A stretch of 50,628 nucleotides of DNA. Source: Hyphochytrium catenoides (Eukaryota; Protista; Hyphochytriomycota). Location of the stretch: positions 1 through 50,628 of the forward strand of contig FLMG01002915.1 in assembly GCA_900088475.1 (NCBI GenBank). The letters run 5' to 3'. The translations under genes and the position numbers were made by a program. Below, in pieces: positions 1-50,628 of the stretch (position 1 is its first letter; the number at the start of each line of letters is the position of its first letter). The notes under the pieces were generated by a model. That model saw only the letters and a list, made by a program, of their open reading frames with translations, did not search any database and was not told the DNA's origin.

Positions 1-608
1 CTCTCTCTCTCTTCTCTTCCTATTTCTCTCACTCTGTGCCTCCAAGCCATCTCATGTCCTTTCGCCTTCCCTTCTACCAATCATTATCACGGGCTTATGA
101 AAACTCTGTTATCTGCTATCTACTAAGTGATAACCCTGAATACTGTGATCCCAGCACTTTCTGACTCCCATGCGCGCTAGCGGGTCACTAACATGAACCG
201 ACACCCCTGCTATCGAGTTGATTTTCAGCCAAAGTAAGTCTATCCTATAAAAAACGTCTCCATAGTGTTATAGTTACCCTGATGTTCATTCAGTTATGCA
301 AGAGCCTGGAAGACTATACCCTATTCTAGTCATTATCGCCACCTTAGCTCACAGAAATTGAAAATACAATAACTACTGCACTCTAGCTTTTTGATAATCA
401 CAGATAGGCATTTGATCAAGAATAGCAGTTGTTAAAGGAAGTGCCATTAGGAATATACTCACCATAGTCTCCGGGATTAGTATAGTACTGTACACTGGGA
501 GCTACTCGTACAGGCAGGAGGATGTAACGGTCAGCAAAGAGGAGGGAGGAGGAGGAGGAGGGTCCCAAGGTGCTAGCGCCTGATGATGGCCCCACCGTCA
601 TACTGAGA

Positions 609-611
<3 letters not shown>

Positions 612-659
<48 letters not shown>

Positions 660-730
660 CTCTCTCTCTTCTCACTGTTCCCTCTCTCTCTCCTCTCTCT
701 ATTATGTCTTTCACTCTCTCTCTCCTCGCT
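612..730. repeat. (CT)n microsatellite and polypyrimidine tract
   Basis: About 20 perfect CT units at ~615-655, then degenerate CT-rich sequence. It explains the spurious SL/RE-rich ORFs here. Confidence 0.95.
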
Positions 731-1210
731 TCTTGCTCTCGTCGTCGTAGCTAGCCGCCGCCTCCTCCCTCTTATACTCTTCACCTTCAACTCAACTCTT
801 TCCGCACTCCTCTGCTTCTTCCTTCCTCGAGCTCGTTTAAACCTCCCTGTCCACTTGTCTGCATTTTCTCCTCTCCCTCTTCTCCTCCTGCCGTCTTCGT
901 TTGATTCTACTACTATATATATCTAAGCTGGCCTCCTCCTGTTTTCGGGATCAGCATCTTACTGATGACAGTGGGATGATGACTTGAAGAAGGAGGACCC
1001 CAGTATAAAAGCAACAGCGGGAGAGAGACAGAACAGAGGAAGAGAACAGGGAAGATCTCACCACAGAACTGTTCTTATACTTGGTTGGAAGAAGGAGTTA
1101 GATGGTGGATGATGGCAGAAGAAGACAAGACGACGGGCCAGAGGACCAAAGGCACTACGTAAATTATACGGACCGTTCTCTTCTCCTCGAAAACTAGATG
1201 AGCGATAGCT

Positions 1211-2955
1211 ATGGCCAACAGCAGTAAGCGTGTGAGACAGAGCAAAGGTCCGCATCAGGCCGTCCGCACCAAGGTAATAATAGCTCTCCTATCATCATTT
1301 GGCTGCGTTGACTCTCCCCTCGGGCATAGGCACTCCCCTACCTAGCTAGCTCATCTTCTGTCCGCTTCCACCCTTCCTCTGGTGTTATCCTCCCTCTCTT
1401 CTTCTACCGCATCCCTTGCTTCTCTTCTATACACTTCTATCGTGCATCTCTCTCCTTCGGAAGTCGTATCATCTAATGGACCTTCAACACTTGTAGGAAG
1501 AGAAACGCACCGATGCCTTCGTAGGTGCGTCAAAGTTGACCCTCTCTTCTTACTCTCACTGCTCTCAAGCCTCCTCGCTCCTCTGTCTCTCTCTCTCCCT
1601 CTTTCCCACTCTATCTCCTTCTCCTCTGTCTATCACTTTCTCTTTGTATGTTGACGTCTAAGTTTGCTTTTCTCCTGATGATTTCTATCATCATCTACGA
1701 CCACCAGCCCTGTCTTCCACTTCTCACTCTTCTTCCTCTAACGACGGTCAGATGCTGTGGAGAAGAACTGGACGGAGTTCGTGCTAAAGTACCTGGCTGA
1801 GGGACAGGATATCAACGCATACGACGTACGGCCAGCACCTCATTTGCTTTGCATCCTATTACTCTATCCCTTATTACGCTATCTTATCGGTTAGCTCTAC
1901 TATTAGCAAGCCTATCTTCCGCATCGCTAGGAAAGTGTTGGAGCAACAGCATTGACCAGTTCCCTTTCGTTTCTTCTTCTTTGTTGTGCCTGGAGCACAA
2001 GCCTCTCCTCCTTCAATTTTTGCCGTGCATGTTGTGTGCTCGTCTACAGTGCCGCTCAAACTGTTTCGGCAAATGCTGCCAAGCTGTTTAGCTCTCTTTC
2101 TTTGTCCGATACCATCAATCAATCATAGAGAAAGTACATCAGCTTTCGGGGTCCTTGGACATGGTCTGACGATGGTCTCCTGCTTGTCACTTTATTCTTT
2201 TTCTCCTTTCTCAAATGGCTGAAGCGATTCGGAGCTACTGCTCTCCTGACTGCCATTCGCCGGTCTAACGCCGCGATGGTGCAGCTTCTGCTGGACAACG
2301 GAGGGGACGCCCATTGGGTAGATGTAAGGAAAAAATGAAAATACGAGCTTTTTTCATCACCTGGGAAAATGGCAAGCGGTTGCTAGCGGGAACACGTCCT
2401 TGACAGCAGAAGCAGCTTTTAGATAGATGGCTTAGGGGACATGCAAGCAGGCTGTACGAGGGGAGCGAGACAAACCAGCTAGACCAGGGAAGAGAGAGAG
2501 AGAGAGAGAAGACGGGAAAGGCCCATCGGCGGAGAGGCTGGGAACGAAGAATATGAGGCGAGAGAAGCCTATTGCTCCGTATCAGATCCGTACTCTAGTT
2601 TTTATGTTCCTTGTGGCTCTTCTTGTCTCATCTTCCTTGCGCTGCAACAACAGGACGAGGGTTGGACGCTCCTACATGAGGCAGCTCTTGCAGGAAATGT
2701 CGAGGTTCTGATGCTGCTTAAGGAGTACGGAGGGGCAGACGATACTCTTCGGACAACGGTAATTTTGATCGTTAGTATACCCTTTCCTATCTTTTATCTC
2801 GCTCTGGCGCTTGTAACAGCCTTCTGACACCTTGTTATGTCTTGGCCTCTGTGTAGGACGGCTACCGGCCGTTAGACATTGCTGTGCGCTATGGGAAGGT
2901 CGATGTGCTTGACTATCTGGCGAAGGGATTCGACCCAGATCAAGGCTATCTTTGA
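1211..2955 (+). CDS. Small ankyrin-repeat protein, 6 exons, ~155 aa
   Basis: Exons 1211-1273, 1497-1524, 1752-1825, 2225-2323, 2654-2758 and 2857-2955 join in frame via GT-AG introns: MANSSKRV...DAVEKNWTEFVLKYLAEGQDINAYD|RFGATALLTAIRRSNAAMVQLLLDNGGD..|DEGWTLLHEAALAGNVEVLMLLKEYGGAD..|DGYRPLDIAVRYGKVDVLDYL..*. These match the ankyrin consensus GxTPLHxAxxxGxxxxVxxLL. Confidence 0.85.
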
Positions 2956-3515
2956 CGACGGTGATGCGAAGTGTTGCCCAGACAGACCAGAGATAAACGC
3001 CAACCCACAGTGATGTAAAGGAAAGCGAGAAGAGAGGGAAAGAAAGAGGGAAGAAAGAAAAAGAGAGAGAGAGAGAGAAAAGAGAGAGAAAGAGAAAGAA
3101 ATGACAGCAACAAACAATCTATTGGGCGATGAAATGCCATCATGGGACGCTTAATTTTGGTGTCAGTCTATTATCAATAGGTCACGTGGAGAAGACGATT
3201 ATCATGCTGGTGAAAAATATTCAGAGAGAGAGAGAGCGAGAAGGAGAGAGAGAAAGAGGCTGGAATGGGACAACGGGAGAGAAGAATATAAGAACAGAGA
3301 GGACGACAACACTTTAGTATACAGTTAATGAGCAAGCATCTCCGCCTATGAATATAAAAGGCACATTGCGTGTTTCTCATCAAGAGCAGATGTGGCAGAG
3401 ACGGCATGTAGAAAGGCTTTGGAGCTAATGGTACAATATAGCAAGGGACGAAGAAGCCTCGTGCGAGAAGTCTCTCTCTCCTTCTCTCCCTCTCTCTCTC
3501 TCTCCCCTAAGTCTA

Positions 3516-6338
3516 CTACAGGGCAGAGGTTGAAGAGAAATTGACGGTCATCGACGTCCTTCTCCTCCCTCCCTGGCAAAAAGATTCTTCTTCTTCTAAC
3601 GAAAGACAAAAGGGCGAACGGTCCGGAGATGGCAGATCTTCCACCACCTCGTTGAAGTCAAAGTGCAGTGAGTCCGAGTATAGCACAGAGTTGGGTCTGA
3701 AGAGGAAGTCATCCTGAAGAGATGTAGTCTCCACAGCGAGAGGAGACAAAGCCCAGAGAACGTGTTGCTTTACTGCCAGAGGGGACTCGAGAGACTCTCC
3801 CTGCCACGGGGAGGACGATCGTCTCCCTTCTCCGGACCCTGGCTTTTGCTTGATGGAGGGCCTGGAGTAAGCAAGGGCGGAATCTCAGTACCAATGCGGA
3901 GAGAGAGAGAGGGTTGAGAAAGAGCTACTCTCAAGCAAGAGAAGAGAAAGAAGCCAGGCCGAACTAGAAGATTAGAAAGCGGCCGTCCAAAGAGAACGAT
4001 TTGTCTCCTCTCTTTCCCTAGACCACGTCATGGACTTATCCTTGTCTCCTCATCGTCTCCATCTCTCCTACTAGTGGGCTGTCAATACCTGGCGGAAGGC
4101 GTCTTTTTGTCGGAATCGCTGGGTTTATCATTGTATATAACCTTAAGCAGCTTCGCATGGTGATCCTCGTCCACGGTGATGTTCAAGGGCTTCTTTCTCT
4201 TCAGCAGCTGCTGTGACACTCCTCGTCTTCCTCCACCTGCTTGTCCCGACGTTGCAGAAGCGTTCTCTGTCGCTTTTCCTTTACTCTTCTTGCTTGAGTC
4301 ACTCTTTGCCCCGCTCTCCCCAACTTTTTGGGCATTCTGCTAGATTGAGAAGGCCAAGGACATGAGCGCCGTAACCAGAGACAAACGGCAGCATAACTCT
4401 TGAAAAAGAAGAGATGCGTCCAAATCATTGACGAAGAGCACGGAACCATAAGAATGGCCGCGCGACAATGGGAAAAGAATAATGTAATAAATCAAGGAGG
4501 CGGATGGTATCTCAAGGTCAACCAAAAATGCCCCAAAAGAACCGAGAGACAGAGAAAGACGGACAGACAGACGCTCAGACCAAGGAGCGGAAGGGGAAGA
4601 AGTAGAATGAGAGAGATGCAGCTCCCCCGAGGAATGAGATCTATTTGGAGCTAGCCATAGTAAGGAAGTAGGAAGAAACATATTTACCATTTGCTTGTCC
4701 AGCTTTTCTCTAAGTCTCTCTCTGAAGGCGGCACTGTTGCTTGCAATGTGAGCAGCTAGGGCTCCTGAATCTATCTTTGCCTCCACCAAAGAAGAAAGAA
4801 GAGGCCCTACTCCGGCATAATCTATCAATGAACCTTGCTTCTCTGCCCCGTCGTCTCTGCCAAGGTGCTGGCTCAGGCAGTTAAGGAGAGAGTTTGAAGA
4901 GCTCTCTTCAGCCTCTGCGTTGTTAGCACTTAGCCTCACAGAGAGAGGAGCAACCACTTCTTTGTCTCCCAGGACAAGGGCTCCAGAGAGCTGTGACGGG
5001 TTTTCTTTCATTAGCTCTGAGGCAGCCTCGGCCGCGGCACAAACATACTTCTGAAGCTCTATACCAAGACAAGATAGCGGCAAGGTGAGAACGGACGGGG
5101 TGGCCTTCTCTCACCTAAAGTTTTCCCCCCAGTCCCGCTCTGAACGCTCCTTGTGTCTCTTTCTCTCTCTTGTTCATCCTCTCTGTCACTGTTTTTCTCT
5201 CCCTAATTCTCTCTCTCTGTTTCGCTCTGTCTCAGTTTCTCTCTGTTTCTCTCTCTTTCTTGCTTTCCTTCTTTCTTTGTCCCTACCCGGTTCTTCACTT
5301 CCTGAATAAGCATCCTGACAGTAGGACGTCGTGGCCATTTCTTTTTGCCCGTGTTTTCTCCGTCTCCGTCTCTTCTTTAACCCCCTCCCTTCTAAGCCTG
5401 ATATGCTACCTACCAGCGAGGCTGGCGGCTTTCCTTTGTCTCTCCTTGCTGGAGGTAGTAGTTGATGCATCATCTTGGCGCTTGACTTGTCCCTTGTTCA
5501 CTTCACGGTTAAGCTTTCGCACATTCCGACGCATCGTGGAGTACCTTACGAGTGAGACACAAAGACATGAGGCTTGAGGAGGATGACACGTACAGAACCA
5601 ACATAGTGGCCTCTATATGGGTACCATATAGACTGAAGCAGCCAATGAAGGCGCGCAAAGCCAAGGTAGATAGGTAGATAAACTGCCAGCAGTAGCCAAA
5701 CGGAGAAAGACTAAGCGAAGTTTGTTTTCTAGCCGTTTGAGTCTGTGTACCCCTTACCAGTGGTTCTTAATAGCATTGTCTGTTCTTCCTTTCAGTCTCT
5801 TTGCGATCTCGCTCCAGCGATTTCCTAGCTCCTTGTGGGCCTCTATCATGATGGCCTCCTCCTCCGGGGTCCAAGCCTCCTTGTTGATTGTGGGATCTAG
5901 ACAATATCAGCAGCAGTGAGCACTTTCGGAGTATATAGAACGGTGGAGACGAGTGCGGTGTATATAACGAAAGAAGAAATAAAAGATAATACCGTGAGAG
6001 CTACAGAGCTACAGGCTAAGGAGTGCCCGAGCCAGCTAGCCTTAGAAAAAGAGGAAGCATTGACGAGGGAGCAAATCTTTGAAAAGCCGCAGGGCTACGC
6101 TCAGAAAGAGAGAAAACTAAGAGAAAACAGCTAAAGCTAAAATAGGAGCTTTAGCCTGACCCAGGTGATTGTGCCACCGCTCTCTGCATTGCTTGCCACT
6201 TCTCCCTTGTATGCCAAATTCAGTGTTGATTTGCTCAGCTATCAGAGACCAGCTCTTTGTGCCGTGCTTCTTCACCAAGGCCTCTATGGCATCATCTTCT
6301 TGCCGGGTCCAAGCTCGCCGGTCAGAATGCTGACCCAT
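3516..6338 (-). CDS. R2R3-MYB transcription factor, 6 exons, ~471 aa
   Basis: Exons 6338-6161, 5896-5758, 5544-5414, 5058-4688, 4339-4089 and 3861-3516 sum to 1416 nt in frame. Two Myb repeats: [32 protein letters not shown] and [35 protein letters not shown]. The 3' exons are less certain. Confidence 0.9.
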
Positions 6339-7039
6339 AGCGTATTCTATCCCCCAAAGAGGAGTGGGACAACTAGAGCGAGCCTAGCCGTGGAACAAAC
6401 CGCAAGACGAGGGAGAGAGACACCTCTTTTCGTCTGGTCTCTCCTCTTCCTGCCTCCTGCCTTGTTTCTTCCCCTACTCTCCCCGTTGAAAATGGTCTAC
6501 TCAGAACGTATCTTTCCTTAATGCGACTCTCTATCCTACTGCACCTCTGGATTCCTACTGCACAGCTCACTCCTCTTCGAAGGAAGAAAGGATCTATCCT
6601 CTTCTAGACTGAGTATCGGGAAGAGCTCAATAAGAGAGGGAAAAGGAGGAAGATAAGGTGGAGACTAAAGGCTAACGAAGAAGAGTCCGATGATCTCTGC
6701 ACTATATGAACCCAGAGCCCAGCACTTCTGCGTGGCTCTAGGCAAGAAGAGCAAGAGAGAGCAGTCAAGGTCCATTGGCCGCAGAGAGAAGCCGTCCTTT
6801 CATCTGTTCTCATGTGTAGCCAAGTCTGCCTCTTTCCTCTGGCTTTCTTTCTTGATCGCTCTTCCTGCAGCTGGTCATTCTCAATGGGTCTCTCAAGCTT
6901 CTCTTCCTTTCAATAGACCTCCTACATTGGATCATAGCTTCTCTCTGGCTCGCTACTTTGGGGCTCTCTGTGCTCTTCTCTCTCCCCAAGCTCATTTGCA
7001 GCTCTAGTCACCTGCTTCTGCTAGGATTTGTTAGCTGTA

Positions 7040-7290
7040 TTTGACTGATAGGTGCTTCCTCTCACTTTTCCCTCTTCTCCTCCTTCTCTCGCTCCCTTTC
7101 TCTCTCGCTCTCTTCCCTCTCTCTCTTCTCCTCTGTCTCTGTTTTTGCATACCACCTTTGCCCCCTTCCTCTCTGCCTCCCTCTCTCTTCCCCTCTTCTC
7201 CCCCTTATAAGGCTCTCTCTCCCTCACTCTCTCTTTCTCTCTCTCTCTCGCTCTGCCTTCTCTTTCTTTCTCTCTCCCTCTCTCTCTCAG
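7040..7290. repeat. Polypyrimidine/(CT)n low-complexity tract upstream of the MYB gene
   Basis: Long stretch almost entirely C and T with CT runs. Confidence 0.85.
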
Positions 7291-7707
7291 TCGGTCTCTT
7301 TCCCATTATTCTCAACTCTACTACTAAGACAAGGTGGAGAATGGCTGAACAGCTTTTGAGTGCAGCTTTGTATCTTCCCATACCCACCCACCCCAGGTTG
7401 TATCACAGAGTATAGCGCCTACTGTGTCGCTTCGTGACGGTGGGTGGGTATCTGCCACCGAGCCTCTGTCTGTCAGCCATCAGAGTTTAGGAAATATTCA
7501 AGGCCCAGAACGGCGTTCTGATCGACCCCTCAGTTCAACTCACATTCCGCATAGGTGTGACAATATCCCCAATACTGTTGACCAATACAACACACTGGGA
7601 GAAAACCAATCTGGCCCACCCCCTCCTCAATACGCGTTAGACAAATTGACCCGCCTACACGTCTTTTGTTATCTTCCTGCACACCATGACGTATATCATG
7701 AATAATG

Positions 7708-7832
7708 AGTCCGTTGTTTCTAAGCGAAAAGACACTTTTTAGTGCTGTGATACGCTAGCCCAAAGTGTCGGTTCGATCCTAGCCGTTAGCGACTACCTTT
7801 TCCCCTTTGTACGGTCGTACAGTTGTACAAAG
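7708..7832 (+). other. Degenerate tRNA-like or structured element (possible tRNA-His pseudogene or SINE head)
   Basis: B-box/T-loop GGTTCGATCC 7770-7779. Anticodon-like arm TAGTG-CTGTGATA-CGCTA 7740-7757. D-arm-like TGTTT/AGACA 7715-7734. TTTT at 7798-7801. No acceptor stem and a poor T-stem. Confidence 0.25.
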
Positions 7833-9758
7833 CTCATTGATCCTTGGAGCTGCAGCGGGATCTCAAGAGGCACAGAGTGACTTTATAATGATCTAGGAGA
7901 AGCCTTGTGATGATGATAGAGCACTGGCATAGTGTAGCTCAAGGCTCAAGCGAACGGCGTAGTAGGACCCAAACCTAGAGGGCTGGCTTCATGGTTCTAC
8001 CTCATGGTTATACGACACATTCCTCTCTTCTGCCTTGAAGAAGAAGGGAAGAAGATGCCGTAGGAGAAAGGAGGAAGACGTCTTCCCTCATGATTTCCAC
8101 TCCTCCTCCTGGAAAGAGGAGAAGGTGTCTCTTACCTGTCTAGTTGTACCACATAAAAAATTCTACCTGTATTTATAAAGTATTATAGACCAAGGACTAC
8201 GGGCCATCTGGCCACTTAATACAGTGAATGGGGTTGCTAGCAGCTGCCGATTGAAGGGTGGATGGAGGAAGAACGAACGAAGCGGCGGTAGACCACCAGC
8301 AGCTGGAGACCACGAAGGAGGAGGATGTTGAAGTATGAAATCTCCATAATACTTCTTTTTGAAAACGCCACCACTCTTACTACTCTTCTTGTTTCTCCCT
8401 TAGCTGCAGCTGTTGTGGCTTTTGAATAATGTAGATATTTACCCTGAGTATTCAACAAGAAGAGAACAGGAGGGTAGAGTAGCGGCAGTAGTAGGCCCCC
8501 AGTACTATTCTCTGCCAGAATCATCATCGATCACTATAAGCAGCAGTACAATCACCATCCCTGCATCAGCCACAGACTTTCAATGGCGGCCCCATTATAT
8601 ATGTACGTCATAATATCATTATTACAGAAAGGAACGACGATTGGTGCCAAGTTAGTTTAGCCACTACTACATTTGCCATCTCTTCTTCTCCTTCTTGGCC
8701 TCAAGTTCATTCTTCTTCGCTTTAAGCGTCGATGGTGTACCTACCTCCTCCTGCTGCAGCAGCACTTCTCGCCAGCAACAAGCACCATGTCTTACATTTA
8801 TTGATTGTCCATCGAAGCCTTTGATGTTGGTAGTAGCAGCACCCTCCTCCTCCTGCTGCTTTTCCATACTACTAGAAAGAACAAGTCCCAAACGAACCAG
8901 TAAGAGTCGATCATTATTATCATCATCATCGGAGGAGGAGGAAGAAGCCCCATTATTGAGTCATCCTCCTCCTCCTCCTCCTCGAGGAGCTCCTCCCACT
9001 AACTACTGCTTCTGCATTGCCTAATAACGCCATCCACCAGAAAAAGCAGGATAAGGTGTAAGATAACCTCGTCCCATCAACGTCGAGTTGAGACAGTTCA
9101 TTAATAAACTTCGGCCAGGGACATGTGCTGGCGGTGCGTGGGGGTCGTCGGTTTGGCAGTGATATTGAGCGATGATGATGCACGATGATGATCATGATGT
9201 CCTTCAGTTCCTTTTCGGAACCGCTAACGGCTATCATACACTCCGCAAGAACTGATGAGAACGGGATGTTGCTTGGATTTCTACGAGCAGCGAGAAGACA
9301 CACATCTACTATCCTTTCCTCTGTTTGTACTGTAGCTGTAGGGGTGTGACCTGGCTATCGGCTCTTTCCTGATGATGGCTCTTCCCCTTGCTGGCTCGCT
9401 TGCTCGCTCTCTCATTCCCTTTAGTCTGTCTTCTGCTCTCTCTCCTGCCCGGCCTCACCACCTCCACCTCGTCTCCATCTCCTTCCGCTGGTTCTCTTCT
9501 CCTCAACTCGCATACAAGGTACAGGTAGTTGCGTAGTTCCGTTCTGCCATTCGTCAGATAACATCTACTAGCCGAGGGAGCGCTGTGTCATTCAACTTAC
9601 GCGCAAGCTCCTCTTCAGTCTGCGGTTGCTACTTGGAGCTTATTGTTTCTCTACGTAGCACTTTCCTCTCCCTTATTCTGTGAGATTACATTGGGCAACT
9701 GCTGCGCAGGACGCACAATCCAGGCGGGCCCAATCGCAGGTTTATCCGGCTCCTCAAG

Positions 9759-10597
9759 ATGCTTCATAGTCTTTTGGTTGTCAATAGCGCCGGCTACGTA
9801 CTTCTTGCCAAGTACTTTGTCCCACTGAAGAACCCCGACCGAGAAGAGTGGGAGAGAGACCTGTTCAGGGAAACATCTGACCGGTGGACTCACGCGGCTG
9901 TCGAGCAAGTAGCTCTTGTCGGGTGAGAAGCCATTACATCCTTTCTCGCAAGTTCTCTTCCACCTTCGCCTGCCTCGTCCTTCTTCGTGCTGTCTGCTCG
10001 AGTCATCTCAATCTTGGTCTTTGGCTGTTTGTTGGCGCCATCGTGTAGGGAGAGTGCGGTCGTCTACAGAAAAATTGGGGACTTGCTCTTCTTTATAGCT
10101 GGTGGCGGCGAATATCAGCCTCTACTATGTGAGTATAGTGTGACTCTGGAATTGTCACCATCTCGCTCACGTCGTTGTTGTGCTACGCCTTATTCAGTGT
10201 CACATATTCTTAACACCATTGTGGAAGTCTTATCCGTGCACTTCGAGAAGAAGTTCACGGAGACTCAGCTGCTGACTCACTATCCCAAGGCCTGCGTATT
10301 GCTTGACGAAGTAGTTCAGGAGGTAGGTTGCAGGCCTGTGGCCCCCGTCATCTATCACTTCTTGCCATGCCGTTGGTGATAGTTTAGTTGGGCGGGAATG
10401 GAGCTTAGAACCTTGCCACTGAACGATCAGTCCAGTCCCTTTCCCCTCCTTGAATCATTTGCTACTAACTCAACTGCCAAAAAGCTTCAGTATTGACCTC
10501 TGCCTATTCTTGCACTTTGCAGGGCCATCTAGAGCAGACAGATATTGACCGTCTTGTAGGGCTGAGTAGGTCGAGACCAGCATTTACTGCTAAGTAA
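9759..10597 (+). CDS. TSPOON: TSET/TPLATE complex small (sigma/zeta-like longin) subunit, TSPOON/LOLITA-like, 4 exons, ~147 aa
   Basis: Exons 9759-9922, 10049-10128, 10198-10322, 10523-10597: MLHSLLVVNSAGYVLLAKYF..REEWERDLF..ESAVVYRKIGDLLFFIAGGGEYQPLLLSHILNTIVEVLSVHFEKKFTETQLLTHYPKACVLLDEVVQEGHLEQTDIDRLVGLSRSRP. It aligns motif by motif with my recollection of plant LOLITA (GDVSIFLVGKDEY..KPPTERVFLDKYGRICLCLDEIVWNGLLENTDKDRI..LKP). Confidence 0.8.
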
Positions 10598-11186
10598 AAA
10601 TAGGAAAAAGTTTTATATACAATTCTACAGTCTTCAAGCGGACAGAACTCAACGGCAAAGCTGGAACTAGTATTGTCTGAGTTAATGTGGGAGCAGAAGC
10701 GATGGAAAGGTATAGGTCGCAAAAAGGCTAGATTTCATACGCTGTGTCTGATAACTGACCCGATACAGCTGACACCGGACCCGCGAGCTCACGTAGAAGG
10801 ATAAGGTTTAGTTGGAACGAGCTCTTCAAAGCTGCTTGGCTTCTCTAGGTGCATGGAACGGGCTCTCCGAACCTGCTGGCCTCTCTGGGTGCATAGCACT
10901 TATCCTTTCAGTGTCAAACGTGCCTTGAGTATGACGTACCCCGGAGGGAATAGCGGCCCTGCAATTAGTGGTGAACTTGCCATAGATAGGTCCCGAACAG
11001 CTGTAGTGTCTGCCTAGTAGAGAGTTGCACCTTTGAGTAGTTGTGTACCACCTCATCAACCGCATAAATAACAGTCAGTGAGGAGCTGGAGTCTTCTCAC
11101 TATCCCGTGCGCCCTTCATCAGAACGATCGACGTGCTCGCTTAGGACGGTTCGAGGTGATGACGCCCTAGTGTTTGATACTTCACC

Positions 11187-12898
11187 TCATGCAATTTTTT
11201 CTTTCGCTGTCCTCCGTCTGATCAGGGCAACCAGCTGTTTCTTGAGGGCTTGTTCCTCTGAAAGAAGCAACATCATGAAGACCAGAAAGAGTGCAGCTCC
11301 AATGCTGACGTGTTGCAAGTGCCCCAGTAAGGGTGAAGCCAGAGTCACACGTTGCGATGACCATAGTGTGAGAATGTAAGCACTCACTAGGCAACACAAA
11401 GGTTTAGGTCCCGGTAGGGCCTCAGGTATGCTAAAGCCATTTTCTCGGTCCTCAAGGAAGAAGTTCCGTATGAAGATCAGACAATAACTAATCCGTAGTG
11501 CCATGTTGATGCAATTGGCAATAATGAAGCCTGCCACCCCATACTGGTATTGTCTCACTAGGATTGTTGCAACAAGCGCATATATCCCGAAAAATACTGG
11601 CAGAAAGTAGTTAAGCCGTATCAGGTACCGTTTAGGAGCCACGGTGTAGACGAACGCCTCGCACATCCCGTTCCATGCCATGAAGAAGACGTAGGCGCAG
11701 TACCAAGAGAAGGCATGGGCAATGTCTGCCGCTCTCTCTTTGCTTCCGAAAAGAAGACGGACTAGGGTGGTGGTGTAGTTGGTGCCGAAACCAATGAAAA
11801 GCAAGCCCACAATAGAGACAAACTTCAGCCTGTTTCTTAGCAGTTCCCGCAATGCCAGTTTACCTGCCCGACCCATTCCATCGCTCTCGCTGAACAGTAC
11901 CCTGCTTGTCTCTTCAATGGGCTGGAACAGGACTCTAGCGGCGAGAGACCCATAGTTCGCCACTATAGCATATATTCCTTGATCTTCTACTGAAGAGATG
12001 GCAAAGAGGAGGAAGCTGTCCCCCTGCGTAAGGATGTGCTTGAAGACTGATTGCACAGCGAATGTCTGGACAAGGTGAAACACCCAGCCCTCGACGAAGG
12101 GCTCCTGCGTTCCGGTATTTCCTGAAAGCCGGGGAAGGAGCTGCTTGATGGAGGACGCAATTGATGGATGCTGACTTTGGGAGTTGTTACTGGAGTCTCT
12201 CAGGAAGAATACGAGGTAGCATAACAAGATGACTACTGAGTTGGCTAGCTGGGCAAGACCAAATCCTAAAACTCCCAAGCGGAGCTGTACTGCCAGAAGA
12301 TAGATGAGCGTAGAGCGAGTGATGATTGCCGCTCCTTCCGCAGTCGCACGAACTCCAAAGTTCAGTGAGCTCTGAGCCAAAACAAACATCGGCTCCGCCA
12401 GCCCTTCGACGACAGCCGACAGGCAGTAAAGGGTCACTCCTGTGGTATAGCCCTCCAACGACTCGTGAACGTAGAAGTGAAAGCTAACCCACATGCCGCT
12501 GGCTAATACCAGACAGACTGGAAAAGACATCCAAGCTGCGTTCACCAATTGTTGCATCTTGATGCTGCTATTAGCTTGCTCCTCATTGTGTGCTAGCCGA
12601 AATCCTGGCCGTTTAGCTCTGAGAAGGGCCAATCGAAATGGTTCCTTGGATAGGAAGACAATGGTGGAAAGGATAATCCCTTCCAATTGAACAGTGCAGA
12701 AGCCAAGGACGGTGATAGGAACCTTGGTGACGACGAGCTGGTTCAGGACAAAAGTAAGCACCTTCTGCAGAACCGTTAGACACAGCAAGTATGTGGTCCC
12801 CCTCACTGCANNNNNNNNNNNNNNNNNNNNNNNNNNNNNNNNNNNNNNNNNNNNNNNNNNNNNNNNNNTAAGCTCTCTGATGCCATTGAACCTGGCAT
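11187..12898 (-). CDS. RFT1: RFT1, ER Man5GlcNAc2-PP-dolichol translocation protein (MOP superfamily); 5' end crosses an assembly gap
   Basis: Uninterrupted 539-codon multi-TM ORF with RFT1 motifs TFVLNQ, FLSKEPFRLA, EGLAEP, QSVFKHILTQGD, QGIYAIVANYGSLAARVLFQPIEE, NGMCEAFV, GFIIANCINMALRI. The likely ATG (12898 or 12886) lies upstream of the N gap, so frame across the gap cannot be checked. Confidence 0.95.
12811..12868. other. Assembly gap
   Basis: Run of N. Confidence 1.
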
Positions 12899-13697
12899 GG
12901 CACCTTTACCATCACTGCTGCATTCAGGTTTGATATACTCACTGCCTATACTCCGAGCCATCGCGCGCTAACACTTTACACTCTACTAATCCTGCAGAAT
13001 CTATGATCAAACGTTATAAAGCCATGCTGCCGCTAGTCCTCATCTCGCACTTTTACTGCTGCGGTGGAGCGCCCGTCAAACGTCAAAGACAGGTTCATAA
13101 GTTCTTCGATGATGGGTGATGCGGAAAGTCGTGGTCTCTCATCCCTCAATCAAACAAAAAAACGTCACCGCGAGTCGCTAACGCCTAATCTTGTAACAAC
13201 ACTTGACACTGAGAATCCCGAGCGATCCATAGCCGCGTCTCGACTGAGAGCTCGATCTCCGTGCAGCAGTGCCGCGCAGTAGAACTATAGAACTATGAAG
13301 ATATAAACCTTGAAACAAACTCACAACCAAAGACAGCGTCGGACAGTGTCGGTCTCTCAAGTTGGAAAGGCTTTCAAAGTTCATTTGCGTTTTCGCCTGA
13401 GCAAATCTTGCGCGACCTGGGGGCGATTCAAGAAAGGTTTGAGGGGATATTCGAAGGGACTTATAAACAACGTAAATAAATGGTCTGACAAGCTCCGCGG
13501 CAAAATCTAGCGCATATACCAGTGTCTTTCTTGATCATCATCCACCGATGGGCCAGTCTGCAGAGCTTTAGATCCTCGGAAAAAGCAATTTTCAGTGAAA
13601 TCTGCCTTTCTCTATCGGTAAACTTGATGCTAGTGCTAGGTCTGTAAGCAGAATCTCGTATAGAACTGGTATTAGCTAAGGTGCAGAGACTTGGGCC
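12899..13697. promoter_or_regulatory. Divergent promoter region shared by RFT1 and MER3
   Basis: About 800 bp between head-to-head starts. An E2F-type TTTGCCGC lies on the minus strand at 13497-13504. Confidence 0.45.
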
Positions 13698-16600
13698 ATG
13701 CAAGACCGAGAGGACTATATCTCGATGCCCGACTTCGACCTCCTCGATGCAGCTGGAGGATCTCTTGAACATCAGTTGGAGCAGTCCCATGGTCATACAG
13801 ATTCCAGTTGGAGGTCCAATGAAGGAGGATACATTCCCTCTGCACCATCACCAACAACATCGGCCCTCATGGCTACTTGTGAGGCGGATGATCATCCAAG
13901 GGGAGACAGACTTCCTCCAGAACTTTCGCGAGCTCCTTTCGCCAAGTGCTTCGAACATTTACGTGAGCTAAACAGTGTTCAGCAACAGATTTTCCCGACT
14001 GTCTATAGGACTGACGCGAATATGATGGTCTGTGCACCGACCGGCTCCGGCAAGACGCTCATCTTGGAGTTTGCCCTTATACGGGAGATTCAAAGGCAAT
14101 TTTGTTCAGGAGGAGAATCACCCCGTCCTACTGGTGTAGAGAAGGCTGTCTATATAGCCCCGCTCAAGGCAATCATTCAAGAAAGGTTTGACTAGCGAAA
14201 ATGGATTTTGGTATAATAGGTCTCATAGCCCAGGTGTGCAGGGTGCATGACTGGCAAGCGCGTTTCGGGCCTCTCGGCATTCGAATGGTAGAGCTATCTG
14301 GTGACATCGCATCTCTACAGCCACATGAGCTAGATGAAGCTGACGTTATCCTAGCTACACCGGAGAAGGTATGTTACTCGCTACGAAGAGTACGGGCTAC
14401 CGTGAAGGGCTTAAAACACCCATTCTTCGTTATACCTGCATCTTACCTTATTTCCTCAACAGTGGGACGCTCTATCAAGGCAACAGGATAAGAAGGTCCT
14501 ACCTGCCTCCATGGTTGTCATGACCCTCGCCTCATGTCTAAATATTTCAAAACATATTCGAGCTACAGGGCATTCTGGGTAGTGTCAAGCTACTCCTTGT
14601 GGATGAGGTACACTCAATCCAGGATGGAACGCGAGGTGCAGTTTTGGAGGCCATAATATGCAGGATGAAGTGCCTTTCAGAGAGATATAAGAAGACTTCA
14701 GCCGAAGACCCCCTACCCATTTCTAGGATGTAAGCACTAGCTCTCTGATACTTGTGGGGAACAAGCTTCTTAATCCCTACTACCTTCGCCAGGAGGGTCA
14801 TAGCGCTATCTGCCACCGCGCCTAACGCTGACGTCGTAGGGAGGTGGCTCGGATGTCCGGAAGCCTCAATATTTAAGGTGGTACTTCCACTATCACCACC
14901 ACACCACTCCTAGCAGTAACCTTGTCGTCACCTGCGTCGTCAGTTTGGTGCTGGAAGTCGCCCCGTTCCACTCAGGATTCATATTCACGGATATTGGGCA
15001 AAAGGCAATCACTTTCTTTTCGAAAGGAAAGTTTGTAAGTCCTAGCACTTGGAAGGGGTCTTCCAGCCATAATTTCAATTCACTACGTTACAGAGGTTTG
15101 GATAGCAAAGTGCTGCCTGTCATCGACAGGTATTGGAAGAGGAAGCCAGTTCTTATCTTCTGCTCGTCTAGAAAATCCACCGTACAATTGGCAAAGTAAG
15201 CTTCCATTTATTTGCCAGGTTTCCCCGGAGACTAAGGTAGACCTGACTCTTGCATGCTTCCTATACCACGGGTTCATCTCTCTTTAGCTTGATAGCCCAG
15301 CAGACGAATGGATCACTGATCAGCTGCGAGGAGCAGCTTACAACCCTGCGTCGTCATAGCGTTAAGGTAGGCAACGCGTTGATTGATTATCAAGACAACC
15401 AAGTCTTCCCGCGTTTATAAATAGCAACCTCGATACAGCTATCTCAGACAAGTAAACCGCTATCGGAGGCGCTTCTTAACGGAGTCGGCTTCCATCACGC
15501 CGGCCTATCTGTTGAGGAACGTCATGAAGTCGAAGCAGCGTTCTGTTCAGCCAACCTCCCTGTTCTCTGGTAGGTATATCCGAACCCAATTAGCTCGTCT
15601 TCCCTTGTCGACCTTAAAGTGACAGCTCCTCTGACCGATATCTACTAGTTCCACGTCATCCCTAGCTCTTGGCGTAAATTTGCCATGTCATTTGGTGATT
15701 GTGAAAGGGACGAAGATATATTCAGAGAACGGATACAAGGACTACGAGTGGTCAAAGTATGGCGGCTGATGCGACTAACACGAGGCGACGGAGAAGTCGA
15801 TTCTAACAGTTCATCATTGTTATTTCTGTCTTATCTGCCTTCCTCCAGCATAGTTCAGATGATAGGTAGACCATGTGCCCCCTCTTGTGCAGTGCTGAGC
15901 TCATGACAATCTGTTGCGGTGTAAGGTCGTGCCGGACGGCCAGGGTTCGACACTGAGGGGGTCGCTGTTATCATGACTGAAGAAAAGTGCAAGGCTCGAT
16001 ACGAGGAGCTAACAAGGTATGCCGTACCCAGACTTCTTTGAGCTTGGGTTCGGTGACAGTACAGCTAATTGGACGACTCCTTCCATCGTTAGTTCGTCAA
16101 GTTCACAGCCGCATGTCTACAGCAACCTGAAGGCCAGACTTATTGAGGTTATCAACAGCGAGATAGTAGTGGGGACGGTAAACCTCTGCCTCTTCCAACC
16201 TTCATATCGTTGGCTACCCCCTTACCTAAAACTTCTTGTCGTATTCTATACCAGATTTGCGATACCATCTCGTGTCAACAATGGGCAAAGGTCTGCCGCT
16301 ATAAAGTGCGAGCGGAAATGGCAGGGACTAACTTGCAGTTTTGTGACTGCAAAGCAAACGTTTCTCTTTCACCAGCAGGTTGATGACAATGCACAAGCTA
16401 AGGCGACACAGGACGAGACCGAGATCCACTCAAAGATAGCAGATTTCCACTCTCAGTTCTATGATGCCATTAATGAGCTTGTAAAGCACAGACTTGCGGA
16501 CAAAAAAGACACTGCTATCAGGCCTCTCCCGGCTGGTGTAGTGATGTCGCGCTATCACATCCGCTTTGCAACAATGACACAACTTCTTAGCCTATCTGCC

Positions 16601-19531
16601 ACCTCCGGTACACCAACCTCTTGGCACTGCCTCTATCTTGATACCAAGACTTCTGATTGCGTCTTGTCGTGGGTTTTGCAGGTATTGAGGAGATCCTTCG
16701 TCTGCTCTCGTCAGCTGAGGAGCTTCAACGCCCTTTGCGCCGCCAGGAGAAGGTGATGCTGAACACGTTTAATAAGTCAAAGGCGAGATTCCCTTTGAAG
16801 AAAAAAAAGGGCTTTGCGAAAGTGCAAGATGCCACGGGGAAATGTACGTCAGCTTACTGATTATCAGGAAGTGAGCTATCGACCATTCACTCGTTCTAAC
16901 CCCGCGTGTATGGCTATCAACTTTTGTTCTCCTACTCTCAGGCTTTCTTTTGTTGCAGGTCGCTTTATCCGGCACTAAGTTGGACGACTGGTCGTTGACG
17001 AACGAAGCAAGAGGGAATCTTGAGCCAGCAGAGAAGATATGCAAGGCCATGATAGATCTCTTTCAACAAGTAAGTAATATGCTCGCGTCTAGAAGCTGCG
17101 CTATCCTTCTGATGCCAAGAGTCTTTGTTCTGATTAGCGATCATATGGAGCAGCCCTGGTTTCAGCGATTCAATCAAGAAAGATGATGGCGAGTCAGATG
17201 TGGTGGGACTCTAGAGACTGTTTGCTGCGGCAGTAAGTCGCAGTTATTCTTCACTGGAAGAGGTAGCCGGCAAACTAACTTTACGTATGAGATTCGAGGG
17301 TGTAGGTCAAGTCCTGTGTGAACGACTCAAGGCGTCAAACATTACCAGCTACGAAAATCTCCTTCACACTCCAGCCCATCTTGTTGACGTCGCAAGTGGC
17401 AGACAAAGCCCCTTCGGTCTCAACCTTATCAAGGCGGTAGCTAATATGACAGGGAACCTACTTAGCATTTTCACCCAAGAAGTACGGTGGCGCACCGTAA
17501 GGTCGCCTGCTACGCAGTCTTTAAGGTACGAGTTCACGGTGCCTGTGAGACAACGTGGCCCATCTACCTGTCAGAAGCTTTTGCGAATATCACATGGAGA
17601 TCAGCACCAAAATGAAGTGTCCGTCAAGAAGGGCCAGTACTATTTCGTGGCGTTGTCAACGGCCACAGCAAAGCTTTTGCATATTCAGACAATTAGGGCA
17701 GAGGGCATCGTGTGCTTTCGTGTAGACAACAAGGATTTGCAGAAGCCACCTCCTTCTGGAGGTTTTGTCAACAGGAACGGAGGCACGGTAGCCCTTTATC
17801 TTCTCAACAGGGATCTTGTGGGCGCTGATATGGAACACCAGCTTCAAGTTGGTTCCATAGACGAAGCACACCAAGAAGAAGAGGTTCCGATAACAGCAAA
17901 GGATAGAAAGCTCAACCGACGGGCACGCTTATCCTCATGTAAAGACGAGAACACTTCAACATCATCGCCCGATCACGCCATTTTCCGTGGTGAGCAACCC
18001 TCCTGCGACTTGGGAATGTCGGCGGGCCAGTCACCATGCTCGTCAGCAATATTTTCCATGGAGTACCGACAGCAACCTTATCTCCCCACAACGCCTTCTG
18101 TGTCTCCGCAACCTGGAGGAAGGAAGCTCGAGTTTACCGCGAATGATGAACGCCAACTATCAATGGTACCCAAAGACCCTCCCAAAGCATCAAACAATAT
18201 GAGCCGTGGGGGTTCCGAGGATAAAGATTTACTTCAACCGCCGAATCGAAGACTGATCAGCGGTGATCATAAATATGAAAAGATGTCTACCCAGCTGTCG
18301 AAGAGACGCAAAAGTTCCGAGCCGTGGCCCCTTGACTCCAGGTAAGTACAGCTATGGCAATAGATAGTTATAGCGTCCTGGCACCGTAGACTGAGTCCTG
18401 GTCTTTAGCTCCACCTGCCAGGCTAGCGAGCTGGGAAGCCAGCGCCGTTCAGGTTGTCTCCGACAAATGCTGATAGGTAAAGGAAGTTCCCACGAGCGCA
18501 TTGCAGAAGCCAAGGGCAGTCCTATCGATAGCAGCAGCATGGTCGCCTCTGCTTCTGTGGAGTTTGCACGGGCAAGGTTCAACGTGTTGTACCAAGGACA
18601 CCCATCAGTCCAAGCTGCTTCTCTCATCCTTAGCAGGCCACGAGTAAGGGCTAAGGTTGCGGGACATGCCCGTATAGGGCTTGTTGATATGGCAAAAAAA
18701 GAAGCTGCTGTGCGTCAGCCCTCCTCGCCAAAGCAGAGTGCACCATGGGTAACGTTACCTCTTCCTACATCCATCCTTTGTTCTAAAGAAGCTCTCCGCT
18801 TAACGCAGGAAGAATATGAACGCTGTGGCGAACACGGTTCTCGAGGTGATCATGATGACCACAGAAGTCAGGCAATAGAAACCTTTTCTAAGTGTCTCAA
18901 GAGGTATGCTTGCCCTCGGTCGGCAAAAAGCCCAGTTCTACCAGACGACAGCCGCTGTACGGAGAGACCGACGGGGTTAAGCAGGACGCAAGAGACCACA
19001 GCAGCGATGAAAGAGCAAACGCTCATGTGGGCGACGCCTTTCGACTTCCACGCATCTCCAGCAAGCCAGCATCCAGATGGTAGCGGATTTTGGCGACATG
19101 GGTATTTTGTAGGAGACAGCACAGTAAGCACGAGGTCATTTGGCTCTGATCGGCATTGGAAAGCGCCCCCTGTTCATGCGCGTCTGCCGGGCTCTCTTCG
19201 TGCTTCTGAAGTGTTACCAAGTCAAGCAGCGGACGCGAGAGTATCCTCTTCAGAGACAACCTCTCTCCGCACGGGAGAAATGGCGCCACCTACCCATCTC
19301 TCTGAATATCAGCCAGTGCCCCGTCGATCGTTTAATCGGAATTCGCATCTATCGCCTGACCTCTCCCGGGCAATAGCTTGTGACACATTGGAAGAGCTCA
19401 GGACAAGGCAAGCACCCCTGAGAGAGAACAGTCAAATTGCAGGCGGATATGAAAAACCGATTTCCATTCGTCTGGCGGCCTCATTGGACACAAGAAGCAT
19501 GGAATCAGCCTTCGAAGAGGCATTCTTCTAG
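13698..19531 (+). CDS. MER3: Meiotic crossover helicase MER3/HFM1 (Ski2-like DExH + Sec63 domain), ~18 exons, long disordered C-tail
   Basis: Spliced motifs: LNSVQ, CAPTGSGKT, YIAPLKA, ELSGD, ATPEKWD, LLLVDEVH..RGAVLEAII, ALSAT, FGAGSRPVPL..GY..NHFLFE, KPVLIFCSSRK, GVGFHHAGL, STSSLALGVNLP, QMIGRAGRPGFD, EVINSEI, and Sec63-like LRRQEK..LLLQ..QMWW..LRQFEGVG. It has one helicase cassette, unlike Brr2/ASCC3. The last exon ends FEEAFF* at 19531. Confidence 0.88.
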
Positions 19532-20160
19532 TGATACATGGCAATGGCGATGAGAGCTGTAGTACGCTCCGGCTCGAGATCTGTCTTGCAGAGCCCCTAA
19601 ACTTTAGAAAAAACAGCCATCAAGGGCTTTGACCGCGCCAACCCAGAAGCTGAGCTTTGTTGACGGGATGATAGCGCTGACGAGAAAGTGCTCATACAAG
19701 AAAACCCCTTGGAAAGAGTCCACTTCTGATACGATTGGTACCACCTCCAATACGGCGTTACCGGCTCCATTTTGAAATTTCTTCCCGCCACGATTTAGCT
19801 ATGAAAACACTTTATGGGCAAGTGAAAGAAAGACCCCGACGTGTGGGATTGCCTTATCTTGAACACATTGGCTTTGCCTGTCGCTCCACCTCGAGGTTCT
19901 TCATCTGTCCTTCTTCTTGCCAACAGAAAGGCACCTGAATGACCAATACAGCCGGCGTAGAGCTCGACAGACTGTGACTCTGCACATGAGATGATTTATC
20001 CGACGCTGCTTGGTCAATCCGTCAGATACTGAGAGCAAGTCCAGCCACCAACTTTACTTCCCTAGCCTAGAAAGTAGTGGCTTTCTCAGTTCATGGAGAG
20101 GAAGTCGTAAGCAACTTGTGCTAGGTAAAGGAGCTCTTATGGGGCTACTGCAAACTCGCA

Positions 20161-23394
<3,234 letters not shown>

Positions 23395-23713
23395 AAAGGA
23401 AGATCTCAGACATCTGGAGAGAGAGAGACGCGGTGAGAGAAGGCGCATGAAGGCTTAAGAAAGCGGTGTGGCAGACCAGAGGACTCGACCTCCTGGGCCT
23501 GGCTGCTAGGATGAAGAAGAAGAGATGGAGCCAAAAGTTGCTGTCAGTCCTTCAAAACTCCCCCAGGAAATTTCTGAGTAACGCCATCCTTAAGATATGC
23601 CACCCTCTGAGGGAACCGAGTTGTTATGTTGGGCGAAGTGACTAAAGATTATCCGCGTTGAGATTTAGAAGGATCTTTGTCAATGTGTTCGTGTCTTTCC
23701 TCCGCTCAAATTC

Positions 23714-23860
23714 CTCTCTCTCTCTCCTCTTATTCTCGCTCTCTCGCTCTCGCTCTCTCTCTNNNNNNNNNNNNNNNNNNNNNNNNNNNNNNNNNNNNNN
23801 TCTCTCTCTCTCTCTCTCTCTCTCCCTCTCTCTCCTCACTTCCCGTTCTCTCTCTCTCGA
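23714..23860. repeat. (CT)n microsatellite containing an assembly gap (23763-23800), upstream of GBA2
   Basis: CT runs on both sides of the N run. Confidence 0.95.
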
Positions 23861-24019
23861 TAGTGTCTCGTTGTCCTCCTCCGCTGCTTGGTACAATCTT
23901 CTGCCGCCGAGACTGTGGTCTCAACCTCTTTGGCCTTTCTCGTTGCCGATCTCTTCGTCCGCGACCTTGCGTCTAGTGATCGGTGCCCAAGGCCACTTAG
24001 TCCCGAAGGTTTGAGATTT

Positions 24020-27000
24020 ATGTCTTCATCCCCTAGTGAAGAGCGTAATCGCTCTCCATCCCTACCAAATCGTGATAGTAAAGATGGAGCAACGGCTGCA
24101 CCAGCAGCACAGCAATCGGCTGATGCAGCTTCTCCTCTTGCTCCCTTTGCCGGAGGAAAGTTGATAAGTGAACAGCATGCACAGAGGGAAGAAGAAGATG
24201 GAAAGTGTGATGGCGCCGTAGGTGTGTTAGGAATGGAGGATGAGAGGGTGAGATTCAACATTCCGGAGCACACATGGACACGGCGGTTTGACGCCGAGGA
24301 TCCAGCTGAAGAGGTGCACAAACCGTCCATGCCGGACTTCTTGGAGGCATTGTCTCTCCTGCCTCTAGCCTATCGTCTTGGCCGGTAAGGTTCAGTTAGA
24401 CCTGCGAGAAGTGCTTTTCTCTGAACATAGCTCCTCCTTGATGTCCTCTATCACCGCGGATGTCAGACAGATGCTCTTGCGCGGCTCTCTTCCTCACATT
24501 AGTCCCTTCTCGACCCCTTTCCCAAAAGGTACATTCACAACCAGAGACTGGAGGGCAGACTACCCATATTGGATCTGCAGGTACACGCACGGTTATGGAC
24601 TTCATAGAGTTCCATATCCTCACCTACGTCTCGCTTCGTTTCTAATCAGTCCACTGTCACTCTAACTTCAATGCTCTTGCCTTCATTTCTGCTGTTTCCC
24701 TTTATATCTATGCAGATCCCATCTCTGCAGCCTGTTAGACCCGGCCCTCATGCTGGAGTTCCTCTGGGAGGTATCGGGGGCGGCTGTATAGGAAGAGGCT
24801 GGCGAGGAGGCTTCAGACGGTGGTCCCTGGCACCCGGTAAGTCAAATCAATCTTATTTTTAAGAGTCTGCGGAGGTGTCTCCTCTTTCGCATACAAGTCT
24901 TATCTCCACCTTGTCGGACGCGATCGGTCTCGGACAAACACAGAGAAGGCATTGCCGTATCTCCTCGTTCAGGACCTTTTCGCCTGCTGATTCTCTTATT
25001 CCTTCTCCTTGTCCGTTCACGTCGATAAGGTCCTCCCTAACCTATCACAACCTAACCGTGTATCACTCAGAAGACCCCTTCATATCCTGACACTCCTCCT
25101 TCCTCCAAAGGCTCCTACCATCACAAAGAGGTCATAGCGGATCAATTCTCTGTCTTCATTCAACGGGGCCATCGAACGTTCTCTCAGGTGAGTATCCACA
25201 GTGGGGTCCTGTCCAAAACTTGAGATGGTTTTGATGTTTACTGGAGACGTAGAATGATTGAGAAGACTACGTTTTTCTATCACAGCGTTAAGAGGTTTGA
25301 TTGCGTCACTGCATGTTTTCTCGCTGTTATCGCCTGTATATGTCCCTTATCTGGGCCACTTCTCTGACCTTGGTGTCTCGTTCGCTTCTTCATATCCACC
25401 GCCAATTCTCTATTACCCAGGTTCTATCCACCCGCAAGACAGGCGACCCTACAGGATCATTGAGCAGCTGGTCCTGGGGACTGGATCCCAGCAAAGCAGT
25501 GTACTACGCCCTCTATCCCCGTGCCTGGACGGTCTACGACCTATCAGAGGCTAAAGTTCGCCTCGTTTGCAAGCAGGTTTGAAGCAGGAATCTGTATTGA
25601 CCTTTAGATAGCTGCACTTCTGCTTCTCGATATCATCCTCATTTTATCCTAGATAGCTCCTTCTGCTTCTGTAGCCTAAGGGCCTGTCCTCCACTGCCTG
25701 TGTGATACACTTCATGCAGTGCGGGTGTCCATGATTAGCACAGCATACCTCTGGTCGTTGCTTTTGTTAAACAATCCCCCCACTAACTCCTTGTTTCACT
25801 CGTCTCTCGCGCGGGTCTACGGGGACAATGTATGGCGTTTGAAGATCTCGCCGGTCATACCTCATAACTACACGGAGTCTTCTCTTCCTATGGGCGTGTT
25901 CGAGTGGACAGTTGAGAACTATGGTGATGATGAAGTCCTTGTGGGTCTACTATTCTCCTTCCAGAATGGAGATGGGGGCGTAGCCGACCAACAAGGAGGG
26001 CACTATAATGCTCCGTTTGGCTTTAAAGGTTAGGAACTTCTTGTTATTGCTTGAAGCCTCTTGGAGCTGCTTAGGCTCAATTTCTAAGCCTAAACATTCT
26101 TTGCGGCATCTTCTCATTTCAACTATCATTCTCCATACACGCAGAACCTCTCACTGTATATTATCCTCCTTGTTGGCTTTTCTTGAACCACCTCCTGGAG
26201 AGCTCTCCTGACGCAAGTGATGGCCCTCTGACTCTGGACACCCTCTTCCTCTTCCGCTTTGCCTTGTCCCTTTTTCTGGCGCTTTATCGCTTGGCCTTAG
26301 ATGCCTCAAGGAAATGTTATGGCATCCGGTTGCATCACAGGCGTAAAGTGAGGACAGTGAAGGTCAAGCACCCCACAGAGCACTCTCCCACTCCTGCATC
26401 TCTTCTTCAGAAGCTTCCCTCTCGATTTGTATCCAACCCTACAACGTATGAGTTCAAGGAAGACGATGAAGCGGAAGCGAAAAGGAGAAGGGAGGAAGAG
26501 GTTATCTCTGCGGAGAGTCAGCTAGATCCCTGGACATTCTGCATCGCTTGCCCGCGCAGAGAGGACGTTCTAGTCACGTATAACAGCTGTTTCCCAACAA
26601 ACCAGAAGGGAGGAGGAGAGTCTCTTTGGAGACATTTTTCTTCAACGGGAACAATTGGTGCTGGTGAGTGGCAAGGTTTACTTTTCTCTAGGCATTTCAT
26701 GGGCCGGACAAGCGTCCCCCCTTCGGCTAAGGCACATAGTACTTCTCTATCGTTCTTTGCTGTTGGTTCTTGAGATCGGAGTTCAAACTTTCGTTTCCAC
26801 TGGTAGTTGCCTTCAGCGTGCAAGCGATGTTGCTGAGTGTTTGCCACATTTTTCAGTGACGTTTATCCGTAACGCATCTACTACTTCAGCTACTATGAGC
26901 CGTGTCTTGAGGACGAATGATTGGGAAGCGACTAAACTAGTCTTTCACTTCTTTTATCTGACTCTACCTTGCTTACATAATATGGACTCTCCGGCTATAT

Positions 27001-30000
27001 TCTGGTCATGTCCCCTCTTCAGAAAGAATACCTGCTACTCCTCGCCGCTCCGCAAGTGGGGAAACGATTGGTGCTGCGCTCTGTCAGACTGCCGTCTTTC
27101 CTCCGAGAAAAGCGAGAGGTGTAGACTCTGATGCGCCAGACGAGACAAAGTTTGTCTTCTCCCTCTCCTGGGACATTCCTCTCGTTCGGTTCGGCGAGGG
27201 GAAAGCGTACCCGCGGATGTATACCCATTTCTTTGGTGAAGAAGGAACGGCGTCAGAACAGATGGCAGAGCATGCTCTCTATTCGTATACAACATGGGAT
27301 AGAGCTATCTCCGCCTGGCAGTCCCCGACTCTTTCCTCTTCAGATCTTCCTTCATGGTTCAAGAGCGCCCTGTTTAACGAGCTATATTATATCACCGACG
27401 GAGGGACGGTTTGGGTGACGAAGGGAGGACGGGACGGAGAGTATATAGGACCTCTTGCTTCCTATAGACCCAAAGGTCCAGCAAGAGTTCTGTCTCATCC
27501 GTCTTTCCGCTGCTGTCAAATGAATGAGCCACAGAAGAGAAACGAAGCTGGAGCCGAAGGGCAAGGCTGGTGTATGAAGCCTGATCCTATAACTTATAGT
27601 GGAGAGAATAAAACGGATGAGACTACGGGACAAGATCATAGCAGAAAGACAGAAGAAGACGGTGTAGGACATTTTCTTTATTTAGAAGGGCATGAGTACC
27701 TTATGTACAATACCTACGATGTGCACTTCTACGCGTCGTTTGCCCTTGTCATGAACTGGCCGCTACTGGTAAGAGCTCAAAAGAGACGGAGATTGTTGAA
27801 AGATGGGTAGATGTAGAGGAGTTGGGAGGGGAGCGATGTGGGGACAAGGCAATCGAACATCCTCCATAGTTTTATATACAGGGATATGATTCTGAGCCAC
27901 CTTTATGCTTTGAATTCCATACAGGAGCTCTCTCTGCAACGAGACTTTGCCCAGGCAGTAATGCAGAGCGATCCGGAGGTGAGGCCCTTACTCAGCGACG
28001 GCCAGGAGCGGGAAAGGAAGATTGAGGGCCAAGTCCCACATGACGTGGGCTCGCCAGGGGAAGATCCCTGGAACAAGGTCTCCTTATTTTCTTCTAGGAA
28101 TTCTAGCACCTCTTTACCCAATCTCCTCTCCCCTTCTGTGGCCGACTCCCGTACACGGCATTGCTGGTCTAGGAGATAATTCATATCCTGTTCTTTGCCG
28201 TTTCGCTCACGTCATCTTTCTTATTAGGTGAACGCCTATAATTTCCAGGATGTGGGACTGTGGAAAGACCTGGGTCCAAAGTTTGTGCTTCAAGTCTACA
28301 GGGATTACGTGGCCACCGGGGACAGAAGCTTTTTGATAGAGATGTATCCAGGTATATTAACCGTACACGTTTCAGCCGGTTCCTCGCACTCTGTCAAGGT
28401 AGCTGCGTTCTTAATCTTCCAGAGTTTATACCACTCTCTCTCTGAATAGCCTTTTTCTTCACATTAATCCCTATTTCCCTTCTCTGTTGACCTCATCTCT
28501 TTTTAGTGATAAAGCAGGTGATAGCCCACTGCGCTCAGTTTGATAAAGACGGCGATGGTCTGGTTGAGAATGAAGGATTCCCGGACCAGACCTACGATAT
28601 ATGGACGGTGCAGGGCCCCTCCGCTTACACAGGAGGCTTATGGTAAGTCAGGCAATAAAAGAACATCGAGAGAAGAGAGCAGTGAGAGGCAATAGCAGCC
28701 GAAACAGATAGGCCACCGGGTATTTATGGTGTCACAAACCTTGTGAGAATGCTATTTAGCTGTCGAGGGACACGTCTCAACATTTTCTCATCCTTGGAGA
28801 AGGAAAGTCTGCAGATGTTTAAAAGCTTCATTTTCGCTGTGCTCTTCACGCTAAATAGGCTTGCCAGTCTGGCAGCCGCGCTAGGAGCTGCCTCACAACT
28901 AGATGACAAAAATGGCATGCGCACGTTTGGGAAGATGTTGCGTTACGGTGAGATAAGATATGTTGAAGATGGAAGAGAGACCCAGAGAATTGGTTGACCC
29001 TACCAAATCTTGAGCTGATATGTGAGGCAGAGAGAGAGCGACTGAGACGACAGAGAGCGAGAGAGAACGAGAGGAGGCATTGGTGCAGCTCACGAGTTTT
29101 GAGTTCTGTGGCTATCTGGAGCTTATTATGCTTAAATCCCTTTCTCTCCGTTATCAAGCTAAAAAGCTCTTCTTAACCTGTTGTTCTTTACCAGGGCGGC
29201 ATGCCTATGAAGCTCTTCTTTGGAATGGCTCATATTTTAACTATGACAACGGATCATCAATCACATCAAAGTCAATTATGGCAGATCAGATGGCAGGATT
29301 GTGGTCAGATGGCGCACTGCATGCCTTCTTTCTCTTTTCTCACCCACATGTTCTGACGTTTCGTCCCATTCTGAACCACTTTGCCCTTTTTTTCCTTTCT
29401 GAAGACTCTCTGCTGCATCACTTTCGTGGGATTGATACTCTTACTTTTCTCTTTCGTCAACTCCTTGTTGCTCAACAGGTATACTAGAGCCTGCGGACTA
29501 TATCCCATCGTAGAAGAGGACAAAGCCGAGAGCGTCCTATCGGTCATATACTCTAAAAATGTGTTGTCTTTTAAAGGGGGGCGCATGGGGGCTGTAAACG
29601 GCATGACTCTTGGGGGTGAGGTGGATCAGAGCTGCCTCCAGTCACGTGAGGTGTGGACAGGTAGATGAATTACATAAGCGTACGAAGAAGGCGAAAGTTG
29701 GAGTCTAGTTCCAGAGAGTACAAAGAGTGGGCAAACGCCCTTTTGCCTTTGGAAAGAGAAGCAACCGAATTTTTTGCTCAGTATATCCTGTTCTTGTCCG
29801 CTTAGGCACCACATATGCCCTGGCAGCTACCATGCTTCAAGAGGCTCATCTCAGAAAAATCAAAAGCGTAGAGAGGGATAGCGAAACCGCCTCAAAGCGG
29901 CCTTCATCTGTTCGACCAACGCGTGAGACTTTTGAGATGAGAACAGCGGCCTACAAGACTGCAGAGGGCATCTATCGCTTTGGTTGGCAGCAGGGAGGTA

Positions 30001-30434
30001 AGGCTTCTCCCATTTTACCTGGCAGCACGACATCAGCCCCTATCGCCTCTTGTTGATGCGTAGGATCTACTCTCTAGTCGTGTCTGTATGCTCCTATTAG
30101 GGCTACTTTCAACCTTGTTTTGGTGCTTGTTGATGATGTCTATACTCTTAAGACGAGAGTTACAGCCTTGATGCCTTCTTGCTATCTTTCCATCTCATAC
30201 GTTCGATTCGTACTTCCCTGTCTCGCATTTTTAGGTTATTGGTTTGCTACACCCGAAAGTTGGGACAAGGATGGAAACTATCGTTCCATGGGATACATGC
30301 GACCCCTGGCAATCTGGGCCCTACATTGGGCGGAGGAAATAGTGCCTTTCTTACCAATGGCAGCTGAGCTGCATTCCGAAGCTGCGTCGGAAGGAGTGAG
30401 ATTAAGCACAGAGCCCCCTGCATGCCAGCTCTGA
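24020..30434 (+). CDS. GBA2: Non-lysosomal glucosylceramidase (GH116), ~16 exons
   Basis: [96 protein letters not shown] (nucleophile Glu motif), [34 protein letters not shown] (acid/base Asp motif), [36 protein letters not shown]. All joins are GT-AG. Confidence 0.96.
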
Positions 30435-30751
30435 TCGGCAGACAGCGTAGTAACCAATCAGAACAGTAAGGACTGAGTAACTTTGTCCTAAATTATACTA
30501 GAAACGCGGAGCACCCATTATCTCCTTGGTGCCTAATAATTTGGTAAGGACTTCCACTTCAACAGAGGCAAGCGGTAAATGGGAAACTGACGACTACTCG
30601 TCGCTAGGAGAAGTAGCTGCAGTGGGATAGGGTGTCAAACGTCAAGAGGACATAAACGTCAGGTCATATAAATATATATATATATACAAATTTGACACTA
30701 TAAATAAGCATCCCATAGGGAAGACCCTTTTCTCCCTTCCCCTTATACCTC

Positions 30752-33700
30752 CTAAGACTTCCTCAGCGTCATTAATCGCATTCTTCTCTCCCTCTCCTTC
30801 TCGATGGCGGCCTTCTTGACCGCTTCCACATCTGACATACGCAAGAAGTCCTTGAAGTCCTTGACATTCTTCTGAAGCGCATGCATTTCCCAATAGAACT
30901 CCTAAATAAGGGAGCAATTGAGCAAACATGGGAGGGGGAAGTGGTGATGTGAGTTTGGGAAGATCGCCAATCTCTATCCTCTAAGTTTACCTCATCCTCT
31001 GCAGCTTCTTCTGCTCTCACGGCAGCGATAAACTCTGCAATCTCCAATCTCGTTTCTTCGGCTCGTTTCCGCCCTATATAGCGGATACAGGAAAGACGTA
31101 AGGAATGACAGATCAGACCCAGAACACGAGGGCGGTCCATGGAGGTAAGTCGGGGGAATGCTTGCAAGGCAGAGGGTAGATCGGTATATCAATTTAGAAT
31201 GAAGATTCGCCTCTTTGATCTTGTTGGCTCTTGACGTGGCTGTTACCTTGATAGCCTCTGAAGACCCTCTGGATGGCCACTGAGGCGGCGTATTCTAGGG
31301 CTTTCCTTGCGTCTATCTCCTTCTTCACAATCTTCCACTTCGCGGCAGCCTTTCTGCCGAGATGGCCTCTGAAGACCTTTTGAATCTTGACGACAGCTAC
31401 TCTCTCTCTTCTCATTCTCCGGTTCCTCTCTTGAATCTTTTGCAGCTTGGTTTGGTTCTCTCTTTCCTCCCTTGCCTTCTTTCTCTGTGCTCCAATGGCG
31501 GCCTTGCTCTCCGCGTCTCTTATATTCCTGTGGGGAGATTAGCCCGAACTCAGTGAACTGGATACAGAGACTGTTGACCGCGATAACATCTAACAAGCAG
31601 TCCATAAAACTTGTGCAATAGACTTGAAGGGAAAGACGATGCCTGACCCATTCTTAGGGCATAGAACGGACTGCGACTCACCTTTGCCTTTCTTCGAATC
31701 TCTTTCTCTCCTCCATCATTTTCTTCCTCTCCTCCGTGAACTGCTTGTGGCGAGCCATGGTCTTTTTCACGAAAAGAGTGCCCTTCTCCTTGGACATGAG
31801 CTCCTAATAAGTGGTCGATTGAGATGAGCATTAGTTAGAGTGGAAGCCAGTGTACGAAACGTGGGATACTGGTTCAGCCACTGGTATCTAGGTTGGAGAT
31901 TAGGCAAGGAGAAGTCAGAGAAAACGGAACAGGGATGTTTGGTTTACCCTTTGCTGCCTCAACAAGCTTAGTGCCCTGAAGTACATGAGTGTTAGGGAAA
32001 AGAGTCCAAATTTTAGCGTCTGCTCGACCTCCTTGAGTGAGAGGTCCACGTCAGAGCCCTCTCGGACTGCCTTCTTCTTCGAAACGCGCTAGTAATTAGG
32101 ACAACAGAGATCAAGGAACCATCGATTAGCATTGATTAGCAGAAGCTAAAGACCGTAAGCCAAGGTTGCAGACAAACTACAAAGAATACGCAGCTTAGAG
32201 CTCAGACTCCTACTGTGAGCGGATAGACTCAGAACAAAGGAAAGAAATGAAGTTTCTTTACGAACCTCCTGACTTGCCACCTCGATAGGCATCCATTTCT
32301 CCAGCATAAGTAGCTGGGGAGAAGTGTTCTGCAGGATTTCGAGTTCTTTTCTCTTCCTCTCGCGCTCTCTCCTATCTTGTTCAACCTTTTTCTTCATGGT
32401 CTTGAAGTCACGAGATCGGATGGGTCCGTCACTCTTTATGCTTGGCACGTAGCCCATAACTGGCGCAGAAGAGGGCTTTTCTCCAAAGTACCATCCCTGC
32501 ACGAAGTAGGATTCCGCCCAACACATTTAAGAGACGCAGTAAGAGGATCTGACAGCTTCTATGAGGACCAACCTCCAACATCCAAGTTAAAATATCCTCG
32601 ATAATCTCTGTGCTCAACTGATTGGCGATGATGTTGTTGTGCTCGCGTTCTAAGTTTTAAGGAAGGAGCAAAGATAGAGATGACTTTAGCCTTACAAAGC
32701 GTGTTGAAAACATCAATCTGCATGACACTATTGCACTCGGTAAATAATAGGTTCAGGCATTGGCAGACCAAAAGAAGATGTTGGGGGAAGATGCGAAGCA
32801 AACGTCCCCAATCGCCAGTATTGCAATTGTAGGAAGCTGGACGCAGGCCTTCTCACCTAGCGCTTTCGTAACGTTTGCTGTGGACTGAATCTGCTCGTAA
32901 CCATGCAAGGCTTTGGTCTTGAACTCCTTGTCCAGGCAGTTGACAGCATCATGCAGCTCCTTGTCCACCTCCTGTAACTTGAGCTCGCTAAAGGGAGGTG
33001 TTAAGGTGCTGCGATCGACTTTAAGGAGAGATTTCAAGCCTACTCGATGCTTATAAGAAGGTAAACGGAGGAGATGCAGGCCTTTGTGAGGTAACATTGA
33101 GAGAGTGCCTTGGGGAGGGTATACGGCCGAGAAGTGAAAGAACGGCGACGAGTGAAAGAACGGCGACGAGTTCCGTAAGAATGCTGGGGAACAAGAGATA
33201 ATGCAATGAGTTACGGGTCCAGTTTTACCCCTACCTTTGAATAAGCTTCTGTTCTTGGACTAGCTCGTCTAATAAGTCCTGTCGGGACATTGTAACGGGC
33301 AGCCCCTGAAGCCAGGAAAGGGGTCAACTGGGATGGAATCCGTTTATCGAAGAAAAAGTGGCTAAGGCTCAATCGCTTACCCCTCTTACAGCTGCCATGC
33401 AGACGCTGGAGACAATCACCCGCTCCTCTAATCTCTTGACCCTCTCCAGCTCTTGGGTCACTTCAGCAAGTCGTTGCCTCAACTCCTGACCGTAACGAAG
33501 AGGATAGTCGCCGTATTAGAAGCCGTTTTGTACGGCAGTAGGTCACTTAACCGAAAAGAAAGGACACAGAAATTGGCAAAGGACACCAAGCACTAGAGGC
33601 TGGAGGATGTACCAGCTGAGATTCCATAACAACAGCGAGTCCAGGTAGGCGAGCCAAGGAAACAAGAGAGGATCGAGGTTACCCAGTCAATGGACGATTA

Positions 33701-36700
33701 TTGTTGGACAAAGGGCAAAGATAGCAGTTGAATTCGCACGCCCTCAGTGAATGTACCTACCTCTGTGTCCTCCGGTGCCTGCCACTTGCATGGGTTGGAC
33801 CTGCAGGCAAGACACCCTCCTGGCCCCAAACGGATTAGAGATCGAACTCTCTCTTGCTCCTCAGGTGATAGCTTTGACATCATTGCCTGGGAGACGAAAA
33901 AATGACAGTAAGCTAAAAGGCTGCAGCCATGGAAAGGCTATGGTAGCTGCCAGCATAGGGTCCTCAAATGGCGAGGACAGACAAGAGCTCAAAATGGGGT
34001 GATACCAGTGGGTGCCCTGGGCGACTTTAGCTGTATGAGAAGTCAGAAAGAGCCAGAAAGTATCAAATTCTGGGGAAGGCCCTGTGACAAAGTAGAAGCT
34101 AACCATACGCACCATACTGAGCTTGTTTGGTATCTTCCTCCATCTGCCTGCCTGACCCTCCTGCGCTGCCCTCATTTTTTCAACGTGCCTTGCTTTCCTT
34201 GCCAGCTGCGCCTCCTCGTCTTGGTCCTCGGGATCGCTGTCTGATGGAACGGCCTCCGCCTCTTCTTTTTTTATCCGTGCTTCTTGCCTTTCTTCTCTCT
34301 CTAAGATCTGACCCCGATGGAGATTAAATTACTTGTCACTGACAAAGCAGCAAAGAGAGACTGGAAGAGACTAGGGGGCTGACCTGTTGCATAAGGACTT
34401 TGTTGAGCTCTCTCTCCAAGTCAAGACGTAAGATGGCAGTGGGAAAGCGCTGCGTACTCCCGTGGAGGACTCCAGAATCCATGAACTCGTTCGTGTTAGC
34501 CAAAGCCTGAAGAGAGCAGGCAAAATAGTAAGAAAAGCTGGAGTTTGTTACATTTGCAAGAACAAACAGCGTAGGGACAAAAGCGGTTGGTCATCGCAGA
34601 CTGGACTCTCTCTCAGGCCTAGATCTAGCTCAGAGAGCCATAAGTAGGAATCCTGAGGCTTGAAATGGTGCCCATGACGTATACTGGTTCAGCATTGTAT
34701 AGGAAAAACCAATATGACTGGCATAAGACAAAGGAATAGACCGATCCAATCTATTGAAGATGATTGAATTGTGCAAACGCGCGATCAATACGGACCCTGT
34801 CAAGCTCCCTTAAAAGCTCCCTAGCGCGAGCATCGATATCTACCAGCTCCGGCCTATCGTCGCCATCCTCCTCATCCGGTTGACTATTCCTTCCTTCCTT
34901 ACGAACAGAAGCCATTCGCTCCTGTGTCTCCTGGCGGAGACGGTAGGAGCGCTTGCTTTCTTCGGAGGGTTTGCCATAGTACTTGTGCAGAATTCTGACC
35001 CAGAGATAGCGAGATATAGAGAGCATGAGTACTCGTGGAAAAGGGCTGATGAGGTGAAGTGTAGGACGCTGAGGCAAGTTTCGTCTCTTGACCAAGAAGT
35101 AATGCAGGGTTACGGAGGTTCCTACAGCGGTCCCACTAAGCAGCACCTACGACGAAGCCTTGTGCAAAAAGATCACGTATGGACTCTTTACCTTTGGACC
35201 TCCTTTGTCTCTGAATCCAGATTATCAAGGTCGGCGAAGAGGATCAGCTGTAGCTCATCCCGGGTGTAGGGGGCAGATGGAAGTGATCCCTGGCTTAGGT
35301 TTGGCTGAAAGAAGAAGAGAGCGACAAGGGTGTTGGTAAGGTTACCAATGTCCAATGTTGATACCCAAAACAATATGAAAACGAAGAGAGACAGATAGAT
35401 AGATGGCATAGCAGCAACGTAAGGAAGAAAATCCATACTACTGACAGGCATGAAACGGTATCTCTCCGGGTGGAAGAGCCGGTCAAACGAAAGGAAAGTC
35501 CTCTCTTCCGCCGTGCAGCTTTGTAGCAGCTTTCCTCTAACTGCTGGTGCAAGATTGGAGTTATATTCTTCTCCTTCCTCCTCATCCGTTGACTTCCCAG
35601 CACCCTTTCTTCTATTCGAGTCAGGGAAGAGGTTGATAAGCTTTCGGACACGGATCTCTTTCCTGTTCCAAAAATGGTGTCAGAGGGAGCGGCAAGACAA
35701 AGAATGCTGAGAGTAATTAGCGGAGAGGAAGGAATGGGTGAAAAGTCGCTGAGCAAGATCTGCTGGAAAAGGGCAGCCTGAGATCTTCTGTTTGAGAAGA
35801 CAGAGAAACGAGGCTAGGAGAGGGATCAAAGATGAAAGGCTGTCATAAGTTAGTTCTATTAAGAGACTGAGAAAAGAACAGCGCATGGCACCTTTCTAAT
35901 GAGTCCCAAGGGGATTCTAGGATGCGAAGTATCTCACTCTGAGTAAGTTGAGATGAGAACGCATGTCCTACTCCTATGCCTCCCGCATCATTGGCCTGAG
36001 CCTGAGCTGTGGCCAGCCCAACCTTTGCTGTTCCTCTATTCCTTCTCTTTTGCCGTCTTTCGACCTCTTCAAGCCATTGATACTGTGTATAGGTTAAGAA
36101 AGAAGCCGCAGTAACATGCGAGGCTATTAGACCCAAATGAGGCACTTGAAGGGGTTAGAAGGGTCAAAGAGTCATGGAATAGAGTAGATGGATAGATGAG
36201 GGACTGAGATGAGTCTTGCAAAGCAAGTGCCATTTGGAGGCAGGGTCGTGCCTGTCTTTGGGGTTGGGTCCCAGTGCCTCTTGCTCCTACTGTGCCCCAT
36301 GTGACTGCCCTCTTTCCCCTTATCCTCGCCTCTCTACAAACCTAGGTGTCACCATCTTCTAGGTCTTTTATTTATTGGCCCGCTGCATATACTGGCAACG
36401 CAATGCCTTTGCCCCCAATACTCTCTTTGCAACGTTACTGTCACTTGCCTTCTCAGGGTACAACTTTCTGTCAATGCCGATCCACTCCTTTTCCTCCTTG
36501 GAAAATAGTGCCTTCTCCTGCTCCTCATAGTGGTGCCTGAACTTTCGCCTGAGCTTCTCCGCGGGCGTCAGCTTTGCGGTCTGTAAGCCGGCAACATTCA
36601 ACAAAAGAGTAGCGCTTCCCCTGGAAGGTGCACAGAGCGAAAGGTGAGAAGATACAGGAAGATGGGACGAGACAAAGGATGGTTGGACCACAATCATAGA

Positions 36701-39700
36701 ACAGAACTTGGCTCACCTCACAGGTTCATAGTCAGTGTTAAGGTCATAGGCAGCTTTCAAGGCCTCTGCCTCTCCCTGCAGCGATTCGATTGCGGGCAGA
36801 ATCGTCTTCCTGTAGGACGACAGCAGTGCTTCTCTCTTCTCCTTTTCCCTTTCCTTTTCCCTTTGGATAGCGGACAAGACGTTGAGGCCGCTCTTGATAT
36901 CCCGCACCTCATTGCTACGGGAGGTGAACCGCCGGCACCAGGAAACAAACTCATGATCCAGAGTCTGAGACTTTTGAAGCGAGAAAGAAAGAGGCGAAGT
37001 GGAAACATATGAGAAAAAGACAAGTATTGAGAATTTCGTCACAAAGACCACCGATAGTGACAAATTTTGAGTAGTTGAAGGTTCTTAGAGCTGACAGAAC
37101 GCGTTGGCATACAGCGGAGGATAGAGGAAAGACAACTAAAGCGTGAGTACATAGGACTAGTGTTAAAAGGTGACCAAAGAGAAACTCAATGCATGGGACT
37201 GTAGGTGTCCTTGTGAGCGAAACGGACAAGAAGAGATAACTTCAGAATGGATGTCTAGTCATACCTTCCGGATTAGCGCCATTCGTTCTGAGGACGGCAG
37301 CTGGAGCTGTTGATCGTCTTTTTCTGAGATAAGCGAAGAGTTGAGAAACAGCCAGCATCAGAGTAAGTCAGAGGTTAGAGACACCACGGATTAGGATGGT
37401 AAGAGGAACGAACTCGAGCAGGCGGAAGGCTGGCAAGTACATGGAGATCAATGGAAGACCAAGAAGTCTTCCAGTATCTGTCAGTTTGGATGTTATATTA
37501 TTACCGAGCTTTCTCACACAATCCTCTCTTTCCTTCTCACAGCGTTTGGCTTCGGTATCCGCTTGAAATGCTGATTCTGAAGCAAGTCGGAGCTTCCTTT
37601 CAGCCAAGCGAATGCTCTCCAGGACATCTCGCAAGTCTCTACTTATTACCTAGAAGAGATGAAGGAAACCGTTGAGAGCCAAATGTACACTTATGCTTAG
37701 AGATGCTTGGAGACATTCGGTGCATCTGGAAGATACTATAATCCAGAGGAAATAGCAGGTAAGGAAAGGCAGTGGCACACTCAAAGACATGGACAGCGAA
37801 CGTCGCTAACCGGCAATTGTGCTTGACAGCCTAACGCCTTCTTCAGCTCCTCTCGAACGACAATCTCCGCAGGGGTCGCTGCTCGGTAAGAAACGGCAAT
37901 AGAGAATGTTGTGGTACGCGGAGCCCCAATGACCACTACGTTCAGAAGCAAGGCAGCGGTCAGTAGGACGACAGTTTGAAGTCCAGTGAAGAAAGAGACT
38001 GATCAGAAAGTTCCATCAGCTAAAAGTCGTGGTGGCACAAGGACTCTTCAGAGGCTGTCATGATTGCGGTGACACCAAGGGGCAAGCCAAACAGAGAATT
38101 TAGACAAACATCAATGAAGGGTCAAGCAGACGTAAAGGGATAGCGTGCAAACTGGTTGATGACGCGAGAGGATGTACAAACCTTGGTAGAGGAAGCCAGA
38201 AGAGAGAGGGATAGACTTTGGACGATGAAAGATCATGATTCTCCCCATCGTCTCTCTAGTACAGAGGCTGACCGAGTCGTGAGGACTGTAGCCAATGGGT
38301 ATTGGCCGACCATAGAGATTGCCTAAACGACATATTGAGGGCAATCAGAGCGGCACTCAGACGCTATATCATGCTACTCTGAGGACGGTGTAGCTACACT
38401 TGAGGGGGCGAGTTAGAGGGGAACCAGTTATGGCGCTTAAAACTAAAAGACGAAAGGAAGCGAAGACGCAAGGTAGCGATGCAACAACAAAGCCATGAAG
38501 GCCCATCGCCAGTTGTTGCTTCCCTATCAGTGCCTGGCTCTAAAAGGCGTAGAGAGATGTAGGCAGTAAGGAGTAGGTGTCAGATAAGATGGTTCAACCT
38601 CCTGGGCCTCCCCCGTCAGCAAGCCTGGGCAGCTTATACAGCATGGCTGCCAGCCTTCCCGGCTCAAAGCCATCACTACTCAGCAGCCCTCGAAACACCA
38701 CTGACACAGTTAAGTCGAGAATGATTCCGGCATCTGTCACACATAGCAAGTTCAAATGAGAAAAGAGAGTTACCGATCAGAAATCGTTGAGCGAGCACAA
38801 GGAGAAATGGTGTGAGAAGACCGGAAAGGCAAGAGGAGAAAAAGCCAGGTGGAGACAGGCAAGCCGGGTTGTGAGTAGCGCGAGAGCCTCAAGACCCCCA
38901 TAGAAGGAGACCCGAGCTTGAAGTGACAAGGGTTGATGGTGCTGACTGGTACATAGATAAAGGAAGGCAACAGCCGGATGCATCCACGTGCACAACTACC
39001 TGACGGCAGCTCAAAGGATATAGCTCTTGTCTCTCTAGCGTTAATCTTCTCTTCCTTCTTCTCTAGTATGGTCCTTAGCTGCAAAGGATAAGAACTCAGT
39101 GCTCGGCAAGACAGTAAACTGCGTAAGGACCGCGGTGTAGGGAAAGGAAGCAATTGTGAAAGCACTAGAGATAGTCTGCAGGTGGCGGCAAGTGGGCAGC
39201 CAATGGATGACAAGGTGAAGAGCATCAGAGTAGAACATAACTTGACCTTTCCATCGCAAACGATTGGGGAGGCTCCATAGGCCTCTTTCACACTTGGTAT
39301 CTCCTTTAGCTCAGTCACCACCATACCCCGGTGAACCGAACGGGAAGAAGCCGCAGAGGAAGATTGGGAGGGGGATAGGAGGCCCGGGTCTAAGCCGTTT
39401 ACTGGAGATGCCGATAAGAAACGAAAGAGAGAGGTGAGCGACAGCCTCAGGAGAGGGTCTCATACGCGCTCACCATTGCCTTGCCCTTCGCGAGGGCCTC
39501 CAAATTTCTTCATGAGGAGAAAGACAAACTTCTCCTGCTCATCCGCAAGTTGGCCTTCAGCCTGGAAATAGAGACAGATCAAGGTAATGAGCAACGACGA
39601 CCATAGGATCACGCTAACAAACGACGAAAGCTCGAGGGCAAGGGATGAGCACGAGGACGCTAACCTAACCGCGAAACATTTAGGACGGATATTAGGACCA

Positions 39701-42700
39701 ACAGCCGCACCTTATGCCACAGATCCATCAGCGCCTGACGTGAAAACGGACAAGTATAGAAACCCGTCGGAGGGGGCTCAAAAAGTTCTGCGACGTGGTT
39801 CTCTCCTTCCTCCTTTGCCTTATCTTCTACCTTGAGCTCCTGTTCGCCTCCACTTATGGCTTCATCTAACTGCGAGCGAGCCGCTGACGTAGCTCGTTGC
39901 TCCAAGCTGTGAAACGATTCTTTTTTTCCTTTCCGCGATTCCTTTGACGTCGTATTTTGAGAGCTGATTGTTGTAGGAGTACTACCTCTATCGGGGAGAG
40001 CGGAAGACATAGCTGGATGTGCCTCAGAGGTAGTGGAGGCTAAGAAAGAAGAGGTAGAAGAGTAGAGTTCCGGATTGATGACAATGTCACAAGCAGCCCA
40101 GTACTGTTCCTCCTCAGATCGGTCAATCTACGGTACGCATATAAGCAGTGAAATCAGTGAGAAAAGCAACATCTTGGTGGGCACTGGGACACTCTAAACA
40201 GATGAATACGGCGACAAGGGTACAGATGGAAGATACTTAGTAACAATGTTTCTTACCGCTCTCTTTGTCCTAGCTCGCCTTCCTCTCCGCAATCTGAGCT
40301 CATCTTCCACTCTGTTTTCTGCAGCGATCAAGGAGTACGATTCCTTCAGACCTGCAAGAAGAAAAGGGTATGTGAATCTCTGGCCCTCACAACTCAGGAA
40401 GGTCTAGACGCTTCATAATGGACATACCTAGGGCCGAAGACCCACTGTCTGCTTCTGCAGACAGGAAGTCTTGTTCGGTGAAATGCTGAAGGTCGCGGCC
40501 AAATGTGAACTTGTGTAAAATCTCATGGGCTCTGAGCTGTGCAAGCATAAAAAAGAAGCACCGATGTGTGAGCGAGGAAGAGAACAGGTAACTGAAGAGA
40601 GAAAGAGCACGGAGACGTCAAAACTAATGGCAAGTGGCAAGTAGGAAAGGTACTACTTGTGACGCTCTACCGCCGACAGTATCATAGAGAAGAAGGAACG
40701 CCCTCAGCGGCGGGAGTCAAATATTAGCTATACCTCCTCCTTCGAGTTCAAAAAGGGCAAAGCTAGCTGGACGTGGGCTGGAAGGCCGAGAATTCTGCGA
40801 AACAAGGGCAAAGAGAGCACCTCAGGGGTGTAGATAGAGGAACCAAACAAACGTATAAAAAAGAAATTCAAATAGTAATCGAGGACAGGGGCGAAGGTGG
40901 CATTCGCACTATGCTTTCTCACACGATGCCTACTGAACGGTGGACTCTGGCTCAACTGCCGCTAGTCATCTCATAAACCCTTCGTTGATGGCAATCAATC
41001 AAGGTTGTCTTCAGTGCAGCTCAGTGGGTTAACTCTATAGACACTTCTGATCGTGGCCCTTATCTTTACTGGTCCTCACTATCACCTTCTTACCTTTCCA
41101 CTGCCTCCTTACTTAGCTTTATATCGTAGGCGCTATCCAGCTTCATATCCTGCATCTCTTCTGCGGTCATTACTGGGTACTGAGAGCCATTGATGGTCAC
41201 ATCCAGGGCTACCCATTCTTTTTCCTCTTTGGTGCGTTGCTTTGAGGGTTTTCGTCTTGATAGGAAAGGCCGAGTATGGGACAAAGGAAGGTTCAAGACG
41301 AGCAGAGGCTAGTGAGTAACAGCCACATCGGAGGAGTCTTCGCAAGTTTAGATCTAACCTATTACAGGCAGTTCTGGGCTATCAGGGCAGTGTAGTCGCA
41401 GTGAGCAAGGTAAAATGAAGTAAATAGCAAAAGATCATAAATATCATGTCTTCTAGTCTTGCGAGTCAAGAGAGCACCCAGAAATTGGTGAGGTTTGAAG
41501 ACCTGATGACGTCTGCCAAGGACGCGGGAAGCCCTTCCTCCTCCAATTGTCTCTGAATTTGAGCGTTGAGCTCTGCTGAGCCCTCTTTTGCCCTGGCGGC
41601 CTGAGAAGAAGAGGATGAAAGAGAGAGGACAAATAGAGCTTAGTGGAGAGTAAGAGTTTCATGAAGACACATCTTATCCCCAACATAACTGATGCCGTAG
41701 GAAACAGAAAGGGTCGGAAACGGATCGTTAGCCAGTCATACCTCATTAGCTTTCTCAATTTCGAGCTCCTGGACTACAGAGCGAGAGAGAACTTTCCTTT
41801 GAAAGTCTTTCAGGGCTCGGTCTGCCTCATGTAGCACTAGACCTTCCTTACATACACGGCTAATGCTGACGGCAGTCTGGAAAAGAAAAGGAGGAGGAAC
41901 GAAGTAAGGGTTATAACGGAAAGAAAGAGTCCTCCAGAATAGGTAACATTAACATTAAGGGAGAACGCTATCGGCCAATCGATAATATAGTGGCATAAAG
42001 TGCCTTATTACCTCTTTGATAAGCTCTTCCACGGCTGCAAGCTCTTCTTTCAACTGTGGAACAGCCTCGAGAAGTAGCGTCTCTTCCCTAAGTTATAGGC
42101 AGGCAAACGTCACTTTTCTCTCTTGGGCATGGCTCTGCTTGTAACCTTTTCCTCTCGGCTCCCACCTCGTCTTAGCCTTCTTAGCTACCGTAGTACCTAC
42201 ATTCTCCGCATTTCTCTCTACTTTGCGTTATCACCCATCCTCACCTGGTCAAGTGAAGCATAAGGTCGTGAGTTCTAATTCGCTGCGGCACTCCGTCCAG
42301 GTACACAGAACTATCGATGAATGGTCGATTCCAGGCTTTAGCCCTCTTTCCCTCTTCATGCACCGATAGCAACCGAGCCTGGGAAGTTTCCAGTGACAGA
42401 GACGTCTCCTTCTTTTTCAAGTGGAACTTGTCCTCCTCCTCCCTTAGGCTTTCAAGCAGAAGGCATACAGGGAAAGAGAGTATCAGCTAGTGACAGAAAC
42501 TGGATCTGGGAAGGAGCAAAAGGCTGCTGCATCGCCCACCCTAGTCTCGTCTCGGCCGTTTGATTTAGTTCTCCGTAGAAGATAAAGGTCTCCAGCTTAC
42601 CTGAGGACCTTGTCCTTCCTAAGCTCTAATTCTCGTCCCACTTTCCTCATTACTTCCTCAATCGCTTTCAGCAGGCCTCCCTCTTGCATCGTTAAAAACT

Positions 42701-45700
42701 GAACGGCAGAGTTCTCCGCGTCAAGCTCTAGCTGCGCCACACTTCGTAGGTGAAGTAGGTCATTCAGAACAAGGTCCAATTCTTTGGAGAGATGAAGTGA
42801 GCAGCGTTAGGGTAAGACAGTGTTAGCAGCTAGAAGTTTGAATTAGGGATATAGGAAGGTATATGCGAGAAGCAACCTGGTAGTGCACGCATAAGATAGT
42901 AGGGATCAGGGACACCATGCCACAATGTAGAGGCATAAGGCAAGAGACGCCGGGAATTGGTGAGACTAAGAAAGGAACATCATGATAGGCAAAGAACACA
43001 TTGGTAAATCCCACGAGCAGGTAAAGGGAAGACGTACAGGGGAGGCTCTTGCTAGATTTCTCAGACCCGAGAACAAAGAGTAGCAGAGTATTTTACCTTT
43101 CTCCTGCTGCATCAATTGTTCCTCGTCACGCTTGGAGAAGTGCACTTCCTTCTTGGCCCTGGTTCTATCTGGAGAGGGAAGCTGAACGGACAGAGAGCGA
43201 AGGCAAGACGACGCAAAGGGAAGAGGACGCAGAGGCAAGTCAACGTGAAGACAAAGAGGTGGACGCGATTAGGTGGGCGGGTCAGGGTTCTGAGCAAGGG
43301 AGGCATTGCATCATTGCAGAGTACACTCTCCATACATAAAAGCTTAGAAGTAAATTCTGCAGCTGGAAACCTACCTTCTGTCCCATGGCAAGAGCCTTGG
43401 CATGCTTGATCTTCTCTGCCTCCCTTTCATGCAGCTCTTCGCGCAAACGGCGCAAGGTCCGTCGAACGGTTCGGAGCTTCGTGTCGGTCTCCTCCACACT
43501 GTTATTGGCCTACGAGGAGTTTTGCAAACAGTCAGATTGAGGAGAGGAATTTGCAGAACTTGAGATCAAGAACTCAGCAGAGTCTTCAAGCAGAACAAGT
43601 CTAGGTCTAAAGCGTAGAAGAGAAAGACTTTTTTAATTCGTCAGAGTGTCTCAGGGGTAAAAGGGAAGGCTGCAGCCTGAACGTACCGCCGCGTATTTCT
43701 GCTCGGCCTCTCTCTGGACTAATATCCCTCGCTTCTTGTTAGCTCTCACCTCCAGAACGTCTTGAATCAGCTTGTCTACTCCTGCGAGAAAAATAGTAAT
43801 GATAAGTTACATCCCCATTATCTTTGTAAATTGTCTCTTGTAGAGTCTCTCCTGCTCTCCGCTGACGGCTCTTAGATTCTCTCTGCTTCAGTCGCTATTT
43901 ATCCGTCTGTCGGTCTCTCTTTCGTGCTGCTCTCCCGTTTTCTCCACTCCCTTTATCTTTTTTTTCATATATCTCTGCACTTCCAATCCAAGTATTCTTC
44001 TCTACCTTCTGAGAGGGCATCGGCTGAAGAATCCGGACTGATGCCATACTGAGTCCAGTTGCTGCTCACTTCCCTGGCTTTCTCTTCTGCCTCTTTCTTC
44101 ATGGCGTCAATCTTCTCCCTTCTCCGTTCTGCCTGAAACGAACGCTCTCTGAACTGACGAGTCTCTTCCTCCTTTGCAGCCTCACGTGCTCTTCAGATGA
44201 AGCGTAGTATCAAGAAAGAGCTGGTCAGTGAGACATCCATTTCAGGGGATGGAGGTTGTACCTCCAAAACTTTGAGAGCGAATAACGTCAAGATGGCCCA
44301 TGCGATATAGGTTGCAAGTTAAGCGGACAGCGATCCATAAGGGGCAAGACGCACGTAAAAAGCACCCCCAAGCCGAGATATCATAAGGCATGGGGCAGAT
44401 GGCGGAACTGAAGCCGAAGATGGCTACCTGGCAGACTGCATTTCTTTCACTGTCTCTAACACAATCTCTGACTTCTTTTGCCATTCATCACATTCTGCGA
44501 GCTGTCTCGAGTATTGGCGGGATAGGCTGTCCTCATCCTAAAACAGGAGCAACACCAAAGACATAGAAAACGAGTTACAGAGGTGCAAAGTAGTCGTTAG
44601 GGTGGATGGAGGAAATCTGCGCCGGATTGCGAGACAGATAAAGGCACTCTCAAGGAGAGGCAAAGCATTAGCAGGAGGTAGGTGAATAAAGCGGAGGAGC
44701 TTCTTGCCTGCATGACTGCTCTCTCCATCTGCTCCCGTGTCTTCTCTTCTTCAAGATGAAATCTCTTCCTGGCCTCCTCCGCTAGTGCCTTCTGCTCTTG
44801 AATAGCATTTTGCTTCTTCCTTTCTCGCTCTTTACTTGCTCTGATATTCTTCTCAATTCTGTTCTGCTCTTCTTCCTTCTCGCGTGCTTCCTGTCGTTCC
44901 TTTGGCGTCGGACCAATAAGTCCGCCTTCAACAGTGATGGAAGTAGCAGTCGAAAGAGGGGGTCCATCTGTGCTGAATGAGCTGTCCTTTACAGCTTTTG
45001 GGCTTGATGCAGAAGGTATTGAAGCCTTATGTCGGCTGGTTTTCTTCAACAAGCTGTCTGGAGCATCTCGCTTCTTATGGACATTAGAAGAGAGTTGATT
45101 CTCTGTGGTACTAAGACGGTCGGTGTTGTCAGTCTCCCGGCCACCTAACTTGTTTTGGACCTCTTCCTCTCCATCCTCTTGCTCTTTGTTCCTGAGTTCT
45201 TTGTAGGCAACAAGAAGGTGATCAAAGTATTGGCACAAAAAGTCTTTGTGTTCTCGAAGGAGCTCATGCCCTCCTTTTAGCCAAGAGAAATGGAGGGCTG
45301 GAGGAAGAGGGTTCCCATCATAATCTTCCTTCTTCTCGATGGCGGCAAGAAGGCTGTCAACGGCCCTCCTATTCCCGGTGAGACAGCTCTTTCCATGTTC
45401 TGCAACGCAAAAGGCAAAAGGAGGAACATCGGTGTGGCATAAGTGCTGATGTTAGAGGACGGTACCGGTGATAGACTTGAGATCAGCAAATGGTCGAGAC
45501 AGATTAATATTTGACTTAACGACAAAGGCCATCATGAGGACCCACGATGAAAGAGAGGGGATCACTACTATGAGAGGTCTAATGACGATTATAAGAGGGT
45601 CATCAGGGACGGGAGAAGGGCCACTGAGCCAATTAGGAGTGAAACCTACCTGGCGACACCAAGGACTCCTCTGTACCGTGTACAATGAAGAGCGGCATGG

Positions 45701-48700
45701 TGACATCAGGAAGCAAGTCAGGAAGGGGAGTGCTCTGTTCAAAGCCCTTGAGCAGAGCAGCGACTGCTTCCAGACCCTTCCGATGCAGAGAGAGAGAGAT
45801 CGTGAGGAGAGAGCAAATGACGAGATGAATAGTCGGAACACGAAGAGGTAGACTTAGTAGTAGGAAGGCCAAAAGAGAGTGAGGCCTGTCCAGACTGAGA
45901 ATGGCGCGACAAGACGCAAGTTAGCTGAAAAATATCTAAGGGATTTCTACTAGAGTGAACCAGAGGCAGGACCGATTGAAGCCAGGAAAGCGATTAAGTG
46001 AGCAAGGACAAAATAAAGCAGAAGGTCTCGAATTCGCTGAGTTTACCTTTCGCGTTCGCCAAAATTCTTGGACAGACAACAGCTCTTTGGAGATGGCCTG
46101 CGGTCCTTGCTGCAGCAGGAGAAATATGAGCACGTAGCCACAGGATATGGAGACAGAAACGGGAAGAGAGTGACAGTGAGGAGAGGGAGAGAGAGTTCGA
46201 GAGAAGTCAGCCGGAGCCCGTCTTAGAACAACACTTAGATCGCACTTGAAGTCTATTGCCGCTAGACAACCCATCCAAGGTTAGAGAGCCCCAATACTGA
46301 GCTCTTTCCTACATTGTTAACATAGTCCTGGCTGAAGGCGGTACTGATATAGAGCTGCAGAAGCTCATTGAGGGCGGAGCTAGATGCTTGTTTTCTCTCC
46401 TTCCCTCCTTGCTTGTCCTTTAGACTCTTAGATGACTCCTCAAAGGCCTTCCTCATGCGCCTGAAGCCCTTCTTCAATCCGAAGGCAAGAGGATCTTTGA
46501 AGCCGTTGATCACGGTTACTCCGAGCAGAGAACCTAGGATGGAGGGCATTAAGGCTTCCACGCATTCATAATGATCAAGAAGGCGTTTGAAAAACTTCAT
46601 GGCGCTATAGGACGAACGCGGAAGGCAGATAGACTGGTGAATTGCAGGCAGACGCAGGTCGTCAGGGTATTGGTAGCCCGAAGGGCTGCGATACATGGAG
46701 TGGAAAGATGGCAATGCTCTGGGCTATAGGAAGCCTATATACAAACGTCAAAGGTCGCTGGTTCACAGTGCTGTTTAGGGCATAACTCTGAGATTCCGTC
46801 AGAGAAGGAATGTGTGATACCTGCAAGAGAGAGATGCTCTGGTCGAGAGAGATAGCTTGAAACGAACCGAAGAGCAAGGTGACCTCCAGAACCTGTCCCA
46901 ATAGCAGAGCATGAGCAAGGATATGAAGTAAGTAGCAGCCGCCCTTTCCTAGAGGAGACAATGCTAGATGCGTCCAGTGTGGGGTGTCAACTAAGTAGCG
47001 CACGCCTGGTAGCCCCTAGGCAATGGGAGGAGAAAGAGAGAGAAAGAAAAGAGGAGAGGAAAGGGAGGAAGTAGGCCGTATTCTTACCTAATCCCATAAT
47101 GATGTGTGGGACCGCGCCTCTCCCTCTAGCTGGCTGAGGAATCCACTGCCCTTGGGCTTGTAGTGTGGATAATAGAGCTGATAGACACTCGCAATGGAAG
47201 TCGCTGGTAAGAACTGCAAAGGAGTTAGAAACAGAGCCAGCTTTGTACCAGAAAACACACGGAAGAATGGAAGAGAGCGCACAAAGAGATGGCCAAGGAA
47301 CGAAGAGCATGCGTAAGAGCATGTAGAACGATGTATATTCAAATAGATTTAGAAGCCGTTCTTACGCTTGTTCTTCTTCCAACGTGTCCCTGGAAGGCCT
47401 GGCAGGGCCATTGCCAGGATTCTGACACTAGAAAAGCGTGATAAAAGAGCTTGGACGGGTTCTTCCAGAGACTTTAAGGTTTGGAAGAGGTCAGGTAACA
47501 GGATCAGCATGAAGGGTGCCGCCCAGTGCTCCTGTCAAACCCGAACAACCCATGCAGGTTGATGACAACGAGTGGCAAGTAATGCAAAAAGCCAAACGCA
47601 AGAGACACGATGGAGTGAGCCCTCGACAAAGAAAACATGACTAAGAGGCACACGAGTAAAATGACACACATTACCCTGGCAGCTCTTACAAGGTCAGGCT
47701 GGGCCATTAATCACCAATGTTGAAGGACCAGGGGCCGAGATTGCTTACCTCCGATATATGCCGTCTGACGGCTGATTGCCGTGCTGCTAGTACCTCCAAA
47801 GTATGGTCTTTCCCTTCGTCCGCTTCCTGTTCTTTGGGAGAACATTTCCATATTTGGTAGCGCACGATCGTTTGCTCATCCAGTTGTAGAAAAGGAGAGT
47901 CAAGGTCATCAGTATACTCTTCATTTATCCTTTCTTCTTCTATATCCTTTCCTTGCGCGGGCGTCTCCTCTTTGAGTATAGTCTTTCCCTCAGTCCCGGT
48001 AGTGAACTGACCGAATTCACCTGAGAAAGTCCACGTCAAGGAAAGGTGGTTTTATAAAGACAAAGTGAGACATCGAGCTAGGCTTTGGGCTAACCTAACC
48101 GTATAACGCGGAAGCCAAGTGGCGCATTCAAGCCCAGTGGAGTCATCGTCAGATCATTATCAGCTTCCTTCACCTACTTTCTCCTTCTTTTTCATCATGG
48201 TCCGCTTTCTCTTCCCGGGCGCCACTCTGATCAGACCCAGTCACTTCTTTGGCTTCGATCTGTTCTTTCTGTTTGAGTTCATTCCTCTTCCGCTGGAGCT
48301 CAACCAGCTCTGAGAGATTTTCTCGGACTACATCCGAAGCCCAGGGTCCAAGAGGGTCCTCAGCCCGTATGGAATATGAAGTAGACGATTGTTCGTGAGG
48401 AAAGCCAGGATTTGCAGTAGGGTCAGAGCTTGTAAGTTCTACTCTTGCTGCCTGTCTTACAGCGTTGAGAGATGACCATGAATCTTCCGTTGGGTTAGAC
48501 GCTGTACAAAGAAAGGCAAAAGTCAAAATACACCAGCCATCAGTTGCTAGCTAACCTCCCTTGTCGGTGTCCTCTACATGCCTGTTAAAAAAATATTCTT
48601 ACCGGGTCCAGCGTCCTGCGCCTTCTGTTTCTTGGGCTTCTTTTTCTTATTCTCTTTCTTCTCCCTCGTAGGGCCGGCATACGAAGCCATAAAGTTGACA

Positions 48701-50381
48701 AGGTCATTGGCAGTGAACTGACTCGCGCCTGGGCCAGCGATGTTCTGAATGACAAGCTTGCAAATTAGAGACGTCGCCGATATGTTGAGTTCCTTCAAAG
48801 CGAGGGCCAGCTCCTCAGGACCAACAAGACCGGATCCACGCTTGTCGAAGTGTCTGAAAGAGCTCTCTGCGAGACCGTTCCAGCGCAGTAGGGACGGCAG
48901 ACGTTCATCAGTATTAGATACGACAGAAGTTCATGAGATGAAAAGGCTAGAAGTACAGGGAGGAAAGAAGGAACACCAAGCCCAAGGCCAAAGGCACATA
49001 AAAAAGCAAAGAAGCAACAGGATTGGACAGAGAAACTCTAGAAAAGAAGGGCGAGGGAGATGCCCAAGGACAGAAGGAAATGCCGAGACCCTAACCTGGT
49101 CCTAATGCTGCGCCCCTCCGAGCCGCCAGTGTTAGCAGATCATAAAGCTCTGAAGTGATGCCTTGCGCTCTCGCTTGCGTCTCCTGCAATATCCTAGCTA
49201 CCTCTGGGTCAGAGTCGTCCACACGGGGGATAACCTGAACCCAGAGCTCCTGACAATGAGAAAGGGAGAAACGAGACGAGGCGTCGACCAGAAATTCTGC
49301 GCGAAGGAGGGTTACCCTTATAGAAGCCCGCTGGTTGGACTCTTCCTCCTGAGCCGCGAAATGACAAGAATCAAATAGAGCGATAAGGTGAGAGACACTT
49401 GTGACGAGGGGCTGGACAATAAATAATGTGATTGGACAGGACACACGAAGAAAGGTTCGCCCGCGAAGGAAAGGGTCATAAGATGAGGACAAAGCGTTTG
49501 CCAGCTACGATAGCGAGGACAAGATGAAGGAATAGACTGGACAGAGATCCAAGTGAATAGAGGACGACTTGAAGCAAATAGCCAATGGGAACATGGAAAG
49601 GTACGAAGAGAGGTCCGTCATGAGGGAAAGACTAACTAAAAGACAAATTTCCAGCTTTTCGTACTTTGACGTATGGAGAGAGGCTGATGAACTGCGCTAG
49701 TGTCCTCGCCATGGAGTGGTACATCAAGTTCTCCCCCTCATGGCTTATCTTAGAGTTTGCCTCGTCATAAAGTCCAAGCCGCGACTCCACATGTGGAAGA
49801 TACTCCTGCAGTCCCACAACCTGCACTCTCCACTCATGGTGTCCCATTAGCTTCGAAAAAGAGGACAAAGACAGAATCTCTTTTCTGCCGTCTCGGTACC
49901 AAGCAAGACAGAGCGGCTCTTCTTCCCGCTTTCCCTTTTGGTCTGAATGGGCCATTCTTCCTGCCAGACGGCGTTCAAAGGCCGCTTTAACGAGCATTAG
50001 CTTGGACAAGATCGGCTTGGCAGTGGTTCTCGTGGACTCTGGATAAGCCACTCTCTCTACCCTTCCGTCTTCTCCTGTCCGAAGCCAAAGATCAGGTGAA
50101 CCGTCTAGTAAGAGAACAGTTTCGGGGATGCGTAGATGGATGCCTTGCGGTGAGCATTCGGTCGCAGATGGCCCGGGAGGAAGCTTCTTACGGGCAAAGA
50201 GAGATCGTTGCTCCGTCTTCTTAGGAGAGGACAGTCCTTTAGAGCTCATCTCAGACTCATCCTGCCCCTTGAATGGGCCGGCAGAGTGCCAGAGCACTCT
50301 GAAGATCCAGTCCCAGCCCCGTGGTTCTATTCGGGGGGCAAGTTGAACCGCCAGCTCTGCGGGCAGAGTTGATTCTTCCAT
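30752..50381 (-). CDS. Giant uncharacterised multidomain protein (~55 exons, roughly 3,100 aa): N-terminal alpha/beta domain, EF-hand pair, pseudo alpha/beta-hydrolase, coiled coils with internal repeats, CxxC, two IQ motifs
   Basis: I traced a phase-consistent exon chain from ATG 50381 to TAG 30754-30752 using GT-AG plus two GC-AG introns. Landmarks: FRHFDKRGSGLVGPEEL (~48850), IIMGLGSGGHLALRF (47100/46890), PLFIVHGTEE (~45680), WLKGGHELL (~45270), CLACRSNPCKW (~33800), IQKVFRGHLGRK and IQRVFRGYQGRK (31385-31070). It could be more than one gene, but no internal stop was forced. Confidence 0.75.
33133..33171. repeat. Perfect 18-bp tandem duplication in an intron
   Basis: AGTGAAAGAACGGCGACG occurs twice (33133-33150, 33151-33168), followed by AGT. 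Confidence 0.95.
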
Positions 50382-50628
50382 TTTTCGGGTTGGCGGTGTT
50401 TACTCGAAAATTAACGTTCCTGCTACCATCACAGCCCTGGTCTCATGGACTTCATCAAACGGGAGAGAGTTCAGTCGCCATGACAATCTTGCTCCAGCCC
50501 CTATCACTCCTCAGAAAGGCGAGGAAGCTCAATTCGCTCCCCAAGTCTAATCACAAGGGCTCTCCACCGAGGATAGGTCGTCACCAAGCTCGCCCTCCGC
50601 TGTCAACTTCCATTCCTTCTCATGATAC

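Follow-up and report, generated by a model that had tools for sequence, protein, structure and literature searches.

The GA-AG introns of human FGFR1-3 depend on a nearby canonical GT (PMC4176328, PMC7072748; citing Brackenridge 2003) and the GA-AG intron of ITPR1 has been confirmed by RT-PCR (PMC4176328, PMC7072748). AG/GAA donors are common in Oikopleura and Eurytemora (PMC7072748). A different type of unusual donor is found in MER3 of S. cerevisiae, where a weak GUAGUA donor is combined with the Mer1 enhancer AYACCCUY and the intron is left unspliced by default (PMC3082912).

Here we describe an intron in a MER3-like gene of Hyphochytrium catenoides, located in a window of 50,628 nucleotides (contig FLMG01002915.1, the whole stretch of DNA that was analysed), which shares features with each of these systems (Table 1). 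Like FGFR1-3 exon 10 and ITPR1, it combines an otherwise-consensus GA donor with a canonical GT a few bases away and an AG acceptor, and the flank pattern of AAG/GAAAGT is the same as that of the Oikopleura and Eurytemora donors. In FGFR, the GT precedes the GA site by 6 nt and either product stays in frame, whereas here it follows by 8 nt and its product would contain a stop. Use of the GA site is predicted here. With S. cerevisiae MER3, a member of the Mer1/Nam8 regulon, the locus shares the gene family and an intron that would limit protein production, but the enhancer is absent, a perfect GUAAGU decoy stands beside the GA site and the predicted default outcome is mis-splicing to a stop instead of an unspliced intron. 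As in poison splicing coupled to nonsense-mediated decay (NMD), a competing site would introduce a premature stop well ahead of the last exon junction. Established examples use two canonical sites, and both of their isoforms have been seen; here the productive site is non-canonical and the isoforms are predicted.

Table 1. Positions of the gene, exons and splice signals within the window
Feature	Position	Strand	Remarks
MER3/HFM1-like helicase gene	13698..18342	+	ATG 13698; at least 17 exons modelled
Upstream exon (FGAGSRPVPLRIHIHGYWAKGNHFLFE + AG)	14944..15026	+	ends AAG at the homology-defined boundary
Tandem repeat GAAAG GAAAG, perfect, 5 nt	15022..15031	+	spans the exon end
Homology-defined intron, 67 nt, GA-AG ends	15027..15093	+	gap-free and best profile score against MER3
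Non-canonical donor GAAAGT after AAG	15027..15032	+	consensus at 8/9 positions; sole mismatch at +2, A for T
Perfect GTAAGT donor, out of frame (decoy)	15035..15040	+	joined to CAG 15093 gives TAG
Weak donor GTCCTA overlapping GTAAGT	15039..15044	+	in frame with CAG 15093; +4 aa
Likely branch site TTCAC	15079..15083	+	A 15082: 11 nt to CAG, 13 nt to GAG
Overlapping acceptors CAG (end 15093) and GAG (end 15095)	15091..15095	+	read from the window bases
Downstream exon (A + GLDSKVLPVIDRYWKRKPVLIFCSSRKSTVQLA..)	15094..15195	+	carries helicase motif IV

Identity of the Gene

Judged by sequence comparison, the gene is a single-cassette Ski2-like helicase of the MER3/HFM1-like type, nearest to plant MER3/RCK (DExH17, ROCK-N-ROLLERS). 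Its spliced core of 666 codons is free of stops and aligns end to end with plant MER3 (37-39% identity, 380-397 bits), whereas any cassette of 148 two-cassette Brr2/ASCC3 relatives reaches at most 307 bits, a comparison made by bit score and not by tree, with plants only on the MER3 side; the MER3/HFM1-like identity proposed in the preliminary description is thereby upheld. The region from 13.7 to 18.3 kb encodes one helicase cassette only, Pfam DEAD matches were found in two exons, and the translated exons contain helicase motifs I-VI in intact form (GSGKT, DEVH, SAT, LIFCSSRK, TSSLALGVNLP and QMIGRAGRP). The exons align to positions 14-742 of the MER3 profile, with 28% identity in the GIG...PFG stretch, and single exons of the gene gave no match to Pfam Sec63. 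A whole-library search with exon 1 mostly returned two-cassette paralogues and only two MER3-like proteins, and among the matches listed in the profile search MER3 came from plants only, with no annotated protein of the organism itself. Sequence searches of the PDB did not find a Mer3/HFM1 structure and the window gave no match to Rfam.

The other 15 modelled introns are all canonical GT-AG introns with a GT donor, and other junctions of the gene are also gap-free in comparison to plant MER3. The unconserved tail is an open ORF of 376 codons; a word search with this ORF returned no match, not even the ORF itself. Haplotype SNPs in the exons are synonymous in six cases and non-synonymous in three, and about 3.3 kb of coding sequence contain no other clear lesion. 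With an open core, canonical introns and an open tail ORF, the remainder of the gene looks maintained.

State of the Locus in Public DNA Runs

All bases and coordinates quoted in the preliminary description proved correct on re-reading the window (GAAAGT at 15027, GTTTGT at 15031, GTAAGT at 15035-15040, CAG at 15091-15093, GAG at 15093-15095), and bases 15020-15100 are confirmed by contigs of three public DNA runs. From 14656 to 15809, the Logan contigs of these runs, here X1 to X3, are identical to the window, with no other letter and no indel. Two samples (2011 and 2017) of a single study yielded the runs, which were sequenced separately and have k-mer depths of 421, 34 and 6.7, respectively, and the assembly may derive from X1; the public runs matching the locus are DNA only and were used as contigs, and three further tiny runs were without any of the query words. 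Given the base-for-base agreement of three runs, the two deeper of which have k-mer depths of 421 and 34, we consider an assembly or sequencing error at 15020-15100 to be highly improbable. In X1, a single unbroken contig passes through the donor site at full diploid depth and the state of the donor site is therefore homozygous. According to the contigs over 13200-19000, the segment 14656-19000 is without a heterozygous site, whereas many are present in the stretch directly before.

Splice Sites and the Junction Favoured by Homology

The upstream exon (...NHFLFERKV) is read in frame 1 and the downstream exon (GLDSKVLPV...) in frame 2. Joining 15034 to 15094 by the perfect GTAAGT leads to ...FLFERKV* with a TAG and a frameshift, and retention of the intron leads to a TAG stop at 15043-15045, so that the stop codons on which the earlier claim of a poison splice was based are indeed present. 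The accompanying statement that the frame can be kept solely by the GA donor or the GAG acceptor turned out to be wrong: an exhaustive listing of donor-acceptor pairs adds three canonical in-frame pairs to these two routes, namely GT 15039 (GTCCTA) to CAG 15093 with an intron of 55 nt and the product FLFERKVCKGLDSKV, GTAAGT 15035 to AAG 15110, and GT 15039 to TAG 15105.

The only junction with a gap-free alignment to plant MER3 (Salix MER3 P0111) is 15026^15094, which pairs FLFERGLDSKV with FLFEKRLENYI. In addition, this junction reaches 441.2 bits with the plant-MER3 HMM, compared to 436.9, 435.1, 434.6 and 433.6 bits for the alternatives, and Salix MER3 has an intron positioned 1 nt away, at GAA AAG/GTATCT. 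The absence of a gap and the top profile score agree with the earlier suggestion that FLFERGLDSKV fits the MER3 spacing best and, together with the exon end AAG, they point to 15026^15094 as the junction that matches the MER3 relatives. On the donor matrix of the gene itself, AAG/GAAAGT scores 5.5 bits, with a range from 5.0 to 12.0 bits for the 15 other donors, 8 of which are also preceded by AAG. In contrast, the exon side of GTAAGT 15035 (TTT) is unusual for this gene and its score of 1.6 bits is lower than that of all 15 donors.

Other intron types were also considered. A U12-type intron was rejected because a donor ATATCC or GTATCC is absent, AT-AC and GC donors were rejected because the conserved NHFLFE would be deleted, and a by-eye check for a nested, stwintron-like arrangement revealed no internal GT..AG unit that restores a donor. 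A motif scan of the window for further GA donors was uninformative. In metagenomes, a scan with exon 1 found no relatives and the DNA pattern GAAAG, 0-10 nt, GTAAGT had no match.

A Proposed GA-AG Intron With an Out-of-Frame Decoy

Splicing is normally blocked by a U-to-A exchange at +2, and its place is normally taken by a strong cryptic GT in the vicinity; moreover, all 15 other donors of this gene are GT. Nevertheless, our tentative preference, held with less than even confidence, is a GA-AG intron that competes with an out-of-frame GT decoy in a similar way as in FGFR and ITPR1. The features of U2-type GA-AG introns are present: the junction that restores the protein has GA at +1/+2 and an AG acceptor, and elsewhere the donor follows the consensus, with an upstream AG and A at +3. 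The exon would end at 15026 and be followed by a U2-type GA-AG intron of 67 nt (15027-15093), and use of the perfect GUAAGU 8 bases downstream of the GA donor would create a UAG at the junction. The decoy-spliced transcript would then be non-productive and a likely target of NMD. As splicing at the decoy gives UAG, a productive MER3 mRNA would need the GA site, which would most likely be used in at least part of the transcripts, with the rest lost via the decoy. The analysis shows the state of the DNA, the identity of the gene, the reading frames and the junction favoured by homology; that the spliceosome uses the GA site, and in what share, is what we infer. By chance, only about 0.25% of cases should have a perfect GTAAGT within 10 nt (10 positions at 1/4096, hexamer count), and its presence is easier to account for by a partner site than by coincidence. 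The preference for the GA-AG intron is partly built on rough base-rate estimates. Should the GA site be used, the locus would provide a clear non-animal example of a GA-AG intron with a canonical site in tandem, in a key meiotic gene, and gene predictors restricted to GT and GC donors would mis-annotate MER3 as broken or truncated.

It is unlikely that the productive mRNA comes instead from weak canonical sites, either by GTAAGT 15035 to GAG 15095 with two additional amino acids (FLFERKVCLDSKV) or by GTCCTA 15039 to CAG 15093 with four. Both pairs are in frame, and the gene model itself uses GTCCTA as a donor at 14496 and, at 17291, a GAG acceptor with no other AG between it and the preceding CTAAC. 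Members of the Brr2/ASCC3 superfamily differ in the helicase spacing of this region, which ranges from 48 to 73 residues, and small insertions should therefore be tolerable. On the other hand, GAG is the weakest acceptor when it stands beside a CAG, and the CAG comes first, 11 nt past the likely branch site. The same distance is found at 15287, and a motif scan of 16 introns of the gene gave branch-to-acceptor distances of 11-25 nt. GTCCTA overlaps the perfect GTAAGT and its exon side is poor (0.7 bits on the donor matrix of the gene), both products score 4-6 bits under the GA junction, and neither route accounts for a near-consensus AAG/GAAAGT at the gap-free position.

Comparison With the Regulated MER3 Intron of Yeast

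The preliminary description proposed a meiosis-specific switch. In this reading, the vegetative GTAAGT-CAG transcript would be poisoned, and in sexual stages a factor would direct the spliceosome to the GA donor, or else to the GAG acceptor, which would confine MER3 protein to meiosis. The anatomy permits such a switch, as a productive and a poison site are located 8 nt apart, and yeast MER3 is under meiosis-specific splicing control (PMC3082912). Nevertheless, the analogy to Mer1 did not survive on the features tested. In the Mer1/Nam8 type a weak GU is the only donor, whereas this intron has a perfect GTAAGT and its productive site would be GA; in addition, the enhancer AYACCCUY has no match in 14990-15130. 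A hairpin at the exon end (15011-15032, -8.6 kcal/mol, z = -1.7) is not significant, and the switch requires an extra, unknown regulator. We regard the redirection of splicing by a sexual-stage factor as very unlikely and give equally little credence to the broader idea that stramenopile MER3 is gated, independent of Mer1, by a choice between the GA and the poison GUAAGU donor that switches in sexual stages.

A Possible Recent Loss-of-Function Lesion as Close Rival

MER3 is dispensable for vegetative growth. A young homozygous lesion, which leaves a frameshifted and stop-containing MER3 as a null allele or first step to a pseudogene, is a real possibility and ranks as a close rival of the GA-AG intron. 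Two routes could lead to the observed sequence, which is the expected remnant of either event. In the first, an ancestral AAG/GTAAGT acquired a T>A exchange at +2 (15028) and splicing moved to the cryptic GTAAGT. This resembles known splice-donor +2 mutations with a cryptic donor, as a single exchange would turn AAG/GAAAGT into a perfect donor and a strong GT is near, but here, unlike in the classic loss-of-function alleles of this kind, the change must be homozygous and have arisen very recently. This route also presupposes that a perfect GTAAGT already stood 8 nt inside the intron, with the low chance expectation of about 0.25% given above.

In the second route, a 5-bp tandem duplication of GAAAG lengthened the exon before the original GTAAGT. 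The repeat is perfect, the background rate of such 5-nt tandem repeats is 0.0017 per position, and deleting one copy brings GTAAGT-CAG, the only strong canonical pair and the one that now yields TAG, back into frame. However, this route needs an ancestor that was one residue longer than its relatives, which is 6.6 bits worse, as well as an atypical TTT/GT donor and a GAAAGT that arose by chance. For both routes, the segment 14656-19000 fits a loss-of-heterozygosity tract, which could have made a new mutation homozygous. The lack of another clear lesion in the coding sequence counts against this rival. If the lesion is real, the sequenced strain has lost a helicase of the crossover (ZMM) pathway, which bears on the question whether a lineage with hardly any record of sex is still capable of class I crossovers. 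Sexual recombination in hyphochytrid cultures has been observed only once, in a species other than Hyphochytrium catenoides (PMC5795050).

There may be a second frame problem at 16801-16958, where the strong donor GTGAGC at 16871 comes into frame solely when one A is dropped from the A8 run at 16801-16808 to give A7, and this could represent a second lesion. The corresponding frameshift model scores 5 bits above the canonical model, but random inserts of the same length equalled it in 19-34% of the trials, and the putative second lesion is without sequence-specific support. Further downstream, at 18342, a GTAAGT donor is located at the provisional 3' end of the modelled gene.

Identity of the MER3-like gene

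The exon translations of the gene at 13698..18342 contain the complete set of Ski2-like helicase motifs, and Pfam DEAD matches were found in two exons. A comparison of exon 1 with the whole protein library gave mainly two-cassette Brr2/ASCC3-type matches and two single-cassette proteins, P0124 and P0111, the latter being the Salix homologue of plant MER3/RCK; the source names of the relatives are DExH17, ROCK-N-ROLLERS, HFM1 and MER3-like. A gene model was assembled from GT-AG introns that preserve the frame between conserved exon anchors. It extends from the ATG (13698) to 16809 and comprises 16 exons with 666 codons and zero stops. Plant MER3 aligns with it over the full length (37-39% identity, 380-397 bits); among Brr2/ASCC3 cassettes the top score is 307 bits. 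The gene has one cassette, and the helix-hairpin-helix stretch typical of MER3 is weakly aligned at 17281-17418. In line with the preliminary description, the gene is accepted as MER3/HFM1 on the basis of similarity to orthologues that are all from plants. Seven meiosis-specific genes have been described as present and expressed in Hyphochytrium catenoides, MER3 not being among those listed (PMC5795050). Upstream of the MER3-like gene, at about 12810-12870, the assembly is interrupted by an N run (the window has 96 N in all), and a RecQ-type helicase gene begins about 2 kb downstream on the same strand (20338-20500 onward).

DNA state at the intron

A run search yielded three DNA runs, all from one study, and zero RNA runs. 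X1 (2017) possibly underlies the assembly; X2 and X3 belong to a second sample, of 2011. Logan contigs of all three runs were compared with the window over 13200-19000 and contained zero substitutions and zero indels in 14656-15809. In X1, a single unbroken 6.7-kb contig spans the intron site at a depth of 421, whereas the heterozygous region 13734-13871 is represented by two half-depth allelic contigs (206 and 221) with seven differing sites, five synonymous and two not. The intron state is therefore real and homozygous, and an assembly error, which the preliminary description had named as an objection, is practically excluded by the identity of all three runs. More allelic differences were found throughout the heterozygous stretch 13200-14655 up to site 14655, which breaks the X1 contig, and there are zero heterozygous sites in 14656-19000. 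Position 14656 looks like a loss-of-heterozygosity boundary within the MER3-like gene.

Possible splices and position of the junction

The bases quoted in the preliminary description were exact throughout. The upstream exon is in frame 1 (...QFGAGSRPVPLRIHIHGYWAKGNHFLFERKV...) and the downstream exon in frame 2 (GLDSKVLPVIDRYWKRKPVLIFCSSRKSTVQLAK), and the stretch between them reads GAAAG/GAAAGTTT/GTAAGTCCTAG...TTCACTACGTTACAG/AG/GTTTGG. As claimed before, splicing from the perfect donor GTAAGT at 15035 to the CAG at 15093 creates a stop (59 nt removed, product FLFERKV-TAG, frame also lost), and retention leads to a stop at 15043-15045. All GT, GC, GA and AT donors were then paired exhaustively with AG acceptors. 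This bore out the two frame-keeping pairs proposed earlier, but not that they are the only ones, as three further canonical pairs keep the frame. A near-palindrome at 15011-15032 (ACTTTCTTTTC/GAAAGGAAAGT) could pair into a 9-bp hairpin covering both the end of the exon and the GA donor, a fold that is not significant (-8.6 kcal/mol, equalled in stability by 6% of shuffles).

Frame-keeping donor-acceptor pairs and their scores on a MER3 profile built from 31 plant proteins
Donor	Acceptor	Profile score (bits)	Remark
GA 15027 (GAAAGT)	CAG 15093	441.2	best score; proposed earlier
GT 15035 (GTAAGT)	GAG 15095	436.9	proposed earlier
GT 15039 (GTCCTA)	CAG 15093	435.1	additional canonical pair; adds 4 aa
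Hypothetical ancestor without one GAAAG		434.6	
GT 15035 (GTAAGT)	AAG 15110	433.6	additional canonical pair
GT 15039 (GTCCTA)	TAG 15105		additional canonical pair

The 15 further introns of the gene are all canonical GT-AG introns of 56-94 nt. The intron side of the donors is variable (GTTTGA, GTCCTA, GTGGTA, GTCTGC, GTACAC and others) and the exon side strict, with G at -1 in 12/15 and AAG/GT in 8/15, and the acceptors are CAG (9), AAG (3), TAG (2) and GAG (1). The GAG at 17291 ends a 59-nt intron (17233-17291) whose donor is GTAAGT, and no other AG lies between it and the CTAAC branch site; therefore, the gene model needs a GAG acceptor. The spliced protein is gap-free against plant MER3 at most junctions.

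Four lines of evidence, namely gap-free alignment, profile score, donor matrix and the Salix intron position, point to 15026^15094 (last exon base joined to first base of the next exon) as the probable true junction. It is the only option without a gap against Salix MER3 (FLFERGLDSKVLPVIDRYWKRKPVLIFC versus FLFEKRLENYIFDILMHYSRGKSALVFC) and has the top profile score, which agrees with the earlier suggestion that the GA donor best fits the MER3 spacing. On a matrix built from the gene's own donors, a small sample (n=15), AAG/GAAAGT scores 5.5 bits, within the 5.0-12.0 bits of the real donors despite the wrong +2, and TTT/GTAAGT and TAA/GTCCTA score 1.6 and 0.7 bits because their exon sides are wrong. 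The MER3 gene of Salix brachista (L001, 2785-3100) has a phase-0 intron right after FLFEK (GAA AAG/GTATCT), followed by a micro-exon for RLENYIF; this position is 1 nt from the protist GA junction. Across the Brr2/ASCC3 superfamily the segment is mostly 49-51 residues long (range 48-73), and spacing taken alone would be compatible with the longer splice products. Productive mRNA from weak canonical sites appears improbable to us.

Proposed working GA-AG intron or possible young lesion

We tentatively favour a working GA-AG intron with an out-of-frame GT decoy, for which we infer use of the GA site. In FGFR1-3 the GA site relies on a canonical GT at a distance of 6 nt, RT-PCR has verified a GA-AG intron in ITPR1, and Oikopleura and Eurytemora have many AG/GAA donors (cited in PMC4176328, PMC7072748). 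A working intron is also favoured by the otherwise intact gene and by the robust exon haplotype SNPs, six synonymous and three non-synonymous. Genuine GA-AG introns number about ten per genome in surveyed cases, with T>A alleles at +2 in the homozygous state being even less common.

Only a little less likely is that the site is a young lesion and the gene a fresh null allele, arisen by T>A at 15028 in AAG/GTAAGT or by a 5-bp GAAAG duplication before an original GTAAGT. A +2 U-to-A change normally kills a donor and a strong nearby GT normally takes over; zero non-GT donors elsewhere in the gene, the dispensability of MER3 in culture and the 4.3-kb SNP-free tract from 14656, which resembles loss of heterozygosity, argue in the same direction. 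T>A also accounts for the GAAAG GAAAG repeat, because GAAAG/GTAAG differs only at that base (perfect 5-nt repeats of this kind: 0.0017 per position in the window). However, the point mutation requires a perfect GTAAGT already 8 nt inside the intron, with a chance of about 0.25% (13 GTAAGT on the + and 2 on the - strand of the window, 12.4 expected per strand), and the duplication requires an ancestor with one residue in excess, together with an atypical TTT/GT donor and a chance GAAAGT.

The preliminary description had proposed a regulated splice switch resembling that of yeast MER3, which combines a deviant GUAGUA donor with the Mer1 enhancer AYACCCUY within 25 nt and stays unspliced without Mer1 and Nam8 (PMC3082912). 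In contrast, the protist intron has a perfect GU site and would fail by mis-splicing to a stop, and a motif scan of 14990-15130 found no AYACCCUY; in these features it differs from the yeast design. That a MER3-like gene has a homology-defined GA donor adjoining an out-of-frame GT decoy is a real observation; the candidate regulated switch is the least probable of the four readings weighed here, whose weights lean partly on rough base rates, not measurement.

Further irregularities in the gene

A possible second frame problem lies at 16801-16958. The sole canonical in-frame model for 16809-16958, a 137-nt intron at 16822-16958 (AAA/GTGCAA...CAG), omits about 15 residues kept in relatives (first Sec63 helix). 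After the A8 run at 16801-16808 follows a 24-codon open stretch in frame 2 up to the strong donor GAA/GTGAGC (16871), which matches the frame of the following exon only when A8 is read as A7. The superfamily profile favours A7 by 5 bits, a gain that same-length random inserts equal in 19-34% of trials, and A8 is invariant in the X1 and X2 contigs. The region may therefore carry a second frame lesion, or may simply be a loop that has diverged.

In the modelled intron 16291-16354, with the weak donor AAG/GTCTGC, a CAG 7 nt after a perfect CTAAC must be skipped in favour of an AAG 16 nt beyond it, the junction required by homology (QQWAK/QTFLFHQ). At two places in-frame acceptors occur in tandem, GAG/CAG with a spacing of 6 nt (14562-14568) and CAGGAG with a spacing of 3 nt (14792-14795), and these could give rise to small protein variants.
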